In this document: positions 1 through 64,000 of the stretch, piece after piece
How positions within the stretch are numbered: the stretch's first letter is position 1
Layout: each line of letters opens with the position of its first letter
Source: Escherichia phage ECp13
Sequence record: PP274704.1
Length of the DNA stretch: 64,000 bases
Reading direction: 5' to 3' (one strand)
Translations under genes and position numbers: made by a program
The notes under the pieces: generated by a model
Databases searched by the model: none
What the model was told of the DNA's origin: nothing
Seen by the model: the letters and a program-made list of their open reading frames with translations, nothing else

Positions 1-313
1 TAGCAAAAGTTTCAAACTCTTCGGTATAAATCCAATCAGACTGCTCAAAATCTTGTGCAGCTGTAGCCACTCTAATAATGTATGATGTCAATGGGTCAGC
101 ATCGTCAAAAAAGAAGCTGTTATTTGCAGTATATCCTAAGTTAATCCAACGATATTGATCACTCGGGAGATTTTCCCCCGAGTCTGTTTTTGTCTCAGCG
201 ATTTCTACAAAATAGTAGAAATTAGCACCAACGTCATCCCAGCGTACTTGCACCTGATTTGCGGATAACTTGGAAATTCTGAGACTAGTGACTGAAGGTG
301 CTTTTACTGTCAT
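1..313 (-). CDS. 7: baseplate wedge protein gp7, N-terminal part (gene runs off window)
   Basis: Minus-strand ATG at 313 overlaps gene 6 stop; translation MTVKAPSVTSLRISKLSANQVQVRWDD matches recalled T4 gp7 N-terminus. Confidence 0.75.
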   Translation of the reverse strand, partial: MTVKAPSVTSLRISKLSANQVQVRWDDVGANFYYFVEIAETKTDSGENLPSDQYRWINLGYTANNSFFFDDADPLTSYIIRVATAAQDFEQSDWIYTEEFETFA

Positions 314-2292
314 TGTGATATAGGCTCCAAATCGATAGTTAAGTATTGTGGACGTAAGTCATTTTCAAATACAATCAGTGAACCGTCGCGAGTAAAGATA
401 ACATCATCGGTTGGGTCAGAATATAATTCAATAGTCTGAACTTCAAATTTTTCAGATGTTAAATTAATTTTAGCGATATTCCAATAAATCACATCAGCTG
501 GATAATTTATTTCACCGATAACATAGTATTTGTCGCGTCCATCAGAATTTGCTAATTTGTTAAAATCGTTGCCTGTATATGGCTGAATGTTTTCATTTTC
601 TGTAACATCGCCAGAAGCAAATGGACCAATAATAACTTTACCAATTCCTTTAGAATCTCGGTCTGTTGATACTATGCGAACGTCATATAATACATCTTCT
701 TCTAAACCAGTATCAGGATTTACAACCTTTCGTCCAGAATTAAATGAAAACGTATTAGATTCCATAGAACGGTCTTTTATTTGATTATTGTATTTAATAC
801 CTGCTTCAGGCGTTTTATAGAAGTTTTGTACTTCACGAACAATTTGAATTGTCGCTGATGAACCAATGATAGAATGATCTGCATCATCTACATATGTCAA
901 CATCTTAGATTTAGCGAAAGATGAGTTAAAAATTTCTACATCTTCGGTATAATAACGATCAATTTTATCAATTATTTGACCTTCGAGCCACTGCTCAGAT
1001 TCTTGCAGCTTATTTAAAGCATATGTGACTTTTAAATTAGTCTTAATAAAAAGATAATTAGGAGAAATAATTGATGGCGTAATAGGAGCTAAATTATAGT
1101 CTTTGAGATAATTTTTAATATCTTCGCGCTGTACAGTAGTTAAATATAGCCCTGATTTAGGTTTAGCGGCAATAAATGCATAACCAGGTTTAGTAGAATC
1201 AGTGAACGTCTGAACTGCTTGAATAATAGAACCAAATCTCTCTGAAACGAATGTATCATAATCAGTCGCAGTTACGCAGCGTTGCTGGGTTTCGCGTTTA
1301 ATAGTACCCAATTCGCGAATACGTTCAATATCTTCTGGATCGCCACCGCCATCTGCCCCAACAAAATCCGGGTCATCGTTTGGATTTTCATTAATATTGA
1401 TGACAGTTATATTTGTCAATGTATCTGCGTATGAAAATCCGACTGCGCCATTCGCATCTGCACCGTTAGTACTGATGTACTCAATAACAATCGTAGAGTT
1501 CTGGGTAGGTTTAAGACCTCCAATATAATTAGCAGTCAATGCTCCTTCTGCCGCATTAACAGAAATCTCACCTTCACCAAAATAAAACTCAGTATTTCCA
1601 TCAATAGTTTCACGCATGTAGTAAATTGTCGATGTAGAACCAGCATGAACCATTGACTTTCTTGTCCAGTTAATCCATTCTGCTCCATCAACGTATAGTT
1701 TAACTTGATTTCTATCTATATTTTTGTCATAAATGATAATAGGTGTTAATTTATCATAGATGATTTCAGTTCTTACTATACGCCCCTGGGCTAATTTTAA
1801 ACGCGGAAAATATTGGTTATTTTTATCACGAATAGCAATAACATCTTCGGTAGATACAAAGTTGTAAGGATTAACGGAAGTATCCTTTGCATATGCTAAA
1901 AAGCGAGTACCACGAGGAATAGTAATGTAATTTCTATTCAATGCGTCTGTGCAAGTTAGCATAATTTCAGTTTGAGCAGCTGATTTTGAAGTAGGTAAAT
2001 ATCCATTATCTTGTGCAGCTTGAACTACTGAACTACGCAAATTAGCAGTACGCATAAAGCTTTCGTACAAGGCAGCATTACCAAACTGCTGAATGTATAA
2101 TGTATTATAAGCCAAAAGGTCGCACAGAACGTTTAATCTTGAGCCTTCAAAATCATAATCCAAAAATTCATTTTGGCCATTAAGCCATTCAATGAGGTTT
2201 TGTTTTATTTCAGCAAATGTACCCCCGACGAATATCTCGGGAATAGCATTTGCTGTTCTTGTTAATTGATAATTTACAGGGGTATTTGCCAT
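310..2292 (-). CDS. 6: baseplate wedge protein gp6
   Basis: 660-aa ORF, same length as T4 gp6; synteny 53-5-6-7. Confidence 0.88.
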   Translation of the reverse strand: MANTPVNYQLTRTANAIPEIFVGGTFAEIKQNLIEWLNGQNEFLDYDFEGSRLNVLCDLLAYNTLYIQQFGNAALYESFMRTANLRSSVVQAAQDNGYLPTSKSAAQTEIMLTCTDALNRNYITIPRGTRFLAYAKDTSVNPYNFVSTEDVIAIRDKNNQYFPRLKLAQGRIVRTEIIYDKLTPIIIYDKNIDRNQVKLYVDGAEWINWTRKSMVHAGSTSTIYYMRETIDGNTEFYFGEGEISVNAAEGALTANYIGGLKPTQNSTIVIEYISTNGADANGAVGFSYADTLTNITVININENPNDDPDFVGADGGGDPEDIERIRELGTIKRETQQRCVTATDYDTFVSERFGSIIQAVQTFTDSTKPGYAFIAAKPKSGLYLTTVQREDIKNYLKDYNLAPITPSIISPNYLFIKTNLKVTYALNKLQESEQWLEGQIIDKIDRYYTEDVEIFNSSFAKSKMLTYVDDADHSIIGSSATIQIVREVQNFYKTPEAGIKYNNQIKDRSMESNTFSFNSGRKVVNPDTGLEEDVLYDVRIVSTDRDSKGIGKVIIGPFASGDVTENENIQPYTGNDFNKLANSDGRDKYYVIGEINYPADVIYWNIAKINLTSEKFEVQTIELYSDPTDDVIFTRDGSLIVFENDLRPQYLTIDLEPISQ

Positions 2293-2300
2293 TTTAAATC

Positions 2301-2594
2301 CTATTTAATGAATACTTTAGATGATGCCTGAGCCACAGTATCACCGCATGATATTGGATCAGCCATTTGAACAGCTTTCTTTCCAGTGACATATACCTTA
2401 GAAGTTCTAGGTTGTGTCACTCCGCCATGTGTTTCATATGGCTTTTTAATTTCTGTGTGTTCTGTAATTGGATCACCTGCTACGAGAACAGCAATTCCTC
2501 CAGTGAATACTTTACTTTGTGTAGCATTCACAACTGTTGGAGGCCATGCTTCATGGCCGGCAGTAACACACTTATCATAACTTAATCCTGACAT
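2301..2594 (-). CDS. 5.4: PAAR-like spike tip protein gp5.4
   Basis: 97-aa ORF downstream of gene 5; length and position match T4 5.4. Confidence 0.7.
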
Positions 2595-3152
2595 TTATGG
2601 CCTCTCATACACGTAGCTTCTCAATTTATTAGCCCAACGACTCCAATTTCCAACTATAGTTTTTGTGTAATTTTTAACAAGAGTTTTTCTTATTGGAGCT
2701 GGAGGATCAGTTGGTTCAGTGGTATCAGAAGATGACCTAGAATTACTGCCAGAACCTCCAGATTCACTTTGTTCTTGGTAGTCATATATTAATGTTACTT
2801 CGTAAGTGAATGTCTTCTGGAGGTTTTGAGGAGCTTTCCATAAATATAACTGAGTATTAGAATCAGTTGGAAGGCCTTCCCATGAAGCAGCAGTTTTAAA
2901 TTCATCATCTAAACGATATTTCAATGCGTCATTTCCAAATCCAAATACAGATTCATACGTTCCATATAAACGATTTTCTTCTACTAAAACCCCAGGAGTT
3001 TCTTCGTAACTAGTTATATTTATAGATACTAACGTTTCACCTGTTTCTAATTGAGCGGTAAAGGTGACGTCGATAGAAGAACCTTCCATGGATTCTCCTA
3101 AATCAGCGCTCATTGGAAGTATATTAGCCAATGTCAATCCTCGATCCATCAA
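2595..3152 (-). CDS. 5.1: gp5.1-like protein
   Basis: 185-aa ORF between genes 5 and 5.4, synteny with T4. Confidence 0.6.
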
Positions 3153-4851
3153 TTGTGTATTGACCAGATGAAATAGAACTCATAGATGCCATTTTTTCTG
3201 TCCAATCGCCACCAACGTCCCAATCAACTGTCCCAGCAACTTTCCAAGAAAGATTTCCATTTACTGTATTAGTCTGATTTCCTTCAACTAAAGTGGTAGC
3301 ATCTCCTTTAACTGTAATGTCAGCATTACCTTCAACTACAATAGTAACATTACCTTTGACTAGGATAGTTCCATTACCTTCAACCGTCTTAGTTTCATCG
3401 CCACGCACAAATATTGTATTGCTTCCATCTATTTGGTGGAGACGATTATCCATGTTGTAATAAATTTCTGATCCACCGACGTTAGTCTTTTTATCGCCAG
3501 CTACCAAAAAATTACCATCAGCATTTGTTATATCATACAAATTATCAACAGTTTTTCTTGTTCTTCTTCCTGACGGTGATACTTCCTCATATGTTCCAGT
3601 CGGATGAACTAATCTGTATCGTTCTTGCCCAGGGGTATCATCAAACTCCTGAATATGACCGCTTTCAGTTTCCATTGTATGAACATACGGATATTCGCCT
3701 TTATATGAAGAAACAGGTTCTTTAAATAAAATTCTCGAATCATTCGGAATAGGAGGGTCAGCTGGATCAGAAGACTTTGCTACAGTAGCAGCCATTGCTG
3801 ACAAAGACCTAGCCGGTGTTTTCACTTCAATACCGTATGATTCCAAATTACCCGTAAGAATAATCATGGTAACACGGGATGCACGGCCTTTTGTTTGTTG
3901 ATACCACAATGAATCACGACCAGCTTTATATGCTTTTTCCCAATCTCCGGCTAACATAGCAGTTAACATTGTGTTAAATTTAGCTACACCACCAACACCC
4001 ATCTGAAATGCCATATTTTCTAATGCCATTTGACGAGAACGATTAACTGCTTGCCAAACTGGGCCAACTTTAGAATGTGATTTAATGTCACGTTGCATAT
4101 CAGCCAAATCACGTTCAAATAAAGTTACCGCTTCTTCCATTGTAATAGAACCTGGATTTCCGGTAATTTCACGACCAACTTGTTTTGATAAAACTTTATT
4201 AATTTGAGTCATATCACGAACTGGCTGCTTCATGATAAGATGACCAATACCAATTGTCGGATATCCTTCAGTATCCCAATAAACTTTTAGTCTTAATCCT
4301 TCATCACGGCGAAGCATTTCAGCCATTGACATATTTGGATTATCATCAGTTGGAATCTCTGATAGCGGTCTATCATCGGGATTTATCGCAGTGTCTAGAT
4401 TACTGTCTTGGATAATATTAGAAGACGAATCATATCCTACTTCTCCGCCTTGGTTTAATACGTTAGTATCATTTCCTAGACGTCTAGGATACTGTCCAGT
4501 CGGGTCAGAAAATCCTTCAAGTCTATTCGGTTTTTCGCGAACTATTCCACCATACGTGCCAAGGACAATTCCGTTAGTTTTCCATTTGTCTAAAAAATGA
4601 CCATAAACTCTAGTTCCTTCTACCGGACCAGTAACGGAGCCTCCAATTCCAGACATTGCTGCAGAAGTTATAGGTTGAATAACTGACATCCATGGTAATT
4701 TATCAGTTGGAATACCCATTACATCGCCTTGTGCTCTTTGAGGTGGATGCAGACCAACTACACGAACACGAACACGACCTAATTTTAATGGGTCCATTCT
4801 ATCTTCAACAACACCAACAAACCAATTAAGGTTATTACTTATCATTTCCAT
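3124..4851 (-). CDS. 5: baseplate hub and tail lysozyme gp5
   Basis: 575 aa as in T4 gp5; internal lysozyme domain EGLRLKVYWDTEGYPTIGIGH paralogous to gene e. Confidence 0.9.
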   Translation of the reverse strand: MEMISNNLNWFVGVVEDRMDPLKLGRVRVRVVGLHPPQRAQGDVMGIPTDKLPWMSVIQPITSAAMSGIGGSVTGPVEGTRVYGHFLDKWKTNGIVLGTYGGIVREKPNRLEGFSDPTGQYPRRLGNDTNVLNQGGEVGYDSSSNIIQDSNLDTAINPDDRPLSEIPTDDNPNMSMAEMLRRDEGLRLKVYWDTEGYPTIGIGHLIMKQPVRDMTQINKVLSKQVGREITGNPGSITMEEAVTLFERDLADMQRDIKSHSKVGPVWQAVNRSRQMALENMAFQMGVGGVAKFNTMLTAMLAGDWEKAYKAGRDSLWYQQTKGRASRVTMIILTGNLESYGIEVKTPARSLSAMAATVAKSSDPADPPIPNDSRILFKEPVSSYKGEYPYVHTMETESGHIQEFDDTPGQERYRLVHPTGTYEEVSPSGRRTRKTVDNLYDITNADGNFLVAGDKKTNVGGSEIYYNMDNRLHQIDGSNTIFVRGDETKTVEGNGTILVKGNVTIVVEGNADITVKGDATTLVEGNQTNTVNGNLSWKVAGTVDWDVGGDWTEKMASMSSISSGQYTIDGSRIDIG

Positions 4852-5425
4852 AAGATTTCTCCATTATACGTATAAGGTCGTTCATAAATGAATTGATGTC
4901 TGATTTTGCTATTATTTTTATTTGACGAAGTTTTTCATTTTCAAGAACAGCAGCTTCATACGTATCGACCGCAGCAAGTGCTCCTTCATATTGAGGATAT
5001 TTTCTAGCTTTATCGCCTTTGTCATACCAAACATATGGATTATCATCATATGATACTAAATTATAAAATTTTTCACCGTTTTCATTCACATGATATACTA
5101 TTTGGTCTCCACCTACGTTTTTGTATTTTTGTATAGATGCTTGATAAGCAGCTTCTTGCGAAGTAATCCATCCATAATACGGATCATAATTATCATTACA
5201 CATCAATAAAACCCAATACAACTGTGGATTTCCATATATAGCATTTGCTAATTCTTCCGGGCGTGGTGAACCTTTAATATAATAAGTGCGTAAGCGGTAT
5301 CCCGCAAGAGCACGTTTGAAATAGTCTTTATAGTTTCTAAAAATATCTGTCATAGGAATAGTCGGCGCGTTTTTATTCACCGTTTTGGCCGCATATTCAA
5401 TCGGATCAAAAAATGTAAAGAGCAT
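4835..5425 (-). CDS. 53: baseplate wedge protein gp53
   Basis: 196 aa as in T4 gp53; divergent from gene 4 across late promoters. Confidence 0.85.
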   Translation of the reverse strand: MLFTFFDPIEYAAKTVNKNAPTIPMTDIFRNYKDYFKRALAGYRLRTYYIKGSPRPEELANAIYGNPQLYWVLLMCNDNYDPYYGWITSQEAAYQASIQKYKNVGGDQIVYHVNENGEKFYNLVSYDDNPYVWYDKGDKARKYPQYEGALAAVDTYEAAVLENEKLRQIKIIAKSDINSFMNDLIRIMEKSYGNDK

Positions 5426-5438
5426 GGGCCCTCCTGTT

Positions 5439-5446
5439 TATAAATA
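5439..5446 (+). promoter_or_regulatory. late promoter TATAAATA for gene 4
   Basis: Exact TATAAATA about 27 bp upstream of gene 4 ATG. Confidence 0.6.
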
Positions 5447-5453
5447 TATTATC

Positions 5454-5461
5454 TATTTATA
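5454..5461 (-). promoter_or_regulatory. late promoter TATAAATA for gene 53
   Basis: TATTTATA on + strand equals TATAAATA on - strand, 29 bp upstream of gene 53 start. Confidence 0.6.
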
Positions 5462-5472
5462 AGGAGAATCCA

Positions 5473-5925
5473 ATGGCATATTCTGGAAAATGGGTTCCTA
5501 AAAATATATCAAAATATAGAGGTGACCCTAAAAAAATTACGTATAGATCAAATTGGGAAAAATTCTTTTTTGAATGGTTAGATAAAAATCCAGAAATTAT
5601 TGCATGGGGTAGTGAAACAGCAGTAATTCCTTATTTTTGTAATGCAGAAGGGAAAAAACGTAGATACTTCATGGATATTTGGATGAAAGATTCTTCTGGA
5701 CAAGAATTTTTTATTGAAATAAAACCTAAAAAAGAAACACAACCACCAGTTAAACCAGCACATCTAACAACTGCAGCGAAGAAAAGATTTATGAATGAAA
5801 TTTATACATATTCCGTTAATACTGACAAATGGAAAGCAGCACAAGCTTTAGCTGAAAAGCGTGGAATAAAATTTAGAATTCTAACAGAAGATGGATTACG
5901 AGCTCTTGGCTTTAAGGGGGCATAA
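5473..5925 (+). CDS. 4: head completion protein gp4
   Basis: 150 aa; RBS AAGGAGA; synteny and length match T4 gp4. Confidence 0.85.
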
Positions 5926-6749
5926 TGGCTATTTTTCAAATAATTAATGAAAGCACTCCCCAAGTTCCAAAGGTTAAGCAATCATTAAACGAAAAGAAAT
6001 GGATTCAGATAGGTCTTGAATACAGAAAGGCCAAAGCAAAAGGAATGACAGGAAAGCAATTTGCCGAAGAAAGAGGAATCAAATACTCTACGTTTACTTC
6101 AGCAATGTCAAAATATGCTTCAGGAATTAAAACAGCTGAAAAGATTCAAAAGCTTGAATCAAAACCAATGAATAAACTCAATAAGCAAGAAAGACAACTG
6201 CTTATGATAAATTCATTCAGGCAAACATTGCGTGATAAAATTCGTAATGAAGGTGCAGCAATTAATAATAAAACCAGAAAGTGGTTTGCTGAAACTATTA
6301 AGCAAGTAAAAGGACATAAGGTTGTTCGCCCGCAGCCTGGACGAATATATGCTTTTGCTTATGATGCTAAACACAAGGAAACTCTTCCTTACTGGGATAA
6401 ATTTCCTTTGATAATTTACCTTGGTTTAGGTAAACATAATTTAATGTACGGGTTGAACTTGCACTATATTCCACCTAAAGCTCGTCAGCAATTTTTAGAA
6501 GAGCTTTTAAAGCAATATTCAAATACACCTACTATTACTAATAAAACGAAATTAAAAATTGATTGGAGTCAAGTGAAAGGATTTAGGGGTGCAGACCAAA
6601 TGATTAAGGCATATATACCCGGTAATATTATGGGTAGCCTTGTTGAAATCGCCCCGAAAGACTGGGCGAACGTTGTGTTAATGCCACTTCAGCAGTTCGT
6701 TTCAAAAGGAAAACGTTTCTCTGCAAACAAAGTCTGGTCAAATATCTAA
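5925..6749 (+). CDS. 2: DNA end protector protein gp2
   Basis: 274 aa as T4 gp2; start overlaps gene 4 stop (TAATG). Confidence 0.85.
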
Positions 6750-6767
6750 TTCTATTATCTTCCATTC

Positions 6768-6814
6768 TTTTCTATTGTTTGTTCTAATTGGAATTGAATG
6801 GAAGGGACTTAGAC
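6768..6814 (+). repeat. inverted repeat CTTCCATTC / GAATGGAAG upstream of gene 3
   Basis: Perfect 9-bp inverted repeat with about 29-nt spacer in the gene 2 - gene 3 intergenic region. Confidence 0.5.
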
Positions 6815-6855
6815 CCATTATACCACCAACATTTATAAAGCATTATGAGGAATAT

Positions 6856-7386
6856 ATGTCGCAAGCATTGCAACAAATTTTTAACCAAGCAAATACAACT
6901 AACTTTGTAGTATCAATACCACATAGTAATACTACATCTGCTTTTACTTTAAATGCTCAATCAGTTCCTATTCCGGGAATTAGAATACCTGTTACTGATA
7001 CCGTGACTGGGCCGTTTGGACTAGGCAGAGCACAACGTCCAGGAGTTACATTTGAGTACGATCCACTCATCGTGAGATTTATAGTTGACGAAGAGCTTAA
7101 GTCGTGGATAGGAATGTATGAATGGATGCTAGGAACTAGTAACTATCTTACAGGCGAAAATACTGCCCAAAAAACAGGTCCTGAATACATTACGCTTTAC
7201 ATTTTAGATAATAGTAAAACTGAAATCGTGATGTCAATAAATTTTTATAAGCCTTGGGTTTCTGACCTGTCTGAAGTAGAATTTAGCTACACGGAAGATT
7301 CAGACCCAGCTTTAGTATGCACAGCAACGATTCCTTATACGTATTTTCAAGTAGAAAAAGATGGCAAAATTATAGCAGAAGTTTAA
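6856..7386 (+). CDS. 3: tail completion / sheath stabiliser gp3
   Basis: ATG at 6856 after RBS TGAGGA gives 176 aa, the T4 gp3 length; ORF-track start at 6775 is probably too early. Confidence 0.8.
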   Translation: MSQALQQIFNQANTTNFVVSIPHSNTTSAFTLNAQSVPIPGIRIPVTDTVTGPFGLGRAQRPGVTFEYDPLIVRFIVDEELKSWIGMYEWMLGTSNYLTGENTAQKTGPEYITLYILDNSKTEIVMSINFYKPWVSDLSEVEFSYTEDSDPALVCTATIPYTYFQVEKDGKIIAEV

Positions 7387-7410
7387 TGCTTCAGTTTCAT
7401 GTGTTATAAT
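7385..7410 (+). promoter_or_regulatory. middle promoter (MotA box ATGCTTCA plus TATAAT) for gene 1
   Basis: TGCTT box about 12 bp upstream of TATAAT at 7405-7410. Confidence 0.55.
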
Positions 7411-7435
7411 CTTAACTAAATTTGAGGAGAAACAT

Positions 7436-8160
7436 ATGAAACTAATCTTTTTAAGTGGTGTAAAGCGCAGTGGAAAAGATACTACTGCAGATTTTATCAT
7501 GAATAATTATTCTGCAGTTAAATATCAACTTGCTGGTCCTATTAAAGATGCATTGGCTTATGCATGGGGTGTATTTGCAGCAAACAATGATTATCCTTGC
7601 TTAACTCGTAAAGAGTTTGAAGGAATTGATTATGATCGTGAGACTAATTTAAATCTGACTAAATTAGAAGTAATTACGATTATGGAACAAGCATTTTGCT
7701 ATCTTAATAGTAAAAGCCCAATTAAAGGTGTGTTTGTTTTTGATGACGAAGGAAAAGAATCGGTTACTTTCGTAGCATTTAACAAGATTGCTGACGTTAT
7801 AAATAATATTGAAGATCAATGGTCAGTCCGTCGTCTGATGCAAGCCCTAGGTACGGATTTGATTGTTAATAACTTCGACCGCATGTATTGGGTAAAATTA
7901 TTTGCTTTAGATTATCTTGATAAATTTAACTCAGGTTATGATTATTATATCGTTCCTGATACTCGTCAAGATCATGAAATGGATGCGGCTAGGGCGATGG
8001 GTGCTACAGTAATTCATGTAGTTCGTCCTGGTCAAAAATCCAATGATATGCATATTACAGAAGCTGGATTGCCAATTCGTGATGGCGATTTAGTAATTAC
8101 AAACGATGGTTCTCTTGAAGAACTTTTTTCTAAAATTAAAAATACACTAAAGGTACTATA

Positions 8161-8161
<1 letters not shown>
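7436..8161 (+). CDS. 1: deoxynucleoside monophosphate kinase gp1
   Basis: 241 aa; P-loop GVKRSGKDT; matches T4 gp1. Confidence 0.9.
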
Positions 8162-8905
<744 letters not shown>

Positions 8906-8929
8906 ATCAAAATTAATTAGGAAAATAAA

Positions 8930-9187
8930 ATGAAAACTTTCAAAGAGTTTGCTACAAAAACCACTATCACTGAATCTTCTCACGGTATGGAAGTAAAGCT
9001 TGGAATGGCTTTAGCTGAAGCTGAGCGTCTTTTCTCTCGTATTAAAGAACTTGCTGCTGCAGTCGATCCTTCATCTTTTAAAGGAGACCAAACTAAAGTT
9101 AAAGCACTTTTAGCATTATGCTCCGATGCAGGAGAAATTGCTAAAAATGGTTCTAAGATGAAGAAACGATTAGAAGATTTAAAATAA
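8930..9187 (+). CDS. internal protein (IP) with capsid targeting sequence, ipI locus
   Basis: 85 aa; N-terminus MKTFKEFATKTTITE resembles the T4 IP targeting sequence MKTYQEF..; position after 57B. Confidence 0.65.
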   Translation: MKTFKEFATKTTITESSHGMEVKLGMALAEAERLFSRIKELAAAVDPSSFKGDQTKVKALLALCSDAGEIAKNGSKMKKRLEDLK

Positions 9188-9235
9188 TTTCACAAAGTTG
9201 TTTACATAGGGTTTTAGTTGTGATACTATTACCCT
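9176..9235 (+). repeat. direct repeat copy B (early promoter cassette)
   Basis: Near-identical to 8846-8905. Confidence 0.75.
9200..9229 (+). promoter_or_regulatory. early promoter
   Basis: -35 GTTTACA, 17-bp spacer, -10 TACTAT. Confidence 0.65.
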
Positions 9236-9257
9236 ATCAACTACCGAGGAGAATAAA

Positions 9258-9443
9258 ATGAAACGTTGTGAATTAATTCGAAATGTTGCTATTGCAATTT
9301 CTGCTTCCGCTTTTAGTTTTTCAATGTTTGTTGGATTTATATGCGGATTATTGACTACAGCAGAAAATGTGTTTTCACTTGTAGTAGCATTTTTAATTGG
9401 TTTAATTGCTATCGTTATGGATAAAATTTCTAAAGGTGAATAG
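9258..9443 (+). CDS. small hydrophobic membrane protein
   Basis: 61-aa ORF, mostly hydrophobic; RBS GAGGAG upstream. Confidence 0.45.
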   Translation: MKRCELIRNVAIAISASAFSFSMFVGFICGLLTTAENVFSLVVAFLIGLIAIVMDKISKGE

Positions 9444-9444
9444 A

Positions 9445-9825
9445 ATGTACAAAGTGTATGCGGATTATCAGGCTAATCCATCTGAAAAGCCAGGTTGTCA
9501 AATTGGATGGGCTCATGATACTTTGCTTGAAGCAGTAGATGCTGCTCAAAAATTGGGATATAAATATGTAGAGATTGTTCAACCGTCAGGAAAAGTTATT
9601 ACTCTTGAAGAGTTCAATAACATTAAACCAAACTTTTTACTTTTTGCAGGTGATAATTATTATCCTCGTGGTGGATATGCTGATTTAATAGCGAAAGCCG
9701 CTACCGAAGATGAACTCCGTGACATTATCAAAGAAAATGAAAACAAACCGATGTATGGTTCTAATCGCTTTGATTGGTGGCAAATTGTAAATGCCAATAC
9801 GCACACTATTGTTGATGAAGGTTGA
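9445..9825 (+). CDS. hypothetical protein
   Basis: ATG at 9445 two nt after preceding stop; 126 aa. Confidence 0.5.
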   Translation: MYKVYADYQANPSEKPGCQIGWAHDTLLEAVDAAQKLGYKYVEIVQPSGKVITLEEFNNIKPNFLLFAGDNYYPRGGYADLIAKAATEDELRDIIKENENKPMYGSNRFDWWQIVNANTHTIVDEG

Positions 9826-9827
9826 TA

Positions 9828-10118
9828 ATGATTCTTTATGCGAAAGTATCATCCATTGAAAATGGATATAAATATGATCAAGAAGCAGCTAAAGCCTTGA
9901 TTGATGATTATGGCGTTTTAACATATTTTGAAGTTGAAAAGGTTTACATTGGCCGTTCATCTTCTCAAGTTAAATTAGTAAAGGAAGACCGTACATTTAA
10001 TACAGTAAATTTTGATTTCTTTATTGAAACAGAAAAAGGTCCTCTTGAATATGATATTTTCAAGAATCCTTTGGGTCTTGAATGTATTAAATATACTTAC
10101 ATTAATGCAGCGTGGTGA
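9828..10118 (+). CDS. hypothetical protein
   Basis: First in-frame ATG 2 nt after preceding stop; 96 aa. Confidence 0.5.
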   Translation: MILYAKVSSIENGYKYDQEAAKALIDDYGVLTYFEVEKVYIGRSSSQVKLVKEDRTFNTVNFDFFIETEKGPLEYDIFKNPLGLECIKYTYINAAW

Positions 10119-10120
10119 AA

Positions 10121-10636
10121 ATGAATATTTGTTTAGGTACTACAATTCCGCAGGGCTACGTAATTGATGTCACTACCTGGGAAAATGATGGTGACAACTA
10201 TAAAACTAAAACACTGTTTGACGTAGAAGAGCATGAAATCTTACAATTTCAGTATCTTTTAAAGAAGTTTAAAAGCAGATATTCTAGTACTAAAATTGAG
10301 CGCTATTGTGGTAATGGTTTGTTCAGCGAGCAATCTCTTTTTATTTATGAATACTTGGTTGAAGGACTGTTCTCAGACCAGCTTTATCCAGAATTCATTA
10401 AAAAGGTCTTTCGCATAGAAGTTGATCTTGGTAATAAATCTGAAGAAGATGAAGAACGTGTATTTGACTTATTCTTTGTGAATGGTAATAAAGTGCTTGA
10501 AGGACTTATTAATATTTTAGGTAATGCTTCTGAGTATTATGATTATGATTTTTTGCGTGTAGTTGAGAGTGTTAAATACTCTTATATAGAAGAAGAAATT
10601 GTTTTGCCGACAGTTAAAATGTTTAATTTGCTTTAA
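10121..10636 (+). CDS. hypothetical protein
   Basis: 171 aa from ATG at 10121; acidic C-terminal half. Confidence 0.5.
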   Translation: MNICLGTTIPQGYVIDVTTWENDGDNYKTKTLFDVEEHEILQFQYLLKKFKSRYSSTKIERYCGNGLFSEQSLFIYEYLVEGLFSDQLYPEFIKKVFRIEVDLGNKSEEDEERVFDLFFVNGNKVLEGLINILGNASEYYDYDFLRVVESVKYSYIEEEIVLPTVKMFNLL

Positions 10637-10721
10637 GAATTATTTGTTATTATTAACTCATATCGCACTGATTAATACCCTCTATCATCAAGGGTTCTTG
10701 TTTGAGAGCCTTTGTTAATAA

Positions 10722-10781
10722 TTTTGGTAGAGCGCCTGATTTGGGATCAGGAGGTCCAAGGTTCAAATCCTTGTATGGAGA
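10722..10781 (+). tRNA. tRNA-Pro-like fragment (anticodon UGG), 5' part not foldable
   Basis: Perfect anticodon arm CCTGA/TTTGGGA/TCAGG and T-arm CAAGG/TTCAAAT/CCTTG, but no D-stem or acceptor 5' strand upstream. Confidence 0.3.
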
Positions 10782-10783
10782 CT

Positions 10784-10883
10784 GGAGGCGTGGCAGAGTG
10801 GTTTAATGCACCGGTCTTGAAAACCGGCAGTCGCTCCGGCGACTCATACTAGGTCGTAGGTTCGATCCCTACTGCCTCGACCA
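10784..10883 (+). tRNA. tRNA-Ser-like (anticodon UGA) with encoded CCA, atypically long variable region
   Basis: Acceptor GGAGGCG, anticodon arm CCGGT/CTTGAAA/ACCGG, T-arm GTAGG/TTCGATC/CCTAC, 3' ACCA; about 10 extra nt before T-stem. Confidence 0.45.
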
Positions 10884-11195
10884 AACAAGAAACCGGGTCG
10901 CTACCGGTAAGTCGTCGGACTGATGTTCCCTGGAGTATAGTTCCTCCCACAGTTTTACTGTGTTCTGGTTCTTTACTATCACAGCTGAAACGGCGCACCG
11001 AATTATCGATTCGAGGAAATATCTTTGCCGTAAGCCGAGTAGCGTTTTTGACGGAACGTTCGGATATGGTCGAGATATGGCCTTTTAAAAATATTGAGTA
11101 GCGTCAACTGCTTAATAACCGGGTTCGAATCCCGGCGTTTCGTACAAACACTTGCCTTAGCAGGTGGAACCCCGACAAGGTTGCCGCAAGGCTTA
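10884..11195 (+). ncRNA. structured non-coding region of the tRNA cluster (possible small stable RNAs)
   Basis: No ORF; multiple hairpins; tRNA-like T-arm CCGGG/TTCGAAT/CCCGG at 11119-11135 with a pairing acceptor stem; T4 encodes small stable RNAs here. Confidence 0.25.
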
Positions 11196-11222
11196 GCCCC
11201 GACCGAAAGGTTGGGGCTTTTT
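11196..11222 (+). terminator. intrinsic terminator hairpin
   Basis: CCCCGACC-GAAA-GGTTGGGG followed by CTTTTT. Confidence 0.6.
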
Positions 11223-11224
11223 AG

Positions 11225-11232
11225 TATAAATA
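11225..11232 (+). promoter_or_regulatory. late promoter TATAAATA
   Basis: Exact TATAAATA 40 bp upstream of the IP-like gene at 11273. Confidence 0.55.
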
Positions 11233-11272
11233 TAGTAGTATATTAAATCCACGAATTAAAACAGGAAATAAG

Positions 11273-11746
11273 ATGAAATCATATGCTCAATTTTTAAATG
11301 AAGCGGTGTTAAATGAAGCATCTAGCACCGAAATTCAAGCCGTCGCAAAAGCAGCCATTGCAGCGGGTAAATATTCCTATAAAGATGCTTCTGACGAATC
11401 ACGATTCCAATTTGCTCGCGACATGAAAGCAGAAGGATTTACGGGAAATGCGGTTAGTATGGCCTGGAAAAGTCTAGTTGCTACTGGCGCTGCTTTTGCA
11501 AAGGCTTCGGGTAAACCTGCTCCTAAAGCAGATCCTAAAGCTGCACAAGAAAAAAATATCGTTAAAGGAATTATCGCTAAATATGAAGCTATCCTTAAAG
11601 AGCTTTTAGTAATCAAAACCGAAGGCCAAAAGTTAGCCCGTGCTTATAGTTTCAAAGATAATCCACATGTTCACTCTCTTGAGTATGTTGAAGACATTCA
11701 AAAAATTATTAAAGACCGCATTTGGTCTGCTAAACAAATCAAATAA
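11273..11746 (+). CDS. internal-protein-like protein with capsid targeting sequence
   Basis: 157 aa; N-terminus MKSYAQFLNEAVLNE; late promoter upstream; flanked by near-identical hairpins. Confidence 0.65.
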   Translation: MKSYAQFLNEAVLNEASSTEIQAVAKAAIAAGKYSYKDASDESRFQFARDMKAEGFTGNAVSMAWKSLVATGAAFAKASGKPAPKADPKAAQEKNIVKGIIAKYEAILKELLVIKTEGQKLARAYSFKDNPHVHSLEYVEDIQKIIKDRIWSAKQIK

Positions 11747-11754
11747 CATTCTTA

Positions 11755-11782
11755 ACCCCGACCAAAAGGTTGGGGCTTTTTG
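11755..11782 (+). terminator. intrinsic terminator hairpin (near-duplicate of 11196-11222)
   Basis: CCCCGACC-AAAA-GGTTGGGG followed by CTTTTT. Confidence 0.6.
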
Positions 11783-11914
11783 GTATCTAGGCCTTTCTGG
11801 ACCTCTCTAGGCATCATTTAGTTTATACCCTTTATAATATATTATCCTATCTTTTAATTGCCCCTCCCTGCCCTAGAATTCCCTAAAAATTTTTAAAAAT
11901 TTTTTCACAAAACT

Positions 11915-11944
11915 ATTTACATCCCTGTTCTTCCATGGTACTAT
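11915..11944 (+). promoter_or_regulatory. early promoter
   Basis: -35 ATTTACA, 17-bp spacer, -10 TACTAT; AT-rich upstream tract. Confidence 0.6.
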
Positions 11945-11988
11945 ACAACTATCAACTACTGATACAGAAAAACAACTTGGAGAATGAA

Positions 11989-12252
11989 ATGGATAATTAC
12001 GGCGAACTGTTCAACTTCTTTATGAAATGCGTTTCAGAAGATTTCGGTCGTACAGTGAATGATATTAAAGTTATCGGTCCTGACCATCCGATGTTTGAAA
12101 CTTACGCAGTAATGGGTAATGAAGACGGACAGTGGTATACTGTAAAGGTTGTGATTAACATGTTCACAGCAGAAGGTTATGTTAAACTGTCTTCTAAAGT
12201 TTACCACGATAACGACGAAATCGCAGAAGAATATTTCAATAATATGAAATAA
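11989..12252 (+). CDS. hypothetical protein
   Basis: ATG at 11989 after RBS GGAGA; 87 aa; ORF-track start 11935 lies inside the promoter. Confidence 0.55.
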   Translation: MDNYGELFNFFMKCVSEDFGRTVNDIKVIGPDHPMFETYAVMGNEDGQWYTVKVVINMFTAEGYVKLSSKVYHDNDEIAEEYFNNMK

Positions 12253-12282
12253 GTTTACATAGGCTCATGATTGAGATATTAT
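12253..12282 (+). promoter_or_regulatory. early promoter with flanking inverted repeat
   Basis: -35 GTTTACA, -10 TATTAT; 8-bp inverted repeat AGGCTCAT/ATGAGCCT brackets the -10. Confidence 0.55.
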
Positions 12283-12308
12283 GAGCCTACAATTTGAGGA
12301 AAACCGTT

Positions 12309-12839
12309 ATGTCTCTTTATACCGAACTGAATGAAACTTCCGAAAAATCTTTTGATGATATCTTATCAATAATGCAAAAACAGGTATTAGAACAGCTTAG
12401 TGAAGCCGCAAGCAATGGGCACAAGGCTTGTCGAGTCCAAAGCCCACATCGCCGCATGTATGAACGCCCTCTTATTAATTGGCTAGAAAGCGAAGGTCTT
12501 ACAGTTAAGATTTGCCCTGCTAAATTTGATGTCCCACGTATTCTTAATATTTACTGGGATAAACCGGCTGAGAAATCGGTTGAGAAAAGTGACCCTTGGG
12601 TTGTTAATGTAAAAACATGTGACAGTGGATGCTCACTTGAGGTGTCTGCTGTAATTAAAGGCACTCATGGTGAAAAATCATGGGGTTGGCCTAGTAAAGA
12701 TAAAGAAATCGTGTTAAGTGTAAAAGCTACTAGTATTAGTACTCCTATAGCTAAAAGCATTATCGCCGCCGCCGTTGAAGAAGCTGAACGAATTTGTAAA
12801 ATTAAAAATAGTTTACATCTCTTAAATAGTATGATATAA
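12309..12839 (+). CDS. hypothetical protein
   Basis: 176 aa from ATG at 12309. Confidence 0.55.
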   Translation: MSLYTELNETSEKSFDDILSIMQKQVLEQLSEAASNGHKACRVQSPHRRMYERPLINWLESEGLTVKICPAKFDVPRILNIYWDKPAEKSVEKSDPWVVNVKTCDSGCSLEVSAVIKGTHGEKSWGWPSKDKEIVLSVKATSISTPIAKSIIAAAVEEAERICKIKNSLHLLNSMI

Positions 12840-12840
12840 T
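12811..12840 (+). promoter_or_regulatory. early promoter
   Basis: -35 GTTTACA, 17 bp, -10 TATAAT. Confidence 0.6.
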
Positions 12841-12881
12841 TCTTCCACAGATTTTATTTTTAATCAACCTAAGGAAATACT

Positions 12882-13475
12882 ATGAACACACTGAAGAAAA
12901 TTGTTGAATTTATTCGCACTAAACTTGGTTCTGCTATGGCTAAAAATCTATCTGTTGAAGAACAGTATACTGCTGCAGCAGCAAAACTGCTTGATAAAAT
13001 TAAAGATCTAAAAACTGCTTCTGTTAAATCTATTAATGAAGAAAAACGTATTCGTGAACTTATTGTCGAAAAGAATCGACAGGCCGAATCAAAAGAGCGT
13101 GAAATTCGTAAACTTCTTTCCGAAGGTCAAGATGTAACAATGCATGCTAAACTCGGTTTACTATATCGTCGAACAGCTGAGCAGTTGACTACTAAGGCTG
13201 ACGGTTATGCTGAAATGCGAATTGAAATCGCCAAGAAAGTAGTTGAGTTAGATGATGCTCGCCAAGAACTTGCAGTTAAATTGGAATATATCCGTGAAAC
13301 TCGTGCAGCAAATGCCCTTGGAATTAGTACTGCCGATGATGTAGTTGAAATTGCAGCACTGACTAAGGTTGATATTGAAGATACTCTTGCTCGAGTTGAA
13401 ACCTTTAACGGTAATATTTCTGGGGTTGAAACTACCTCTGCCGATGTTCAGGAATACATTAATTCTCTGAAATAA
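12882..13475 (+). CDS. coiled-coil protein
   Basis: 197 aa, heptad-rich K/E/R sequence; RBS AAGGAAA. Confidence 0.55.
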
Positions 13476-13479
13476 TGAT

Positions 13480-13498
13480 AAGGGGCTTCGGCCCCTTA
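13480..13498 (+). terminator. GC hairpin (weak terminator)
   Basis: AAGGGGCTTCGGCCCCTT with no clear T-run. Confidence 0.4.
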
Positions 13499-13516
13499 TA
13501 CTTGGAGTAAATAGGA

Positions 13517-14131
13517 ATGAAAATGAAAATGCAAAGTGATTTCAATTCAATGTTTGAAGAGTTCCAAAGACAGGTTGATGTTCCAGATCAATTACTAAAT
13601 GCTCTTAAGCGTATGGCAGAAGGACGTAATTACTATTGGGGGTCTTCATATGAAACTGATGAAAGCCTTTCCGGAAGATTTTCTAGAGGTAAAAAGTCTT
13701 TAATACGTCCTGGAATACTCATTAACAGTATTGAATCAATTCATTCATTGACATGTGATTTTGATGTTGAATTTACTGATTTCATTTCTCCTGAATGGAC
13801 AGTTTGTTATTTAAATGACGATTATGATTATCTTGGCGTTTATAGTTTAAGTGACGCATGGTTTAAACGTAATTTACAAAAGTCAAATTTGTTCTATATT
13901 GATACTACGGTAAAATTTCAGGGAAAGAAATATTTCTTTACTCTTATAATTGATTCTGAAACAAAGCATGAAAATAAACGTATTCTTAGTAAAAAGAATA
14001 TCTTAACTATTGTTGATGATCTTTTTGATAAATTCGTGGAAAATCCCAATTTTGAAAGCGATTTATTATTAGAAAAATTTGTTAAGGAATGTAGAGAATA
14101 TGTCAAAGCCATCACTATACCTTCCAAGTAA
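13517..14131 (+). CDS. hypothetical protein, first member of a C-terminal ECR-motif paralog array
   Basis: 204 aa; C-terminus EKFVKECREY shared with the next three ORFs. Confidence 0.55.
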   Translation: MKMKMQSDFNSMFEEFQRQVDVPDQLLNALKRMAEGRNYYWGSSYETDESLSGRFSRGKKSLIRPGILINSIESIHSLTCDFDVEFTDFISPEWTVCYLNDDYDYLGVYSLSDAWFKRNLQKSNLFYIDTTVKFQGKKYFFTLIIDSETKHENKRILSKKNILTIVDDLFDKFVENPNFESDLLLEKFVKECREYVKAITIPSK

Positions 14132-14492
14132 ACCTGTGAAGTATGAATTAAAGCGTCAGATAATTTCTACTGATGTGTTAATAGGTCCTGTGGTAGCTGT
14201 ATCATTTGTGATTTTGCTGATTGCTGGAATGGTTATAGACGTTATGACTGATATTGAATCTGGTGTAATATTTGGAGCAACACTAATTCTTCCATTGGTA
14301 GTTCCGTTTTTATTAGTACCTGTAAATTGGGTAGGATACTGGTATCAAGGAAGACACTATCGTAAACGCGTACGCGAATGGAAAGCTCAGTGTAAAAAGA
14401 TTAAAAAGGAACACCAGCTTAAACTTGATATGTATGAATTTAATGAAATTATGAAATTTGTTAAGGAATCACGATGCAAAAGCCAAAACTAA
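14100..14492 (+). CDS. small two-helix membrane protein, paralog array member
   Basis: ATG at 14100; two hydrophobic helices; C-terminus KFVKESRCK. Confidence 0.55.
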   Translation: MSKPSLYLPSKPVKYELKRQIISTDVLIGPVVAVSFVILLIAGMVIDVMTDIESGVIFGATLILPLVVPFLLVPVNWVGYWYQGRHYRKRVREWKAQCKKIKKEHQLKLDMYEFNEIMKFVKESRCKSQN

Positions 14493-14836
14493 ATAAAGTT
14501 AAATATTCGTTTCCTGAGGCACTATTAATTCTTGCCGTATCAGCATTTGTAGCTCTTGCAGGTAGTCTTATTGGATTAATGATTGACTGTATTATTTTAA
14601 ACATCGACGGCCCAGTAATTATAGAAGAGGTTTGGAGTGAACTTCGTTATACTATAGCGATTTCATTATTTTCATTCTTTGGTACCATGTTATATTTTCA
14701 TTATGATAATTTTAAAATAAATTGGCAAAGAAAAAAGGATTACAAAATACAATTAAAGGAATATAATAGCTACATGTCTTATATTGAAAATGAATCAATG
14801 AAAGAGTTTGTGAGTGATTGTAGGAAAATCAAATGA
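14474..14836 (+). CDS. small two-helix membrane protein, paralog array member
   Basis: 120 aa; N-terminus MQKPKLNKVKY resembles MSKPSLYLPSKPVKY of the preceding ORF; C-terminus EFVSDCRKIK. Confidence 0.55.
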   Translation: MQKPKLNKVKYSFPEALLILAVSAFVALAGSLIGLMIDCIILNIDGPVIIEEVWSELRYTIAISLFSFFGTMLYFHYDNFKINWQRKKDYKIQLKEYNSYMSYIENESMKEFVSDCRKIK

Positions 14837-15321
14837 TTTTAAAAACTCGCTGGTATGATTTAGATGATGGGGACGATGGCATTTCATTTGATAGAGTTGA
14901 CTGGAGCGGCTGTTCTGAAGATACAAAGAAACGATTAATTAGGGAGTTTAGAATGGGATATCAAGCAGTTAAGCCATCTACTGTAACAGATGATAAATTC
15001 GTGTGTATTCAAAATGGCCGTGCTAAGTTAACGAATGCTGATTGGTTTACAGGCAAGAATATGCTTTTATGGTATATCATTAGTCTTCCTGTGTCATCAT
15101 TCGTATTTTATTTCTTTGGAAAAAATCCAATGGATAGAATAGGAGATTGGGCTCTTTTTACTCTGCTTGTTAATATTTTTATAACAGCAGTAATATCAGG
15201 AATATGGTGCGTGTTCATTGAAATGCCATGGCGGTTACGTAGGCAGCAAAAGATTTTTGATGAAAAGAAATATACCCAAAATTTAAATAACTTTATCACT
15301 GAATGCAGGAAATTAAAATGA
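14833..15321 (+). CDS. membrane protein, paralog array member
   Basis: 162 aa; soluble N-domain plus two hydrophobic helices; C-terminus NFITECRKLK. Confidence 0.55.
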   Translation: MILKTRWYDLDDGDDGISFDRVDWSGCSEDTKKRLIREFRMGYQAVKPSTVTDDKFVCIQNGRAKLTNADWFTGKNMLLWYIISLPVSSFVFYFFGKNPMDRIGDWALFTLLVNIFITAVISGIWCVFIEMPWRLRRQQKIFDEKKYTQNLNNFITECRKLK

Positions 15322-15758
15322 AAACACTATCAGCTGGTATTATCTTTATGACAGAAGATAAAGATTTATTTATGGGACGAGTTACTGGTTCTCGTAAACC
15401 TGGAATGATGGCACATCGCTGGGATATTCCAAAGGGCCGTGTAGAAAGTTCTGATTTGAATGCACTGGAAGCTGCAAAAAGAGAATGCTCAGAAGAGACT
15501 GGTTTTATCGATTATAATTCAGACCTTCTAGAAGACCTAGGTGTATTTAAATATTCTAGTAATAAAGACTTACAGTTATTTTATTATACGATTCCAGTAG
15601 AGCATGAGATGTTTAGAAATTGCCATTGCGAGTCTTATTTTGAAAATAAAGATGGTGTTATGATTCCAGAGATGGATGCTTTTGCCCTTATTCCTCGTAC
15701 TCAGTGGCAATATGTGATGGGTCCTTCACTTTACCGAATAATGAACAGCCTCTTTTAA
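15303..15758 (+). CDS. nudE: Nudix hydrolase NudE
   Basis: 151 aa; Nudix box GRVESSDLNALEAAKRECSEETGF; position upstream of e as in T4. Confidence 0.8.
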   Translation: MQEIKMKTLSAGIIFMTEDKDLFMGRVTGSRKPGMMAHRWDIPKGRVESSDLNALEAAKRECSEETGFIDYNSDLLEDLGVFKYSSNKDLQLFYYTIPVEHEMFRNCHCESYFENKDGVMIPEMDAFALIPRTQWQYVMGPSLYRIMNSLF

Positions 15759-16289
<531 letters not shown>

Positions 16290-16293
16290 AGTT

Positions 16294-16323
16294 GTTTACT
16301 TTCTCCTAGAATTGTGATAGTAT
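16294..16323 (+). promoter_or_regulatory. early promoter
   Basis: -35 GTTTACT, about 17 bp, -10 TAGTAT. Confidence 0.55.
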
Positions 16324-16348
16324 ATTAACAGTTACTTGGAGGGATAAA

Positions 16349-16765
16349 ATGACTCGTATTAATTTGACTTTAGTATCTGAACTTGCTGATCAACATTTAA
16401 TCGCAGAATACCGTGAACTGCCGCGTGTTTTTGGTATAGTTCGTAAACATGTTGCAAATGGTAAGCGGGTTAAAGATTTTAAAATATCTTCCGAGTTTAT
16501 TTTAGGTTCTGGTCATGTCACGTTCTTTTACGATAAGTTAGAATTTTTGCGAAAGCGTCAATCAGACATTATAACGGAATGCTTAAAACGTGGGTTCAGT
16601 ATAAAAGATACTGAAGTTCCTGACATCAGCGATATTCCAGCAGAATGGAAAAATGATTATAATCCATGCAAATCAGCTATTAAATTGAGCCAACAACGAC
16701 TCGATGAAAAAATTTTAATGAAGCCATACTGGTATAAATACTACGGTAAAACTATTTACATTTAA
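16349..16765 (+). CDS. denV: endonuclease V (pyrimidine dimer DNA glycosylase)
   Basis: 138 aa; [17 protein letters not shown]...YRELPRVFG clearly homologous to T4 endo V but diverged. Confidence 0.92.
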
Positions 16766-16774
16766 AGGAAACAC

Positions 16775-17248
16775 ATGAAAACATATCAAGAATTTATCAC
16801 TGAAGCAGCTATTAATTCTCAAATTATCGCTGAATCTTTTATTGATCTTTTGAAATTTAAAAAAGGTCAAAAAATCACTGCTGTATTGGATGATGGTACA
16901 GAAGTTGAGATGGATGTACAGGGATATAATTATGCAGTAGATGGAAAACTGTATAATAAATCTCATGCTAAATTTGATTCATTTGACGATTTTGTTAATA
17001 CAGTTGAAGATGAAAAAACTCGTAGATCCATTGCAACTGGCGACGCTAAGGTTCTTATGGCACATGGTCATGAACGTATCCGCGCGAAGCAGAATAAAAT
17101 GGGTGAAGATAATTTTGCATTAGTTGGTTATCAATCTGGTAAACAAACTTATGGTTATCAGCGTACTGCTACCATGTATAACAAAAATGGTAAAATCGCT
17201 TTCGTGAATAGCAAAGGTTCTATTCAGTACGTCAAATCATTCAAATAA
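16775..17248 (+). CDS. internal-protein-like protein with capsid targeting sequence
   Basis: 157 aa; N-terminus MKTYQEFITEAAINS matches the recalled T4 IP targeting sequence MKTYQEFIAEA. Confidence 0.65.
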   Translation: MKTYQEFITEAAINSQIIAESFIDLLKFKKGQKITAVLDDGTEVEMDVQGYNYAVDGKLYNKSHAKFDSFDDFVNTVEDEKTRRSIATGDAKVLMAHGHERIRAKQNKMGEDNFALVGYQSGKQTYGYQRTATMYNKNGKIAFVNSKGSIQYVKSFK

Positions 17249-17353
17249 GCAAATAAGAAATATGGGAACAAGCTGGACCTCATGATTCTATGAGGGATTC
17301 CCGCCAACCTGTAATAAGGTCGAGCCCGAGTGCGGTAATGGGTAAATACAGAA

Positions 17354-17941
17354 ATGGACAATTCATGCGCCATGGAATGGCCCAAATTTAGAGAGAATAA
17401 AATGAGAACATTTTTAACTGGTCCTTATCTATCCCTGATGAATGCTTTTACATACCATTCTGATGCTAGAGTAGAAGAAATTTGTAAAAACGATTATATC
17501 CTACCATTTGAAGACTTACTCAAACAGTATTGCACACTTCGACTAGATGGTGGACGTCAATCCGGTAAATCAACTGCTGTGACTAACTTTGCTGCTAATT
17601 GGCTGTATGATGGTGGAACAGTTATTGTTCTTTCTAATACTTCAGCTTACGCTAAAATTTCTGCAGGCCACATTAAAAAAGAATTTTCTCGTTATTCTAG
17701 TGACGATATTCGATTCCGCTTATTTACTGATTCTGTCCGTAGTTTTGTTGGTAATAGAGGCAGCAAGTTCAGAGGTTTATCGCTTTCGCGGATTTTGTAT
17801 ATAATCGATGAGCCGGTTAAATCTCCCGATATGGATAAAATTTACGATATTCATATTGAAACTGTACAATACTGTTGCAATAGTAAATGTTGCACTGGTG
17901 GTATTACTCGTCCGCAGTTTTTCGTAATCGGAATGCAATGA
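17354..17941 (+). CDS. P-loop NTPase-like protein
   Basis: Walker A-like GGRQSGKST; start uncertain (in-frame ATGs at 17354, 17372, 17402). Confidence 0.5.
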   Translation: MDNSCAMEWPKFRENKMRTFLTGPYLSLMNAFTYHSDARVEEICKNDYILPFEDLLKQYCTLRLDGGRQSGKSTAVTNFAANWLYDGGTVIVLSNTSAYAKISAGHIKKEFSRYSSDDIRFRLFTDSVRSFVGNRGSKFRGLSLSRILYIIDEPVKSPDMDKIYDIHIETVQYCCNSKCCTGGITRPQFFVIGMQ

Positions 17942-18267
17942 TGACAGACACACAGCTTTTCGAATATCTTTATTTTTCGCCAAAAACTATTAAAAATAAA
18001 TTGGTGAATCATTTTGAAATTTTGGCAAATAACAACGTCTTGAGCGAATTTTATCCTAAGCAATACAAATTACAAAAAGGTGTATTCAAAGGATGCAGAG
18101 TTTTGTGTACTGCTCCTAATGCAAGATTAATGAATAAAATTCCATATTTTACCATGGAATTTATTGATGGACCTTTTAAAGGACTAATCACCCAAAGTTT
18201 AATGGCATATGATTCTGAGCCATTTTTAATTAAAGAACAGTCTTGGATAAATTTATTTTCTAATTGA
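17938..18267 (+). CDS. hypothetical protein
   Basis: ATG overlapping preceding stop (ATGATGA); 109 aa. Confidence 0.45.
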   Translation: MMTDTQLFEYLYFSPKTIKNKLVNHFEILANNNVLSEFYPKQYKLQKGVFKGCRVLCTAPNARLMNKIPYFTMEFIDGPFKGLITQSLMAYDSEPFLIKEQSWINLFSN

Positions 18268-18273
18268 GGTTAT

Positions 18274-18636
18274 ATGAAAGCATATCAAATTCTTGAAGGC
18301 ACACATAAAGGTACTATTTATTTTGAAGATGGTATTCAAGCACGAATTATTGTTTCTAAAACCTTTAAAGAGGACTCTTTTGTAGACCCAGAAATTTTCT
18401 ACGGTTTGCACACCCGTGAAATTGAAATTGAACCACAGCCTACAGTTAAAATTGAAGGTGGTCAGCACCTGAACGTTAACGTTCTGCGTCGTGAAACTCT
18501 GGAAGATGCAGTTAAGCATCCGGAAAAATATCCGCAGCTGACCATCCGTGTATCCGGTTATGCAGTTCGCTTTAACTCTCTGACTCCGGAACAGCAGCGC
18601 GACGTTATCGCTCGTACCTTTACTGAGAGCTTGTAA
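18274..18636 (+). CDS. autonomous glycyl radical cofactor (GrcA/YfiD-like, T4 Y06I-like)
   Basis: 120 aa; C-terminal glycyl-radical motif [25 protein letters not shown]; GC-rich host-like codons in the 3' half. Confidence 0.75.
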
Positions 18637-18857
18637 TGGCAAAGATAATTATTGAAGGTTCTAAAGATGTGTTAAATGCTTTCGCCGAATGGTTTAGTAA
18701 TTCAGGCGAACAGCAATTTAATGAAGCGTGGACCATGGGTGATATTGATGGAATTTATCCTACGACAGAAATTTCTGTTCAAGGATATGGCATTCATGAA
18801 CCTATTCGTTTAGTTGAATATGATTTATGTACTGGTGAGGAAGTCAAATATGATTGA
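18636..18857 (+). CDS. hypothetical protein
   Basis: 73 aa; start overlaps preceding stop (TAATG). Confidence 0.5.
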   Translation: MAKIIIEGSKDVLNAFAEWFSNSGEQQFNEAWTMGDIDGIYPTTEISVQGYGIHEPIRLVEYDLCTGEEVKYD

Positions 18858-19116
18858 AGATATTAAAGGTTATAAGCCACATACTGAAGAGAAAATTGGT
18901 AAAGTGAATGCTATCAAAGATGCTGAAGTTCGTTTAGGACTTATCTTTGACGCTTTATACGATGAATTCTGGGAAGCACTGGATAATTGTGAAGACTGTG
19001 AATTCGCGAAGAATTATGCTGAAAGCCTCGATCAGTTAACTATTGCTAAAACGAAACTCAAAGAAGCCAGTATGTGGGCTTGTCGTGCTGTGTTCCAACC
19101 AGAGGAAAAATATTAA
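18850..19116 (+). CDS. hypothetical protein
   Basis: 88 aa from ATG at 18850, overlapping preceding stop. Confidence 0.5.
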
Positions 19117-19394
19117 TGGCTCAATTAAGCGCAGGGTTTGGTTATGAGTATTATACTGCCCCTCGTCGTGTATCTGTTGCTCCTAAGAAAATTCAAAGTC
19201 TTGATGACTTCCAGGAAGTAGTCCGTAAAGCTTTCCAGGACTATGCGCGTTATCTTAAAGAAGATTCACAGGACTGTCTAGAAGAAGATGAAATTGCTTA
19301 CTATGAGCAGCGTCTTGAACAGCTTAAAAACCTACATGAGGTTCGTGCAGAAGTTACAAAGTCTATGAATAAATTGATTAGATTTAAAGAATAA
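19116..19394 (+). CDS. hypothetical protein
   Basis: 92 aa from ATG at 19116, overlapping preceding stop. Confidence 0.5.
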
Positions 19395-19396
19395 CT

Positions 19397-19426
19397 GTTT
19401 ACTTTTCCTCTTGACTGTGGTATAAT
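19397..19426 (+). promoter_or_regulatory. early promoter
   Basis: -35 GTTTACT, 17 bp, -10 TATAAT. Confidence 0.6.
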
Positions 19427-19453
19427 TTTTCTATCAGTTAAGAGGAGAATAAC

Positions 19454-19915
19454 ATGACTATCAATACAGAAGTTTTTATCCGTCGAAATAAGCTTCGTCG
19501 TCACTTTGAGTCGGAGTTTCGTCAAATTAACAATGAGATTCGTGAGGCATCAAAAGCAGCAGGAGTCTCATCGTTTCATCTAAAATATTCTCAGCATCTT
19601 CTTGATCGTGCAATTCAACGGGAGATTGATGAGACATATGTTTTTGAATTATTCCACAAAATAAAAGACCATGTTTTAGAAGTTAATGAATTCCTGAGTA
19701 TGCCTCCGCGTCCTGATATTGACGAGGATTTTATTGATGGGGTTGAATATCGTCCTGGACGTTTAGAAATCACAGATGGAAATCTTTGGCTTGGATTTAC
19801 GGTTTGTAAACCTAATGCGAAGTTCAAAGACCCGTCGCTTCAATGTAGGATGGCAATTATCAACAGTCGTCGTTTACCAGGAAAGGCTTCTAAAGCAGTA
19901 ATTAAAACTCAATGA
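19454..19915 (+). CDS. regB: site-specific endoribonuclease RegB
   Basis: 153 aa; sequence and length match recalled T4 RegB. Confidence 0.88.
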   Translation: MTINTEVFIRRNKLRRHFESEFRQINNEIREASKAAGVSSFHLKYSQHLLDRAIQREIDETYVFELFHKIKDHVLEVNEFLSMPPRPDIDEDFIDGVEYRPGRLEITDGNLWLGFTVCKPNAKFKDPSLQCRMAIINSRRLPGKASKAVIKTQ

Positions 19916-19922
19916 GGTAAGC

Positions 19923-20468
19923 ATGAGAAAAGCACTACTCGCTGGTCTATTGGCCATTTCTATGATGGCACATAGCTCCGAGCATACTTTCAGTAATGTC
20001 CAACTCGATAACATGCGTTACGCATATCAATTCGGGGAACAATTTTCTAAGGATGGAAAATATAAAACACACAAAAATATCCACAAGAGCGGATTAGGTC
20101 ATATAATGGCTGCTATTTTATGGCAAGAAAGCTCTGCCGGAGTTAATTTAAAATCTAAACCAAAGCATCATGCCTACGGAATGTTCCAAAATTATTTGCC
20201 GACCATGCGAGCAAGAGTTAAGGAACTTGGTTATAATATGACCGATGCTGAAATAAAAAGAATGTTGAATAAACGGTCCAATTCAGCTTCCTGGGCGTAC
20301 ATTGAACTTTCTTATTGGTTAAATATACATAAGGGAGATATAAGAAAGGCGATATCCTCTTATAATTCGGGATGGAACGTTAAAGCAGGTTCTAAATATG
20401 CTTCTGAAGTCCTAGAAAAGGCTAATTACCTTAAAAATAATAAACTTTTGGAAATAGTAAATGACTAA
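19923..20468 (+). CDS. secreted lytic-transglycosylase-like (SLT-domain) protein
   Basis: N-terminal signal peptide; motif ESSAG...YGMFQ resembles the SLT catalytic ES...GLMQ. Confidence 0.55.
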   Translation: MRKALLAGLLAISMMAHSSEHTFSNVQLDNMRYAYQFGEQFSKDGKYKTHKNIHKSGLGHIMAAILWQESSAGVNLKSKPKHHAYGMFQNYLPTMRARVKELGYNMTDAEIKRMLNKRSNSASWAYIELSYWLNIHKGDIRKAISSYNSGWNVKAGSKYASEVLEKANYLKNNKLLEIVND

Positions 20469-20802
20469 AATTTTGGTTTTATGTATAGGATTAATTTCAT
20501 TTTCTGCGTTAGCAGATACATCATATACTGAAATTAGAGAGTATGTAAATCGTACTGCCGCGGATTATTGCGGGAAAAATAAAGCATGCCAAGCTGAATT
20601 TGCACAGAAATTAATATATGCATATAAAGACGGAGAAAGAGATAAATCAAGCAGATATAAAAATGATACATTGTTAAAACGATATGCTAAAAAATGGAAT
20701 ACCTTAGAATGTTCAGTTGCGGAGGAGAAAGATAAAGCCGCTTGTCATTCAATGGTTGACCGTTTGGTAGATTCTTATAATCGAGGATTGAGTACTAGAT
20801 GA
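20461..20802 (+). CDS. small secreted protein
   Basis: 113 aa; signal peptide MTKILVLCIGLISFSALA; several Cys. Confidence 0.5.
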   Translation: MTKILVLCIGLISFSALADTSYTEIREYVNRTAADYCGKNKACQAEFAQKLIYAYKDGERDKSSRYKNDTLLKRYAKKWNTLECSVAEEKDKAACHSMVDRLVDSYNRGLSTR

Positions 20803-21278
20803 TTGTAAAATATATCAAGGGCGATATTGTCGCCCTATTTCTTCAAGGTAATATTATTGCGCACGGGTGTAATTGCTTCCACACAATGGGCTCTGGCGTA
20901 GCGGGTCAATTAGCAAGAGCCTATCCCAAAATTTTAGAAATAGATAAAACTACTACCGAGTACGGTTCTCGCGATAAATTAGGCGATATGTCTGTTGTTT
21001 TTAAACATAGTCCTACGGGATTTGGTATATGCTATAATTTGTATACGCAATACGAACCGGGTCCTAATCTTGATTATGGTGCTTTAGTAAACTGCATGAT
21101 AGAATTAAATCTACAGGCAGAAACCCTTTTGTTTAAACCAGTAATTTACATTCCACGCATAGGTTGCGGTATTGCTGGTGGTGATTGGGACAAGGTTTCT
21201 AAATTAATCGACATGTTTACTCCTGATATTGATTTAATAGTGGTGGATTATGAAAGTACATTACCCGCATCCGTTTGA
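20799..21278 (+). CDS. macro domain protein (ADP-ribose binding / ADP-ribosyl hydrolase-like)
   Basis: 159 aa; KGDI...AHGCNC...MGSGVAG and later IGCGIAGG resemble macro-domain motifs. Confidence 0.65.
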   Translation: MIVKYIKGDIVALFLQGNIIAHGCNCFHTMGSGVAGQLARAYPKILEIDKTTTEYGSRDKLGDMSVVFKHSPTGFGICYNLYTQYEPGPNLDYGALVNCMIELNLQAETLLFKPVIYIPRIGCGIAGGDWDKVSKLIDMFTPDIDLIVVDYESTLPASV

Positions 21279-21462
21279 TCCTAAAAACAGAGTGGAAATT
21301 ATTCGTCAATGGGAACGCATTTGCCGTACTAAATGCCCAATTAATAGTCCACATGATGTAAATAAAGACTATATTGGAACATTCGTTGAATATACCTTTA
21401 TTGATAAGAAAGGTCGTAAACAGCACGTAGAAGAATATTGCTTAAAGGTTACATGGTTATGA
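21250..21462 (+). CDS. hypothetical small protein
   Basis: 70 aa; overlaps 3' end of macro gene in another frame. Confidence 0.4.
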   Translation: MKVHYPHPFDPKNRVEIIRQWERICRTKCPINSPHDVNKDYIGTFVEYTFIDKKGRKQHVEEYCLKVTWL

Positions 21463-21665
21463 GCCAAACTAGTATTCTTAAAAATGCACACTGCGAAAAG
21501 TGTGAATGGCCAGTTGTTTTTGCTTTATGTAATGATGAAATGGCTTGTGATTTCGATTATTGGTGCTATTGTTCTAATAAAGGATGCATCAATCATAAAG
21601 GTGAAGGATTTTATTCGGGATTTTATCCTTATCCTGATTTCGTTAAAGAAGGTAAACCGAAATGA
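21459..21665 (+). CDS. Cys-rich small protein (putative metal-binding)
   Basis: CEKCEWP...CNDEMACDFDYWCYCSNKGC. Confidence 0.45.
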   Translation: MSQTSILKNAHCEKCEWPVVFALCNDEMACDFDYWCYCSNKGCINHKGEGFYSGFYPYPDFVKEGKPK

Positions 21666-21835
21666 ATAGTTTTGAGTTACAATATGAAGTGTTACGTGAA
21701 CTTGATAATTTAATTGAACTCGCTGTTAATAAAGGTTTTGCCATTGGAATCGGTCAAAAAGATACTGATCATTTAACTATGGAAATATTTAAGCAAAAGC
21801 GAATTATTTTAAAACTCCTGGAAATTAATATATGA
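21662..21835 (+). CDS. hypothetical small protein
   Basis: 57-aa ORF, ATGA overlap with preceding and following ORFs (hand-translated). Confidence 0.35.
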   Translation: MNSFELQYEVLRELDNLIELAVNKGFAIGIGQKDTDHLTMEIFKQKRIILKLLEINI

Positions 21836-22017
21836 GTCTGAGTAAAGAACAAAAAGATAAATTGTTTGAGCTTATCCATGAACTTCTAGATGAGCATACA
21901 GAAGCAAACACCTTTTATGATGAATACGGTCCGCTATCTCCCGAACAGCAAGAAGAATTTGCTGATCGGTTTGATAAGAAAGAAAATGAATTAATAGCTT
22001 ATGTGAATACGCTTTAA
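21832..22017 (+). CDS. hypothetical small acidic protein
   Basis: 61 aa; translationally coupled. Confidence 0.45.
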   Translation: MSLSKEQKDKLFELIHELLDEHTEANTFYDEYGPLSPEQQEEFADRFDKKENELIAYVNTL

Positions 22018-22026
22018 GAAGGTGAT

Positions 22027-22608
22027 ATGGCGAGTTTAATTTTTACTTATGCAGCAATGAATGCTGGAAAATCTGCTTCTCTTTTGACTGCTGCGCATAA
22101 TTATAAAGAACGCGGAATGGGTGTATTAGTTCTTAAGCCTGCTATTGATACTCGCGATTCTGTCTGTGAAGTCGTTTCTCGCATTGGAATTAAACAGGAA
22201 GCGAATATTATTACGGATGATATGGATATTTTTGAGTTCTATAAATGGGCTGAAGCACAAAAAGATATTCATTGCGTATTTGTAGATGAAGCTCAGTTTT
22301 TAAAAACTGAACAGGTGCATCAATTAAGCCGAATTGTTGATACATATAATGTTCCTGTTATGGCTTATGGGCTAAGGACCGATTTCGCTGGAAAATTATT
22401 TGAAGGTTCTAAAGAACTTTTGGCGATTGCAGATAAACTTATTGAACTAAAAGCAGTTTGTCATTGCGGTAAAAAAGCGATTATGACAGCTCGATTAATG
22501 GAAGATGGAACACCAGTTAAAGAAGGCAATCAAATCTGTATTGGTGATGAAATTTATGTTTCTTTGTGTAGAAAACATTGGAATGAATTAACTAAAAAGC
22601 TCGGTTAG
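22027..22608 (+). CDS. tk: thymidine kinase
   Basis: 193 aa; P-loop AAMNAGKSASL; matches T4 Tk. Confidence 0.9.
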   Translation: MASLIFTYAAMNAGKSASLLTAAHNYKERGMGVLVLKPAIDTRDSVCEVVSRIGIKQEANIITDDMDIFEFYKWAEAQKDIHCVFVDEAQFLKTEQVHQLSRIVDTYNVPVMAYGLRTDFAGKLFEGSKELLAIADKLIELKAVCHCGKKAIMTARLMEDGTPVKEGNQICIGDEIYVSLCRKHWNELTKKLG

Positions 22609-22617
22609 TGCAAAAGT

Positions 22618-22625
22618 TATAAATA
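22618..22625 (+). promoter_or_regulatory. late promoter TATAAATA
   Basis: Exact TATAAATA upstream of 22651 and rI. Confidence 0.5.
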
Positions 22626-22650
22626 GGTTTATCTAACTAAAGGGGTATAT

Positions 22651-22863
22651 ATGCTACAATTAACTGAAAAGCAACTTCGCAATCTTACTGTTCTTCAATT
22701 AGATGAAATTCGTAGGGAAGTTGGAAATATCATTTCAGCTTTGCGTCGAGAAGTATCACTCAACCAATCTCCGGCAGACTATACTAGATTGCGAAATTTT
22801 GAAAAATACCTTGATAAAGTTAAGGCCGTGCATCGGCATAAAGTAAATACAGGACAAAAATGA
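22651..22863 (+). CDS. hypothetical protein (rI.1-like)
   Basis: 70 aa; RBS AAAGGGG. Confidence 0.5.
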
Positions 22864-22875
22864 TAGGAGGCCTTT

Positions 22876-23169
22876 ATGGCCTTAAAAGCAACGGCACTAT
22901 TTGCCATGCTAGGATTAGCGTTTGCTTTATCTCCACCAATTGAAGCGAATGTCGATCCTCATTTTGATAAATTTATGGAATCTGGTATTAGACACGTTTA
23001 TATGCTTTTTGAAAATAAAAGCGTAGAATCATCTGAACAGTTCTATAGTTTTATGCGAACGACTTATAAAAATGACCCGTGTTCTTCCGATTTTGAATGT
23101 ATAGAGCGAGGCGCGGAGATGGCACAATCATACGCTAGAATTATGAACATTAAATTGGAGACTGAATGA
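22876..23169 (+). CDS. rI: lysis inhibition regulator RI (antiholin)
   Basis: 97 aa; N-terminal signal-anchor; matches recalled T4 RI. Confidence 0.82.
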   Translation: MALKATALFAMLGLAFALSPPIEANVDPHFDKFMESGIRHVYMLFENKSVESSEQFYSFMRTTYKNDPCSSDFECIERGAEMAQSYARIMNIKLETE

Positions 23170-23552
23170 AATTCAGCGACTTTTCACAAAGTGGAAAACC
23201 TTCAAAGGCAGATGAATACTTAGGTTTATTAATGGCTGCACAAGCTTATTTTCATTCTGCACATTTTGAAACTAAAAGTTATGCTAGACACAAAGCATAC
23301 GATTTTATTTTCTCTGAGTTGCCAGATTTGATTGATAAATTTGGTGAGCAATATTTGGGGTATTCTGGTAGAAAATACACGCCTTCTATTCCAGATGCCA
23401 GTAAACTTCCTACCGACACAATTAAAATGATTGATCGCATACTAGACCAATCTAACAGCATTTATAAAGAAATGCCTCCAGCCATTCAAAGCACGATAGA
23501 TGATATTACTGGGATGTTTTACCAGAGTAAATATCTTCTTTCCCTCGAATAA
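23166..23552 (+). CDS. hypothetical protein (rI.-1-like)
   Basis: 128 aa; ATGA overlap with rI. Confidence 0.55.
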
Positions 23553-23556
23553 CATT

Positions 23557-23581
23557 AGTCTCCTTCGGGAGACTTTTTTCA
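23557..23581 (+). terminator. intrinsic terminator
   Basis: AGTCTCC-TTCG-GGAGACT followed by TTTTTT. Confidence 0.7.
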
Positions 23582-23589
23582 TTTTACCG

Positions 23590-23619
23590 GTTTACTTTCC
23601 ATTTGAGCTGTGATACTAT
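23590..23619 (+). promoter_or_regulatory. early promoter
   Basis: -35 GTTTACT, 17 bp, -10 TACTAT; cassette near-identical to 62747-62810. Confidence 0.6.
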
Positions 23620-23647
23620 ACAACCATCGGATAAAGAGGAGAACATC

Positions 23648-23836
23648 ATGAAAATTGAAGCACTCAATCAAGAAGGAAATATCTACGTCATCATTAATGG
23701 TGATTTTTTCGTCAACATGGATGAAGTTACTAGTGAAGAACTTGTAGAACTTCTTAAGAAACGCTATAGTATGTGTGATGAAGCTGCGACTCATATGGCG
23801 TGTGCAATATTTTCTCTTTCATATGTGGTGGAATAA
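23648..23836 (+). CDS. hypothetical small protein
   Basis: ATG at 23648 after RBS AAGAGGAG; 62 aa. Confidence 0.45.
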
Positions 23837-24018
23837 TGATTAGTATTGAACAAGCAGATAAAATTAAAGAATTGGTAGCTTTAATTCGCAAAGCAGATGA
23901 GGAACGCATTAACTTTGCCTTATCAGGTATTGAAGAATTTGAAGCTAAAGTTGATAATGCTTTAGAAGCGTTAGATATGTTTCTTGATGAAATTATCGAT
24001 CATAATACGAGAGTTTAA
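23836..24018 (+). CDS. small helical protein, tandem paralog family member
   Basis: 60 aa; N-terminus [17 protein letters not shown] shares pattern with next three ORFs. Confidence 0.45.
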   Translation: MISIEQADKIKELVALIRKADEERINFALSGIEEFEAKVDNALEALDMFLDEIIDHNTRV

Positions 24019-24020
24019 GT

Positions 24021-24215
24021 ATGCTAACACGTGAACAGTTTGAAAAAATCATTAAATTAGCACGTGATGTTGAAATAGATTCATACCAATTGGCAGTTGA
24101 GCATTGTGAAGGATACTCATACGATGGTATAGAAGCAGCTAAAAAGGATTTGGATAAATCCAAAGCTAAGTTAGTTCAATATCTTGAAATGATTAGGTGG
24201 AATAATGAAAACTGA
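24021..24215 (+). CDS. small helical protein, tandem paralog family member
   Basis: 64 aa; MLTREQFEKIIKLARDV. Confidence 0.45.
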   Translation: MLTREQFEKIIKLARDVEIDSYQLAVEHCEGYSYDGIEAAKKDLDKSKAKLVQYLEMIRWNNEN

Positions 24216-24378
24216 AAAGCAGATGTTTTTAATGAAGCTAATTGAAGAATATGCTAATGCAGTTTCTGACTATGAGTATTCTGCTAGGGAAAGAGGTACA
24301 GCTTTCGCAAAGGAAGAAATGAAAATCATGGTTGATGCTCACACAAAGCTTCAGAATTTTATTGAAAACGTCATTTAA
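24205..24378 (+). CDS. small helical protein, tandem paralog family member
   Basis: 57 aa hand-translated; MKTEKQMFLMKLIEEYANAV. Confidence 0.4.
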   Translation: MKTEKQMFLMKLIEEYANAVSDYEYSARERGTAFAKEEMKIMVDAHTKLQNFIENVI

Positions 24379-24380
24379 TT

Positions 24381-24410
24381 GTTTACAAGTTGGCAAGGTT
24401 ATGGTATAGT
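24381..24410 (+). promoter_or_regulatory. early promoter
   Basis: -35 GTTTACA, 17 bp, -10 TATAGT; imperfect inverted repeat around the -10. Confidence 0.55.
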
Positions 24411-24542
24411 AATCTTGTCAACTGCCAAGGAGAAGAGAATGAAAGTTTTGTTTGTTGTGTATGTGATGATTCAATATAATTATCCAATGTTTACTTATAA
24501 TCTGGTGAACAACATTATTGATATTATTCAAAGGAGTATGTA

Positions 24543-24728
24543 ATGACAAGTGAGCAGGCTTTTAAATTAAGAGAATTAATTGAGATGTATAGTAAAGCTG
24601 TTCATACATCAACAGTTATTGATGAATCAGCTTTCTCTGGATATGCTAACAAGATTAAATATAAAACTCTTATGGAAGAAGCTAAAGTAAATCTTGATTC
24701 TTATATTGAAACTTTAATTGGTGAATAA
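24543..24728 (+). CDS. small helical protein, tandem paralog family member
   Basis: 61 aa; MTSEQAFKLRELIEMYSKAV. Confidence 0.45.
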   Translation: MTSEQAFKLRELIEMYSKAVHTSTVIDESAFSGYANKIKYKTLMEEAKVNLDSYIETLIGE

Positions 24729-24996
24729 TGTGAGCTTTCCGAAATTAGAAGTAGGTGATTTAGTCTTAACAAAATTGTGGAATGATGCTCAATCAGTAGA
24801 AATCTGCCAATATCGTGGAGCAACAGGTAATTTGATGTACACGATTTATAATCCAGAAATTTTGTTAGAGTGTCATTTGGAACGCTTTATAAAAGACACT
24901 GATAGTATGCCTTATAGTGTATCGATTGTGCGTAAATCTGATACAAAGGAATACTCTAAAATTTTAGAACAAATTTATGTCAGTAAAAAGGATTAA
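24718..24996 (+). CDS. hypothetical protein (start codon uncertain)
   Basis: ORF-track start is TTG; in-frame GTG at 24721 and 24730; about 90 aa. Confidence 0.4.
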   Translation: MVNNVSFPKLEVGDLVLTKLWNDAQSVEICQYRGATGNLMYTIYNPEILLECHLERFIKDTDSMPYSVSIVRKSDTKEYSKILEQIYVSKKD

Positions 24997-24997
24997 T

Positions 24998-25531
24998 ATG
25001 AAACGATTAGTATTAGAAGTTAGTCCACTTTTTGGCGAATTGGCTATAGAAAAAGTAAATAATATGTATCGTTTGACGCAAGAAGACGATATGCTATATT
25101 TTACGCCCAGTGAAATCATTCATTTAACCCAAATTGAATATCCTTATACTGATAAAATAGTAAGCATTAATGATGAGCACAAAATTCATTTTTATTCTTC
25201 ATGCCCAGGATTTAATATTAAAAGTGAGTCAATGTGTTTATCAGTTATCCATTGGGATAGTTTTATAGATAAGATTAAATATTTTTATTATTCTAATGAA
25301 AGAAAACATAGTTTAAAATGGTTTAAAAATTGCAATGCTATTATTACTAACGCTTGCAATCAGAATGATGAAACTGTTTTAAATGTGTCAAAATGCTATG
25401 AAGATGGAGATGTCTTAACTATTCGTCAAATTGACGATTTTCGATCGCATATTGTCACATTTACCAAAGACGAAGCTATTGCGCTAAAGACTTATCTTGA
25501 TTCTGTCATTCCAACTATGATTTCAAAGTGA
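24998..25531 (+). CDS. hypothetical protein, paralog of 25538-26059
   Basis: 177 aa; C-terminus AIALKTYLDSVIPTMISK resembles AMIKYLTTVTPSMKG of the next ORF. Confidence 0.55.
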   Translation: MKRLVLEVSPLFGELAIEKVNNMYRLTQEDDMLYFTPSEIIHLTQIEYPYTDKIVSINDEHKIHFYSSCPGFNIKSESMCLSVIHWDSFIDKIKYFYYSNERKHSLKWFKNCNAIITNACNQNDETVLNVSKCYEDGDVLTIRQIDDFRSHIVTFTKDEAIALKTYLDSVIPTMISK

Positions 25532-25537
25532 GGAAAT

Positions 25538-26059
25538 ATGTTTATTTCAAGTGGAAGTGGTTTAATTCGCGTTGAATTTAAAAATGACATCTTCTTTATT
25601 CAAGGAGATGATATTATTAAAATGAGTTATGATGAAATTAAGAAAATTTGTAATGCTCTTGAAAATCATGGAAAGGTGAATGCTGTCATTGATATTGGCG
25701 ATTTATGGGTGACACTTTATGAAGTATCCGAAGGATTTAACATTGAAGATGAAAATAACATTTTAGCTATTGATAAAAGAAGTGATTTGTTTGATGTGTT
25801 AAAAGTTTATGAACAGTCAAACGGTGGAAGAAAAGCTGCATTGATTTATCAAAAACCACATTCATGTGGAACTGCTTCAATCATTTCAGATATTGAAGAT
25901 GAAACTGATACTTATATGTGTGTTTTAAAAGCTGGTGGTGACCGTCATCCGGATTTTATTTCTATTCGTCAAAACAATGGAGAAATTTCATTATCAAAAT
26001 CAGAAGCTGAAGCTATGATTAAGTATTTAACAACTGTTACACCTTCAATGAAAGGATGA
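25538..26059 (+). CDS. hypothetical protein, paralog of 24998-25531
   Basis: 173 aa; shared C-terminal motif. Confidence 0.55.
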   Translation: MFISSGSGLIRVEFKNDIFFIQGDDIIKMSYDEIKKICNALENHGKVNAVIDIGDLWVTLYEVSEGFNIEDENNILAIDKRSDLFDVLKVYEQSNGGRKAALIYQKPHSCGTASIISDIEDETDTYMCVLKAGGDRHPDFISIRQNNGEISLSKSEAEAMIKYLTTVTPSMKG

Positions 26060-26541
26060 TTATAACTATGGTTATTAATGAAAACTCTTGGCACTTTAAA
26101 ATTTACTCGGCATTTAATAGCACATGGAATCGTCCAAAAACGTTATGTGCTTATTTTTGGAAAACGTTTCTCCCGGTATTAGCGGTTTCAATTGTTGGAT
26201 TTGCAACTTTAACAGGTGCTGCAATCATTGGCCAAGAAATTTTAATTAAATTCTTTGTCTTTAGTAGTCTATGGACATTAGTTCCGGCTTCAATTGGTAT
26301 AGGTATTTTAGCATTATCGGTCATGGTTCTTATTGCTGTCGGGGCGGTAATTGGTCCTTCTTGGTTGTTAGACAAATATAACGACCGAAAGCTCAATAAA
26401 GAAATTGAGCTCATTGTACAAAACGAAGAACGAATCAAAAATGGACTTGAGCCTATTCAACCCAAGAAATCTATTATCGTCGAATTTTTAAAAGCGCGTA
26501 AAGCTAAAGTATGTCCTGTTATTGAATATAAGGCTGAATGA
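26056..26541 (+). CDS. multi-pass membrane protein
   Basis: 161 aa with about four hydrophobic helices. Confidence 0.55.
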   Translation: MIITMVINENSWHFKIYSAFNSTWNRPKTLCAYFWKTFLPVLAVSIVGFATLTGAAIIGQEILIKFFVFSSLWTLVPASIGIGILALSVMVLIAVGAVIGPSWLLDKYNDRKLNKEIELIVQNEERIKNGLEPIQPKKSIIVEFLKARKAKVCPVIEYKAE

Positions 26542-27551
26542 TGAAAACAGTAATGAAAAGCTATTTTGGTAGTCATCTTTATGGAACTTCTACTCCAGAA
26601 TCTGATGTAGATTTTAAAGAAATCTTTGTTCCTCCTGCTCGCGATATTCTTATCGGAAATGTTAAAGAGCATATGAGTAAAAACACTAACAACACATCAT
26701 CTAAAAACACTAAAGATGATATTGACCATGAACTATACAGTCTTAAATATTTCTTTAAATTAGCTGCAGATGGTGAAACTGTAGCATTGGATATGCTCCA
26801 TACTCCACCTGAACTAGTGGTTAAATCAGATTTGCCTGATGTATGGAAGTTTATTCAAGACAATCGTTCTCGTTTTTATACGACTAACATGAAATCCTAT
26901 TTAGGATATGTCCGCAAGCAAGCTTCTAAATACGGTGTTAAGGGTTCTCGTTTGGCCGCATTGCGTGATGTATTGAAAGTAGTTAATCAAATCCCCGATC
27001 AGTGGGTTGATTATCAAGAAGGAATCCCTGATAGACTTCGTCGTACTAAGGTAGAAGATATCAAACACAGACTCCCTGAAAATGAGTTCTGTGAATGGGT
27101 ATTCCATAATCATGAGAAAACAGGCCCACAAACGTTCTACACTGTGTTGGGTCGTAAATATCAGACAACACTTTCTCTTATTGAACTTAAGCAGTCACTG
27201 AACAAATTAGATGCTGAATACGGCGAACGCGCTCGTAAGGCTGAAGCGAATGAGGGCATTGACTGGAAAGCTCTGAGTCATGCTTGTCGTGGTGGACTCC
27301 AACTATTGGAAATTTACAAAACAGGTGACTTAGTTTATCCACTTCAAGACGCTCCATTTATTCTCGACGTGAAGCTGGGTAAACACCCATTTAAAACTGT
27401 TCAAGAGTTTTTGGAAGATGTGGTCGATCAAGTAGAAGCAGCATCCATTGAAGCTTCTAAGAACGGTATGCAGCAAAAAGTAGACATGGGTTTCTGGGAT
27501 GACTTCCTTGAGAGGGTTTATCTTGAAAACCATCGAAGTTATTATAAATGA
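26538..27551 (+). CDS. nucleotidyltransferase-fold protein (Pol-beta superfamily-like)
   Basis: 337 aa; N-terminal G-S-x9-D-x-D signature FGSHLYGTSTPESDVDF. Confidence 0.6.
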   Translation: MMKTVMKSYFGSHLYGTSTPESDVDFKEIFVPPARDILIGNVKEHMSKNTNNTSSKNTKDDIDHELYSLKYFFKLAADGETVALDMLHTPPELVVKSDLPDVWKFIQDNRSRFYTTNMKSYLGYVRKQASKYGVKGSRLAALRDVLKVVNQIPDQWVDYQEGIPDRLRRTKVEDIKHRLPENEFCEWVFHNHEKTGPQTFYTVLGRKYQTTLSLIELKQSLNKLDAEYGERARKAEANEGIDWKALSHACRGGLQLLEIYKTGDLVYPLQDAPFILDVKLGKHPFKTVQEFLEDVVDQVEAASIEASKNGMQQKVDMGFWDDFLERVYLENHRSYYK

Positions 27552-27553
27552 TA

Positions 27554-27580
27554 GGGAGCCTTCGGGCTCCCTTTTTATTT
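27554..27580 (+). terminator. intrinsic terminator
   Basis: GGGAGCC-TTCG-GGCTCCC followed by TTTTTATTT. Confidence 0.7.
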
Positions 27581-27600
27581 CAAAATTTTTTCACAAAACG

Positions 27601-27630
27601 GTTTACAAGCATAAAGCTTTATGGTACTAT
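27601..27630 (+). promoter_or_regulatory. early promoter
   Basis: -35 GTTTACA, 17 bp, -10 TACTAT; shares leader with the 11.9k, 29.0k and 53.7k promoters. Confidence 0.6.
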
Positions 27631-27664
27631 ACAACTATCAACTGATACGGATTTGGAGAATAAA

Positions 27665-28633
27665 ATGAAAACTGTAACTATCAATAAGGGTATCTACTTC
27701 GGTAAAGAAATCTCTGGAACTTTTGAGCTCTTAGGCGAATGGTTCCCAGATAATGCTCCGGTAGATGCACAAGGAGATGGTAAAGTTTTTGTTGAAATTG
27801 ACGGTAAACGTCGCGGTGTTTGGGTTTACAAATCAGATATTTCATATGATGGTGTAAAGGTTGAAGAAGTTAAAGAATCGTATGAAGATATGAAAACCCG
27901 CATTAATAAAAGATTTAATGTTATGGGAATGATGACGAATGGTATTATTAATGGAAATATTCGTTCATTGATTATCTCTGGTGCAGCAGGTATTGGTAAA
28001 ACGTATTCTTTAGATAAAGCTTTAAATAAAGCAAATGATATTGGATACATTGAATATAAAAGTATTAATGGTAAAATCTCTGGTATTGGTCTTTATGAGC
28101 AGCTTTGGAATAATCGTGAAGAGAATTCTGTCCTTTTGATTGATGATGTGGATGTTTTCTCTGATATGGACATTCTTAATCTTCTAAAAGCCGCTCTGGA
28201 CACCGGAGAGACCCGTAAAGTCTGCTGGAGCACTGCGTCTTCTTACTTAGAAGAAAAAGGCATTGAGCGTGAGTTTGAATTTAAAGGAACGATTGTTTTT
28301 ATCACAAACGTTGACATTGACCGCGAATTAGACCGTGGTACTAAACTTGCTCCACATTTACAAGCATTAGTGTCCCGCTCGGTTTATTTGGATTTGGGTG
28401 TTCACACTAATGAAGAAATTATGGTCAGGGTTGAAGATGTTATTCTTTCAACTGACATGATGCAAAAGCGCGGTCTTTCTGATGAAGAAACTTATAAAGC
28501 ATTATCATGGATGAAAGTTAATGTTAATCGTTTACGCAATGTTTCACTGCGTACTGCTCTTTATCTTGCTGACTTTATTATGACCGACAAAAACGGTTGG
28601 GAAGAAATCGCTGAGGTTACTCTTCTGAAATAA
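27665..28633 (+). CDS. P-loop ATPase (AAA-like)
   Basis: 322 aa from ATG at 27665; Walker A GAAGIGKTYS, Walker B VLLIDDVD. Confidence 0.65.
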   Translation: MKTVTINKGIYFGKEISGTFELLGEWFPDNAPVDAQGDGKVFVEIDGKRRGVWVYKSDISYDGVKVEEVKESYEDMKTRINKRFNVMGMMTNGIINGNIRSLIISGAAGIGKTYSLDKALNKANDIGYIEYKSINGKISGIGLYEQLWNNREENSVLLIDDVDVFSDMDILNLLKAALDTGETRKVCWSTASSYLEEKGIEREFEFKGTIVFITNVDIDRELDRGTKLAPHLQALVSRSVYLDLGVHTNEEIMVRVEDVILSTDMMQKRGLSDEETYKALSWMKVNVNRLRNVSLRTALYLADFIMTDKNGWEEIAEVTLLK

Positions 28634-28734
28634 TTCATAAGAGGACTTCTATGACAAAAAGGCAGTTCAGAAATAGATTATATGGACTGCCATTAAAAAG
28701 ATGACTAGAATTAAACTGGTGAATGGAGGTAGTG

Positions 28735-29037
28735 ATGTTATACTCAAAGGCTCGTGAAATTTACGAAACTAAAATTAAAGAAGCAGTATTTCAGTTCGCA
28801 ACAACGATGCGATGGACAAATGATTGGGAGTATTCAAAAAATCATAAGAAGCCCATGGTGGCAAGAAAGGCTCATATGTTAGTGTTAATAGACCGTGAGC
28901 AGATTAAAGCCCGAGAAGCCCTCCAGAATCACAAAAAGGCTGCCTTTGAATGGTTTATGGATAACACTGCTCCTGAGACCAAGAAAGCAGTGAGCGCCTG
29001 GTTCAGTGGAAAAAATTGTGAAAGAAGTTTCTTTTAG
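28735..29037 (+). CDS. hypothetical protein
   Basis: ATG at 28735 after RBS GGAGGT; 100 aa. Confidence 0.5.
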   Translation: MLYSKAREIYETKIKEAVFQFATTMRWTNDWEYSKNHKKPMVARKAHMLVLIDREQIKAREALQNHKKAAFEWFMDNTAPETKKAVSAWFSGKNCERSFF

Positions 29038-29039
29038 TG

Positions 29040-29069
29040 GTTTACAAGACTATTCCTCTGTGGTACTAT
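29040..29069 (+). promoter_or_regulatory. early promoter
   Basis: -35 GTTTACA, 17 bp, -10 TACTAT. Confidence 0.6.
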
Positions 29070-29097
29070 ACAACTATCAACTACGGAGGAACAGAAA

Positions 29098-29625
29098 ATG
29101 AACGCTAAAGATATTTTCAACTTGGTAAATTATAACGATGGTAAATTTAAATCTGAAGCACAAAGCAAGTTCTTTAATGACATCTCAATCGGAGGTGAAA
29201 TCACTGTTGATGGAGGACAAATTTACAAATCCCGTTGGAATTGGATCGTTATTATCGATGAGATCGGTATTGTAGAAATTTACAAGAATACGAATAAAAA
29301 TCGTACATTACACTGGTCTCGTGATACTAACGAACAGCACAAAAAGGATAAAGCATCTAAATTATCTCGTGTAACTCAAGAAGATATTGAGTTCATCAAG
29401 AAAGATATTTTAATGTATGATAACTTAATTGCTGAAGAGCAAGCTGTTATTGATAAATTTGACGAGATTAAAGCTTCTCGTGAAATTCCTGATTTTATGA
29501 AAGAATCAGTAAATGAACGATACTCTCTCATTTCAGAGCGTATTGAAACTTACAAAAAGCAAAGAGCTGAACGCCAAAATACTCTTCGGAAGTTTGAAGA
29601 ACGGTTAAAGACGGTACTCGCATAA
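29098..29625 (+). CDS. protein with C-terminal coiled coil
   Basis: 175 aa; RBS GGAGGA; C-terminal heptad-rich segment. Confidence 0.55.
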   Translation: MNAKDIFNLVNYNDGKFKSEAQSKFFNDISIGGEITVDGGQIYKSRWNWIVIIDEIGIVEIYKNTNKNRTLHWSRDTNEQHKKDKASKLSRVTQEDIEFIKKDILMYDNLIAEEQAVIDKFDEIKASREIPDFMKESVNERYSLISERIETYKKQRAERQNTLRKFEERLKTVLA

Positions 29626-29680
29626 CCGCTTTATACCAAGGATGGTATAATGGTTCTAAGCCCTTATAATTGAGATTATT

Positions 29681-30082
29681 ATGAAACAGTTGATAATTAA
29701 AAGATTGAATTTATTGATATGTTGTTTATGTGTAGTAGTTGCATATGGTTATTACGCAATTAATGATTATATGCACTATAAAGATTATGATGTTACTGTA
29801 GTTAATACCATTACAGGAATACAAGGAAAAGGGTCTAGTTTATCGTTTATTGCCGTATATGAACTTAAAGACGGCTATAGATTTAGTGAATATATTTCCC
29901 CAGAGATGTATTCTTCAATAGAAAAAGGTGATAATATTACTGTAAGTTTACGTCCTTTCGACGTAAAACAGACGTGGTTTGATAATATTGTTTGGTTCTT
30001 TGGAATGGCATTAGTTCAGTCTATATGCGGTACTTATATAGTCTGTTCAATCTTATTTAGTGTAATTAGTAAAATTGAGTGA
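29681..30082 (+). CDS. membrane protein
   Basis: 133 aa with N- and C-terminal hydrophobic helices. Confidence 0.5.
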   Translation: MKQLIIKRLNLLICCLCVVVAYGYYAINDYMHYKDYDVTVVNTITGIQGKGSSLSFIAVYELKDGYRFSEYISPEMYSSIEKGDNITVSLRPFDVKQTWFDNIVWFFGMALVQSICGTYIVCSILFSVISKIE

Positions 30083-30089
30083 GGAAAAT

Positions 30090-30980
30090 ATGTCAGTAGT
30101 AATTAATAATGTCAATGCAGTAATTAAATCTTTAGTTAATAAAAAAATGATGAATGAATGGACTGTATTTCGCAGTGCAGAGCCAGATAAATTTTTTCAT
30201 AGATTTAACCCAACTTTGGATTTGAATGTTATCGACAGAGATGTTCATGCTGAAATTTTAGATAAGTTTAAAGTTGATATTGGATTTGGATTAGAAAAAC
30301 ATTTACAGCGAACAAATGGATCTGGAATGAGTTTATCTAATCGCATTATGAAAGCCCTTAATAAAATTGGAGCATTGTCTCGTATTAATGCAAGTGAAAT
30401 CCTTCGTAATTATAATAAAGGATATGACCTTTATGGTCGACTGATGCCAAAATTATCATTCGATCAAATGATTACGGATTTGTGGGAAAATCAAAGACGA
30501 TTATTAGCATTAGGCGCTCGATTAGCTAAAGGTCTAGATAAACAAATGATTTTTAAGACCAATAATACAGAAGACCTTAAATGCTTTAAATTTAGTACTC
30601 GTGGCATTGATTATTATATCAGAGCTCACTCTACAGATTATGTCAATATGGGGCATCATCTCTGTTTAGCTTTTGAAGTTTTAAAAGAAGCTGGAACATT
30701 AGAATATTCATCTGGGGCAAAATGTCCTATTGGTTCAAGTTGTATTTTAATTTATCGCCCGGATGAATCCAGTTCAACTACATTGCCTACGAAACCTGTA
30801 CCAGTTCGTAGTAACGAAAAACATTCTGAACAAATTGATTATTTTAATAAACAGATTGAAGAGCTGAATATTTCTATTCAACAATATGATGATGAAATTT
30901 TCAGACTATCTGGACTGAGTAGTAAAGCTAAATCTGAGCGTGAAAAGTTAATTAAAATTGTCGATTTACTTAAATCTTAA
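30090..30980 (+). CDS. hypothetical protein, member of C-terminal coiled-coil paralog family
   Basis: 296 aa from ATG at 30090 after RBS GAGG; coiled-coil C-terminus. Confidence 0.55.
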   Translation: MSVVINNVNAVIKSLVNKKMMNEWTVFRSAEPDKFFHRFNPTLDLNVIDRDVHAEILDKFKVDIGFGLEKHLQRTNGSGMSLSNRIMKALNKIGALSRINASEILRNYNKGYDLYGRLMPKLSFDQMITDLWENQRRLLALGARLAKGLDKQMIFKTNNTEDLKCFKFSTRGIDYYIRAHSTDYVNMGHHLCLAFEVLKEAGTLEYSSGAKCPIGSSCILIYRPDESSSTTLPTKPVPVRSNEKHSEQIDYFNKQIEELNISIQQYDDEIFRLSGLSSKAKSEREKLIKIVDLLKS

Positions 30981-30988
30981 GGAATACC

Positions 30989-32011
30989 ATGAAAACTCGT
31001 TCTCAAATTGAAGATATGGTTCGTACTGCCAGCGATACTCGTAATGTTATGACATTTTTGTGCGAAAATAATTTAGACCCTGATAAAGTTAATCGTGCTA
31101 TTCATCACTTTAAATATCTAAATAGCAGTGAATGGGTGAGTAATTTTAGTAAAGCGGGGTATATTACACAAATGACGGCTCGTGAGCAGCTCACAGATTT
31201 TTGTAAAACTATTGATTATAAAAATCCTCTATTTGTTCAAGGCGTTGGTCAAAGTAAGGTCGATTTATCGTCTGGATTTTTTAATCCAAATCATTATCGT
31301 ATTGAATGGAGATTTATTGCTCTATTCCGTAAACAATTAAAGCAAATTTTATCAACTGCGAGTCGATTAAAAGGTTCTGATATTAACTTAAAGAACCTGA
31401 AATTTGATGGTTATACTCTTCAGATGGAAGTAAGACCATTAAAAGAAAATAACAGAACTGCGCGAATTAGCTTTAAACCTAATACAAAAAATTCTCTTTC
31501 AATTTGCGAATGCCTTAAATCACAGTTGACAGAAGCATTTAAGTATATGGATGTTGTTGCCGCTGTTCAGTCTAAGATTTTACCTCGTTTTGAGCGATTT
31601 AAATTAGACACAACAACGTATGAACTTGATATGTTCGTTTCATTTAAATACGATTTTTTGAGAAAGGACGAAATCCCGCAAGAGAAAAAGCAGGAAGTGC
31701 AAGATATCTTAAATTTATCCAATTACTCATCAAACGATCCTAAATTTTGGATGTATAGCTCAGGTAATAAGGATGCATGGAAATTCAATAAAGCGAATTT
31801 TCTTCCTATTGAAAATCCGAGTCTTAAACCTGTTGAAAAATGGCACGCCGATGCGATTGAGAATTCTCTTAAAGCAGTAGATGATGAACTCGTTAAAGCA
31901 ACTAATGAAGTGTTAGAAGCTGAAAAGATGCTAGAACAAGCTCAGTCAAGGGTTCAAAATCTGACAAAGCAACGTTCTAAACTGAACAATGCACTAAATG
32001 CACTGAACTAG
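30989..32011 (+). CDS. hypothetical protein, member of C-terminal coiled-coil paralog family
   Basis: 340 aa; N-terminus MKTRSQIEDM; coiled-coil C-terminus. Confidence 0.55.
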   Translation: MKTRSQIEDMVRTASDTRNVMTFLCENNLDPDKVNRAIHHFKYLNSSEWVSNFSKAGYITQMTAREQLTDFCKTIDYKNPLFVQGVGQSKVDLSSGFFNPNHYRIEWRFIALFRKQLKQILSTASRLKGSDINLKNLKFDGYTLQMEVRPLKENNRTARISFKPNTKNSLSICECLKSQLTEAFKYMDVVAAVQSKILPRFERFKLDTTTYELDMFVSFKYDFLRKDEIPQEKKQEVQDILNLSNYSSNDPKFWMYSSGNKDAWKFNKANFLPIENPSLKPVEKWHADAIENSLKAVDDELVKATNEVLEAEKMLEQAQSRVQNLTKQRSKLNNALNALN

Positions 32012-32040
32012 TTTACTTTGCCACAAGGATGTGGTATAAT
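32011..32040 (+). promoter_or_regulatory. early promoter
   Basis: -35 GTTTACT, 17 bp, -10 TATAAT. Confidence 0.6.
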
Positions 32041-32068
32041 GTTCTTACTTTCTACTGAGGAGATTAAT

Positions 32069-33070
32069 ATGACTCGTAACGAATATATCAAATCGTTCAA
32101 TAGCGTTATTGATGATAAAGTTAAACCTATGTCTAGTCAGAATAGTGTGATTTCTATTATCAATCAATGGATCAATAATACTAGTGCAAGTATTGTTTCT
32201 TCCGACAAATTTATTTATGAAGTTTGTGAAATTTCTAGTCGTACATATAAAGATGACATTAAGGAAACCTTTAAAGGTTCTCGTCTTCTTTCATACTTAG
32301 TCAACAGAGATATTCTTAGTAAATTTGGGAAAGAAATTAAACGAACTAAAGATGTAGTAGGATATAATTGGTTCGGTGATGTTAATTCTTATCATCTTAA
32401 TAATAAAGAAGACCCTGAGAATATTTTTACTCGTCGTTGGATTAGTAATTTCAGACTTTTCAAAGGACAAATTCTAAAATCAGCTTCTAAATTATGTTAT
32501 GGCGATTATCGTCAAATTCATCCTTTGGCTTCTGATATGATTATCGTAAAAGAAAATGAGCTTGATAAAAATAAAGTAGCTATTTTTGTGAATTATGGAT
32601 TTTTTACACCAAACGCTAACCAAAAGAATATTAATAAATTTTTCTCAATTGCTAGCACTATAACTTATCAATTAGAGGCGGCTTTGGGCTGTATGGAAAC
32701 TGTAAAAAGTATTCATACATATCCTTTCAAAAATATGTGTGGTTGGGAAGGATATAAAATTATAATTAGCCTTCGTGAAGTGAAATGTGCGTACTCACCG
32801 ACTGATAAAGAAATTTACCAACAAAAATGTGAAGAAATTGTGAATACTCCTAAAGAAGAAACTACCCTTGAGGAACTAATGGATAATCTTGATGATTCAC
32901 CTGAACCGGTAGAAATTCGTCCAGAAGTTATTGCATTAGAAAAAGCTTATAAGGAAGTTCTAGAAATTTCTAATAAAGCGCAGAAAGAATATGAGCAGGC
33001 TAAAAGGATTTGGGAAGAATCTGTTAATCGCCTGGATCGTCTTGAACAAGCTTTACAATTAATTAAGTAA
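32069..33070 (+). CDS. hypothetical protein, member of C-terminal coiled-coil paralog family
   Basis: 333 aa from ATG at 32069 after RBS GAGGAG; coiled-coil C-terminus. Confidence 0.55.
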   Translation: MTRNEYIKSFNSVIDDKVKPMSSQNSVISIINQWINNTSASIVSSDKFIYEVCEISSRTYKDDIKETFKGSRLLSYLVNRDILSKFGKEIKRTKDVVGYNWFGDVNSYHLNNKEDPENIFTRRWISNFRLFKGQILKSASKLCYGDYRQIHPLASDMIIVKENELDKNKVAIFVNYGFFTPNANQKNINKFFSIASTITYQLEAALGCMETVKSIHTYPFKNMCGWEGYKIIISLREVKCAYSPTDKEIYQQKCEEIVNTPKEETTLEELMDNLDDSPEPVEIRPEVIALEKAYKEVLEISNKAQKEYEQAKRIWEESVNRLDRLEQALQLIK

Positions 33071-33122
33071 TTTAAAGCCAAGGATGGCTCGGAGTATAAA
33101 TCATTAACCAAGTGAGAAGAAC

Positions 33123-34052
33123 ATGAAAACTCGTAAACATTATATTGATTATTTTGACAGTCTTATTACTAAACACCGTAATTATCAGATCGGACACAGA
33201 GCAGTAATCAATAATATTCTTCGTGATTTCCTTCAATATGTTGGCCAGGAAAATCATATCTGTAAAGATACTCAAAACGCTTATTCTCATTCGTTAGGCA
33301 ATTTGCTTGAATGGTTTAAACGTTCTCGTATGTTATCTTCTACTGTAGCTCGCGATAACATTAAAAACTTTATGAAGCCGAGCTTCATTAAATCTGCAAC
33401 ATCTATAACCGATTTGGTTGAATTTACTATTGTTAACGATGTTAAAAAGACCCACTTGGCTGATTGGTTATCTACCATTCCTGAAACTAAATTTGCTGAT
33501 AAATTTGCTTGTCAATTCAATGACCAAGTGAATATGCTTTTTAAGCATGCTCGCAAACTATTTACCGCTGGTGATGACCGTACAAATACAGTTCATGTTA
33601 AGGACTGGGTTATTGCTGATGAAGTAACACATAAGCCAGGTGGTTCATCAGTGTTAATTAATATCCAGGTTCCTTATTATTACTCACGTAATCTCGGCAC
33701 CATGAACTCTAGAGAAATTAATAAGCACAACAAAACTATTCGTTCGTTGTCTTATAAACTCCGCATGATGTTAAAAATCATGGACGTAGTAGAAATGTAT
33801 GACGAAACCGAAGATAATGGTTCAATGTTATACAGTTCACGCATTCTAATTAAACTGAAGAACCCTAATACATATAAGACAGTTTTAAAAGAGCCTAAAG
33901 TAGAAAAGGTTGATAACCTGAGCGAAGAACGTGAATATCTCAATGCTCGTTTAATTGAAGTTGAAGCTCAGATTGCCGAACACACCAAATCGTTAAAAGT
34001 TCTTAATGCAAAAGCAAATGGTTTACGTAATGCTATTGAGGTGCTGAAATGA
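33123..34052 (+). CDS. hypothetical protein, member of C-terminal coiled-coil paralog family
   Basis: 309 aa; N-terminus MKTRKHYIDY; coiled-coil C-terminus. Confidence 0.55.
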   Translation: MKTRKHYIDYFDSLITKHRNYQIGHRAVINNILRDFLQYVGQENHICKDTQNAYSHSLGNLLEWFKRSRMLSSTVARDNIKNFMKPSFIKSATSITDLVEFTIVNDVKKTHLADWLSTIPETKFADKFACQFNDQVNMLFKHARKLFTAGDDRTNTVHVKDWVIADEVTHKPGGSSVLINIQVPYYYSRNLGTMNSREINKHNKTIRSLSYKLRMMLKIMDVVEMYDETEDNGSMLYSSRILIKLKNPNTYKTVLKEPKVEKVDNLSEEREYLNARLIEVEAQIAEHTKSLKVLNAKANGLRNAIEVLK

Positions 34053-34366
34053 AAAAGCGTCTATTAGAAGATATTGCGGCTTCAAGTAATTCCAGTCTAA
34101 TTAAAATTATTATGGATGGTGAAGAAGACGATCTGGAAATGCGTGGAAAGATTCATGGTTGTGACGATTTAGATTTTAAACCTCCAGCCTGGGATGCTAT
34201 TATGGCTATGGTTGAACGTCGCGAAAGGGCTTCTAAAAACGTTCCTAATTGTCCTGAATGTGGTACTGAACAGGTTCAATTAATTCATTGGCAGACTAGT
34301 ATTCTTCGTTATAAATGCCGTCATTGCAAACACCGATTTAACCGAGAAGAAAATGACAAAGCGTAA
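34049..34366 (+). CDS. zinc-ribbon protein
   Basis: 105 aa; CPECGTEQ...CRHCKHRF two CxxC pairs. Confidence 0.5.
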
Positions 34367-34595
34367 AGAATATATGGAGACTGCTGAAAAGGCAGTCCGT
34401 GAATTAGCAATAGCGTATTATAATGAACATGGTAAATTTCCTGATAGATACAGCGTGCTTAAATCTGCTTTAACTCGTTCATATAAAAATATGCTATCAG
34501 AAGTAAGTGATATTATATACAAACATAAAGAACAAACGGGCCAAAGTCTTGATTACGACGAGACTTTTAAACAAGTACTAGGAATTAAGGAATAA
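34353..34595 (+). CDS. hypothetical protein
   Basis: 80 aa; translationally coupled upstream of nrdC. Confidence 0.5.
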
Positions 34596-34596
34596 T

Positions 34597-34860
34597 ATGT
34601 TTAAAGTATATGGTTATGATAGCAACATCCATAAATGCGTGTATTGCGATAATGCAAAACGTCTTTTGACTGTAAAGAAACAGCCATTTGAATTTATCAA
34701 CATTATGCCGGAAAAAGGTGTTTTTGATGATGAGAAAATCGCTGAGCTTCTGACGAAACTAGGTCGTGATACTCAAATTGGTTTGACGATGCCACAAGTA
34801 TTTGCTCCTGATGGAAGTCATATTGGCGGATTTGACCAATTGCGGGAATACTTTAAATGA
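34597..34860 (+). CDS. nrdC: thioredoxin/glutaredoxin NrdC
   Basis: 87 aa; MFKVYGYDSNIHKCVYCDNAKRLL... matches recalled T4 thioredoxin. Confidence 0.92.
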   Translation: MFKVYGYDSNIHKCVYCDNAKRLLTVKKQPFEFINIMPEKGVFDDEKIAELLTKLGRDTQIGLTMPQVFAPDGSHIGGFDQLREYFK

Positions 34861-35072
34861 TGCTCGAAGGAACTGATTATATCCATGACTACCGCGGAAG
34901 CGCGGTATATGTAGGTGATGAAGTTGCAGTTTACTATGGGTATGGAACTTTGATGACAGCCAAGGTTATTCAAATTAAAAATAACCGTGCTAAACTTGAA
35001 GTTTATTATTCTAATGGTGAAAAGTCTATTTCTAAATGGAAATATGGCGATTGTATGGTCAAATTGGGGTAA
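34857..35072 (+). CDS. hypothetical small protein
   Basis: 71 aa; ATGA overlap with nrdC. Confidence 0.5.
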   Translation: MMLEGTDYIHDYRGSAVYVGDEVAVYYGYGTLMTAKVIQIKNNRAKLEVYYSNGEKSISKWKYGDCMVKLG

Positions 35073-35074
35073 AT

Positions 35075-35245
35075 ATGATTTACGATATTAGTGCATCAAG
35101 AACTCCGTCAATGGTTACTATTCCTGCTGAAGAATTAGATCGTCTTCAGAAAATTGAAGAACTTCTTTGGGAAATTGAATCTGATTTGCCATCAGGACTA
35201 GAATCCTGGATTGATTATGAAGAACTTAATAAATTGCGAAATTAA
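35075..35245 (+). CDS. hypothetical small acidic protein
   Basis: 56 aa from ATG at 35075. Confidence 0.4.
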   Translation: MIYDISASRTPSMVTIPAEELDRLQKIEELLWEIESDLPSGLESWIDYEELNKLRN

Positions 35246-35255
35246 TTGGTGAAAA

Positions 35256-35576
35256 ATGACTATTGAAAATAAATTAGATGTTGATGCAGTTCTGAGTGAA
35301 ATCATCGAAGACCATGATGCATTTTCAGAAAATTATGATTTCGATTTTTCGGATTATCTTAAACCTATCGAAATAGAAGACTGGGTGCAAGATGGTAAAT
35401 GCCAATATCGTCAGTGCATTTATTTTAGTCCAAAACATAACGTTCATGTGTCTGTAAATGAAACTCGCTCAGGTTCTTACCATTCTGACTGGTATTATGC
35501 AGTTCCGACTGTTGAACTAGTCGAGCCCCGTGAACGTGTAGTAACTCAGACAGTACGAGAATGGATTACGCTATAA
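35256..35576 (+). CDS. hypothetical protein
   Basis: 106 aa. Confidence 0.5.
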   Translation: MTIENKLDVDAVLSEIIEDHDAFSENYDFDFSDYLKPIEIEDWVQDGKCQYRQCIYFSPKHNVHVSVNETRSGSYHSDWYYAVPTVELVEPRERVVTQTVREWITL

Positions 35577-35716
35577 AACCTTGGTGGGCGGCTAGATGGG
35601 AAACAGTAGAGCCAGAGCCGGAAGAACCGGTTTACACTGATGAAGAAACAGTATATAATGAACCAACGATAAATGACTTAATTGATATGGAGATGGGACA
35701 TGATTACAGTAGATAA
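35561..35716 (+). CDS. possible small overlapping ORF
   Basis: 51-aa acidic ORF in alternate frame bridging two genes (hand-translated). Confidence 0.25.
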   Translation: MDYAIKPWWAARWETVEPEPEEPVYTDEETVYNEPTINDLIDMEMGHDYSR

Positions 35717-36146
35717 GTGGTTTAGAATTAATCGTGCTGATAAAGGGCTGTGTAATTATTGGCCGGAACTTAGTGCAGGTACTGTCTTTAAAGTTCGTGA
35801 ACTTGCAAAAGAATGCGAAGATGATATAGAACCTGATACTGGAATTATTGAAATTGAACTTTCTGATGGAAAGATTATTAACATCTATGATAAGCCAATT
35901 ACGTATTGGTGCTTGTGGAATACTGAATCAGTAGAAAATGGCGAAATTGAAGAGGTCGTAGAACGAGTTGATCAAGTTATTCATAAACCTGAAGCCGCTT
36001 TTCAAGGTGAACGCATTTCATATGCATTAGCTAAATTAGCTGCACAAGAAAATAACGATGGTTATGAAGGAAATTTAATGCAAGCTGCGGCAGAATATAT
36101 TGAATGGCTTGAAACTCAAAATTCTTTTTCTGACCGAGCGTTTTAA
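35700..36146 (+). CDS. hypothetical protein
   Basis: 148 aa from ATG at 35700; ORF-track start at 35682 is TTG. Confidence 0.5.
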   Translation: MITVDKWFRINRADKGLCNYWPELSAGTVFKVRELAKECEDDIEPDTGIIEIELSDGKIINIYDKPITYWCLWNTESVENGEIEEVVERVDQVIHKPEAAFQGERISYALAKLAAQENNDGYEGNLMQAAAEYIEWLETQNSFSDRAF

Positions 36147-36166
36147 TACTTGAAAATAATAAATAC

Positions 36167-36196
36167 CCTTATCTATTCAAGGTAAGGGTTTTATTA
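36167..36196 (+). promoter_or_regulatory. hairpin over the gene 49 translation initiation region
   Basis: CCCTTA / TAAGGG 6-bp stem overlapping the RBS just before the ATG at 36196. Confidence 0.4.
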
Positions 36197-36669
36197 TGTT
36201 ATTGACTGGCAAATTATACAAAGAAGAAAAACAAAAATTTTATAATGCACAAAATGGTAAATGCTTAATTTGCCAACGAGAACTAAATCCTGATGTTCAA
36301 GCTAATCACCTTGACCATGACCATGAATTAAATGGACCAAAAGCAGGAAAGGTACGTGGATTGCTCTGTAATCTTTGCAATGCAGCGGAAGGTCAAATGA
36401 AGCATAAATTTAATCGTTCTGGCTTAAAGGGACAAGGTGTTGATTATCTTGAATGGTTAGAAAATTTACTTACTTATTTAAAATCCGATTACACCCAAAA
36501 TAATATTCACCCTAACTTCGTTGGAGATAAATCAAAGGAATTTTCTCGTTTAGGAAAAGAGGAAATGATGGCTGAGATGCTTCAAAGAGGATTTGAATAT
36601 AATGAATCTGACACCAAAACACAATTAATAGCTTCATTTAAGAAGCAGCTTAGAAAGAGTTTAAAATGA
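36196..36669 (+). CDS. 49: endonuclease VII (Holliday junction resolvase)
   Basis: 157 aa; MLLTGKLYKEEKQKFYNAQNGKCLICQREL... matches recalled T4 gp49. Confidence 0.92.
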   Translation: MLLTGKLYKEEKQKFYNAQNGKCLICQRELNPDVQANHLDHDHELNGPKAGKVRGLLCNLCNAAEGQMKHKFNRSGLKGQGVDYLEWLENLLTYLKSDYTQNNIHPNFVGDKSKEFSRLGKEEMMAEMLQRGFEYNESDTKTQLIASFKKQLRKSLK

Positions 36670-38483
36670 CAATTGAAAAAGAAATTGAAGGATTGATTCA
36701 TAAAACTAATAAAGACCTTTTAAACGAGAATGCTAATAAAGATTCTCGTGTTTTTCCAACTCAACGGGACCTTATGGCTGGTATTGTGTCTAAACACATT
36801 GCCAAAAATATGGTCCCGTCTTTTATTATGAAAGCGCATGAAAGCGGAATTATTCATTTCCATGATATTGATTATTCCCCTGCTCTTCCATTTACTAATT
36901 GCTGTTTAGTAGATTTAAAAGGAATGCTTGAGAACGGATTTAAGCTCGGTAATGCGCAGATTGAAACTCCTAAATCAATCGGCGTTGCTACTGCAATTAT
37001 GGCACAAATTACTGCGCAGGTTGCTTCTCATCAATATGGCGGAACGACTTTTGCGAATGTAGATAAAGTACTTTCTCCTTATGTTAAACGCACCTATGCA
37101 AAACATATTGAGGATGCAGAAAAATGGCAAATCGCTGATGCGTTGAATTACGCCCAGTCTAAAACAGAAAAAGACGTATACGATGCATTCCAAGCTTATG
37201 AATATGAAGTAAATACTCTCTTTAGTTCAAACGGACAAACACCTTTTGTAACAATTACGTTTGGTACGGGAACTGACTGGACTGAACGAATGATTCAGAA
37301 AGCAATTCTGAAAAATCGTATTAAAGGCCTTGGTCGCGATGGGATAACTCCTATTTTCCCTAAGCTTGTTATGTTCGTTGAAGAGGGCGTCAATCTTTAT
37401 AAAGATGATCCGAACTATGATATTAAGCAGCTTGCTCTAGAGTGTGCAAGCAAAAGAATGTATCCTGATATTATTTCAGCTAAGAATAATAAAGCTATCA
37501 CCGGTTCATCTGTTCCTGTTTCTCCAATGGGTTGCCGCAGTTTCTTGAGTGTATGGAAAGATTCGACTGGTAATGAAATTCTTGATGGACGTAATAATCT
37601 TGGCGTTGTAACACTGAATCTTCCTCGCATTGCACTAGATTCTTATATTGGAACACAGTTCAATGAACAGAAATTTGCCGAATTGTTCAATGAACGAATG
37701 GATTTGTGTTTTGAAGCTTTGATGTGTAGAATTAGTTCCTTAAAAGGAGTTAAAGCGACTGTTGCTCCTATTCTTTACCAAGAAGGTGCATTCGGGGTTC
37801 GTCTTAAACCTGATGATGACATAATTGAGTTATTTAAAAACGGTAGAAGTTCAGTGTCTTTAGGATACATTGGTATTCACGAATTGAATATTCTTGTCGG
37901 TCGTGATATTGGACAGGAAATTTTAACTAAAATGAATGCTCGTCTTAAGCAGTGGACTGAAAGAACCGGTTTTGCTTTTAGCTTGTATTCTACTCCTGCT
38001 GAAAACCTTTGCTATCGCTTCTGTAAACTTGATACTGAAAAATATGGAAGTGTAAAAGATGTTACTGATAAAGGCTGGTACACTAATAGTTTCCATGTTT
38101 CAGTAGAAGAAAATATTACTCCATTTGAAAAGATTTCCCGCGAAGCTCCATATCATTTCATTGCGACAGGTGGTCACATTTCTTATGTTGAACTTCCTGA
38201 TATGAAAAATAACCTAAAAGGTCTTGAGGCTGTATGGGATTATGCTGCACAGCATTTAGATTATTTTGGCGTTAATATGCCAGTAGATAAGTGTTTTACA
38301 TGCGGAAGTACACATGAAATGACTCCTACTGAAAACGGATTTGTTTGTTCTATTTGTGGAGAAACTGATCCTAAAAAGATGAACACAATAAGAAGAACTT
38401 GTGGTTATTTGGGAAATCCGAATGAACGCGGATTTAATCTCGGCAAAAATAAAGAAATCATGCATAGGGTTAAACACCAATGA
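36666..38483 (+). CDS. nrdD: anaerobic ribonucleotide reductase NrdD (intronless)
   Basis: Continuous 605-aa ORF; length matches spliced T4 NrdD. Confidence 0.92.
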   Translation: MTIEKEIEGLIHKTNKDLLNENANKDSRVFPTQRDLMAGIVSKHIAKNMVPSFIMKAHESGIIHFHDIDYSPALPFTNCCLVDLKGMLENGFKLGNAQIETPKSIGVATAIMAQITAQVASHQYGGTTFANVDKVLSPYVKRTYAKHIEDAEKWQIADALNYAQSKTEKDVYDAFQAYEYEVNTLFSSNGQTPFVTITFGTGTDWTERMIQKAILKNRIKGLGRDGITPIFPKLVMFVEEGVNLYKDDPNYDIKQLALECASKRMYPDIISAKNNKAITGSSVPVSPMGCRSFLSVWKDSTGNEILDGRNNLGVVTLNLPRIALDSYIGTQFNEQKFAELFNERMDLCFEALMCRISSLKGVKATVAPILYQEGAFGVRLKPDDDIIELFKNGRSSVSLGYIGIHELNILVGRDIGQEILTKMNARLKQWTERTGFAFSLYSTPAENLCYRFCKLDTEKYGSVKDVTDKGWYTNSFHVSVEENITPFEKISREAPYHFIATGGHISYVELPDMKNNLKGLEAVWDYAAQHLDYFGVNMPVDKCFTCGSTHEMTPTENGFVCSICGETDPKKMNTIRRTCGYLGNPNERGFNLGKNKEIMHRVKHQ

Positions 38484-38950
38484 ATTATGATAGATTTTAT
38501 CCTTGCGATTTTGTGAATGGCCCTGGATGCAGGGTCGTTCTTTTCGTTACGGGGTGTTTGCATAAATGCGAAGGGTGTTATAATAAATCAACATGGAATG
38601 CTAGAAATGGCGTTCCATTCACTGGTGAAACACTAGAACAATTAATTGAATGTTTGAATAATGATTATATAGAAGGATTAACTATAACTGGAGGAGACCC
38701 TCTCTATCCTGATAACCGAGATGCTGTTCATTGCATTGTTCAAACAGTAAAAAATCTTTATCCAAATAAAAGCATTTGGTTGTGGACAGGATATAAGTTT
38801 GAAGATATTAAACAACTAGAAATGCTTAAATATGTTGATGTTATTATTGATGGGAAGTATGAGAAAAATCTTCCGACCAAAAAGCTGTGGCGAGGATCAG
38901 ATAATCAGCGACTTTGGTCAAATACCGATGGGGTGTGGAAACATGATTAA
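38480..38950 (+). CDS. nrdG: anaerobic RNR activating protein NrdG
   Basis: 156 aa; radical-SAM-like Cys cluster CLHKCEGC; ATGA overlap with nrdD. Confidence 0.9.
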   Translation: MNYDRFYPCDFVNGPGCRVVLFVTGCLHKCEGCYNKSTWNARNGVPFTGETLEQLIECLNNDYIEGLTITGGDPLYPDNRDAVHCIVQTVKNLYPNKSIWLWTGYKFEDIKQLEMLKYVDVIIDGKYEKNLPTKKLWRGSDNQRLWSNTDGVWKHD

Positions 38951-39056
38951 ATTGAATTATATTATGGACACTATAAATGATATGATTTTTCATTTTGGTC
39001 CAGAATTTTATTCGCAATATAGTTTAGTGCTTATCAATGCTTGGTTAATCAATTAA
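38943..39056 (+). CDS. possible small ORF
   Basis: 37 aa from ATG overlapping nrdG stop. Confidence 0.25.
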   Translation: MIKLNYIMDTINDMIFHFGPEFYSQYSLVLINAWLIN

Positions 39057-39065
39057 GGGTAAAAT

Positions 39066-39278
39066 ATGTATAAATTTCGCAAAGGTTTAGCTGATTTTCT
39101 TACAACTGTAACATTCTTTCTGTTTATGGCAGTTGGAGCTATTTTCCTTATTCCTTTTATTGCTATATTTTTCGTGATTAGTTTGATTTCTCCAGAAAAA
39201 GGACTGTCTTCTAGCGAGTTCAATGAGCGTCTGGATAAAATTACTAATAAGCTGAATTCTGCTCTTAGTAAGGAATAG
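39066..39278 (+). CDS. small membrane protein
   Basis: 70 aa; hydrophobic core FLFMAVGAIFLIPFIAIFFVISLI. Confidence 0.45.
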   Translation: MYKFRKGLADFLTTVTFFLFMAVGAIFLIPFIAIFFVISLISPEKGLSSSEFNERLDKITNKLNSALSKE

Positions 39279-39280
39279 TT

Positions 39281-39589
39281 GTGAAACAGAACAAGATTGA
39301 AGTCTATGGAATTCCAGATGAAGTAGGTCGTTGTCCTGGATGTCAATCAGTTACAAAACTTCTAAAGGAGCTCAATGCTCCTTTTACTTTCTATAAAGTT
39401 CTTACAAATAATGGTAAGATTGAGTATGATCGTCCACTGATTGTATCTCTTGCTAAACGCGCTGGATTCACATCTCTTAACATTCGTTATCCAGTCATTT
39501 TCATCAATGATTCTAGACAAAAGAATATTAAACACTTCAAAGAAACTCTCATTTCACTTGGATATGATAGAGATATCATAGAAGATTAA
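39281..39589 (+). CDS. nrdH: glutaredoxin-like NrdH
   Basis: 102 aa; CPGC redox motif; GTG start after RBS AAGGAA. Confidence 0.75.
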   Translation: MKQNKIEVYGIPDEVGRCPGCQSVTKLLKELNAPFTFYKVLTNNGKIEYDRPLIVSLAKRAGFTSLNIRYPVIFINDSRQKNIKHFKETLISLGYDRDIIED

Positions 39590-39592
39590 GAC

Positions 39593-39615
39593 GGGCCCTC
39601 TGGGCCTTTCTTTCT
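39593..39615 (+). terminator. terminator-like hairpin
   Basis: GGCCC-TCT-GGGCC followed by TTTCTTTCTC. Confidence 0.5.
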
Positions 39616-39642
39616 CACATTCTGTATATTACCATTCTAAGC

Positions 39643-39680
39643 TATCGTTCCCTTCTTATCGTTCCCTTCTTATCGTTCCC
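39643..39680 (+). repeat. 14-bp tandem repeat TATCGTTCCCTTCT, about 2.7 copies
   Basis: Two perfect 14-bp units plus a 10-bp partial unit, between the nrdH terminator and an early promoter. Confidence 0.85.
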
Positions 39681-39701
39681 TAAAATAATTTTCACAAAGT
39701 T

Positions 39702-39731
39702 GTTTACAACAAGTTCAAACTGTGGTATTAT
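39702..39731 (+). promoter_or_regulatory. early promoter
   Basis: -35 GTTTACA, 17 bp, -10 TATTAT; upstream TTTCACAAAG box. Confidence 0.6.
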
Positions 39732-39761
39732 TAACATATGAATTGCCTTTGAGGATTTGAT

Positions 39762-39938
39762 ATGGTTGATAAAGAGATTAAAAGAGATCAGTATTATCGT
39801 GTTAACGGACATATTGTTATTGTTACAGCAGTAGATGATCTAGATGTTCATTATACTGTACTTAAATGGAATAAACAGATGATTTGCGATCGTGCTGTAT
39901 TTAGTTCAGTTGCTAAGGAAATTAAACTCCATGGGTAA
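39762..39938 (+). CDS. hypothetical small protein
   Basis: 58 aa hand-translated; RBS GAGGA. Confidence 0.35.
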   Translation: MVDKEIKRDQYYRVNGHIVIVTAVDDLDVHYTVLKWNKQMICDRAVFSSVAKEIKLHG

Positions 39939-40224
39939 AACGTATCGTCGTAAAGATTTAAAAGTACGTGATTATGACTATTTCGGAAAGCGTAAAGCTC
40001 CTGATGGTGTAAGTCATAAAGATATGGTTGAAAACATTTTTCGCTCTGATAAATGGCGTAGAATGAAAGGCATTGATTCAGAAGTTAAAGATGAGCTAAA
40101 TCGCCAATTACGTGGTGAAGTAAGAAAGTTGAAAAAATCAGTTTACATTGATGATGATTTTGATTATAATACTTCTCAACGAGTTGCTAAGCGCAAATCA
40201 AACGAGTGCTATCGTTACAGCTGA
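39931..40224 (+). CDS. small basic protein
   Basis: 97 aa, Lys/Arg-rich; ATG overlaps preceding stop. Confidence 0.45.
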   Translation: MGKTYRRKDLKVRDYDYFGKRKAPDGVSHKDMVENIFRSDKWRRMKGIDSEVKDELNRQLRGEVRKLKKSVYIDDDFDYNTSQRVAKRKSNECYRYS

Positions 40225-40231
40225 GGAAAAT

Positions 40232-40363
40232 ATGAATATCAAACGCATGCTTTTTAAACAAGGATTATACACTTTAAATGTTGCTCCAAAAGGCGATACG
40301 ACCAAGTGGTCAGTAAATGATTGGATTAAATTTATTGATGAAAATGGTAACTGGAAAATTTAA
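40232..40363 (+). CDS. possible small ORF
   Basis: 43 aa; RBS GAGGAA. Confidence 0.3.
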   Translation: MNIKRMLFKQGLYTLNVAPKGDTTKWSVNDWIKFIDENGNWKI

Positions 40364-40564
40364 ATGAATCCTGAATCTAAATTATCGCAACGAATTGCTG
40401 AAGCTCGTCGTCAGTTCTTTGAAAATATGATAGCCCAAGGTATTGATGACGAAGTTTTTCTAAATTGGTTTTGGAATCACAAATATTCAAGTTGCTCAGG
40501 AGCAATATTAATATCAGCTGCAATGATGTACGAAGGCTGGAAGGGTGCCAAACAGTTTAGCTAA
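40364..40564 (+). CDS. hypothetical small protein
   Basis: 66 aa. Confidence 0.4.
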   Translation: MNPESKLSQRIAEARRQFFENMIAQGIDDEVFLNWFWNHKYSSCSGAILISAAMMYEGWKGAKQFS

Positions 40565-40582
40565 GGGCTTCGGCCCTTTTTG
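40564..40582 (+). terminator. intrinsic terminator
   Basis: AGGGC-TTCG-GCCCT followed by TTTTT. Confidence 0.65.
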
Positions 40583-40616
40583 GATAATAAAATTTTAATG
40601 AAATTGAGGATAATGT

Positions 40617-40943
40617 ATGACTATTCAAATTAAAAACGCCATCAATTCTTACGCATATGATAAAGTAGTTTCTTTGCTAGAAAAAGGCAATATTGTAACT
40701 CCTCAAATTTTGGATAAATGGGAAAAAGAGCTTCATCAGACGATGAAACAGAATGATCAGAAAATTGGTCGCAATACTGTCCGTGAATTGTTGGTTCAAT
40801 ATATCTTGTCAGAATTTGATGTTAAAGCTTTTGGCGTAGAATCTAAAGCTTATCAAAAGCATGAAATTTCTGATAAAACTATTCGTCGTATGAAAAATCA
40901 ACGCAAGAAAAAATTTGCTGATCTGAAAATTGCTAAGGTATGA
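40617..40943 (+). CDS. hypothetical protein
   Basis: 108 aa; RBS GAGGA. Confidence 0.5.
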   Translation: MTIQIKNAINSYAYDKVVSLLEKGNIVTPQILDKWEKELHQTMKQNDQKIGRNTVRELLVQYILSEFDVKAFGVESKAYQKHEISDKTIRRMKNQRKKKFADLKIAKV

Positions 40944-41161
40944 ATATGAACGAAGCTCTTATTAACGATTTACGTCTTGCCGGATATGAAGTAAATACAA
41001 ATGGCATTGGTTTAACTCAAATTGAAGGAAATGGATTCATCCTTGAGTATGAATTTAGCCAATGGTGGTTATATGCTAATTATGGCGAATTGATTGAATA
41101 CGTTGACCAGTTTGATTCACTAGATGCAGCTCTTGAAGCGGCTAAGTTGATGAATGTATGA
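40940..41161 (+). CDS. hypothetical small protein
   Basis: 73 aa; ATGA overlap. Confidence 0.45.
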   Translation: MNMNEALINDLRLAGYEVNTNGIGLTQIEGNGFILEYEFSQWWLYANYGELIEYVDQFDSLDAALEAAKLMNV

Positions 41162-41427
41162 AATTTATTAATATTTCTATTACTATTGAAAATTATGGCA
41201 TTTTCTATGTTGATCAATATATGAAAATTTCATTTTTCCCAAATAAGACTGGGGTTGGATATTGGGAAAGCCATGTTTCTGAATTAAATGAAAGTGAATA
41301 TGTTAGCACGCATGAAAAGTTTTTAGACTTTTTATATCACGCTGATTTAACTAGTCATTATATAGATATTCATGAATTTAAAAAGATGATGGAGAAAGTG
41401 TTCCAAGCATACTGCTTACTTAGATAA
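41158..41427 (+). CDS. hypothetical small protein
   Basis: 89 aa; ATGA overlap. Confidence 0.45.
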   Translation: MKFINISITIENYGIFYVDQYMKISFFPNKTGVGYWESHVSELNESEYVSTHEKFLDFLYHADLTSHYIDIHEFKKMMEKVFQAYCLLR

Positions 41428-41505
41428 TTGATATCCTCTATGCTTTAAGATAGATCTTCAAATATTATGATATAATAGATCTATGAATTGAGCTAAGAGG
41501 TGAAA

Positions 41506-42063
41506 ATGTCAGAAACTAAGCCTAAATATAATTACGTAAACAATAAAGAGCTTTTACAAGCTATTATTGATTGGAAAACAGAATTAGCAAATAATAAAGA
41601 CCCAAATAAAGTAGTTCGTCAGAATGATACTATCGGATTAGCCATTATGCTTATTGCAGAAGGCTTATCTAAACGTTTCAACTTTTCAGGATACACCCAA
41701 TCCTGGAAACAAGAAATGATTGCAGATGGTATAGAAGCTTCTATTAAGGGGCTTCATAATTTTGATGAAACGAAATATAAAAACCCACATGCATATATAA
41801 CTCAAGCTTGTTTTAATGCATTCGTCCAACGTATTAAAAAAGAACGTAAGGAAGTTGCAAAGAAATACAGTTACTTCGTTCACAATGTCTATGACAGTCG
41901 TGACGACGATATGGTTGCGTTAGTGGATGAAACTTTTATTCAAGACATCTACGATAAAATGACGCATTACGAAGAATCAACCTATAGAACACCGGGGGCT
42001 GAAAAGAAAAGTGTTGTAGACGATTCTCCTAGTTTGGATTTTTTATATGAGGCTAACGATTAA
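41506..42063 (+). CDS. 55: late transcription sigma factor gp55
   Basis: 185 aa from ATG at 41506 ([20 protein letters not shown]...); matches recalled T4 gp55. Confidence 0.88.
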
Positions 42064-42265
42064 CCTCTCCGGATTCTTGGAAGAAATACCTGAAGTTGAA
42101 GCTATTCCCTATTTACTTAAAATGTATCTCAGGGAAGTTTTAGCTCTTGACATTGATATTGATCCAGAAAATCCGTATGATACCGCTTTTAAATCTAATG
42201 GTGTAGAATTAAACTATCGGTATCATTTAACAGATGATGATTTTTATTTTATATTAGAGAAATAA
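42047..42265 (+). CDS. hypothetical small protein
   Basis: 72 aa; overlaps 3' end of gene 55. Confidence 0.4.
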
Positions 42266-42266
42266 T

Positions 42267-42584
42267 ATGACTGATAAACCCGAAATTAATGATGAAGTGG
42301 AAAAGCTTATTTCTTCTATTGAAGAAAAGAACCGTCTTGAAGCAGAAAGAAAAGCAAATAAGTTATTGTCTAAAAACAAACGCGAACTGAACCGTCTTTA
42401 TAAGCACGCTCAGATTGCAGCTGAAAACAATAATTTTGCTCAATACGAATATGCTATCAAGAAAAGTCGGGATATTCTAAAACAGCCATATAACGATGAA
42501 CTCATTAGTATTCTTTGGAAGACTACTAGATCGCAGATTGAGGATATGATTGATGCTTACACACGTAAAATTCAAGCGTCTTAA
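42267..42584 (+). CDS. hypothetical protein
   Basis: 105 aa. Confidence 0.45.
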   Translation: MTDKPEINDEVEKLISSIEEKNRLEAERKANKLLSKNKRELNRLYKHAQIAAENNNFAQYEYAIKKSRDILKQPYNDELISILWKTTRSQIEDMIDAYTRKIQAS

Positions 42585-42756
42585 AATTAATGCAGGATTT
42601 ACTGAATCTTTGAATGGTCATCTTTGCGTGAAAATTTCTGAAAAAGAATACCATGATAGTTCAATTAAAGAAGTTAATCCTCCTATTGTAAGAGCAGACC
42701 CTAATATGAAAGTGTGGGTTGATTCCTATCAAGTCAAAAAATGGTGGCAACTGTGA
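42550..42756 (+). CDS. hypothetical small protein
   Basis: 68 aa. Confidence 0.4.
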   Translation: MMLTHVKFKRLKINAGFTESLNGHLCVKISEKEYHDSSIKEVNPPIVRADPNMKVWVDSYQVKKWWQL

Positions 42757-42759
42757 AAG

Positions 42760-42933
42760 ATGAACACCCAGACTTCTGAAATAGATTATAATAAAATTCG
42801 TTCCTCTAAAGTAGAAATGATGAGACGCTTTAAAGAGTCTCATGATAAAGCTAAAGCAGAAGGAACTATAACATATAAGCGTATAAAATTTAGAAGCTCT
42901 AATGAGCCTCTGTATGGTGTATTATGCGGATAG
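42760..42933 (+). CDS. possible small basic protein
   Basis: 57 aa hand-translated. Confidence 0.3.
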   Translation: MNTQTSEIDYNKIRSSKVEMMRRFKESHDKAKAEGTITYKRIKFRSSNEPLYGVLCG

Positions 42934-42948
42934 GAGCTTCGGCTCCTA
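42931..42948 (+). terminator. GC hairpin
   Basis: TAGGAGC-TTCG-GCTCCTA. Confidence 0.45.
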
Positions 42949-42949
42949 T

Positions 42950-42975
42950 ATTGCTTTATAAATTTTTGGTAAAAT
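42950..42975 (+). promoter_or_regulatory. middle promoter (MotA box TTGCTTTA) for a-gt
   Basis: TGCTTTA box about 11 bp upstream of TAAAAT. Confidence 0.5.
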
Positions 42976-42999
42976 AAACCAAAACAATGAGGATATTAA

Positions 43000-44202
43000 A
43001 TGAAAGTATGCATTTTTATGGCTCGAGGTCTTGAAGGTTGCGGCGTAACTAAATTTTCTCTCGAGCAGCGTGATTGGTTTATTAAAAATGGTCATGAAGT
43101 AACTTTGGTTTATGCTAAAGATAAATCATTTACCCGTAATTGCGCGCATGATTATAAATCATTTTCAATTCCGGTTTTATTGGCAAAAGAATACGATAAA
43201 ACACTTAAGCTGGTAAATGATTGTGATATTCTAATTATCAATTCAGTTCCTGCTACTTCAGTCGAAGAAGACACTATTAATAACTATAAAAAAATTATTG
43301 ATAACATTAAACCTTCAGTTCGTGTTGTAGTTTATCAACATGACCATTCTTCTCTTTCTTTGCGCCGAAATTTGGGATTAGAAGAAACTGTTCGTCGAGC
43401 TGATGTTATTTTTAGTCATTCTGATAATGGCGATTTTAATAAAGTTTTGATGAAAGAATGGTATCCAGAAACAGTTTCTCTGTTTGATGATATTGAAGAA
43501 GCACCGACTGTATACAACTTTCAGCCTCCTATGGATATTGCGAAGGTTCGATCAACCTACTGGAAAGATGTTTCTGAAATTAATATGAATGTCAACCGTT
43601 GGATCGGTCGTACGACTACATGGAAAGGTTTTTATCAGATGTTTGATTTTCACGAAAAACATCTTAAACCTGCGGGATTAAGTACTATTATGGAAGGTCT
43701 GGAACGTTCTCCTGCGTTCATTCCTATTAAAGAAAAAGGAATTCCATACGAATATTATCGTCTTCATCAAGTAGACCAAATTAAAATTGCTCCTAATTTG
43801 CCGACGCAAATTCTCGACCGTTATGTAAATAGCGAAATGCTTGAACGCATGAGTAAATCCGGATTTGGTTATCAGCTGAGTAAGTTGGATAAAAAATATC
43901 TACAACGTTCTTTAGAATATACTCATCTCGAGCTTGGTGCGTGTGGAACAATTCCAGTATTTTGGAAATCTACTGGCGAAAATTTAAAATTCCGTGTTGA
44001 TAATACTCCGTTAATTTCTCATGATAGCGGTATCGTTTGGTTTGATGAAAATGACATGGAATCAACATTTGAGCGTATTAAAGAACTGTCATCTGACCGA
44101 AATCTTTATGACCGTGAACGCGAAAAAGCTTATGAATTTTTGTATCAGCATCAAGATTCAAGCTTCTGCTTTAAAGAACAGTTTGACATTATTACAAAAT
44201 AA
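43000..44202 (+). CDS. a-gt: DNA alpha-glucosyltransferase
   Basis: 400 aa; ...CIFMARGLEGCGVTKFSLEQRDWFIKNGHEVTLVYAKDKSF... matches recalled T4 alpha-gt. Confidence 0.92.
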   Translation: MKVCIFMARGLEGCGVTKFSLEQRDWFIKNGHEVTLVYAKDKSFTRNCAHDYKSFSIPVLLAKEYDKTLKLVNDCDILIINSVPATSVEEDTINNYKKIIDNIKPSVRVVVYQHDHSSLSLRRNLGLEETVRRADVIFSHSDNGDFNKVLMKEWYPETVSLFDDIEEAPTVYNFQPPMDIAKVRSTYWKDVSEINMNVNRWIGRTTTWKGFYQMFDFHEKHLKPAGLSTIMEGLERSPAFIPIKEKGIPYEYYRLHQVDQIKIAPNLPTQILDRYVNSEMLERMSKSGFGYQLSKLDKKYLQRSLEYTHLELGACGTIPVFWKSTGENLKFRVDNTPLISHDSGIVWFDENDMESTFERIKELSSDRNLYDREREKAYEFLYQHQDSSFCFKEQFDIITK

Positions 44203-44219
44203 AGGGCTTCGGCCCTTTA
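44202..44219 (+). terminator. GC hairpin terminator
   Basis: AAGGGC-TTCG-GCCCTT. Confidence 0.5.
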
Positions 44220-44241
44220 GCTTTATACGGAGTTTGATATA

Positions 44242-44382
44242 ATGATATTTCTTGGATATGTGATACTTTTTCTCGCGTTTTATCTATTCACTAGAGCATG
44301 TTGGATTGGGTTCTTTAGCACTCCAGATGGATTTATTTCAATAATTTTATTTTGCATTTCAATGACGGTTCTTGATATATGA
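44242..44382 (+). CDS. possible small membrane peptide
   Basis: 46 aa, very hydrophobic; stop overlaps gene 47 start. Confidence 0.35.
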   Translation: MIFLGYVILFLAFYLFTRACWIGFFSTPDGFISIILFCISMTVLDI

Positions 44383-45398
44383 AAATTTTAAATTTAGGTG
44401 ATTGGCATTTAGGTGTTAAAGCCGACGACGAGTGGGTTCAATCCATTCAGTTGGATGGAATTAAACAAGCAATAGAATATTCTAAGAAAAACGGAATTAC
44501 TACATGGATTCAATACGGCGATATTTTTGATGTGCGAAAAGCAATCACGCATAAAACTATGGAGTTCGCTCGTGAAATAGTTCAAATGCTTGATGATGCT
44601 GGTATTATCCTACATACTGTTGTAGGAAACCATGATATGCACTTTAAAAATACTTTAACTCCAAATGCTTCTACTGAGCTTTTGGCTAAATATCCTAATG
44701 TTAAAGTATATGATAAGCCTACTACAGTAGATTTTGACGGATGTTTGATTGATTTAATTCCTTGGATGTGTGAAGAAAATACTGGTGAAATTCTTGAACA
44801 CATCAAAACTTCATCTGCTTCTTTTTGTGTTGGTCACTGGGAGCTGAATGGATTTTATTTTTATAAAGGAATGAAATCTCACGGTCTTGAACCTGATTTC
44901 CTTAAGACTTATAAAGAAGTGTGGTCTGGTCACTTCCATACTATCTCTGAGGCTGCTAACGTCAGATATATTGGGACACCATGGACACTAACTGCGGGTG
45001 ACGAGAATGACCCTCGCGGGTTCTGGATGTTTGATACAGAAACAGAACGAATGGAATTTATTCCAAACAACACTACCTGGCATCGTCGAATTCAATATCC
45101 ATTTAAGGGAAAAATTGACTATAAAGATTTTACAAATCTATCAGTGCGTGTTATAGTAACTGAAGTAGACAAAAATCTAACGAAGTTCGAATCTGAACTA
45201 GAAAAAGTTGTGCATTCATTACGAGTTGTGTCAAAGATTGATAACTCTGTTGAGTCAGATGATAGTGAAGAAGTTGAAGTTCAATCTCTTCAGACGTTAA
45301 TGGAAGAATACATTAATGCAATTCCAGACATCACTGATTCTGATCGCGAAGCACTTATTCAATATGCAAACCAGTTATATGTAGAGGCAACACAATGA
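44379..45398 (+). CDS. 47: recombination nuclease subunit gp47 (Mre11-like)
   Basis: 339 aa; phosphoesterase motifs GDWH / GNHD. Confidence 0.9.
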   Translation: MKILNLGDWHLGVKADDEWVQSIQLDGIKQAIEYSKKNGITTWIQYGDIFDVRKAITHKTMEFAREIVQMLDDAGIILHTVVGNHDMHFKNTLTPNASTELLAKYPNVKVYDKPTTVDFDGCLIDLIPWMCEENTGEILEHIKTSSASFCVGHWELNGFYFYKGMKSHGLEPDFLKTYKEVWSGHFHTISEAANVRYIGTPWTLTAGDENDPRGFWMFDTETERMEFIPNNTTWHRRIQYPFKGKIDYKDFTNLSVRVIVTEVDKNLTKFESELEKVVHSLRVVSKIDNSVESDDSEEVEVQSLQTLMEEYINAIPDITDSDREALIQYANQLYVEATQ

Positions 45399-45658
45399 CT
45401 TTTGATGAATTTAAAAATGTTATGATGAGTCAGCATTTTGAATGCGAAGTAAAAGATGATATTGGGCATAAAGAAATTATTGAATATTGGTTTGAACCGC
45501 TAGAGGTTGAAGATAATTGTATTAAAAAGGTTACGGTCTGCACTGACTGGGCTGTATCTTTTAACTTCAACATTTTAGATAATGACACACCTAAATCATT
45601 ACAAGATATGGCTGTATCTTGTATTAAGGATGCATATTGTGAAGTTTTCGACATTTGA
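45395..45658 (+). CDS. hypothetical protein
   Basis: 87 aa; ATGA overlap with gene 47. Confidence 0.5.
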   Translation: MTFDEFKNVMMSQHFECEVKDDIGHKEIIEYWFEPLEVEDNCIKKVTVCTDWAVSFNFNILDNDTPKSLQDMAVSCIKDAYCEVFDI

Positions 45659-45845
45659 CATTAACGATGAATTCATAGCAAATATTGATTACACCGAAGA
45701 AGATTCTAGATATGTTGGAATAATTTATATCACATCAAAAGCAGCGCAAGGTGTTGTTTGCATGGCTGAATTTGATGAATACTTTTTAGATTATGATGAT
45801 ATGATAGAATGGTCTAAAAGATACATTAAAAGGAATCTTTTGTGA
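45630..45845 (+). CDS. hypothetical small protein (start uncertain)
   Basis: In-frame ATG at 45630; overlaps preceding ORF by about 29 nt; ends overlapping gene 46 start. Confidence 0.35.
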   Translation: MHIVKFSTFDINDEFIANIDYTEEDSRYVGIIYITSKAAQGVVCMAEFDEYFLDYDDMIEWSKRYIKRNLL

Positions 45846-47524
45846 AGAATTTTAAACTAAACCGAGTTAGGTATCAAAATATAATGTCAGTAGGTGGAAA
45901 TCCTATTGACATTCAACTAGATAAGGTTCAAAAAACTCTTATTACTGGACGAAATGGCGGTGGTAAGTCTACTATGTTAGAAGCCATCACATTTGGGCTT
46001 TTTGGCAAGCCATTCCGTGATGTAAAGAAAGGCCAATTAATAAACAGCACAAATAAGAAAGAACTTTTAGTTGAACTGTGGATGGAATATGATGAGAAAA
46101 AGTACTATATCAAAAGAGGACAAAAACCAAATGTTTTCGAAATCACCGTTAACGGTACACGTCTTAATGAATCTGCCAGCAGTAAAGATTTCCAAGCAGA
46201 ATTTGAACAGCTTATCGGAATGTCATATGCCAGTTTCAAGCAGATTGTTGTCCTTGGTACAGCAGGGTATACCCCTTTCATGGGTTTGTCGACCCCTGCA
46301 CGAAGAAAGCTTGTGGAAGACCTGCTCGAGGTAGGAACATTAGCTGAAATGGATAAGCTTAATAAAGCACTAATACGTGAATTAAATTCACAAAACCAAG
46401 TGCTTGATGTTAAAAAAGATAGTATTATCCAACAAATTAAAATATATAATGATAACGTTGAACGCCAGAAAAAATTAACTGGTGATAACCTTACTCGTCT
46501 ACAGAATATGTATGATGATTTGGCAAAAGAAGCCAGAACGTTAAAATCGGAAATAGAAGAAGCTAATGAAAGATTAGTTAATATTGTTTTGGATGAAGAC
46601 CCGACTGATGCATTTAATAAAATCGGTCAAGAAGCATTTTTAATTAAATCAAAAATTGACTCGTATAATAAAGTCATTAATATGTATCACGAAGGTGGAT
46701 TATGTCCAACCTGTTTGTCACAATTAAGTTCCGGTGATAAAGTTGTTTCTAAAATTAAAGATAAAGTTTCTGAATGCACGCATTCGTTTGAACAGCTTTC
46801 AACACATCGTGATAATTTAAAAGTTCTCGTTGATGAATACCGAGATAATATTAAAACCCAACAGACGTTGGCAAATGATATTCGCAATAAAAAGCAATCT
46901 CTAATCACGACTGTAGATAAAGCTAAAAAAGTTAAAGCAGCTATAGAAAAAGCATCATCTGAGTTTATTGACCATGCTGATGAAATAGCACTGCTTCAAG
47001 AAGAACTTGATAAAATTGTTAAGACAAAAACTAATTTAGTAATGGAAAAATACCACAGAGGAATTTTGACTGATATGCTCAAAGATTCTGGTATTAAAGG
47101 TGCTATTATTAAAAAGTACATTCCATTATTTAATAAGCAGATTAACCATTATCTTAAAATAATGGAAGCGGATTATGTGTTTACATTAGATGAAGAATTT
47201 AATGAGACAATTAAATCCCGCGGTCGTGAAGATTTTAGTTATGCTTCATTTAGTCAAGGCGAAAAAGCACGAATTGATATTGCTCTTTTATTTACTTGGC
47301 GTGATATTGCTGAAAAAGTTTCAGGTGTTAAAATAAACACATTAATTCTTGACGAAGTTTTTGATTCAGCAACTGATGTTGAAGGTGTAAAAGCTATTTC
47401 AACTATTTTAGATAGTTTAAAAAATACTAATGTTTTTGTTATTTCGCATAGAGACCATGATCCACAAGCATACGGTCAGCATCTTCAAATGAAGAAAGTT
47501 GGTCGATTTACTGTAATGGTTTAA
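45842..47524 (+). CDS. 46: recombination ATPase subunit gp46 (Rad50-like)
   Basis: 560 aa; Walker A GRNGGGKST. Confidence 0.92.
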   Translation: MKNFKLNRVRYQNIMSVGGNPIDIQLDKVQKTLITGRNGGGKSTMLEAITFGLFGKPFRDVKKGQLINSTNKKELLVELWMEYDEKKYYIKRGQKPNVFEITVNGTRLNESASSKDFQAEFEQLIGMSYASFKQIVVLGTAGYTPFMGLSTPARRKLVEDLLEVGTLAEMDKLNKALIRELNSQNQVLDVKKDSIIQQIKIYNDNVERQKKLTGDNLTRLQNMYDDLAKEARTLKSEIEEANERLVNIVLDEDPTDAFNKIGQEAFLIKSKIDSYNKVINMYHEGGLCPTCLSQLSSGDKVVSKIKDKVSECTHSFEQLSTHRDNLKVLVDEYRDNIKTQQTLANDIRNKKQSLITTVDKAKKVKAAIEKASSEFIDHADEIALLQEELDKIVKTKTNLVMEKYHRGILTDMLKDSGIKGAIIKKYIPLFNKQINHYLKIMEADYVFTLDEEFNETIKSRGREDFSYASFSQGEKARIDIALLFTWRDIAEKVSGVKINTLILDEVFDSATDVEGVKAISTILDSLKNTNVFVISHRDHDPQAYGQHLQMKKVGRFTVMV

Positions 47525-47535
47525 TTTATAAGAGA

Positions 47536-47562
47536 TTATGCTTTAATTTATTAGAGTATAAT
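47536..47562 (+). promoter_or_regulatory. middle promoter (MotA box ATGCTTTA plus TATAAT)
   Basis: TGCTTTA box 11 bp upstream of TATAAT. Confidence 0.5.
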
Positions 47563-47579
47563 CTCTATGGAGGAAAAAC

Positions 47580-47768
47580 ATGGAATATTCAACTGGACAG
47601 CATCTATTAACTATTCCTGAAATAAAACGATATATTCTGAGAAATAATTTTTCTAATGAAGAGCATATAGTTACTGAATCTATGCTTAAGAATGCATTTA
47701 AAGCAGAATATACGAAAATAATGTCCAACAGAAATGAAGCTTGGACTGTTACTGATTATTATGACTAA
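47580..47768 (+). CDS. hypothetical small protein
   Basis: 62 aa; RBS GGAGGA. Confidence 0.5.
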   Translation: MEYSTGQHLLTIPEIKRYILRNNFSNEEHIVTESMLKNAFKAEYTKIMSNRNEAWTVTDYYD

Positions 47769-47777
47769 AGGTGTATT

Positions 47778-48167
47778 ATGACTAAAATTACTGTGAATTA
47801 TACTGTTGATGTAAAAGATATTCAGCCAAAACACGTGCGTTCTGAATCAAATCCACAAAACCAAAATAAAATTCGTCGAGCATGGGTTTTGTCTCTTTCT
47901 GATAACGCGATGGAAGTTATTCAGAGCAAAATTAAATCTGCACCTGCTCGTCATGCGTATTATGAAGCTATCGATCGTGAAGTAAGCAATAAATGGATTG
48001 AACTAATGCGCAAACATACGGCAGAATCTCTAAATGCTGGTGCTAAATTTATTATGACTTCATGTGGTGAACGCCTTGAAGACGATTATTGTGGTAATGC
48101 AGATGAACGTCTAATTGTTGCTGCTCAAATTGTTGCAGAAACAATTGCTGCCGATTTTAATCGTTAA
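47778..48167 (+). CDS. rpbA: RNA polymerase binding protein RpbA
   Basis: 129 aa as T4 RpbA; position between 46 and 45. Confidence 0.78.
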
Positions 48168-48193
48168 TTGCTTTATTAAATTAGTTATAAAAT
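48166..48193 (+). promoter_or_regulatory. middle promoter (MotA box TTGCTTTA) for gene 45
   Basis: TGCTTTA box upstream of TATAAA/TAAAAT. Confidence 0.5.
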
Positions 48194-48222
48194 TAAATCT
48201 CATTTGAATTGAAGGAAATTAC

Positions 48223-48909
48223 ATGAAACTGTCTAAAGATACTACTGCTCTGCTTAAAAATTTCGCTACTATTAACTCTGGTATTATGCTTAAATCTGGT
48301 CAATTTATTATGACTCGCGCAGTTAATGGTACAACTTATGCGGAAGCAAATATTTCTGACACTATTGATTTTGATGTAGCGATTTACGATTTGAACGGTT
48401 TTCTCGGTATTCTGTCTCTAGTTAATGATGATGCAGAAATTTCCCAGTCAGAAGATGGTAATATTAAAATTGCTGATGCCCGTTCAACAATTTTTTGGCC
48501 AGCAGCCGATCCGAGTACAGTAGTTGCTCCTAATAAACCAATTCCATTCCCGGTAGCATCTGTTGTTACCGAAATTAAAGCTGAAGACCTTCAACAGCTG
48601 TTGCGTGTATCTCGCGGTCTGCAGATTGATACAATTGCTATCACAGTAAAAGAAGGTAAAATCGTAATTAACGGTTTTAATAAAGTAGAAGATTCTGCTT
48701 TGACTCGTGTTAAATATTCTTTGACTCTTGGTGATTATGATGGTGAAAATACATTTAATTTCATTATCAATATGGCAAATATGAAAATGCAACCAGGAAA
48801 TTATAAACTTCTGCTCTGGGCAAAAGGTAAACAGGGTGCTGCTAAATTTGAAGGTGAACACGCGAATTATGTAGTAGCTCTTGAAGCTGATTCTACCCAC
48901 GACTTTTAA
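48223..48909 (+). CDS. 45: sliding clamp gp45
   Basis: 228 aa; MKLSKDTTALLKNFATINSGIMLKSGQFIMTRAVNGTTYAEANISD... matches recalled T4 gp45. Confidence 0.93.
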   Translation: MKLSKDTTALLKNFATINSGIMLKSGQFIMTRAVNGTTYAEANISDTIDFDVAIYDLNGFLGILSLVNDDAEISQSEDGNIKIADARSTIFWPAADPSTVVAPNKPIPFPVASVVTEIKAEDLQQLLRVSRGLQIDTIAITVKEGKIVINGFNKVEDSALTRVKYSLTLGDYDGENTFNFIINMANMKMQPGNYKLLLWAKGKQGAAKFEGEHANYVVALEADSTHDF

Positions 48910-48911
48910 TA

Positions 48912-48928
48912 AAGGGCTTCGGCCCTTA
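48912..48928 (+). terminator. GC hairpin terminator
   Basis: AAGGGC-TTCG-GCCCTT. Confidence 0.55.
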
Positions 48929-48958
48929 AATTTACACTAAAACTTGAATGAGGAAATT

Positions 48959-49918
48959 ATGATTACTGTAAATGAAAAAGAACACATTCTTGAACAGAAA
49001 TATCGTCCATCTACTATCGATGAATGTATTCTTCCCGCCTTTGATAAAGAAACCTTTAAATCTATTACAAGTAAAGGTAAAATTCCACATATTATTCTTC
49101 ATTCTCCTTCTCCAGGAACAGGTAAAACAACTGTAGCAAAAGCATTGTGTCATGATGTAAATGCTGATATGATGTTTGTGAATGGATCAGATTGTAAAAT
49201 TGATTTCGTTCGTGGTCCTTTGACTAATTTTGCTAGTGCAGCTTCATTTGATGGTCGTCAAAAAGTAATCGTTATTGATGAATTTGACCGTTCAGGGTTA
49301 GCAGAGTCTCAGCGACATCTTCGTTCCTTTATGGAAGCTTATAGTTCAAACTGTAGTATTATTATTACTGCTAACAATATTGATGGTATTATTAAACCGC
49401 TTCAGTCACGCTGCCGAGTTATTACATTCGGTCAACCGACCGATGAAGATAAAATTGAAATGATGAAGCAGATGATTCGTCGATTGACTGAAATCTGCAA
49501 GCATGAAGGAATTGCTATAGCTGATATGAAAGTTGTAGCAGCTTTGGTTAAAAAGAATTTTCCTGATTTTCGTAAAACTATTGGTGAGCTCGATAGTTAT
49601 TCATCTAAAGGTGTTTTGGATGCTGGTATTTTATCACTGGTTACTAACGATCGTGGTGCTATTGATGATGTTCTTGAGTCTCTCAAAAATAAAGATGTTA
49701 AACAGCTCAGAGCTTTAGCACCAAAATATGCAGCTGATTATTCGTGGTTCGTAGGTAAACTTGCCGAAGAAATCTATACACGTGTAACTCCGCAAAGTAT
49801 TATTCGTATGTATGAAATTGTTGGTGAAAATAACCAGTATCATGGAATTGCGGCTAATACGGAATTACATTTAGCATATCTTTTCATTCAATTAGCATGC
49901 GAAATGCAGTGGAAGTGA
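48959..49918 (+). CDS. 44: clamp loader large subunit gp44
   Basis: 319 aa from ATG at 48959; Walker A SPGTGKTT. Confidence 0.92.
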
Positions 49919-49919
49919 T

Positions 49920-50483
49920 ATGAGCTTATTTGAAGATGATATTCAATTAAACGAGCATCAAGTTGCTTGGTATTCAAAAGATTGGACAGCTGTCCAATCT
50001 GCTGCTGATTCTTTTAAGGAAAAAGCTGAAAATGAATTTTTTGAAATAATTGGAGCTATTAATAATAAAACTAAATGCTCTATTGCTCAAAAAGATTATT
50101 CAAAATACATGGTTGAGAATGCATTATCACAATTTCCTGAATGCATGCCAGCTGTATATGCTATGAATTTAATTGGATCAGGTTTAAGCGATGAAGCCCA
50201 TTTTAATTATCTGATGGCTGCTGTTCCTCGTGGTAAAAGATATAGTAAATGGGCAAAACTGGTTGAAGATTCTACCGAAGTATTGATTATTAAGTTACTT
50301 GCTAAGCGGTATCAAGTTAATACAAATGATGCAATTAACTATAAATCAATTCTTACTAAAAATGGAAAACTACCTTTAGTATTAAAAGAACTAAAAGGTT
50401 TAGTCACGGATGATTTTTTGAAAGAAGTGACTAAGAACGTAAAAGAACAGAAACAACTCAAAAAACTAGCATTGGAATGGTAA
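49920..50483 (+). CDS. 62: clamp loader small subunit gp62
   Basis: 187 aa as T4 gp62. Confidence 0.9.
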
Positions 50484-50484
50484 A

Positions 50485-50853
50485 ATGATTGAAATTACTC
50501 TTAAAAAACCTGAAGATTTTCTGAAAGTAAAAGAAACTTTGACTCGTATGGGAATTGCTAATAATAAAGATAAAGTTCTGTATCAGTCCTGCCACATTCT
50601 TCAGAAAAAAGGACTATACTATATCGTCCATTTTAAAGAAATGCTTCGTATGGATGGTCGCCAGGTTGAAATGACAGAAGAAGATGAAGTTCGCCGTGAT
50701 TCGATTGCGTGGCTGTTAGAAGATTGGGGGCTGATTGAAATCGTTCCTGGTCAAAGAACTTTTATGAAAGATTTAACTAATAACTTCCGAGTTATTTCTT
50801 TTAAACAAAAACACGAATGGAAACTCGTTCCTAAATATACGATTGGTAATTAA
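50485..50853 (+). CDS. regA: translational repressor RegA
   Basis: 122 aa; matches recalled T4 RegA. Confidence 0.9.
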   Translation: MIEITLKKPEDFLKVKETLTRMGIANNKDKVLYQSCHILQKKGLYYIVHFKEMLRMDGRQVEMTEEDEVRRDSIAWLLEDWGLIEIVPGQRTFMKDLTNNFRVISFKQKHEWKLVPKYTIGN

Positions 50854-50855
50854 GC

Positions 50856-50876
50856 AAGGGGCTTCGGCCCCTTATT
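50856..50876 (+). terminator. GC hairpin terminator
   Basis: AAGGGGC-TTCG-GCCCCTT. Confidence 0.55.
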
Positions 50877-50931
50877 TGGAGTATAATATATCAAGAGCCT
50901 AATAACTCGGGCTATAAACTAAGGAATATCT

Positions 50932-53628
50932 ATGAAAGAATTTTATATCTCTATCGAAACAGTCGGAAATAACATTGTTGAGCGTTATATTGATGAAAAT
51001 GGAAAGGAACGTACTCGTGAAGTAGAATATCTTCCGACTATGTTTAGGCATTGTAAGGAAGAGTCAAAATACAAAGACATTTATGGTAAAAATTGTGCTC
51101 CTCAAAAATTTCCATCAATGAAAGATGCACGAGACTGGATGAAGCGAATGGAAGACATCGGTCTCGAAGCTCTTGGTATGAACGATTTTAAACTCGCTTA
51201 TATCAGTGATACATATGGTTCAGAAATTGTTTATGACCGAAAATTTGTTCGTGTAGCTAACTGTGACATTGAGGTTACTGGCGATAAATTTCCTGACCCA
51301 ATGAAAGCAGAATATGAAATTGATGCTATCACTCATTACGATTCAATTGACGACCGTTTTTACGTCTTTGATTTGTTGAATTCAATGTACGGTTCAGTAT
51401 CAAAATGGGATGCAAAGTTAGCTGCTAAGCTTGACTGTGAAGGTGGTGATGAAGTTCCTCAAGAAATTCTTGACCGAGTAATTTATATGCCATTCGATAA
51501 TGAGCGTGATATGCTCATGGAATATATTAATCTCTGGGAACAGAAACGACCTGCTATTTTTACCGGTTGGAATATTGAGGGATTTGACGTTCCGTATATT
51601 ATGAATCGCGTTAAAATGGTTCTCGGTGAACGCAGTATGAAACGCTTCTCTCCAATCGGTCGAGTAAAATCTAAACTAATTCAAAATATGTACGGTAGCA
51701 AAGAAATTTATTCTATTGATGGCGTATCTATTCTTGATTATTTAGATTTGTACAAGAAATTCGCATTTACTAATTTGCCATCGTTCTCTTTGGAATCAGT
51801 TGCTCAACATGAAACCAAAAAAGGTAAATTGCCGTACGATGGTCCTATTAATAAACTTCGTGAAACTAATCATCAACGATACATTAGTTATAACATCATT
51901 GACGTAGAATCAGTTCAAGCAATTGATAAAATTCGTGGGTTTATCGATCTAGTTTTAAGTATGTCTTATTACGCTAAAATGCCTTTTTCTGGTGTAATGA
52001 GTCCTATTAAAACTTGGGATGCTATTATTTTTAACTCACTGAAAGGTGAACATAAGGTTATTCCTCAACAAGGTTCGCACGTTAAACAGAGTTTTCCAGG
52101 TGCATTTGTGTTTGAACCTAAACCGATTGCTCGTCGATACATTATGAGTTTTGACTTGACGTCTCTGTATCCTAGCATTATTCGTCAGGTTAACATTAGT
52201 CCTGAGACTATTCGCGGGCAGTTTAAAGTTCATCCAATTCATGAATATATCGCAGGAACAGCTCCTAAGCCAAGTGATGAATATTCTTGCTCTCCGAATG
52301 GATGGATGTATGATAAGCACCAAGAAGGTATCATTCCAAAGGAAATCGCTAAAGTATTTTTCCAGCGTAAAGATTGGAAAAAGAAAATGTTCGCGGAAGA
52401 AATGAATGCCGAAGCTATTAAAAAGATTATTATGAAAGGTGCAGGGTCTTGCTCAACTAAACCAGAAGTTGAACGATATGTTAAGTTCAGTGATGATTTC
52501 TTAAACGAATTATCGAATTACACCGAATCTGTTCTTAATAGTCTGATCGAAGAATGTGAAAAAGCAGCTACACTTGCTAACACAAATCAGCTGAACCGTA
52601 AAATTCTTATTAACAGTCTTTATGGTGCTCTTGGTAATATTCATTTCCGTTACTATGATTTGCGAAATGCTACTGCTATCACAATTTTCGGTCAAGTCGG
52701 TATTCAGTGGATTGCTCGCAAAATTAATGAATATCTGAATAAAGTATGTGGAACTAATGGTGAAGATTTCATCGCAGCAGGTGATACTGATTCGGTATAT
52801 GTTTGTGTAGATAAAGTTATTGAAAAAGTAGGTCTTGATCGCTTTAAAGAACAAAATGATTTAGTTGAATTCATGAATCAGTTTGGTAAGAAAAAGATGG
52901 AACCTATGATTGATGTTGCATATCGTGAGTTATGTGATTATATGAATAACCGCGAGCATCTGATGCATATGGACCGTGAAGCTATTTCTTGCCCTCCGCT
53001 TGGTTCAAAGGGTGTTGGTGGATTTTGGAAAGCGAAAAAACGTTATGCTCTGAACGTTTATGATATGGAAGATAAGCGATTTGCCGAACCGCATCTAAAA
53101 ATCATGGGTATGGAAACTCAGCAGAGCTCAACACCAAAAGCAGTACAAGAAGCTCTCGAAGAAAGTATTCGTCGTATTCTTCAGGAAGGCGAAGAGTCTG
53201 TCCAAGAATACTACAAGAACTTTGAGAAAGAATATCGTCAACTTGACTATAAAGTTATTGCTGAAGTAAAAACTGCGAACGATATAGCGAAATATGATGA
53301 TAAAGGTTGGCCAGGATTTAAATGCCCGTTCCATATTCGTGGCGTACTAACTTATCGTCGAGCTGTTAGCGGTTTAGGTGTAGCTCCAATTTTGGATGGA
53401 AATAAGGTAATGGTTCTTCCATTACGTGAAGGAAATCCATTTGGTGATAAGTGCATTGCTTGGCCATCAGGCACAGAACTTCCAAAAGAAATTCGTTCTG
53501 ACGTACTGTCTTGGATTGACTACTCAACTTTGTTCCAAAAATCGTTTGTTAAACCGCTTGCGGGTATGTGTGAATCGGCAGGTATGGACTATGAGGAAAA
53601 AGCTTCGTTAGACTTCCTGTTTGGCTGA
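50932..53628 (+). CDS. 43: DNA polymerase gp43
   Basis: 898 aa as T4 gp43; family B polymerase and exonuclease motifs. Confidence 0.95.
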   Translation: MKEFYISIETVGNNIVERYIDENGKERTREVEYLPTMFRHCKEESKYKDIYGKNCAPQKFPSMKDARDWMKRMEDIGLEALGMNDFKLAYISDTYGSEIVYDRKFVRVANCDIEVTGDKFPDPMKAEYEIDAITHYDSIDDRFYVFDLLNSMYGSVSKWDAKLAAKLDCEGGDEVPQEILDRVIYMPFDNERDMLMEYINLWEQKRPAIFTGWNIEGFDVPYIMNRVKMVLGERSMKRFSPIGRVKSKLIQNMYGSKEIYSIDGVSILDYLDLYKKFAFTNLPSFSLESVAQHETKKGKLPYDGPINKLRETNHQRYISYNIIDVESVQAIDKIRGFIDLVLSMSYYAKMPFSGVMSPIKTWDAIIFNSLKGEHKVIPQQGSHVKQSFPGAFVFEPKPIARRYIMSFDLTSLYPSIIRQVNISPETIRGQFKVHPIHEYIAGTAPKPSDEYSCSPNGWMYDKHQEGIIPKEIAKVFFQRKDWKKKMFAEEMNAEAIKKIIMKGAGSCSTKPEVERYVKFSDDFLNELSNYTESVLNSLIEECEKAATLANTNQLNRKILINSLYGALGNIHFRYYDLRNATAITIFGQVGIQWIARKINEYLNKVCGTNGEDFIAAGDTDSVYVCVDKVIEKVGLDRFKEQNDLVEFMNQFGKKKMEPMIDVAYRELCDYMNNREHLMHMDREAISCPPLGSKGVGGFWKAKKRYALNVYDMEDKRFAEPHLKIMGMETQQSSTPKAVQEALEESIRRILQEGEESVQEYYKNFEKEYRQLDYKVIAEVKTANDIAKYDDKGWPGFKCPFHIRGVLTYRRAVSGLGVAPILDGNKVMVLPLREGNPFGDKCIAWPSGTELPKEIRSDVLSWIDYSTLFQKSFVKPLAGMCESAGMDYEEKASLDFLFG

Positions 53629-53640
53629 TAGAAAAAATCT

Positions 53641-53662
53641 AGGGACCTCCGGGTCCCTTTTT
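53641..53662 (+). terminator. intrinsic terminator
   Basis: AGGGACC-TCCG-GGTCCCT followed by TTTTT. Confidence 0.7.
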
Positions 53663-53745
53663 CATACAAGTAATATAAATCTATACTTAGGAAAAATAGA
53701 TGATTCTAGGTCCTGTAAATTCATTAAAAATTTTTTCACAAAACT

Positions 53746-53775
53746 GTTTACAAGACTGTTCCTCTGTGGTACTAT
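53746..53775 (+). promoter_or_regulatory. early promoter
   Basis: -35 GTTTACA, 17 bp, -10 TACTAT; near-identical to the 29040 cassette. Confidence 0.6.
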
Positions 53776-53809
53776 TACTCTATCAACCAATACAAATTTG
53801 GAGAATGAA

Positions 53810-54190
53810 ATGAAAATTGCTATTTTGGTTATTGCATTGGGTCTTACTGGTTGTGTAGCTCAAGGACCAGTAGTAAATCAGTCTGATGCAGGAAAAATTG
53901 TAAACTGTTCAAGCAAATTTTATAATCCTAACGTCAAGTGTTATAAAGAAGCTCCAAAACAGACAGTAGAACAAATGCAGGCGAATTTTGACGAAGCTAT
54001 TCGTCCAGATGAATCTGCTCAAGCATATCGTAATTCAGATGTAATTACACGCGAAGAAAAAATTGAAAACTACTGCGCCGAACTTTGGGCTAATTGGGCT
54101 AATAATTACCAATGGCGAACTGGTAAAAATGCTCCAATGGAGTATGTAGTGAATTCTTATAATTCATGTGTAAAAAATTTGACTAAGTGA
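53810..54190 (+). CDS. putative lipoprotein
   Basis: 126 aa from ATG at 53810; lipobox LTGC after hydrophobic signal. Confidence 0.55.
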   Translation: MKIAILVIALGLTGCVAQGPVVNQSDAGKIVNCSSKFYNPNVKCYKEAPKQTVEQMQANFDEAIRPDESAQAYRNSDVITREEKIENYCAELWANWANNYQWRTGKNAPMEYVVNSYNSCVKNLTK

Positions 54191-54197
54191 GGAAAAG

Positions 54198-54449
54198 ATG
54201 GAAACTTTAGTAGCAGGTTCAATTTTTATGGTTTTAGTTTCATGCGTGTTGGCTATTATTATATACATGCTTCCATGGTTCATCGCCTTGATGCGCGGGT
54301 CAAAATCGACAGTAGGAATCTTTTTCACATCTTTACTGTTTAACTGGTCAATTATTGGTTGGTTTATTACATTTATTTGGTCAATTGCGGGTGAAACTAA
54401 AAAATCTGTGCAGCAAAATCAAGTAATTATCATCAGAGAGAAGGAATGA
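54198..54449 (+). CDS. imm: superinfection immunity protein Imm
   Basis: 83 aa, two hydrophobic helices; length and position match T4 Imm. Confidence 0.75.
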   Translation: METLVAGSIFMVLVSCVLAIIIYMLPWFIALMRGSKSTVGIFFTSLLFNWSIIGWFITFIWSIAGETKKSVQQNQVIIIREKE

Positions 54450-54577
54450 AAAGCAAAATTTTAACAGTATTGCTTTTAATCTTGATGATTATAATAAGTA
54501 TATACTATAGCGTAACGGTTCCTTGTATGATTCCAACGCTTATTATAGGGTGGAGTTTATTACTGTTACAAGTTAAA
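54446..54577 (+). CDS. possible small membrane peptide
   Basis: 43 aa hand-translated, hydrophobic; ATGA overlap with imm. Confidence 0.3.
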
Positions 54578-54602
54578 TATGAATGTATCAATTGAGGTTT
54601 AA

Positions 54603-55343
54603 ATGATTAATGACTCTTTGACAGTTGAAGAAACTCGTCTTCATTTGGGAATTGCGTTAAAGGAAAAAGATTTCGTAATTGATAAAACTGGCGTTAAAAC
54701 TATTGAAATTATTGGCGCATCATTTGTAGCAGATGAACCGTTTATTTTTGGCGCTCTTAATGATGAATACATTCAGCGTGAACTTGAATGGTATAAATCT
54801 AAAAGTTTGTTTGTTAAAGATATTCCGGGTGAAACACCGAAGATTTGGCAACAGGTAGCATCTTCTAAAGGCGAAATTAACTCGAATTATGGTTGGGCCA
54901 TCTGGTCAGAAGATAACTATGCCCAGTATGATATGTGTTTAGCTGAACTTGGTCAAAATCCTGATTCTCGACGTGGTATCATGATTTATACTCGTCCATC
55001 CATGCAGTTTGACTACAATAAAGATGGTATGTCAGATTTCATGTGTACGAATACAGTACAGTACCTGATTCGTGATAAGAAAGTCAATGCAGTAGTAAGC
55101 ATGCGTTCAAATGACGTGGTCTTCGGATTCCGTAATGATTATGCATGGCAAAAATACGTACTAGATAAATTAGTATCTGATTTGAATGCAGGTGATTCAA
55201 CTCGTCAGTATAAAGCAGGTTCCATTATATGGAATGTCGGGAGCCTTCATGTGTATTCCCGTCATTTTTATTTGGTTGACCATTGGTGGAAAACTGGCGA
55301 AACTCATATTGCGAAAAAAGATTATAACGGTGAGTGGAAATGA
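54603..55343 (+). CDS. 42: dCMP hydroxymethylase gp42
   Basis: 246 aa as T4 gp42. Confidence 0.92.
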   Translation: MINDSLTVEETRLHLGIALKEKDFVIDKTGVKTIEIIGASFVADEPFIFGALNDEYIQRELEWYKSKSLFVKDIPGETPKIWQQVASSKGEINSNYGWAIWSEDNYAQYDMCLAELGQNPDSRRGIMIYTRPSMQFDYNKDGMSDFMCTNTVQYLIRDKKVNAVVSMRSNDVVFGFRNDYAWQKYVLDKLVSDLNAGDSTRQYKAGSIIWNVGSLHVYSRHFYLVDHWWKTGETHIAKKDYNGEWK

Positions 55344-56182
55344 TTCAATTCGTAATTCCAAGCTATCAACGCGTAGGGGCAGTTTCTGCCCTTGATATGT
55401 TTCCGACTGATTATGAACCTCATATTGTAGTACGTGAACACGAAGAAAAAGCTTATTATGACGCTTACGGGTCTAGAGCTAAAATTATAACTATTCCTGA
55501 TGATGTTAATGGAATTGCTGGTACTCGTAAAGCAATTACTGATATGTATGCAGGTCAACGAATTTGGATGATTGATGATGATACTACTATTCGTATGAGT
55601 TCAATGCGAAAGAAAGATGATCGTCGCTGCGTAGATAAAATTAATCAGTTAACTCGTGAACAGTTCTATGAATTGATTCAATACGTTGAAGATGCCATGG
55701 ATTGCGGGTATTATCACGGTCATGCTCGTCTACCTATTTTTAAAATTACTTCATCTTGGGGTAATTATCGTGAAAATTCATATGGATTCACGAATACTTG
55801 GTATGACCTCGGGAAACTTACAACAGAACAAATTGGGTATGGAAAAATTGATTTATGCGAAGATATGTATGCATTTCTCAATTTAATTAATCAAGGTTAT
55901 CCGCATTTGGCCTTGTTCAAATATCTGGTTGTGTCTGGAAAAGCACAGGCTCCTGGCGGATGTAGTTCAATTCGTAGTAATTCAAAACATAATAGAGCTC
56001 TTGAGCAAATCAATAGAGAGTTTCCAGAGCAAGCTCGTTGGAAAACATCGAATATCGAAAAGAGAAAATCGTTGGGTGAAGAAGACGAGCCATTAAAAGT
56101 TCTTCGCATGTGTGTTTCGCGCAAAGAAAAATCAGAAGCATTTCATAAGTTTAATGCTATTCATCCAATAGCAGTTGATTAA
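55340..56182 (+). CDS. DNA glycosyltransferase with DXD motif at the beta-gt locus (not T4-type beta-gt)
   Basis: 280 aa from ATG at 55340; DXD-like RIWMIDDDTTIR; unrelated to the recalled 351-aa T4 beta-gt. Confidence 0.7.
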   Translation: MIQFVIPSYQRVGAVSALDMFPTDYEPHIVVREHEEKAYYDAYGSRAKIITIPDDVNGIAGTRKAITDMYAGQRIWMIDDDTTIRMSSMRKKDDRRCVDKINQLTREQFYELIQYVEDAMDCGYYHGHARLPIFKITSSWGNYRENSYGFTNTWYDLGKLTTEQIGYGKIDLCEDMYAFLNLINQGYPHLALFKYLVVSGKAQAPGGCSSIRSNSKHNRALEQINREFPEQARWKTSNIEKRKSLGEEDEPLKVLRMCVSRKEKSEAFHKFNAIHPIAVD

Positions 56183-56259
56183 TGCCTAAATTTATTGTGT
56201 TATAATTACTCTATCTTTAACCAGTGAGGAAAATATAATGTTGCCTATGGAAAAAATGA

Positions 56260-57441
56260 ATGTCTATTGCAGATTTAAAATCCCGTTTGATTAAAGCTTC
56301 CACTTCTAAAATGACTGCTGAACTGACTACATCTAAATTCTTTAATGAAAAGGATGTAATCCGTACAAAAATTCCAATGCTTAATATCGCTATTTCTGGT
56401 GCGATTGATGGTGGTATGCAGTCTGGTTTAACCATTTTTGCAGGTCCTTCTAAACACTTTAAATCAAATATGTCTTTGACTATGGTTGCGGCGTATTTGA
56501 ACAAATATCCTGACGCGGTATGTCTATTCTATGATAGCGAATTTGGTATTACTCCAGCTTATTTGCGATCCATGGGAGTTGACCCGGAACGAGTAATTCA
56601 TACACCAATCCAGTCAGTTGAACAGCTGAAAATTGATATGGTGAATCAGCTTGAAGCTATTGAGCGTGGTGAAAAAGTTATTGTATTCATCGACTCAATT
56701 GGTAATATGGCTTCTAAGAAAGAAACGGAAGATGCCTTGAATGAAAAATCTGTGGCAGATATGACTCGTGCTAAATCACTGAAGTCATTATTCCGTATTG
56801 TTACTCCTTATTTTAGTATTAAAAACATTCCATGCGTTGCGGTTAACCATACAATTGAAACAATTGAAATGTTTAGTAAAACCGTGATGACAGGTGGTAC
56901 AGGCGTAATGTATTCGGCTGATACCGTATTCATTATCGGTAAGCGCCAGATTAAAGATGGTTCTGATCTTCAGGGGTATCAATTTGTTCTAAATGTAGAA
57001 AAATCTCGTACCGTTAAAGAAAAAAGTAAATTCTTTATTGATGTTAAATTTGACGGTGGTATCGATCCTTATTCTGGATTGTTAGATATGGCTCTTGAAT
57101 TAGGATTTGTGGTAAAACCTAAAAATGGCTGGTATGCTCGTGAATTTCTTGACGAAGAAACCGGCGAGATGATTCGCGAAGAAAAATCTTGGCGTGCAAA
57201 AGATACCAACTGCACTACATTCTGGGGTCCTTTATTTAAGCATCAGCCATTCCGAGACGCTATTAAACGTGCTTATCAGTTAGGTGCTATTGATAGTAAT
57301 GAAATTGTTGAAGCTGAAGTTGATGAATTGATTAACTCAAAGGTTGAAAAATTTAAATCTCCAGAAAGTAAAAGTAAATCAGCAGCTGATTTAGAAACTG
57401 ACCTAGATCAGTTAAGTGATATGGAAGAATTTAATGAATAA
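56260..57441 (+). CDS. uvsX: RecA-like recombinase UvsX
   Basis: 393 aa; Walker A GPSKHFKS; matches recalled T4 UvsX. Confidence 0.93.
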   Translation: MSIADLKSRLIKASTSKMTAELTTSKFFNEKDVIRTKIPMLNIAISGAIDGGMQSGLTIFAGPSKHFKSNMSLTMVAAYLNKYPDAVCLFYDSEFGITPAYLRSMGVDPERVIHTPIQSVEQLKIDMVNQLEAIERGEKVIVFIDSIGNMASKKETEDALNEKSVADMTRAKSLKSLFRIVTPYFSIKNIPCVAVNHTIETIEMFSKTVMTGGTGVMYSADTVFIIGKRQIKDGSDLQGYQFVLNVEKSRTVKEKSKFFIDVKFDGGIDPYSGLLDMALELGFVVKPKNGWYAREFLDEETGEMIREEKSWRAKDTNCTTFWGPLFKHQPFRDAIKRAYQLGAIDSNEIVEAEVDELINSKVEKFKSPESKSKSAADLETDLDQLSDMEEFNE

Positions 57442-57778
57442 AGATGATTTAGATTTAGATCTAGAAATTATCGATGAATCCCCCTCTTCGGAGGGGGAAG
57501 AAGAAAGAAAAGAACGTCTTTTTAATGAATCTCTTAAGATAATTAAATCTGCCATGGAAAATGTTATCCAGGAGATTGTTATTAAACTAGAAGACGGTTC
57601 TACACACATTGTGTATGTGACAAAATTAGATTGGGTTGATGGAAAAGTCGTAATGGACTTTGCTGTTCTTGACCAAGAAAGAAAAGCTGAGTTAGCTCCT
57701 CATGTAGAAAAATGTATTACAATGCAACTACAAGATGCATTTAATAAAAGGTCAAAGAAAAAATTTAAATTCTTTTAA
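57434..57778 (+). CDS. 40: head vertex assembly chaperone gp40
   Basis: First in-frame ATG at 57434 overlapping uvsX stop; about 114 aa. Confidence 0.7.
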   Translation: MNKDDLDLDLEIIDESPSSEGEEERKERLFNESLKIIKSAMENVIQEIVIKLEDGSTHIVYVTKLDWVDGKVVMDFAVLDQERKAELAPHVEKCITMQLQDAFNKRSKKKFKFF

Positions 57779-57787
57779 GGAGTAAGT

Positions 57788-59215
57788 GTGGTAGAAATTA
57801 TTCTTTCTCATCTCATATTTGATCAAGCTTATTTTTCAAAAGTTTGGCCATATATGGATTCAGAATATTTTGAAAGTGGTCCAGCTAAAAATACATTCAA
57901 ATTAATTAAATCTCATGTTAATGAGTACCATAGCGTTCCATCTATTAATGCGTTAAATGTTGCATTAGAAAATAGTTCATTTACTGAAACAGAATATTCT
58001 GGTGTAAAAACACTTATTTCGAAACTAGCCGATTCTCCAGAAGACCACAGCTGGTTAGTAAAAGAAACAGAAAAATATGTTCAGCAAAGGGCGATGTTTA
58101 ATGCTACGTCTAAAATAATTGAAATTCAAACCAATGCTGAGCTTCCTCCGGAAAAACGAAATAAGAAAATGCCGGATGTTGGTGCTATTCCTGACATTAT
58201 GCGCCAAGCATTATCAATTTCATTTGATAGCTACGTTGGTCATGATTGGATGGATGACTACGAAGCACGTTGGCTATCTTATATGAATAAAGCTCGTAAG
58301 GTTCCATTTAAACTCAAAATTCTAAATAAAATTACTAAAGGCGGAGCTGAAACTGGAACACTAAACGTTTTAATGGCTGGTGTTAACGTTGGTAAGTCAT
58401 TAGGTCTGTGTTCATTGGCAGCAGATTATTTACAGCTCGGTCATAATGTTCTTTACATTTCAATGGAAATGGCAGAAGAAGTCTGTGCTAAGCGTATTGA
58501 CGCTAATATGCTTGATGTTTCTCTTGATGACATTGATGACGGGCATATTTCTTACGCTGAGTATAAAGGAAAAATGGAAAAATGGCGTGAGAAATCTACT
58601 CTCGGCCGTTTAATCGTTAAGCAATATCCTACTGGTGGAGCAGACGCTAACACATTTCGATCGCTTTTAAACGAATTGAAGCTCAAGAAGAATTTTGTTC
58701 CAACAATCATTATTGTTGACTATCTGGGTATTTGTAAATCTTGCCGCATTAGAGTTTATTCAGAAAATAGTTACACAACTGTTAAAGCTATCGCAGAGGA
58801 ATTGCGTGCTCTGGCTGTTGAAACTGAAACTGTTCTTTGGACTGCAGCACAGGTTGGTAAACAAGCTTGGGATTCTTCTGATGTTAACATGAGCGATATC
58901 GCAGAATCTGCCGGTCTTCCAGCAACAGCCGATTTTATGCTTGCGGTCATTGAAACCGAGGAGTTAGCAGCTGCTGAACAACAACTCATTAAGCAAATCA
59001 AATCACGATATGGTGATAAGAATAAATGGAATAAGTTTTTGATGGGTGTTCAAAAAGGAAATCAGAAATGGGTAGAAATTGAACAAGATTCTACTCCAAC
59101 TGAAGTGAACGAAGTAGCAGGTTCACAGCAGATTCAGGCTGAACAGAATCGCTATCAAAGAAACGAATCTGCTCGAGCTCAGTTAGATGCTTTGGCAAAT
59201 GAATTAAAATTTTAG
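57788..59215 (+). CDS. 41: replicative DNA helicase gp41
   Basis: 475 aa; GTG start as recalled for T4 gene 41; Walker A GVNVGKS. Confidence 0.93.
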   Translation: MVEIILSHLIFDQAYFSKVWPYMDSEYFESGPAKNTFKLIKSHVNEYHSVPSINALNVALENSSFTETEYSGVKTLISKLADSPEDHSWLVKETEKYVQQRAMFNATSKIIEIQTNAELPPEKRNKKMPDVGAIPDIMRQALSISFDSYVGHDWMDDYEARWLSYMNKARKVPFKLKILNKITKGGAETGTLNVLMAGVNVGKSLGLCSLAADYLQLGHNVLYISMEMAEEVCAKRIDANMLDVSLDDIDDGHISYAEYKGKMEKWREKSTLGRLIVKQYPTGGADANTFRSLLNELKLKKNFVPTIIIVDYLGICKSCRIRVYSENSYTTVKAIAEELRALAVETETVLWTAAQVGKQAWDSSDVNMSDIAESAGLPATADFMLAVIETEELAAAEQQLIKQIKSRYGDKNKWNKFLMGVQKGNQKWVEIEQDSTPTEVNEVAGSQQIQAEQNRYQRNESARAQLDALANELKF

Positions 59216-59244
59216 TTTACAAGCTGACAAGACTATGGTATAGT
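59215..59244 (+). promoter_or_regulatory. early promoter with inverted repeat around -10
   Basis: -35 GTTTACA overlapping gene 41 stop; 9-bp inverted repeat ACAAGACTA/TAGTCTTGT brackets the -10. Confidence 0.55.
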
Positions 59245-59273
59245 AGTCTTGTTGGTTAAATGAGGAGATTGTT

Positions 59274-59456
59274 ATGGAATTGGTAAAGGTAGTTTTTATG
59301 GGGTGGTTTAAGAACGAAAGCATATTTGCTAAAGAAATCACAATGATGAAAGATGACGTTCAATGGGCTACTACTCAATATGCTGAAGTTAATAAAGCGC
59401 TAGTTAAAGCTTTCATTGATGACAAGAAAGTATGTGAAGTGGATTGCCGAGGATAA
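59274..59456 (+). CDS. dmd: antitoxin Dmd (inhibitor of RnlA/LsoA toxins)
   Basis: 60 aa; MELVKVVFMGWFKNES... matches recalled T4 Dmd. Confidence 0.8.
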   Translation: MELVKVVFMGWFKNESIFAKEITMMKDDVQWATTQYAEVNKALVKAFIDDKKVCEVDCRG

Positions 59457-59457
59457 T

Positions 59458-59715
59458 ATGCATATTGTTTTATTTAAACCTACTCCGTATAATGTCAGGA
59501 AAAATACTCAATTCAAAGCACTTATTGCAGATACGTGGGAATTAGTATTAGATATTCCAGCAGAAGAAAGTCCTCCATTTGGTCGAGTGGAATTTATTAA
59601 GTTTGCTGTGCGCCCTACGAAGCGACAGATTCGTCAATGCAAAAGATACTTTCGTAAAATCGTCAAGTTAGAGAAACAGTTTGTAACATGTGATTATACA
59701 GAAGTTTTAAAATAA
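59458..59715 (+). CDS. hypothetical protein (61.4-like)
   Basis: 85 aa from ATG at 59458 after RBS GAGGA. Confidence 0.5.
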   Translation: MHIVLFKPTPYNVRKNTQFKALIADTWELVLDIPAEESPPFGRVEFIKFAVRPTKRQIRQCKRYFRKIVKLEKQFVTCDYTEVLK

Positions 59716-59717
59716 TT

Positions 59718-59747
59718 GTTTACTTTTATTGGAAATTGAGATACTAT
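59718..59747 (+). promoter_or_regulatory. early promoter
   Basis: -35 GTTTACT, 17 bp, -10 TACTAT. Confidence 0.6.
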
Positions 59748-59773
59748 AAACATAAACTACTGAGGAGATTATC

Positions 59774-60067
59774 ATGAAAAAATTTATCTTTGCTGCAATT
59801 TTTGCTTTATCTTCTTGCGCTGCTCAGCCTGCTATGGCGGGTTATGACAAAGATTTGTGTGAATGGTCTATGACTGCAGATCAGACTGAAGTTGAAACTC
59901 AAATTGAAGCGGATATTATGAATATCGTTGAGCGTGATCATCCTGAAATGAAAGCTGAAGTGCAAAAACAACTTAAGTCTGGTGGTGTAATGCAGTATAA
60001 TTACGTTCTGTATTGCGATAAAAACTTTAATAATAAAAATATCATCGCTGAAGTGGTAGGTGAGTAA
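59774..60067 (+). CDS. sp: periplasmic spackle protein Sp
   Basis: 97 aa with signal peptide; matches recalled T4 Sp. Confidence 0.75.
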   Translation: MKKFIFAAIFALSSCAAQPAMAGYDKDLCEWSMTADQTEVETQIEADIMNIVERDHPEMKAEVQKQLKSGGVMQYNYVLYCDKNFNNKNIIAEVVGE

Positions 60068-60079
60068 TTAGAGGTTAGT

Positions 60080-60436
60080 ATGTACAGTTCTGAATTTTCA
60101 TATTTAAAAATGGAAAAAATTTCATACGATTTCATAGATGAAAAGATTTATTACAGCTTCCATGAACCGCGTTTTAATAGTGAGGTTGGGTTTATTGTAG
60201 TAAAAGACAATTTCATTTTAAAGATATATTCGGCATTAAAGGATTTTCATTACGAAAATATTAACCTAAAATTTGATAAAGAAAACGTTCGTAATTGTGC
60301 AGTAACAATTACAGGAAATAAAGGTACATGTGTTATGCTATCTGATGAAATTAATGATTTGTTAAATGATGTAGAAAAGGTTGCTATTCCATCTATTGAT
60401 GACCAAATTTTTAATGCTTTTATGAATAGAGGTTAA
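60080..60436 (+). CDS. hypothetical protein (61.2-like)
   Basis: 118 aa; RBS GAGG. Confidence 0.5.
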   Translation: MYSSEFSYLKMEKISYDFIDEKIYYSFHEPRFNSEVGFIVVKDNFILKIYSALKDFHYENINLKFDKENVRNCAVTITGNKGTCVMLSDEINDLLNDVEKVAIPSIDDQIFNAFMNRG

Positions 60437-60437
60437 T

Positions 60438-60602
60438 ATGAAAACATATAAAGAATTTATTAAAGAAGATATGGTAGCTGGAGATTCAGGTGGTAATCCT
60501 GAAAATATCTCCACTGGAACAACGTCAGGTGCTGTAGTAAATAAAGGTCCTGAACAGATTCCTAAAAAGAAAAAAGAGGAATCTAAAGAAAAAGAAGAGT
60601 AA
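60438..60602 (+). CDS. small peptide with capsid-targeting-like N-terminus
   Basis: 54 aa hand-translated; MKTYKEFIKEDMVAG... then Gly/Ser-rich and KKKKEESKEKEE tail. Confidence 0.45.
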   Translation: MKTYKEFIKEDMVAGDSGGNPENISTGTTSGAVVNKGPEQIPKKKKEESKEKEE

Positions 60603-60604
60603 AA

Positions 60605-61633
60605 ATGTCATCAATACCTTGGATTGATAATGAGTTTGCATACCGTGCATTAGCTCATTTACCTAAATTCACACAAGTAAATAATAGTTCAACTTTTAAA
60701 TTGCGGTTTAGATGCCCTGTTTGTGGAGATTCAAAAACCGACCAAAATAAAGCCCGTGGATGGTATTATGGTGATAATAATGAAGGAAATATTCATTGTT
60801 ATAACTGCAACTATCATGCACCAATCGGAATATATTTAAAGGAGTTTGAACCTGATTTATATCGTGAGTATATCTTTGAAATAAGAAAAGAAAAAGGTAA
60901 AAGTCGTCCAGTAGAAAAACCTAAAGAACTTCCTAAACAACCTGAGAAGAAAATAATTAAATCTCTTCCGTCATGCATTAGATTAGATAAACTGGCGGAA
61001 GACCATCCAATTATAAAATATGTAAAAGCTCGTTGTATTCCAAAGAATAAATGGAAATATCTTTGGTTTACAACCGAATGGCCTAAATTAGTTAATAGTA
61101 TAGCGCCAGGAACATATAAAAAGGAAATACCTGAGCCTCGTCTTGTTATTCCAATTTATAATGCTAACGGAAAAGCTGAGTCTTTTCAAGGACGTGCATT
61201 AAAGAAAGATGCTCCTCAAAAATATATCACCATCAAAGCTTATCCTGAGGCAACAAAAATTTATGGAGTTGAACGGGTTAAAGATGGTGATGTATATGTT
61301 CTAGAAGGACCTATAGATTCACTTTTTATTGAAAATGGTATAGCTATTACGGGCGGTCAATTAGACCTAGAAATTGTTCCATTTAAAGATAGACGTGTAT
61401 GGGTTTTAGATAATGAACCTCGTCATCCTGACACTATTAAACGAATGACTAAATTGGTCGATGCAGGAGAAAGGGTTATGTTTTGGGACAAATCTCCCTG
61501 GAAATCAAAAGATGTTAATGATATGATTAGAAAGGAAGGTGCAACCCCTAAACAAATTATGGAATATATGAAAAATAATATTGCCCAAGGGTTGATGGCT
61601 AAAATGCGGCTATCTAAATATGCTAAGATTTAA
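60605..61633 (+). CDS. 61: DNA primase gp61
   Basis: 342 aa; zinc ribbon CPVCGDS...CYNCNYH; matches T4 gp61. Confidence 0.92.
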   Translation: MSSIPWIDNEFAYRALAHLPKFTQVNNSSTFKLRFRCPVCGDSKTDQNKARGWYYGDNNEGNIHCYNCNYHAPIGIYLKEFEPDLYREYIFEIRKEKGKSRPVEKPKELPKQPEKKIIKSLPSCIRLDKLAEDHPIIKYVKARCIPKNKWKYLWFTTEWPKLVNSIAPGTYKKEIPEPRLVIPIYNANGKAESFQGRALKKDAPQKYITIKAYPEATKIYGVERVKDGDVYVLEGPIDSLFIENGIAITGGQLDLEIVPFKDRRVWVLDNEPRHPDTIKRMTKLVDAGERVMFWDKSPWKSKDVNDMIRKEGATPKQIMEYMKNNIAQGLMAKMRLSKYAKI

Positions 61634-61830
61634 ATTAACCCAACTAAAGCAAATGCTAAATCTACGAATGTATCAAGAGTAATTACTGGAATATTAACGC
61701 CATGAGCAATAGCAATTGGCGATAAAACAAAATTCCAGAGTAAAATTCCTACCATAGCAGAAATAGTAAAAGCTATACGTTTTTTATTACCTTTTATGGC
61801 ATTAACAAGTGCCATTAATTTTTGTACCAT
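61630..61830 (-). CDS. small membrane protein encoded antisense between 61 and 56
   Basis: 66 aa, two hydrophobic helices; strong SD AAGGAGG just upstream of the ATG on the minus strand. Confidence 0.4.
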   Translation of the reverse strand: MVQKLMALVNAIKGNKKRIAFTISAMVGILLWNFVLSPIAIAHGVNIPVITLDTFVDLAFALVGLI

Positions 61831-61901
61831 ATGTCCTCCTTATTGCTTTATATATTTATTGTATAATTAATCTACTAACCCATGAATTGAAAGGAAAAAT
61901 A

Positions 61902-62419
61902 ATGGCTTACTTTAATGAATGTAGTCAACTGATTGAAGGCGCTGATAAAGCTCAAAATGAATACTGGGATATTCTCGGCGATGAAAAAGACCCGCTGCAG
62001 GTTATGCTTGATATGCAGAAATCTCTGCAGGTTCGTTTAGCTAAAGATAAACCTGAATATAACCGTCATCCTGATGATTTGGCTACTGCAGGTGAAGTTG
62101 TTGATTGGCTGCGTAATCAGAAAGATTATATTGATGATGAATTCCGCGAACTTCTGACTTCTCTTGGTGGTATGAGCAATGGCGAAAAAGATGCATCTGC
62201 TGTATGGAAGCTTGGAAGTCGCAACACGGTGAACGTCGTGAAACTCTGATTACTGACTTATCTCCACAAGACCAGTTGGAAATTAAATTCGAAATGATTG
62301 ATATTCTTCATTTCGTTCTGAACATGTTCCAAGGTCTCGGTCTTACGGCTGAAGAAATCTTTAAACTTTATTATCTGAAAAATGCTGAAAACTTCGCTCG
62401 TCAAGACCGAGGTTATTAA
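61902..62419 (+). pseudogene. 56: dCTPase gene 56 disrupted by a frameshift (two overlapping ORFs)
   Basis: N-part from ATG 61902 stops at 62249; C-part (..SPQDQLEIKFEMIDILHF..RQDRGY) is in another frame to 62419; removing 8 bp at 62211-62218 gives about 169 aa. Confidence 0.7.
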
Positions 62420-62453
62420 TATAAACGACGGCTTAAAAGCTGTGAGAATTTAT

Positions 62454-62461
62454 TATAAATA
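62454..62461 (+). promoter_or_regulatory. late promoter TATAAATA for soc
   Basis: Exact TATAAATA about 30 bp upstream of soc. Confidence 0.6.
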
Positions 62462-62491
62462 GTCATGTAATTTAAATAAAAGGAGAATTAC

Positions 62492-62737
62492 ATGGCTAGT
62501 ACTCGCGGTTATGTTAATATTAAAACATTTGAGCAGAAATTAGATGGAAATAAGAAAATTGAAGGAAAGGAAATTTCTGTAGCTTTCCCTCTTTATTCTG
62601 ACGTTCACAAAATTTCTGGTGCTCATTACCAGACATTCCCTTCAGAAAAAGCAGCATATACTACTGTATACGAAGAAAATCAACGTGATGCATGGATTGC
62701 TGCAAACGAAGATCTGTGGAAAGTAACTGGTGGTTAA
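62492..62737 (+). CDS. soc: small outer capsid protein Soc
   Basis: 81 aa; MASTRGYVNIKTFEQKLDGNKKIEGKEISVAFPLY... matches recalled T4 Soc. Confidence 0.9.
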   Translation: MASTRGYVNIKTFEQKLDGNKKIEGKEISVAFPLYSDVHKISGAHYQTFPSEKAAYTTVYEENQRDAWIAANEDLWKVTGG

Positions 62738-62746
62738 TAAATTCAA

Positions 62747-62771
62747 GGACTCCTTCGGGAGTCCTTTTTTC
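62747..62771 (+). terminator. intrinsic terminator
   Basis: GGACTCC-TTCG-GGAGTCC followed by TTTTTT. Confidence 0.7.
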
Positions 62772-62780
62772 ATTTTACCG

Positions 62781-62810
62781 GTTTACTTTCCAAAACAAGT
62801 ATGGTATAAT
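62781..62810 (+). promoter_or_regulatory. early promoter
   Basis: -35 GTTTACT, 17 bp, -10 TATAAT. Confidence 0.6.
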
Positions 62811-62836
62811 AAAATTATCTTATAGAGGAGAGCACT

Positions 62837-63049
62837 ATGTTAAATCGTTGGATTAAACCAAATGAAGACCTCCAGAAGGTTCTTGATAAAGCTATCTCTG
62901 ATAAATGGGGTATGAAAAGCTGGGATTGTGATATCGTCACGCATTCATTCATGATGCATGCAGATGGTTCAGTCGAGTTCAATGCTGAAATGCGATACAC
63001 TGACTGGGGTGGATTTCAAAGAGTCGAATTTCAAAGAGGCTTTTTGTAA
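62837..63049 (+). CDS. hypothetical protein
   Basis: 70 aa; RBS GAGGAGAG. Confidence 0.5.
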   Translation: MLNRWIKPNEDLQKVLDKAISDKWGMKSWDCDIVTHSFMMHADGSVEFNAEMRYTDWGGFQRVEFQRGFL

Positions 63050-63169
63050 TGTTTATCTTTAATTGGTTTAAAAGTTTCTTTACGGATTTTTTTCTCTACA
63101 ACTCCCGGAGAAGGTGTAGTTCCTATTTCAAATGACTACCTTCCTTTAACTGTAGTTGAATATGTTTAT

Positions 63170-63388
63170 ATGGGAGATGGAACAGTAGAAGCGGTTACTA
63201 TGACTTATGAAGAAGCCCAGGAATATTATAAAAATCCTTGGCGCTGGTCAACACCTACATCATCTAATGCGCAGAATACACAGTCTAGTTCTGATTCATA
63301 TGACACTAATGTTCCTGTTCATGTATGGACGGGCGATTCATGTGGAAGTTCTTGTGATTCTAGTTGTTCATCTACATCTTGTGATTGA
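63170..63388 (+). CDS. hypothetical Ser/Cys-rich small protein
   Basis: 72 aa; C-terminal [15 protein letters not shown]. Confidence 0.45.
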
Positions 63389-63396
63389 GGAAAATT

Positions 63397-63882
63397 ATGG
63401 AAGCGATTTTGTTTGAAATGTATATTAGCAGTAATAGTTTGTCGTTTGCTAAAGACGTTCCAATTACCGTAGCAGTAATGATTGATAAGGGTTATTGTGA
63501 CCCAATGTATCTTGTAGAAAATTTCGTTTCAATGCCAGTTCCAGAAGATGCTGAAATAAAACTTAAAAAGATTGGTATTATTGAAACTGTACCAAATATT
63601 CCATTTAGAGCAATTGAAGCATTTACTAAATCAGAATACATTAATGTTAGCGCAGAACAATATAATGATAATCCTTTATCTTTCTATTCGTATGATTCAG
63701 TATATAGTTGGAAAATAGATAAAGGAAATAAATTTATAATTGCGAGTGAAGATGCTTTATCATACTTTATTTCTTCTGTATGGAATAGTTTACATCCAAA
63801 TTTGCTAAAAATTCATGAATTTGATGATGCTCCTACTGTTATTTTAGGTAAAACAAATGAAAGTTCTGAAGAAGATGCTTGA
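63397..63882 (+). CDS. mrh: Mrh-like protein
   Basis: 161 aa from ATG at 63397; position downstream of soc as in T4. Confidence 0.6.
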
Positions 63883-64000
63883 ATGGTTCAATAGACCAAA
63901 CTCAATGTATATTGACGATGGTTGGGTTGAACAAGCAAATAAAGAAATGCAGAACGAATCGGAAGAATGGATGAAATCAATGATTAGTGCTGAGAAAGAA
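63875..64000 (+). CDS. hypothetical protein, N-terminal part (runs off window)
   Basis: ATG at 63875 overlapping mrh stop; open to the window end. Confidence 0.35.

Follow-up and report, generated by a model that had tools for sequence, protein, structure and literature searches.

The gene located between gene 42 and uvsX of Escherichia phage ECp13 almost certainly encodes a beta-glucosyl-HMC-alpha-glucosyltransferase of the type known from T2 and T6, which is variously called ba-gt, ggt, g-gt, TAGT or glucosyl-DNA beta-glucosyltransferase. The window that we analysed is a stretch of 64,000 nucleotides of this phage (sequence record PP274704.1), and the features discussed are collected in Table 1. 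The sequence comparisons and the structure prediction that argue for this assignment comprise the identity to the T2 and T6 enzymes, synteny, family membership, predicted fold, motif conservation, the presence of alpha-gt and the absence of a T4-type beta-gt from the window. No result speaks against it. The identity of this gene is known from textbook T-even biology, and the enzyme was studied again between 2024 and 2026. The ba-gt gene was reportedly cloned and sequenced by Winkler and Rueger in 1993.

Table 1. Features of the ECp13 window (positions within the 64,000 nucleotides)
Feature	Coordinates	Strand	Basis or remark
alpha-gt, DNA alpha-glucosyltransferase, predicted to make the alpha-glucosyl-HMC acceptor for ba-gt	43000..44202	+	400 aa
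gene 42, dCMP hydroxymethylase, predicted to make the HMC precursor	54603..55343	+	97% identity to ime09 gp42; so annotated in T4, T6 and KNP5
Segment without DNA homology to T4	55326..56271	+	946 bp, versus 1941 bp in T4
ba-gt (TAGT gene), predicted beta-glucosyl-HMC-alpha-glucosyltransferase	55340..56182	+	280 aa and stop
ATGA overlap of ba-gt start codon and gene 42 stop codon	55340..55343	+	sequence
IPSYQR loop motif (I6-R11) after strand beta-1	55355..55372	+	R11 invariant; I6 and P7 at least 90% conserved
WMIDDDTT (W76-T83), hydrophobic strand followed by DXD	55565..55588	+	D80 invariant; D79 and D81 at least 90% conserved
DXD motif D79-D80-D81	55574-55582	+	within WMIDDDTT
E174-D175, candidate base for an inverting GT-A mechanism	55859..55864	+	D175 invariant; role presumptive
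uvsX, downstream neighbour of ba-gt	56260..57441	+	ORF list, annotated relatives
gene 56 (dCTPase/dUTPase), HMC pathway	61902..62419	+	interrupted by one-base deletion at 62211

The gene and its start codon

The open reading frame described in the sequence-only reading, with 280 codons and the motif WMIDDDTT, is a real gene. It is found at full length in 474 phage records, and therefore it is not a chance open frame. In the list of open frames it runs from a GTG at 55334 (282 aa), with the ATG at 55340 lying two codons further. This ATG is the annotated start in KNP5 and ime09, it is preceded by a Shine-Dalgarno-like GGTGAG at positions -11 to -6, and it shares the sequence ATGA with the stop codon of gene 42, which suggests that translation of the two genes may be coupled. 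Because I6, P7 and R11 are conserved in the family, the translation start has to lie at or upstream of this ATG. We preferred it to the upstream GTG and also to M20, where the annotation of the T6 record MH550421 places the start; that choice of M20 results from an amber codon at position 10 of the record's gene. A scan for sigma-70 promoters around ba-gt, which does not cover the T4 middle and late promoters, gave 11 sites where 9.2 +/- 3.0 were expected, hence no excess over chance.

Locus and neighbouring genes

The window as a whole is that of a T2/T6-like Tequatrovirus, its closest records being about 97 to 98% identical over 20 kb. T6 and T2 are collinear with it across the ba-gt region in blastn comparisons, and the gene order is the same as in ime09, T2 and T6. 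The position of ba-gt between gene 42 and uvsX, as claimed in the sequence-only reading, is borne out by the annotated relatives of both neighbours. That reading also placed beta-gt in the corresponding interval of T4, which is right as far as it goes, but T4 has segA there as well. When the T4 locus was compared with the window by blastn, the match ended at 55325, 18 nucleotides before the end of gene 42, and restarted at 56272, just inside uvsX. The segment in between stands in place of the T4 cassette consisting of beta-gt and segA. A tblastn search for T4 beta-gt in the 64-kb window (of a genome of about 167 kb) gave a best E value of only 6.9, and no counterpart of segA was found in the window.

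The alpha-gt gene, which had been recognized correctly from the sequence, aligns from end to end with PDB entry 1XV5 (the crystallized T4 DNA alpha-glucosyltransferase), with an E value of 5.9e-256, and is 99.75% identical to a-gt of ime09. It has matches in 504 phage records, and among the matches listed the annotation is alpha-glucosyltransferase.

Between imm and gene 42, a hydrophobic open frame of 49 aa occupies 54446..54595. T4, T2, T6 and KNP5 have it too, open and conserved, and it is annotated in KNP5 and left unannotated in the T4, T2, T6 and ime09 records that were examined.

Relationship to the T2/T6 enzymes and the TAGT family

A megablast search with ba-gt returned 479 phage records with 90 to 99% DNA identity, of which 474 match at full length. 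Nearly all records that carry the gene are Tequatrovirus genomes, from Escherichia, Shigella, Yersinia, Salmonella and Citrobacter, and many of them name it beta-glucosyl-HMC-alpha-glucosyltransferase. The proteins of KNP5 and ime09, which bear this annotation, are 100% identical to the window protein. The syntenic proteins of T2 (AP018813) and T6 (AP018814) are 99% and 98% identical over 280 aa, which is the outcome of the comparison with the T2/T6 enzyme that had been suggested earlier. Like these, the window protein has 280 aa, occupies the slot between gene 42 and uvsX, has alpha-gt as its partner and contains the conserved motifs. It differs from the T2 enzyme by four substitutions (R11H, K92R, I101V and P251S; the window residue is given first) and from the T6 enzyme by five (Y40N, D55G, K92R, I101V and R106H), which are ordinary allelic differences.

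The family assignments point in the same direction. The window protein matches PHROG 842, named beta-glucosyl-HMC-alpha-glucosyltransferase, with an E value of 5.6e-89. In Pfam, it scores 38.8 bits with PF20691 TAGT (TET-associated glycosyltransferase), above the gathering threshold of 27.5, and the whole 205-position model is covered, with residues 3-207 aligned to model positions 2-205. The close homologs all carry a precomputed PF20691 domain; neither ba-gt nor alpha-gt is represented by a model in NCBIfam. The TAGT family takes its name from members associated with the TET/JBP dioxygenases, which make 5-hmC within DNA. The window enzyme is unlike those members in that 5-hmC is produced here by the nucleotide-level pathway of gene 42 and a sugar attached to the base beforehand serves as the acceptor. 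Together with the fold described below and the literature on T6, the identity to T2 and T6 and these family matches support the proposal of the sequence-only reading that the protein is a candidate beta-1,6-glucosyl-alpha-glucose transferase.

The TAGT family is broad, with 337 representatives (50% clustering) at an E value of 0.001 or lower in an exhaustive search of representatives. Its members are found together with alpha-GT, together with beta-GT or alone (PMC13216743), so their specificities probably vary, and one may ask whether the window enzyme uses another sugar donor or another acceptor, such as bare 5-hmC or beta-glucosyl-hmC. We consider this highly improbable. Only four residues differ from the T2 enzyme and five to six from that of T6, and at 98 to 99% identity a changed specificity is very unlikely. 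Moreover, the window protein is identical to those of many Tequatrovirus isolates, and gentiobiosyl-hmC was measured in isolates with the alpha-GT and TAGT pair (PMC13390438).

The enzyme is a functional analogue of T4 beta-gt and not a homolog of it. Both are encoded in the slot downstream of gene 42, use UDP-glucose as the donor and bring about beta-linked glucosylation of phage DNA. However, the lack of resemblance to the 351-aa T4 protein that had been noticed in the sequence holds in BLASTP (best E value 3.4), and Pfam returned TAGT for the window protein and not PF09198, the family of T4 beta-gt. T4 beta-gt has a GT-B fold, whereas that of the window protein is GT-A according to its model, and the acceptor of the T4 enzyme is bare 5-hmC, whereas ba-gt would act on the glucose that alpha-glucosyl-hmC carries. 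A further difference is segA, which is part of the T4 cassette and absent from the window.

Predicted fold and conserved residues

With an alignment of nine homologs as input, AlphaFold2 gave a model of the window protein that has moderate confidence overall (mean pLDDT 73, pTM 0.75) and in which the loops 140-149 and 191-211 are poor (pLDDT below 50). When this predicted model was compared with the PDB by Foldseek, it matched GT-A folds, in line with the superfamily to which the sequence-only reading had pointed. The top 14 matches were all GT-A glycosyltransferases (WrtF, TarS, RmlT; E values of 8.6e-05 to 1.9e-03), and later matches to K4CP and TarP (2.7e-03 to 1e-02) stood among sugar nucleotidyltransferases, which belong to this fold class too. 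The window protein as modelled has a GT-A, GT2-like fold. Sequence searches of the PDB, with the single protein and with a profile of 54 family sequences, gave no meaningful match. Because no solved structure is related at the sequence level, the evidence for the fold comes from the predicted model only, and the roles of the residues rest on analogy.

The GT2-like inverting GT-A enzymes, such as TarS and TarP of S. aureus, RmlT of L. monocytogenes, BcsA and K4CP, share with the window protein a Rossmann-like core and a DXD motif after a hydrophobic strand, and in both cases the product linkage is consistent with inversion. They differ in that the identity is only 8 to 16%, with TM values of about 0.45 and no relationship at the sequence level, and in that their acceptors are teichoic acids or polysaccharides and not DNA. 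With TarS, TarP, RmlT, WrtF and BcsA, all cell-wall or polysaccharide enzymes, as the nearest structural neighbours, it could be supposed that the window protein acts off DNA, for example on the host envelope or on a protein, and is merely located at this place. This is barely conceivable, as these matches are at the level of the fold only and deletion of the T6 ortholog specifically alters DNA modification (PMC11078745, PMC13160076). In addition, ba-gt sits between a gene for HMC synthesis and genes for replication and recombination, and it co-occurs with alpha-gt.

Conservation was judged in an alignment of 54 diverse TAGT representatives, reaching down to about 20% identity. R11, D80, D175, G186 and G207 are invariant in these representatives and are all present in the window protein; I6, P7, E35, D79, D81, G206, R212 and P229 are at least 90% conserved. 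The motif that had been described as DXD-like can therefore be called a true and conserved DXD. In the model, strand 74-77 (RIWM) directly precedes I-D79-D80-D81, which is the canonical GT-A arrangement. The IPSYQR loop, which can be likened to the PxYN motif of GT2 enzymes, presumably binds the nucleotide-sugar.

Proposed pathway and mechanism

In the pathway that we envisage, gene 42 would produce hydroxymethyl-dCMP, which is then built into phage DNA, and alpha-gt would place an alpha-linked glucose on the 5-hmC in the DNA. The ba-gt enzyme would then transfer a second glucose from UDP-glucose to the 6-OH of the first in beta linkage, giving gentiobiosyl-hmC. Within the enzyme, the DDD motif D79-D81 may hold the divalent metal and the diphosphate of UDP, the IPSYQR loop may contact the nucleotide, and an invariant acidic residue, most likely D175, may serve as the base in an inverting displacement that converts an alpha-donor into a beta-product. 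The inverting mechanism is suggested by the GT-A fold class together with this stereochemistry. As a result, the alpha-glucosyl-hmC that defences such as the glycosylase Brig1 target would be masked.

The pathway itself is well established from earlier work: gene 42 and the enzymes acting on nucleotides lead to DNA that contains HMC, alpha-glucose is added by alpha-gt, and ba-gt then adds the beta-1,6-linked second glucose to give gentiobiosyl-hmC (PMC13216743, citing Kuno and Lehman 1962; PMC13160076). A T6 mutant with a deletion of ba-gt loses gentiobiosyl-hmC and contains alpha-glucosyl-hmC only; Brig1 degrades the DNA of this mutant, and the mutant phage shows increased Brig1 sensitivity (PMC11078745). 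Similarly, BapA deglucosylates the DNA of a T6 g-gt deletion mutant, releasing glucose, while wild-type T6 DNA is not a substrate (PMC13160076). The T2/T6 enzyme is identified as a TAGT in two studies of 2026, one of which gives its position as syntenic to that of T4 beta-GT (PMC13390438). In the other, an AF3 model of T6 TAGT with a GT-A fold and a sister grouping to GT2 is reported (PMC13216743).

An irregularity was observed in another gene of the HMC pathway. Where EC121 and Sfk20 have CC in gene 56, the window has a single C at 62211, and the resulting frameshift leaves two fragments of 116 aa and 71 aa. When the missing C is put back, the gene encodes a protein of 172 aa identical to gp56 of EC121, and the deletion is absent from every other record in the phage collection. 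Most likely, the frameshift is a sequencing error. The dCTPase encoded by gene 56 is essential for keeping cytosine out of phage DNA. If the frameshift were real, one would have to question whether the phage makes HMC DNA in the normal way.

Extent of gentiobiosylation

We infer that the DNA of the window phage is substantially gentiobiosylated. In ten natural Tequatrovirus isolates with alpha-GT and TAGT, LC-MS showed alpha-5-gentiobiosyl-mdC and no beta-glucosyl form. In three of them, the ratio of hmC to alpha-glucosylated to gentiobiosylated hmC was about 1:2:2; in the other seven, hmC made up about one third and gentiobiosyl-hmC about two thirds (PMC13390438). The classical exception is T2, in which gentiobiosyl-hmC amounts to about 5%, versus about 72% in T6 and 40 to 72% in T6 and the natural isolates taken together (PMC13390438, PMC13160076). 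As the enzymes of T2 and T6 are nearly identical, the extent of gentiobiosylation is not predictable from the sequence.

It is accordingly conceivable that ba-gt is present but plays a minor role, as in T2, where a gene product 99% identical to that of the window goes along with so little gentiobiosyl-hmC (PMC13390438, PMC13160076), and that the DNA of the window phage is mostly mono-alpha-glucosylated with a few percent of gentiobiosyl-hmC. We regard this as unlikely, because all ten measured isolates had about 40% to about 67% gentiobiosyl-hmC (PMC13390438) and the T2-specific change R11H, which affects a family-invariant arginine, does not occur in the window allele. The 33-mer with the His codon was found in seven of seven T2 records and in SV76, and in no other record of the phage collection, although such exact matching misses His alleles that have other SNPs nearby. 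R11H could, purely as a hypothesis, explain the low diglucosylation of T2. More generally, alleles at family-invariant positions of ba-gt might set the ratio of mono- to diglucosylated hmC among T-even phages, a proposal that we put forward tentatively and with more doubt than conviction. In the window allele, R11 and D175 are retained, as is the complete DDD motif. Substantial gentiobiosylation is our preferred expectation, and if the reading in terms of alleles is true, the window phage would, like T6, have heavily gentiobiosylated DNA and be relatively protected from glycosylases specific for alpha-glucosyl-hmC.

A separate observation concerns the T6 genome records. Both independent records carry lesions in ba-gt, each a different one, and the window allele has neither. 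MH550421 has the amber codon at position 10, which is unique to that record, so that it differs from the window by five substitutions and one stop codon. In AP018814 and its RefSeq copy NC_054907, one GAT of GATGATGAT is missing, which changes DDD to DD. This deletion is limited to AP018814 and its copy, except that HP3.2 probably shares the DD form. We also considered the change from DDD to DD as the cause of the difference in diglucosylation between T2 and T6 and rejected it, since the independent T6 record MH550421 has DDD.

Implications

The combination of alpha-GT and TAGT is the common state among Tequatroviruses, and in this sense the gene is an ordinary one; the alpha-GT and beta-GT pair of T4 is rare, being found in 6 of 753 genomes (PMC13216743). 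Possession of alpha-gt and ba-gt instead of alpha-gt and beta-gt predicts that the DNA contains unmodified hmC, alpha-glucosyl-hmC and gentiobiosyl-hmC and no beta-glucosyl-hmC. This predicted DNA chemistry in turn predicts the sensitivity of the phage to modification-dependent defences: gentiobiose guards against Brig1 and BapA, while enzymes of the GmrSD type still attack (PMC13216743, PMC11078745, PMC13160076). Knowing which pair of glucosyltransferase genes a phage carries is therefore useful for annotation and for the choice of therapeutic phages.

Edges and surroundings of the glucosyltransferase cassette

The cassette that carries the T2/T6-type glucosyltransferase gene (ba-gt) in the window is exchanged for another in T4, with sharp boundaries that take in the last 18 nt of gene 42 and the first 12 nt of uvsX. 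The T4 cassette also contains the homing endonuclease gene segA, which the window does not have. A terminator scan of the region gave two sites, against 0.9 ± 0.9 expected, and detected a GC-rich hairpin that spans codons 12 to 18 of ba-gt; it may be due to chance or represent mRNA folding close to where ba-gt begins.

Upstream, a small ORF whose start overlaps the imm stop as ATGA is conserved and open in T4, T2, T6, and KNP5, whereas in ime09 the 3' end of its counterpart is frameshifted. KNP5 lists this ORF as hypothetical, and the T4, T2, T6, and ime09 records examined leave it without annotation; the very hydrophobic product is probably a small membrane protein. The additional T2 segment between gene 43 and imm.1 is absent from both the window and T6, and it contains one small ORF for which the annotation, tail tape measure, is implausible.

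Coordinates of the features in the window and in the comparison loci
Feature	Sequence	Position	Strand	Details
Additional T2 segment	T2 (L003)	5655-5936		about 280 bp; window counterpart 53787-53810
Small ORF	window	54446-54595	+	49 aa (MKSKILTVLLLILMIIISIYY...); between imm and gene 42
Exchanged cassette	window	55326-56271		T4 (L004) counterpart 1557-3497
ba-gt codon 11	window	55370-55372		R11 kept
Hairpin	window	55374-55394	+	9 bp; TAGGGGCAG-TTT-CTGCCCTTG
Gene 56 (dCTPase/dUTPase)	window	61902-62419		one-base deletion; indel at 62211
Gene 56 N-terminal ORF	window	61902-62249		116 aa; product of split
Gene 56 C-terminal ORF	window	62204-62419		71 aa; product of split
ba-gt	T2 AP018813 (L003)	3283-4125		R11H
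ba-gt	T6 MH550421 (L005)	1300-2142		amber TAG at codon 10
ba-gt	T6 AP018814 (L002)	3135-3974		one GAT of GATGATGAT missing; DDD to DD

Gene 56

Cytosine-free HMC DNA requires the essential dCTPase/dUTPase encoded by gene 56, which is split into two ORFs in the window. Sequence comparison showed GGAAG-CTTGG at the indel site, compared to GGAAGCCTTGG in EC121 and Sfk20, and with the missing C put back the frame again encodes 172 aa, the same protein as EC121 gp56. This deletion was not found in any record of the phage collection and is probably a sequencing error.

ba-gt alleles of T6 and T2

The two independent T6 genome records have different lesions in ba-gt. Because of the amber codon, the CDS in MH550421 is annotated from M20. 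The loss of one GAT in AP018814, which shortens the conserved DXD motif, is also present in its RefSeq copy, NC_054907, and probably in HP3.2. Laboratory stock drift or sequencing errors could be the cause of the T6 lesions. In RefSeq, the T6 protein that serves as a family reference is the DD form.

The T2 substitution R11H is present in all seven T2 records and in SV76; R11 is invariant across the 54 diverse TAGT representatives in the family alignment. Gentiobiosyl-hmC (diglucosylated hmC) in T2 has been reported at only about 5%. It is possible that R11H is a hypomorphic ba-gt allele that accounts for the difference between T2 and T6.

Follow-up and report, generated by a model that had tools for sequence, protein, structure and literature searches.

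Gene 61.1 of T4-like phages: a small gene predicted to join an internal-protein-like leader to a paralogue of the gp23 cleavage site and N-fist

The replication gene cluster of Escherichia phage ECp13 contains, directly upstream of the DNA primase gene, a 54-codon reading frame whose product begins almost like a T4 internal protein, which raises the question of what a peptide with a leader of the capsid-targeting type might be doing in such a neighborhood. An earlier note on this DNA had suggested that the peptide, if processed and packaged, would be injected with the phage DNA as a DNA-binding or anti-defense effector. In the 64,000-nucleotide stretch of ECp13 DNA that we analyzed (the window), the frame occupies 60438..60602 on the plus strand, with an ATG at 60438 and a TAA at 60600-60602, and its product, read directly from the sequence, is MKTYKEFIKEDMVAGDSGGNPENISTGTTSGAVVNKGPEQIPKKKKEESKEKEE, exactly the translation quoted in that note. 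A Shine-Dalgarno sequence, GAGG (60429..60432, +), also read directly, lies 5 nt upstream of the ATG. The stop codon of the preceding frame (TAA, 60434-60436) is separated from this ATG by 1 nt, so that the two frames are probably translationally coupled. Downstream, the conserved neighbor, gene 61 encoding the DNA primase (60605..61633, +), starts at the ATG at 60605, 2 nt past the stop. The placement between sp/61.2 and primase given earlier is thus right as to position, but the slot of T4 61.2 (208 aa) holds a different, 118-aa ORF in the window (60080-60436).

The best sigma-70-like promoter match, TTTACA-17-TATAGT with TG (59216..59244, +), lies just past gene 41, and a terminator-like hairpin with a T-run (61796..61815, +) follows the primase gene; both are consensus matches, and the number of sigma-70-like matches in the region is not above chance. 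The sp gene, the 118-aa ORF, 61.1 and 61 likely form one early unit, predicted to begin at 59216-59244 and to end at 61796-61815. A scan of 59000-62000 matched no Rfam family. Two opposite-strand ORFs, 60362-60514 and 60525-60650, were judged spurious because the conservation pattern tracks the plus frame.

The window comes from a Tequatrovirus: its segment 60000-60700 shares 98.6% identity with Shigella phage SH7 and has matches in 509 phage records, and more than 500 Tequatrovirus records match the 61.1 region at 95-99%. The predicted product is identical at 52 of 54 residues (96%) to T4 gp61.1 (NP_049649; UniProt P39228; PHROG 1823), the substitutions relative to T4 being Y4F and T26I (residue 26 is Thr in the window and Ile in T4), and it matches phrog_1823 with E=7e-34 over residues 1-54. 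In the T4 annotation, gp61.1 is a 54-aa "hypothetical protein" flanked by 61.2 and 61; the gene in the window has the same length and the same position upstream of the primase gene, differing in the two residues and in the upstream neighbor. The ORF at 60438-60602 is the T4 gene 61.1 orthologue, an already annotated hypothetical gene, and hence not a new gene. Between the window and T4, pN is 0.015 and pS 0.15 for 61.1, and between the window and phage JS98 the values are 0.12 and 0.77; pN well below pS points to purifying selection on the 61.1 reading frame. This is a real small gene, and it is predicted to be translated. Among the PHROGs, the 61.1 forms match only the "unknown function" families 1823 and 2086, and Pfam and NCBIfam scans of the 54-aa peptide and of the long forms described below returned nothing meaningful.

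The first ten residues, M1-E10 (MKTYKEFIKE; 60438..60467, +), match the T4 IPII/IPIII leader MKTYQEFIAE at 8 of 10 positions, so the near identity to the internal-protein targeting sequence claimed in the earlier note stands, with the key residues kept. This capsid targeting sequence (CTS) of the T4 internal proteins was reportedly described by Mullaney and Black in 1996. Targeting requires no more of IPIII than its first 10 residues, and within the CTS residues 4 and 7 weigh most in targeting and residues 8 and 10 in processing (PMC9026906, a review of work from the Black laboratory); all four of these reported key residues, Y4, F7, I8 and E10, are present in the 61.1 leader. Across the whole window, on both strands, only two start codons are followed by at least an 8/10 match to the CTS, that of 61.1 (8/10) and that of a 157-aa internal-protein gene (16775..17248, +; MKTYQEFITE|A; 9/10); by our own estimate, the chance expectation for such a leader match is below 1e-3. 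The second internal-protein gene used for reference in the window, at the IPI locus (8930..9187, +; 85 aa; MKTFKEFATKTTITE|S), begins MKTFKEFATK, which may be compared with the T4 IPI leader MKTFKEF.

With IPI, IPII and IPIII, 61.1 has in common the leader MKT(Y/F)xEFIxE with the motif of a gp21-type site at its end, and the identity to an ip-gene leader extends to the nucleotide sequence: T4 61.1 and T4 ipI share their first 22 nt without a mismatch, which suggests that the 61.1 leader was acquired through recombination with an ip gene. The FIKE| ending of the 61.1 leader recurs in the IPI-locus protein of JS98. In JS98 itself, the 61.1 leader has drifted to MKSFKEVMNE, with a change from F to V at position 7, a reported targeting position, and the five internal-protein genes of this phage keep MKTY.EF(I/L).E. 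We considered whether the 61.1 leader co-varies with the internal-protein leaders of the same genome, and rejected this on the JS98 comparison.

The relatives of 61.1 fall into two groups. A word-indexed protein search recovered 17 clusters of short forms, 51-62 aa long, whose alignment contains the invariant core EDMVAGD.GG..NI..GTT.G..NKGPE..P.KK; 18 alignment columns are invariant across short-form clusters that are only 63-78% identical. In an exhaustive profile search, 1.84 billion representatives yielded 50 matches with two architectures, namely, short peptides, many of them beginning MK.F.EF-like, and proteins of 130-165 aa in which the module is C-terminal (PHROG 2086). By tblastn (609 records), other Straboviridae have the long form as their gp61.1, with carriers including Aeh1 and RB43 (both annotated "gp61.1"), KVP40, Mosigvirus, Moonvirus, Winklervirus, and Acinetobacter, Klebsiella and Enterobacter phages. 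In these proteins, the module reads (M/V)VAGD.GG..NIA.G.TSG...KGP and is followed by a Lys-rich tail; the N-terminal domain of about 100 aa is helical with a small hairpin, modelled confidently over residues 1-70, and no fold match was found for the model. Short forms are encoded also by the Dhakavirus JS98 (53 aa, as in T4) and by a T4-like contig in IMG/VR, where another one, MIGFKQFVEENKLKE|DMTAGD..., lies between gene 41 and the primase gene. The hosts of the module-bearing Straboviridae include Escherichia, Klebsiella, Acinetobacter, Aeromonas, Vibrio and Pseudomonas. In every case examined (the window, T4, JS98, Aeh1, ZZ1, KVP40, RB43, Moon, CHI14 and JS09), 61.1 lies just upstream of the primase gene on the same strand; in Aeh1, the order is uvsX-(orf)-40-41-61.1-61, with 61.1 directly between 41 and 61.

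The gene in the window shares with the long-form gp61.1 the module, a hydrophobic-x-Glu motif and the primase-adjacent position, but lacks the N-terminal domain of about 100 aa and carries a 10-residue leader instead. Judged from these alignments, Tequatrovirus 61.1 is a truncated version of a widely conserved gene, in which the domain of about 100 aa has been swapped for a 10-residue leader resembling that of the internal proteins, and the same domain-to-leader replacement is seen in Tequatrovirus and Dhakavirus. Conservation of the N-terminus among homologs, a check proposed in the earlier note, therefore has a divided outcome: a MK(T/S)(Y/F)KE(F/V) leader is kept in 14 of the 15 aligned short-form clusters (the remaining cluster begins MTILQQYLDSLNE), but that of JS98 has drifted and most genera have the larger N-terminal domain in its place. 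The 118-aa upstream ORF was tried as a remnant of the lost N-terminal domain and rejected (hhalign probability 0.2%).

Some homologs are named "major capsid domain-containing protein" in databases, which prompted a comparison with T4 gp23. BLASTP aligned 61.1 residues 2-38 with gp23 residues 57-93 without gaps, with 16 of 37 residues identical (43%, E=1e-8). When a profile of 14 family members was searched against all 177,635 distinct PDB sequences, with E values up to 10, the sole matches were T4 gp23 chains, the precursor with E=1.2e-5 (residues 58-94) and mature gp23* with E=5e-4. In a profile-profile comparison by hhalign with an alignment of gp23 N-termini, taken from the phage records of nine T4-like phages, the long forms reached a probability of 98.4% (E=8e-15) and the short forms one of 97.3% (E=2e-11); the aligned columns were 48-100 only, and an extension of the homology into the first ~47 propeptide residues was accordingly rejected. 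When a 41-residue module consensus was run by tblastn against 50,697 phage records, 1506 of them matched, at 2866 places in total (about two per genome), and the matches listed are 61.1 and gene 23. In Citrobacter phage Moon, the ORF carries the annotation "gp23-like", so that the resemblance had already been seen by BLAST; in the literature that we searched, we found no interpretation of it.

The cleavage residue of gp23, Glu65, aligns exactly with Glu10 of 61.1 (FLTE|AEIGGD versus FIKE|DMVAGD), with the leader opposite gp23 residues 56-65 (..AFGSFLTE|). The following segment, D11-P38 (DMVAGDSGGNPENISTGTTSGAVVNKGP; 60468..60551, +), is homologous to residues 66-93 of gp23* (AEIGGDHGYNATNIAAGQTSGAVTQIGP). 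Of the 14 positions between 65 and 93 that never vary in gp23, about 10 show little or no variation in the 61.1 family either (E65, G70, D71, G73, I79, A80, G82, G86, G92 and P93), and the maturation site together with the N-fist motif, E|xx(I/V)xGDxG...NIAxGxTSGxV..GP, is present in 61.1. By these comparisons, the body of 61.1 is a paralogue of the gp23 cleavage site and 25-residue N-fist, not low complexity; the description of the middle of the peptide as Gly/Ser-rich was correct as to composition but understated a specific, conserved motif homologous to gp23. What 61.1 shares with gp23 is the cleavage Glu and a skeleton of Gly, Asp, Ile and Pro residues; it lacks the N-arm, the first ~47 propeptide residues and the HK97-like capsid body (A, P and I domains; PF07068), given that 37 residues align only and there is no Pfam match. 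The database name "major capsid domain-containing protein" overstates the relationship. Past the GP motif, gp23 runs into the N-arm, whereas 61.1 runs into a charged tail, E39-E54 (EQIPKKKKEESKEKEE; 60552..60599, +), in which the charged stretch KKKKEESKEKEE is as the earlier note described it; nearly all homologs are Lys/Arg-rich (KKKRK-like) here.

In T4, maturation of gp23 strips 65 N-terminal residues (PMC9546572), and the N-fist comprises residues 66-91 of gp23* (PMC7136217). In the prohead, the N-fist segment is disordered and internal, facing and probably touching the scaffolding core, and after expansion it is outside, where it touches four subunits, two in its own capsomer and two in a neighboring one, locks the capsid subunits to one another and helps to form the Soc site (PMC9546572, PMC9958956). 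In the five portal-facing gp23* subunits, the N-fist is disordered (PMC7136217). The gp23 of cyanophages lacks the N-fist motif, and Synechococcus phages, for which 379 records have a gp23 homolog, are outside the ten commonest host names of the 1506 module-bearing records; the N-fist and 61.1 thus appear to share their distribution.

The predicted protease site is a feature of the family as a whole. A hydrophobic residue at P3 with Glu at P1, located 1-2 residues before the invariant (M/V)VAGD, was found in 58 of 62 homologs, a count that is inflated somewhat, but not to 94%, by a site picker that favored a Glu with a hydrophobic P3 where several Glu were available. The P3 residue in these 58 is L in 25, I in 16, M in 7, F in 6, V in 3 and Y in 1. 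The pattern matches the gp21 sites LTE|A in gp23, IAE|A in IPII and IPIII, and ITE-6 and LTE-619 in Alt (PMC5694885). In 61.1, the gp21 site predicted where the leader ends (I-K-E|D) is spanned by TYKEFIKEDMVAGDSG, with Asp at P1', where other homologs have Met. At the level of the motif, the cleavage site predicted in the earlier note therefore recurs across the family. Cleavage there would leave a mature peptide of 44 residues beginning DMVAGDSGGNPENIS, with a mass of 4602 Da and a pI of 5.0 for the window sequence, and the long forms would release the same peptide of about 45 residues as the T4 short form. The CTS, moreover, matches the end of the gp23 propeptide (Y4/F60, F7/F63, I8/L64 and E10/E65), so the targeting leader of the internal proteins may owe its effect to mimicry of the gp23 region turned toward the core and the protease.

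From these comparisons, the 61.1 product probably acts in head assembly rather than as a generic injected effector. Our preferred reading, which we put forward tentatively and as somewhat short of an even chance, is that the 61.1 product is targeted to the prohead, where gp21 cuts it and sets free an N-fist-like peptide of 44 residues; here we infer core targeting, cleavage and peptide action alike. The 61.1 precursor would join the prohead scaffolding core via its leader and gp23-like segment, as gp23 and the internal proteins do, and gp21 would cut it after Glu10. Once released, the 44-residue, 4.6-kDa peptide, whose new N-terminus would mimic that of gp23*, might have its target on the head or inside it. 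It could, for instance, fill the sites at which N-fists dock on gp23 capsomers, or compete for these sites; alternatively, it might stay with the DNA through its Lys-rich tail. The replacement of a domain of about 100 aa by a minimal head leader, with the final Glu falling on the conserved cleavage Glu, would be most sensible if the N-terminal part serves prohead delivery and cleavage.

T4 offers familiar parallels in gp67, gp68 and the internal peptides, where gp21 cleaves small proteins of the prohead core into peptides; composition lists of the T4 head are given in PMC9546572 and PMC5694885. Unlike 61.1, gp67 and gp68 are encoded by late genes of the head cluster, and no similarity of the 61.1 module to them was seen, the tblastn matches listed being 61.1 and gene 23. 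Compared with the internal proteins, 61.1 is located in the 41-61 cluster rather than at the polymorphic internal-protein loci (near e/denV and 57B), and has no late promoter in the window or in T4; its predicted mature part, known from sequence, is conserved rather than hypervariable, has 44 residues and is acidic here. The earlier note had remarked on the location in the replication cluster and not at an internal-protein locus. That observation is accurate, and the location is less odd than it seemed, since a head gene, gene 40, shares the cluster. As a precedent, this head-assembly gene, in the same uvsX-40-41-61.1-61 cluster, combines an early transcript with a late protein.

Data on expression come from T4. 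In a time-resolved omics study, the T4 61.1 transcript is classed as "early" and the protein as "NA", that is, not detected, whereas ipII, ipIII and gene 40 have early transcripts and proteins classed as late (PMC9697503 Table S2). Tryptic proteomics, however, is ill suited to finding a Lys-rich protein of 54 aa. On the plus strand of the window, no late-promoter box TATAAATA occurs within 38 kb upstream of 61.1, and none occurs near T4 61.1; elsewhere in the window, TATAAATA boxes precede the 157-aa internal-protein gene (16733-16740), gene e (15761 and 15774) and soc (62454). In JS98, an exact TATAAATA lies 21 nt upstream of the 61.1 start codon. In a survey of the sequences upstream of 61.1 in 11 phages, the box was exact in JS98 only, boxes with 1-2 mismatches were found in five, and KVP40, RB43, phiEap-3, T4 and the window had none, so that late-promoter boxes ahead of 61.1 in other phages are suggestive at best.

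Knock-down of T4 61.1 by CRISPRi-ART was scored "Not Fit" (-0.84, 4 guides; PMC11879866 supplement). From this neutral outcome, any role in the head would be dispensable in the laboratory. The internal proteins and Soc are likewise dispensable on laboratory E. coli. The T4 head composition lists and mass-spectrometry papers that we searched do not mention gp61.1, and the literature searched yielded neither a function for gp61.1 nor a report of its presence in virions. The published 3.3-3.4 A capsid maps report no extra N-fist-like density, mentioning only unexplained helical density under gp24*. The early timing, the undetected protein, the lack of a late promoter in T4 and the window, the neutral knock-down, the drift of the JS98 leader, the Asp at P1' of the predicted gp21 site and the lack of a report of extra density in the capsid maps all count against the prohead reading.

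Several of these same observations would suit a protein that is made early and never packaged, but mimics the gp23 N-terminus in the cytoplasm, acting as a soluble competitor for, or regulator of, the binders of gp23 residues ~57-93, be it gp21, the gp22 core or the N-fist sockets on gp23 capsomers; such a mimic could hold back premature or aberrant association of gp23 (polyheads) or set the timing of the maturation cleavage. The homology to gp23 argues just as strongly for a mimic, the early transcript without a late promoter in T4 and the window is what it would predict, a neutral knock-down suits a fine-tuning role, and the JS98 61.1 leader is under less constraint than true internal-protein targeting sequences. 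A cytoplasmic mimic, however, needs neither a near-identical copy of a working targeting signal nor a site conserved in 58 of 62 homologs, would have to persist from early infection until gp23 appears, and leaves the conserved Lys-rich tail without an obvious role. We consider this explanation rather unlikely, if the most serious of the rivals to a prohead-targeted, gp21-cut peptide.

A second alternative takes its cue from the location. Immediately upstream of the primase gene in every genus examined, between 41 and 61 in Aeh1, and probably co-transcribed with the primase gene as an early unit, 61.1 might encode a partner of the helicase-primase, for example, with the Lys-rich tail, which is basic in most genera, binding DNA; the gp23-like stretch would then be an old captured fragment, its resemblance no longer tied to the capsid. 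This appears unlikely to us. We similarly regard as improbable a bolder version of the prohead reading, in which the 61.1 product would be a free-standing N-fist, that is, a trans-acting lattice piece delivered by the leader or by the N-terminal domain and released by the protease, which would plug sockets that no gp23 fills, near the gp24 pentons or the portal, or gate expansion.

The suggestion from which we started, a processed peptide that is packaged and injected to bind DNA or to counter host defenses, or, as a variant, an early decoy against host sensors of gp23, draws on the CTS-like leader and the cleavage motif. Dispensability in a laboratory host is typical of anti-defense genes, and the T4 internal proteins, which bear the same type of leader, are anti-restriction factors (PMC3012670). 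The internal proteins, however, are hypervariable and locus-specific, whereas the 61.1 module is conserved across Straboviridae genera in phages of very different hosts, so that a host-specific anti-defense effector fits poorly; the predicted mature peptide has an acidic pI here (5.0), and evidence of its presence in virions was not found in the literature searched. As for a decoy, the Gol region of gp23, which the Lit system senses, probably lies just C-terminal to the segment copied in 61.1. An injected effector is, in our assessment, quite improbable. That the ORF is unexpressed or functionless, conserved only through tight packing between its neighbors, would agree with a protein undetected in time-resolved proteomics and a knock-down without phenotype, but is hardly credible given a pN far below pS, the 18 invariant columns, the Shine-Dalgarno sequence and the retention of the module in more than 1500 phage records and in two architectures.

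T4 head assembly is among the best-studied of pathways, yet 61.1 has been "hypothetical" for decades. What is added here is a three-part anatomy, predicted from sequence, that comprises a leader with a protease-type site, a paralogue of the N-fist and a Lys-rich tail, along with a history of the family. An anonymous ORF thereby becomes a specific and cheaply testable hypothesis, that of a protease-processed, capsid-directed mini-protein. Should this hypothesis be refuted, a clear case of capsid-fragment capture would still stand, and the automatic name "major capsid (domain-containing) protein" would still be wrong for these ORFs. If it is true, 61.1 would provide a natural variant of the 10-residue leader and a 28-residue capsid-binding peptide for the engineering of T4 display and delivery, and would demonstrate that nature can join the targeting leader to cargo other than internal proteins. 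The T4 head would then have an added component or regulator, and, were the product to act as a free-standing N-fist, it would be a family-wide minor component of the T4-like capsid that had gone unrecognized, with its gene lying in the replication cluster.

An exact late-promoter box, TATAAATA, lies 21 nt 5' of the 61.1 ATG in JS98 (positions 1480-1487 of locus L013), and related boxes were read upstream of 61.1 in five further loci (L017, L011, L016, L018 and L012). CHI14 carries GATAAATA upstream of the gene, Aeh1 has CATAAATA following a terminator hairpin, and Moon, JS09 and ZZ1 show xxTAAATA at a distance similar to that of the JS98 box. No late-promoter box was found upstream of 61.1 in KVP40, RB43, phiEap-3, T4 or the window, which reads TATGAATA at this place (60422-60429).

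[quoted passage not shown] Judging from this alignment, the IP targeting signal may mimic the segment that ends the gp23 propeptide. The IP repertoire of this phage differs from that of T4: a single IP gene of 157 aa (16775-17248), located after denV and preceded by a late promoter at 16733, occupies the place where T4 has ipII and ipIII, and the ipI locus holds an 85-aa IP gene with an IPI-type leader (8930-9187).

Immediately upstream of 61.1, window positions 60395-60436 comprise the final 14 codons of a 118-aa ORF. The encoded C-terminal end, ..SIDDQIFNAFMNRG*, recurs in T4 gp61.2 (208 aa) and in JS98 orf30 (144 aa), whose gene is not adjacent to 61.1 in JS98; apart from this end, the three proteins look unrelated by eye. 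The common end may mark a junction formed by recombination, or it may be a peptide conserved at the C-terminus. Downstream of primase, the dam methyltransferase gene and segF, which T4 carries between primase and gene 56/soc, are both absent from the window (61634-62491). Gene 56, encoding a dCTPase that in T4 has 171 aa and is listed as essential, is broken into an ORF at 61809-62249 and a second, overlapping one at 62204-62419. Compared with the T4 gene, the reading frame appears to shift by 1 nt near 62195-62215, which is either an error of sequencing or else a real lesion or recoding. The soc gene (62492-62737) has its own TATAAATA at 62454 and follows 61.1, the N-fist-like gene, at a distance of only 1.9 kb. 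The Soc binding site is formed in part by the gp23 N-fist (PMC9546572, PMC9958956).

In public records, 61.1 orthologues, including those of Acinetobacter phage Melin, Escherichia phages dhaeg and JLBYU24, and Citrobacter phage Moon, carry the names "major capsid protein", "major capsid domain-containing protein" or "gp23-like". These names are misleading and have spread from a 30-residue similarity to the N-fist.

Foldseek comparison of a model of the long form of gp61.1 against BFVD matched RB69ORF032c (63 aa) as well as viral proteins much longer than the model (672, 913, 396 and 387 aa) that share its N-domain; on these model-based matches, the longer proteins may be fusions that could reveal the working partners of the N-domain. 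A 58-aa short form, MIGFKQFVEENKLKE followed after the predicted gp21 site by DMTAGD..., is encoded at 4001-4177 of L020, a locus on a 164.7-kb IMG/VR contig from another T4-like lineage, where three small ORFs, one of them (187 aa) HNH/homing-endonuclease-like by eye, separate it from primase. Given the short form in this lineage, the truncation of gp61.1 may have occurred more than once.

Follow-up and report, generated by a model that had tools for sequence, protein, structure and literature searches.

Between the primase gene 61 and the dCTPase gene 56 of a T4-type phage, a short open reading frame (ORF) runs against all of its neighbours. Is this ORF a gene, and if so, when would it be expressed and what would its product do? 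It lies in what we call the window, the whole stretch of 64,000 nucleotides of Escherichia phage ECp13 that was analysed (sequence record PP274704.1). A preliminary description had left two options: a lone counter-oriented gene for a small membrane protein, transcribed like the late baseplate genes, or a spurious ORF. The best explanation as a whole, to which we assign a probability of roughly 70%, is a genuine accessory gene of the T-even type, the product of which would be an inner-membrane protein that is made late and modulates an event at the envelope.

Location of the ORF and its signals

The window is a T4-type phage genome of Tequatrovirus. Over the region 61300–62300, which contains the ORF, the identity to Shigella phage vB_SsoM_113 is 99.2%, and over 300 further records match this region with 95–99% identity. 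The minus-strand ORF of 66 amino acids that had been described was recovered with exactly the same ends in the ORF listing (Table 1). It starts with ATG, and the protein sequence is MVQKLMALVNAIKGNKKRIAFTISAMVGILLWNFVLSPIAIAHGVNIPVITLDTFVDLAFALVGLI. The strong Shine–Dalgarno sequence pointed out earlier was also found, and the minus-strand reading of 61841–61828 is AAGGAGG-ACAT-ATG. A Shine–Dalgarno sequence of the GGAGG type is present upstream of the ORF in every lineage examined, and the record of phage 132 annotates it as an RBS. At the other end, the reported overlap with the stop of gene 61 consists of a TTAA tetranucleotide common to both stops (61630–61632 for the ORF and 61631–61633 for gene 61). 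The other credible genes between approximately 59.4 and 64 kb (61.4, sp, a 61.2-like ORF, 61.1, 61, 56, and soc) are all on the plus strand, as had been stated. Gene 56 itself is frameshifted in the window by a 1-nt deletion near 62210.

Table 1. Features at the ORF locus of the window and the corresponding late-promoter-type boxes in related phages.
Feature	Position	Strand	Basis or remark
CDS of the 66-aa predicted small membrane protein, including stop	61630..61830	(-)	ORF listing, PHROG 2024 match, codon selection
Shine–Dalgarno AAGGAGG	61835..61841	(-)	ATG 4 nt further on; + strand reads CCTCCTT
Late-promoter-type box AATAAATA (A at -13)	61853..61860	(-)	motif match, 22 nt upstream of ATG
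Gene 61 (DNA primase)	60605..61633	(+)	convergent with the ORF; 4-nt end overlap
Gene 56 (dCTPase)	61902..62419	(+)	divergent neighbour of the ORF
Middle-promoter-like site for gene 56	61844..61867	(+)	MotA box and TATAAT
Terminator-like 8-bp hairpin and T-run	61796..61825	(+)	pattern scan; within ORF codons 6–12
Box in the window, fPS-2, and BW-1	22 nt before ATG		AATAAATA
Box in L004 and F31	22 nt before ATG		AATAAATA
Box in T4 and T2	21 nt before ATG		GATAAATA
Box in Gaprivervirus VR25, TH40, and MN01	16 nt before ATG		CATAAATA
Box in Jiaodavirus Kpn6N	14 nt before ATG		CATAAATA
Box in Kanagawavirus Q7622	20 nt before ATG		perfect TATAAATA
Box in contig L007	14 nt before ATG		TATTAATA only

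The start codons of the ORF and gene 56 are 71 nt apart (61831–61901), and the signals of these divergent neighbours are interleaved in the space between them. The site upstream of gene 56 is made of TGCTTTA (61844–61850), an 11-nt spacer, and TATAAT (61862–61867) on the plus strand, and it fits the MotA-box middle-promoter consensus, for which the spacing is 12 ± 1 bp (PMC2988021). The fPS-2 record carries a "predicted middle promoter" at the equivalent place. The minus-strand late box of the ORF lies inside the spacer of this middle-promoter-like site.

The terminator-like hairpin near the 5′ end of the ORF is a candidate terminator of gene 61 transcripts. T4 has the identical hairpin, and the record of Yersinia phage fPS-2 annotates a terminator at this place. 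The fold is weak (z = −1.6). In Mosigvirus F31 the hairpin is absent, and the ORF is still present.

Conservation and purifying selection

The length of the ORF is no proof of a gene; mononucleotide shuffles of the window yield around 15 ATG-initiated ORFs of at least 66 amino acids in the six frames. Conservation was more informative. A tblastn search (E up to 0.01) found matches in 692 phage records, and the ORF is full length in 686 of these. Around 500 records show 90–100% identity, and around 190 fall below 60%. The preliminary description had named interruption of the ORF in close relatives as the finding that would refute it; truncated copies amount to only a handful among approximately 700, so this refutation fails.

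The substitutions show how the ORF has been maintained. Within Tequatrovirus, the dN/dS of the ORF frame (Nei–Gojobori) is 0.07–0.30. Between genera, sequences of this type (named RB32ORF030w in some records) have pS values of 0.53–0.86, at which synonymous sites are saturated, and pN values of 0.22–0.39 by the same method. The third codon position carries the most substitutions and the second the fewest: 28, 12, and 44 at positions 1, 2, and 3 when the window is compared with Mosigvirus F31, and 9, 1, and 13 for the variable sites within Tequatrovirus. The plus strand has no annotation at the ORF, so this codon pattern is not due to an overlapping gene. At nucleotide identities of 57–62%, the ORF frame retains 48–68% amino acid identity and holds no stops. 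The remaining five frames hold 1–10 stops, and the frame of the ORF is the sole one that is free of stops in all lineages. The ORF is maintained under purifying selection. Conservation, the codon pattern, and the single open frame across lineages lead us to reject a spurious ORF, and we are nearly certain that it is a real gene. A lone counter-oriented gene for a small membrane protein gains further support from its occurrence in the same slot and orientation in several genera of the Tevenvirinae.

Probable late transcription

In T4, early and middle transcripts all run in one direction, and late transcripts alone run both ways (PMC2988020). The strand of the ORF is opposite to that of 41, dmd, sp, 61, and 56, which is compatible with late-only transcription. 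The T4 late promoter is an 8-bp box, TATAAATA, at −13 to −6; 32 of 50 late sites have the perfect box, and A at −13 is the commonest variant (9 of 50; PMC2988020). Variation between A and T at −13 is also common in relatives of T4 (PMC1524935). Upstream of the ORF, the boxes of the window and of T4 and T2 deviate from the consensus at −13, with A or G. With one exception, every lineage has the core NATAAATA 14–23 nt upstream of the ATG, in flanking sequence that is unrelated between lineages.

The motif ATAAATA is depleted in the window, with 19 copies observed against 39 ± 6.5 in shuffles, and 11 of these 19 lie 13–40 nt before the start of an ORF, including e (lysozyme) and soc. Since it is both depleted and placed before ORF starts, it behaves as a signal. 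The geometry of the box at our ORF is typical, like that of the other NATAAATA boxes before ORFs of the window (e, soc). Because the late box is conserved and T4 early and middle transcription is confined to the other strand, the ORF is most likely a gp55-dependent late gene; on this combination of box and polarity, late expression appears probable to us, and the late-type transcription proposed earlier is upheld as an inference. With the variant box AATAAATA as its promoter, the ORF would be transcribed late by gp55–RNA polymerase, and the leader would be approximately 15 nt long.

A pattern scan for a sigma-70 promoter of the ORF gave only weak matches (9 of 12), which were not above the shuffles, and this reading was dropped. 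The 2.6 kb scanned downstream of the ORF contain no terminator-like site on the minus strand, so a late transcript of the ORF probably continues as antisense RNA into gene 61. A literature search for transcript, transcription-start, or translation data on the ORF found nothing.

Family, subfamilies, and distribution

The ORF matches PHROG 2024 ("unknown function") with an E value of 5.4e-31, residues 2–66 being aligned to positions 1–65 of the 65-position profile. We found 33 close homologues. The gene goes by the name RB32ORF030w in vB_SsoM_113 and RB51, and in many other records it is a "hypothetical protein"; under the latter label, the exact protein of the window is deposited in NCBI with many accessions. 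It is therefore an already catalogued hypothetical gene in hundreds of T4-like genomes and not a new kind of system. The label "putative head morphogenesis protein" in the BW-1 record is not credible; the same record calls the neighbours 61.1 and 61.2 capsid proteins.

Orthologues occupy the same slot in the same orientation in vB_SsoM_113, RB51, BW-1, phage 132, and fPS-2. More distant syntenic homologues are present in metagenomic T4-like contigs (P0028, 68% identity; P0030, 52%), in Mosigvirus F31 (54%), and in Gaprivervirus VR25, TH40, MN01, and P479 (approximately 48%). In P0028, P0030, F31, and Gaprivervirus, the homologue lies on the opposite strand, convergent with gene 61 and upstream of gene 56. 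The homologues of Kanagawavirus and Jiaodavirus are likewise syntenic and counter-oriented. The ORF is always found downstream of gene 61 and convergent with it, on the strand opposite to the early and middle genes. Between the ORF and gene 56 there is either nothing or an inserted dam, homing endonuclease, or other ORF.

Several subfamilies can be distinguished, with family proteins of 63–69 amino acids. Gaprivervirus carries two tandem paralogues, a window-like "type A" of 65 amino acids and a "type B" of 66 amino acids; the type B copy lies 9 nt downstream of type A and has no promoter box of its own. Kanagawavirus Q7622 has a single type B copy of 69 amino acids. Jiaodavirus has a 63-amino-acid form (169 records), to which Citrobacter phage Merlin and Salmonella phage Melville show weaker matches. 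A tblastn search with the type B protein matches copies in JS98 (61%), Tequatrovirus, Mosigvirus, and Jiaodavirus, and the subfamilies are thus interlinked.

The slot lacks the ORF, being empty or holding plus-strand genes, in Slopekvirus Roth90, Krischvirus MIZ6, and Winklervirus CHI14, and likewise in Karamvirus CW742 and an Acinetobacter phage. When 1.84 billion representative proteins were searched with a profile, only 6 clusters came back, all of them the ORF family or its fragments. Because of these 6 clusters and the empty slots in several genera, we regard it as a narrow orphan family within the Tevenvirinae. The slot absences, the natural truncations, and the tandem paralogues of Gaprivervirus suggest that the ORF is accessory rather than essential.

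The ORF in T4, T2, and JS98

The T4 records (NC_000866.4, AF158101.6) have a 309-bp gap that is free of features between dam (16846–17625, complement) and 61 (17935–18963, complement). An intact copy of the ORF is found in this gap at 17738..17938 (+), and its protein is 94–95% identical to that of the window. The ORF is also unannotated in KJ477684 (T4 "wild"), NC_054931 (T2), and EF469154 (JS98). In a collection of 15 billion proteins, the exact T4 protein occurs in assemblies of raw sequencing runs only, with no NCBI or UniRef accession. Studies of expression, proteomics, or knock-down that use the T4, T2, or JS98 annotations will overlook this conserved ORF.

Insertions recur between the ORF and gene 56, and this space is a hotspot for them. 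The window has nothing there, T4 has dam, T2 has dam together with an ORF of 181 amino acids, and fPS-2 has a homing endonuclease. The upstream signals of the ORF itself are retained despite each of these insertions. Together, the locus offers a clean case of a predicted late-strand island of one or two genes within an early replication-gene cluster, back-to-back with a middle promoter.

Predicted structure and topology of the protein

AlphaFold2, run on the shallow alignment of the family, places helices at residues 2–13, 16–42, and 52–62 (mean pLDDT 75). The best 19-mer is residues 19–37 (KD 1.96, summed Hessa +0.7), and residues ~19–42 form the sole robust transmembrane segment in every subfamily. 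The first 20 residues have a net charge of +5, and under the positive-inside rule the N-terminus should therefore be cytoplasmic. A helix of at least 19 residues with positive-inside flanks, as expected of an integral inner-membrane protein, is thus present. The C-terminal segment 49–66 (VITLDTFVDLAFALVGLI) has two conserved acidic residues one helical turn apart and is marginal for membrane insertion (summed Hessa approximately +4 kcal/mol). In type B and Jiaodavirus, the corresponding segment has fewer residues or greater polarity, with values of +7 to +11 kcal/mol. The last 25 residues have a net charge of −2, and the C-terminus is hydrophobic (…ALVGLI) and has no tail. Across all subfamilies, W32, N33, P38, G44, and P48 are invariant in a joint alignment.

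Of the two hydrophobic helices described earlier, the one at residues ~19–42 thus stands as a robust transmembrane segment, but the other, segment 49–66, is acidic and marginal, and its counterparts in other subfamilies lack either the length or the hydrophobicity needed. That the product is a membrane protein is very likely. The model and the hydrophobicity values favour a single span with the N-terminus inside and a short amphipathic tail at the periplasmic face. The basic N-terminus would stay in the cytoplasm, and residues ~19–42 would cross the inner membrane. The tail, with HG-x3-P and an acidic amphipathic helix, would then lie at the periplasmic face, or it may dip back as a second helix to form a weak helical hairpin, which is the weaker alternative.

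Possible function and alternative explanations

Scans of the ORF protein against Pfam, NCBIfam, and PADLOC gave nothing at E values up to 10. A sequence-profile search of the PDB gave noise only (E ≥ 0.15), and Foldseek found no match in the PDB. Against BFVD, Foldseek returned the protein's own family and two uncharacterised 63-amino-acid proteins from genomes of the Enterobacter-phage type, and nothing informative. Rfam has no match to the ORF region at the gathering score. Of the features of type I toxin-like loci, the ORF shows only that it overlaps the gene 61 mRNA convergently, and there was no match to an sRNA family.

The conserved residues give the clearest indication of what the protein might do. 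In model transmembrane helices, a polar Asn within the bilayer strongly promotes helix–helix association. Such an association is suggested here because an invariant Trp-Asn pair lies mid-membrane, with a Pro five residues later. We tentatively propose that the ORF product self-associates or, late in infection, binds the transmembrane region of a larger inner-membrane protein of the phage or the host. With similarly low confidence, we see it as a small membrane subunit with a regulatory task, neither an enzyme nor itself a hole-former. Most likely it would tune an event at the envelope, for example the timing of lysis, lysis inhibition, or the integrity of the membrane. Taken by itself, an envelope or lysis-related role is a tentative assignment that we hold to be possible rather than probable.

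Some GenBank and UniProt records go further and label the protein as a holin; these labels are unsupported. A holin-, pinholin-, or antiholin-like protein would accumulate late in the inner membrane and form or gate lethal lesions there. The ORF product is small, probably late, and membrane-embedded, it has one or two hydrophobic segments and the size of a class II holin, and the records of OE5505 and Klebsiella phage KP1079 call it "holin" or "putative holin". However, the labels cite no evidence, none of the holin families of Pfam or NCBIfam was matched in the scans above, and the holin-labelled Foldseek match is the family's own member only. A charged hydrophilic tail is absent from the C-terminus, where the sequence closes with …ALVGLI; the charge is at the N-terminus. 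In Jiaodavirus and type B, the second hydrophobic segment falls short in length or is overly polar. Met1 and Met6 of the Tequatrovirus proteins superficially resemble a dual start, but Met6 is conserved nowhere outside Tequatrovirus and L004, and the dual-start (holin/antiholin) reading was dropped. The endolysin gene is distant, near 15.8 kb in the window, and there is no lysis cassette at the ORF. T-even phages already possess the holin T and the antiholins RI and RIII, which also counts against a further holin. On balance, a lysis protein of this kind is improbable. A protection factor located in the membrane has also been considered, which would act in superinfection exclusion or would counter a membrane-acting defence of the host or an effector of abortive infection by binding an inner-membrane component. 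Patchy, duplicated, and fast-evolving genes are common in phage–host and phage–phage conflict, and the ORF is accessory and patchy among genera, has tandem diverging paralogues in Gaprivervirus, and shows a fast-evolving N-terminus and transmembrane flanks around a fixed motif. The region around it, close to sp (spackle), is also variable. Yet its strand and promoter box point to late expression, whereas imm and sp, the exclusion genes known from T4, have early expression. PADLOC gave no match, and the tblastn search (E up to 0.01) found one locus per genome (693 places in 692 records) and no detectable relation to imm. We give this protective role a small chance.

A last alternative is that the ORF is untranslated and is conserved as a terminator or 3′ UTR of gene 61, or as a regulator of gene 61 in the form of an antisense or late RNA. 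The early-strand hairpin within the 5′ end of the ORF, identical in T4, would be consistent with this, as would a late transcript antisense to gene 61 on a minus strand that has no terminator-like site. The substitutions nonetheless fit a translated frame, both across genera and within Tequatrovirus, with a dN/dS far lower than 1. No stop interrupts the frame at nucleotide identities at which the other five have acquired stops, and a strong Shine–Dalgarno sequence is conserved at the correct distance. Mosigvirus keeps the ORF without the hairpin, and Rfam gave no match at the gathering score. This explanation is hardly credible. A regulatory inner-membrane protein encoded by an accessory, probably late gene therefore remains our preferred reading.

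A bolder version of it can be formulated for T4. Here, 17738..17938 (+) would be an unrecognised late gene, and its product would supply a component that is still missing from a classic T-even process at the envelope, be it the timing of lysis, lysis inhibition, or membrane-bound prohead initiation. The product would act through the Trp-Asn…Pro motif and found a new family of phage transmembrane regulators. All of these parts taken jointly are unlikely to be correct. With its conserved Trp-Asn…Pro transmembrane motif and its sporadic duplication, the protein is a candidate small regulator of a new kind in the membrane, and one that lends itself to study.

Comparison with known systems

Class II holins and pinholins, of which S21-68 of phage 21 is an example, resemble the ORF product in being proteins of around 65–70 amino acids in the inner membrane, probably late, with up to two hydrophobic segments. 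The ORF product differs from them in having no sequence or profile similarity, no charged tail, no conserved second helix, and no lysis cassette. The T-even holin T is unrelated to it. T4 Imm, Ac, and RI are, like the ORF product, small non-essential T-even membrane proteins from variable regions. There is no detectable similarity between them and the ORF product, for which tblastn finds one place per genome; their genes are on the opposite strand, and the ORF is predicted to be late rather than early.

AcrZ, MgtR, and KdpF are small regulators that cross the membrane once and bind larger membrane proteins. They are like the ORF product in size, in the single robust transmembrane helix, and in a conserved polar or aromatic motif within the helix. 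This is an analogy only, without homology, and the ORF product is encoded by a phage and probably made late. The known entity to which the ORF does belong is RB32ORF030w/PHROG 2024, which is the same gene, with no difference in sequence or context. To this catalogued gene the present analysis adds the purifying selection, the conservation of the late-promoter box, and the finding that the records of T4, T2, and JS98 examined here do not annotate the gene, and it links the Kanagawavirus, Jiaodavirus, and Gaprivervirus type B forms to one family across the Tevenvirinae.

Putative regulatory signals around the small ORF

The minus-strand gene for a small membrane protein between genes 61 and 56 (61630..61830) adjoins predicted promoters on both strands (see the table). 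Upstream of its ATG, the late box is nested between the MotA box and the −10 element of the predicted gene 56 middle promoter, and the two divergent promoters are interleaved. A terminator-like hairpin with a T-run, read on the early strand, sits within codons 6–12 of the ORF. Its predicted stability is weak. The hairpin is identical in T4, and a terminator is annotated at its position in the record of Yersinia phage fPS-2; Mosigvirus F31 lacks it.

Across the whole window, the heptamer ATAAATA is depleted about two-fold, with 19 copies against 39±6.5 expected from dinucleotide shuffles, and all 100 shuffles contained at least 19. Eleven of the 19 copies lie 13–40 nt upstream of ORF starts, including those of e and soc. 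The depletion and the placement fit a scenario in which stray late promoters are selected against.

Coordinates of features in the window and in Gaprivervirus phages
Feature	Sequence	Position	Strand	Remark
Terminator-like hairpin and T-run	window	61796–61825	+	early strand
Predicted middle promoter of gene 56	window	61844–61867	+	MotA box TGCTTTA, 11-nt spacer, −10 TATAAT
Late box AATAAATA	window	61853–61860	−	within the 11-nt spacer
Gene 56 (dCTPase)	window	61902–62419	+	indel near 62210
ATAAATA upstream of e	window	near 15761/15774		
ATAAATA upstream of soc	window	62454		
Tandem paralogue pair	VR25 (L014)	1495–1901		
Tandem paralogue pair	MN01 (L020)	1510–1916		
Tandem paralogue pair	P479 (L026)	1310–1716		

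The interval before gene 56 and the apparent gene 56 frameshift

The small ORF is separated from gene 56 by an insertion hotspot. This interval is empty in the window (61831–61901), holds dam in T4 (L012) and dam plus a 181-aa ORF in T2 (L010), and is occupied by a homing endonuclease in fPS-2 (L011). In ECO07P1 and ECO07P3, the query (window 61300–62300) matched as two pieces whose span is approximately 650 bp longer than the query itself.

In place of an intact gene 56, the window has two overlapping ORFs (61809..62249 and 62204..62419), because one nucleotide is deleted relative to the 99% identical Shigella phage vB_SsoM_113 (GGAAG-CTTGG versus GGAAGCCTTGG). Two readings of the deletion are considered: an error made at a CC run during sequencing or assembly, or a genuine frameshift in a normally essential gene.

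The small ORF in related phages

In the T4 reference (NC_000866), the gap between dam and gene 61 measures 309 bp (T4 17626–17934; L012 3127–3435) and carries no annotated feature; it holds the intact 66-codon ORF with its Shine–Dalgarno sequence and a GATAAATA box. The ORF is likewise unannotated in T2 (NC_054931) and JS98 (EF469154), and the T4-exact protein is without an NCBI or UniRef accession. The BW-1 record (OR125554; L002) labels the small ORF "putative head morphogenesis protein" and both 61.1 and 61.2 "major capsid protein"; its functional labels look unreliable.

In Gaprivervirus phages the gene is present as two paralogues, arranged in tandem 8–9 nt apart and strongly diverged from each other, and in TH40 the second is degraded. 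The pair looks like a two-gene late operon, since the second paralogue has a Shine–Dalgarno sequence but no promoter box of its own.

Follow-up and report, generated by a model that had tools for sequence, protein, structure and literature searches.

Gene 56 in the 64-kb window analysed here, a stretch of 64,000 nucleotides from Escherichia phage ECp13, is split into two reading frames by the loss of a single C. We estimate a probability of about three in four that the split is an uncorrected base-calling or assembly error in the consensus of an ordinary gene 56, and we infer that the lesion most likely originated in sequencing rather than in the phage. Replacing the one base gave a protein that perfectly matched gp56 of four relatives, the deletion was found in none of the 260 matching phage records, and two other genes in the window carried private length changes in mononucleotide runs.

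Gene 56 and its broken reading frame

The window belongs to a Tequatrovirus, a T2/T6-like T-even phage of the pSs-1/Sfk20 group. Its two end segments (1-25000 and 39001-64000, 25 kb each) were about 98% identical to pSs-1/Sfk20-type phages, and the two references, Sfk20 and pSs-1, taken together covered 99% of its length with matches of at least 85% identity. A 621-nt stretch around gene 56 was matched by 737 phage records, the best being Shigella phage Sfk20 (99.2%) and Escherichia phage EC121 (98.9%). The gene order in the window (61, a small antisense ORF, 56, soc, mrh.2, mrh.1, mrh) was the same as in Sfk20, EC121, P922 and RB51, and the position of gene 56, 3′ of the primase gene 61 and 5′ of soc, was kept in these four phages and in T4. 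In phages Killian, JE01 and GRNsp7, a homing-endonuclease insertion of about 650 nt adjoins gene 56.

Table 1. Coordinates of the features discussed, numbered from the first nucleotide of the window
Feature	Position	Strand	Details
dNMP kinase, gene 1	7436-8158		Full length
57B lesion, CCC to CC	8763..8764	+	ORF 8403-8857 in relatives; premature TAG 8802-8804; 0/502 records
Alpha-glucosyltransferase gene	43000-44199		Full length
DNA polymerase, gene 43	50932-53625		Full length
Gene 42	54603-55340		Full length; 97% identical to pSs-1
Beta-alpha-glucosyltransferase gene	55340-56179		Full length
Gene 61 (primase)	60605-61633		From the ORF list
66-aa antisense ORF, conserved	61630-61830		Between the primase gene and gene 56; 'RB32ORF030w' in RB51
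Shine-Dalgarno sequence AAGGA of gene 56	61891..61895	+	6 nt before the ATG; direct sequence reading
Gene 56, frame 1	61902..62249	+	ATG 61902, TGA 62247-62249; 115 aa; ORF list
Gene 56 lesion, one C missing	62211..62212	+	Relatives AAGCCTTGG, window AAGCTTGG; alignment A1 and indel list
Gene 56, C-terminal part, -1 frame	62213..62419	+	WKSQHGERRETL...ARQDRGY, stop TAA 62417-62419; ORF list
soc	62492-62737		Downstream of gene 56
mrh.1 lesion, T6 to T7	63087..63093	+	ATG 63049; ORF cut after about 30 codons; 0/462 records; alignment A2

Instead of a single uninterrupted ORF of 171-172 codons, gene 56 of the window consisted of a 115-codon ORF and a continuation in the -1 frame. The preliminary description had placed the frameshift correctly, with one frame that opens at ATG 61902 and ends at 62249, and the C-terminal part in another frame as far as 62419. 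The 115-aa product of frame 1 ends in ...ASAVWKLGSRNTVNVVKL before the stop; its residues 1-103 were 100% identical to gp56 of the relatives by tblastn and were followed by 12 out-of-frame residues, LGSRNTVNVVKL, and TGA. The -1 frame is open from at least ATG 62204 and encodes MEAWKSQHGERRETLITDLSPQDQLEIKFEMIDILHFVLNMF...ARQDRGY, in which the recognisable C-terminal part of gp56 reads ...SPQDQLEIKFEMIDILHFVLNMF...ARQDRGY. The ATG at 62204 heads this downstream frame, and the sequence upstream of it, GGCGAAAAAGATGCATCTGCTGT, has no Shine-Dalgarno sequence. Similarity of the unrepaired gene to its gp56 relatives was split over the two frames in tblastn searches. The C-terminal fragment matched Pfam dUTPase_2 (PF08761; E 3.7e-08, 34.3 bits against a curated cut-off of 22.9), and the 115-aa upstream fragment gave no Pfam match.

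Two blocks conserved with T4, DDEFRELL (residues 78-85) and EIKFEMID (residues 127-134), fall on opposite sides of the break. In the all-alpha NTP pyrophosphohydrolases, acidic blocks of this kind act as metal ligands, a putative role for these two, and sit in a single helical domain. No second gp56-like gene was found within the 64-kb window, and sequence searches for a solved structural homologue of gp56 returned none at E<=1.

To locate the lesion, the 518 nt of the window were aligned with the 519-nt gene 56 of Sfk20, EC121, P922 and RB51 (alignment A1). The alignment contained exactly one gap in the window, a C lost from AAGCCTTGG adjoining 62211. The lesion is therefore a 1-nt deletion, CC to C: compared with its relatives, the window lacks one nucleotide and has no extra 8 bp. 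At the junction, TGGAAGCCTTGGAAG (W-K-P-W-K) in the relatives is replaced by TGGAAGCTTGGAAG in the window; the codons GTA TGG AAG CCT TGG AAG TCG of the relatives correspond to GTATGGAAG-CTTGGAAGTCG in the window.

This result bears on the proposal that the frame was broken by an 8-bp quasi-duplication or by an engineered HindIII linker, a reading to which we now attach practically no credence. The strings on which it was built were read correctly: TGGAAGCTTGGAAGTC lies at 62205-62220, TGGAAG occurs at 62205 and again at 62213, 8 bp apart, AAGCTT lies between, and removal of 8 nt restores the frame. However, every relative in alignment A1 is 1 nt longer than the window, and the repeat is native: two copies of TGGAAG, 9 nt apart and coding for W-K-P-W-K, were present in every relative fetched and are mirrored as WKxWK in T4. 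Together, the alignment and the native repeat refute an insert. The HindIII site at 62208-62213 is an incidental by-product of the deletion, because loss of one C from AAGCCTT creates AAGCTT. As a mark of engineering the site was rejected, since AAGCTT is common in the window (38 sites observed, 29.5 +/- 4.7 expected). The 8-bp deletion put forward as the repair does restore an ORF arithmetically, of 169 aa, but its product, reading ...AVWKSQHGE..., drops three conserved residues (P-W-K).

When the single C was put back instead, the gene encoded a 172-aa protein that was 100% identical to gp56 of Sfk20, EC121, P922 and RB51. It reads ...AVWKPWKSQHGE... through the junction, and the longer junction-spanning stretch is ...AVWKPWKSQHGER.... 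The DNA of the searched gene 56 stretch was 94-99% identical between the window and these four relatives (about 1-6% differing). An alignment of both ORFs to T4 gp56 had been suggested as a check; that of the repaired protein gave 126/172 identical residues (73%) over the full length with E 1e-95. The repaired protein also matched Pfam dUTPase_2 (29.2 bits against the cut-off of 22.9) and PHROG 173 (NTP pyrophosphohydrolase; E 1.5e-46). Identification of the gene as the dCTPase gene 56 was thus upheld, by the similarity to T4 gp56 and by complete identity to RB51 gp56. On its sequence, the gene is an ordinary gene 56 of the T2/RB51-type allele, with a predicted dCTPase/dUTPase of 172 aa as its product; sequence, synteny and the Pfam profile all place it in the orthologue group, and it departs from the group only in lacking a single uninterrupted ORF. 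Downstream of the gap, alignment A1 showed no nucleotide differences from Sfk20 in gene 56, and therefore no sign that the gene is decaying.

Distribution of the deletion and other frame breaks

A 91-nt query spanning the junction matched 260 phage records, none of which carried the deletion (0/260) and none of which was 100% identical; the best matches were 98.9% identical and differed by the gap alone. The only metagenome match to the junction pattern, contig L009, was wild type. An exact protein look-up retrieved no entry for the 115-aa product of frame 1. The exact gp61 sequence was present on Logan contigs, the longer of which (L014) carries an intact 172-aa gp56. The deletion allele was not found in IMG/VR, where the wild-type 26-mer was also absent, nor was it found in GTDB genomes, E. 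coli genomes or plasmids. TB004, ESh34 and ECML-123-2, in which nothing is annotated at gene 56, were suspected of having a split gene and were ruled out, the ORF being intact in all three. The two-ORF arrangement of gene 56 is private to the window sequence among all sequences checked. Homologues with the same arrangement, which the preliminary description had named as grounds for abandoning its interpretation, did not appear: all 260 records have a single ORF.

Frame breaks in the rest of the window were screened by translating the Sfk20 and pSs-1 ORFs of at least 70 aa, searching them against the whole window and listing all nucleotide indels. Only three isolated frame-breaking indels separated the window from both Sfk20 and pSs-1, and they lay in genes 56, 57B and mrh.1. 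The remaining indels relative to these two phages were clustered and frame-neutral, in divergent patches. All three lesions are length changes in mononucleotide runs, and all three are private to the window (0/260, 0/502 and 0/462 records for 56, 57B and mrh.1, respectively). In the relatives, 57B encodes 151 aa and is annotated 'RNA ligase' in pSs-1. The gene mrh.1 (63049-63388) encodes 113 aa in the relatives, and the ORF list of the window shows just a 72-aa remnant of it from 63170.

In the corresponding region, a single frameshift of this type was present in pSs-1 and none in Sfk20. Because pSs-1 carries a single-base frameshift of its own, homopolymer blemishes do occur in deposited genomes of the pSs-1/Sfk20 group. 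The pSs-1 frameshift (3115-4124 of L008) splits a 337-aa ORF, partly annotated as a nucleotidyltransferase, that is annotated there as two CDS; the ORF is intact at window positions 26538-27551 and in Sfk20. Several conserved genes lack an annotation or are cut short in the Sfk20 record, among them the gp5 region (26613-29795 of L006), 57B and a short gp46. The screen found no frame breaks in the Sfk20 DNA under these genes, and the fault appears to lie in the annotation, not in the sequence.

The need for gp56 and the origin of the deletion

In T4, gp56 depletes dCTP and dCDP and supplies dCMP for gp42 (PMC2993671). Phages lacking gp56 make cytosine-containing DNA, which is attacked by Endo IV (denB) and whose transcription is prevented by Alc (PMC1635256); dC phages that form plaques also require mutations in denB and alc (PMC1635256). 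The statement that a hydroxymethylcytosine (hmC) phage could not survive a true null without compensating mutations is in agreement with this work (PMC1635256). The hmC pathway genes of the window (42, the beta-alpha- and alpha-glucosyltransferase genes, 1 and 43) were 96-100% identical to those of pSs-1. Because all five are intact, the phage resembles an ordinary hmC phage with a need for gp56, and in a wild isolate a true gene 56 null alongside this pathway would call for two or more additional loss-of-function mutations. Such suppressors could be present, because denB and alc are located outside the 64-kb window.

If the split is a consensus error, a single C of the CC pair would have been dropped, turning AAGCCTTGG into AAGCTTGG, and the miscall in gene 56 would be one of three homopolymer-length miscalls in the window. 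The phage itself would make a normal single-chain gp56, and this predicted 172-aa dCTPase/dUTPase would keep dCTP out of phage DNA and feed dCMP to gp42. We favour this explanation because a one-base repair gives a perfect match to gp56 of four relatives, because the lesion is private and the sequence downstream of it shows no decay, because 57B and mrh.1 carry private homopolymer changes, the classic signature of miscalls, because the deposited pSs-1 sequence shows a blemish of this type as well, and because gene 56 is essential and the genes it works with in the pathway are intact. Several points argue against it. As homopolymers go, the CC pair is very short, and miscalls are much commoner in long runs. 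In addition, the three private frameshifts may be real mutations, 57B and mrh.1 being dispensable genes, and denB and alc, outside the window, may carry suppressors of a gene 56 null. Sequencing error had been listed in the preliminary description as one alternative, and of those listed it is now the best supported.

That the deletion is real and gene 56 null, with suppressors such as denB and alc mutations outside the window or with a defective variant carried by complementation, is unlikely in our judgement. Taken as given, the sequence encodes only residues 1-103 of gp56 and 12 junk residues, and both the EIKFEMID block and the Pfam-recognisable C-terminus come after the break; moreover, viable phages without gene 56 function have been described in combination with denB and alc defects (PMC1635256). 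With suppressors, such a phage would make largely cytosine-containing DNA, as laboratory T4dC strains do. Against a null stand the intact state of gene 42, both glucosyltransferase genes and the dNMP kinase gene, all nearly identical to those of relatives, the lack of decay in the downstream half of gene 56, and the absence of the lesion from all 260 records. The two further private homopolymer frameshifts in the window also suggest data quality rather than selection, and a natural isolate would have to acquire at least two more loss-of-function mutations before it formed plaques. The stronger proposition, that the deletion is fixed in a natural T-even isolate that lacks dCTPase, carries natural suppressors (denB, alc or others) and has partly or largely unmodified cytosine in its DNA despite intact hydroxymethylase and glucosyltransferase genes, strikes us as decidedly improbable. 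If true, the existence of a dCTPase-less T-even phage in the wild would upset the view that hmC phages cannot do without gp56, and such a phage would be a natural counterpart to the laboratory T4dC strains.

A real deletion might also be tolerated if gp56 were rescued, either by -1 slippage of the ribosome within 62186-62249, for which GAAAAAG at 62184-62190 is one candidate site, or by separate translation of two halves, residues 1-103 and a fragment starting at ATG 62204. Both frames are open from about 62186 to 62249, so that a -1 shift there would give a near-full-length protein, and the in-frame ATG 62204 precedes the C-terminal part. By inspection, however, no X XXY YYZ heptamer lies in register within 62186-62249, and GAAAAAG, the only A-run, is short and out of register. 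Unassisted ribosomal slippage normally occurs at about 1% or less. Translation of separate halves is opposed by the lack of a Shine-Dalgarno sequence at ATG 62204 and by the position of the break, which parts the two conserved acidic blocks from each other within what is one helical domain in this superfamily. The arrangement occurs in no relative, so that nothing points to selection for it. A programmed frameshift, which the preliminary description had offered as another alternative, thus finds neither a canonical slippery heptamer in frame nor a precedent among the 260 relatives with a single ORF, and we regard rescue of either kind as highly improbable.

With a consensus error as the preferred explanation, the split in gene 56 holds no new biology, and present evidence points to a data blemish. 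Pending inspection of the reads, gene 56, 57B and mrh.1 should be annotated in the record as intact or flagged as frameshifted.

Comparison with T4, T4dC strains and other deposited phages

T4 gene 56 (gp56, NP_049646, 171 aa) is orthologous to the gene in the window, and once the latter is repaired the two products are 73% identical from end to end. The window shares with T4 the order 61, 56, soc, mrh.2, mrh.1, mrh, and the protein shares with T4 gp56 the DDEFRELL and EIKFE..D blocks and the WKxWK motif, which in T4 is W-K-K-W-K. Unlike T4, the window has a gene 56 that is interrupted by a 1-nt deletion and is of the T2/RB51 type, with 172 aa, and it lacks two genes, segF between 56 and soc and dam in the interval from 61 to 56 (window 61630-62492). 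In Sfk20, EC121, P922 and RB51, in contrast to the window, gene 56 is an uninterrupted 519-nt ORF.

When gene 56 of T4 (L010) was compared with the T2/RB51-type gene (alignment A3; window 62205-62260), the two were near-identical up to GTATGGAA and then diverged sharply over about 50 nt. The divergence begins precisely where the C is missing. SegF, a homing endonuclease of T4, presumably cuts T2-type gene 56 in the general area of this divergence; the coordinate of SegF cleavage in T2 gene 56 is absent from the reviews consulted.

Laboratory T4dC phages (42 amC87, 56 amE51, denB, alc) have an inactivated gene 56, as would the phage studied here if the lesion were real. T4dC strains are engineered multiple mutants of T4 that carry amber alleles and whose gene 42 is defective (PMC1635256). 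In contrast, the window derives from a phage other than T4, has an intact gene 42 and carries a frameshift as its lesion. The window does not come from a multiple mutant of the T4dC type, its gene 42 being full length. There is also a likeness to homopolymer-length consensus errors in deposited phage genomes. Although the run in gene 56 has just two bases, unlike typical error hot spots, the lesions resemble such errors in being single-base changes in mononucleotide runs, in being private to one sequence and in breaking ORFs that hundreds of relatives have kept.
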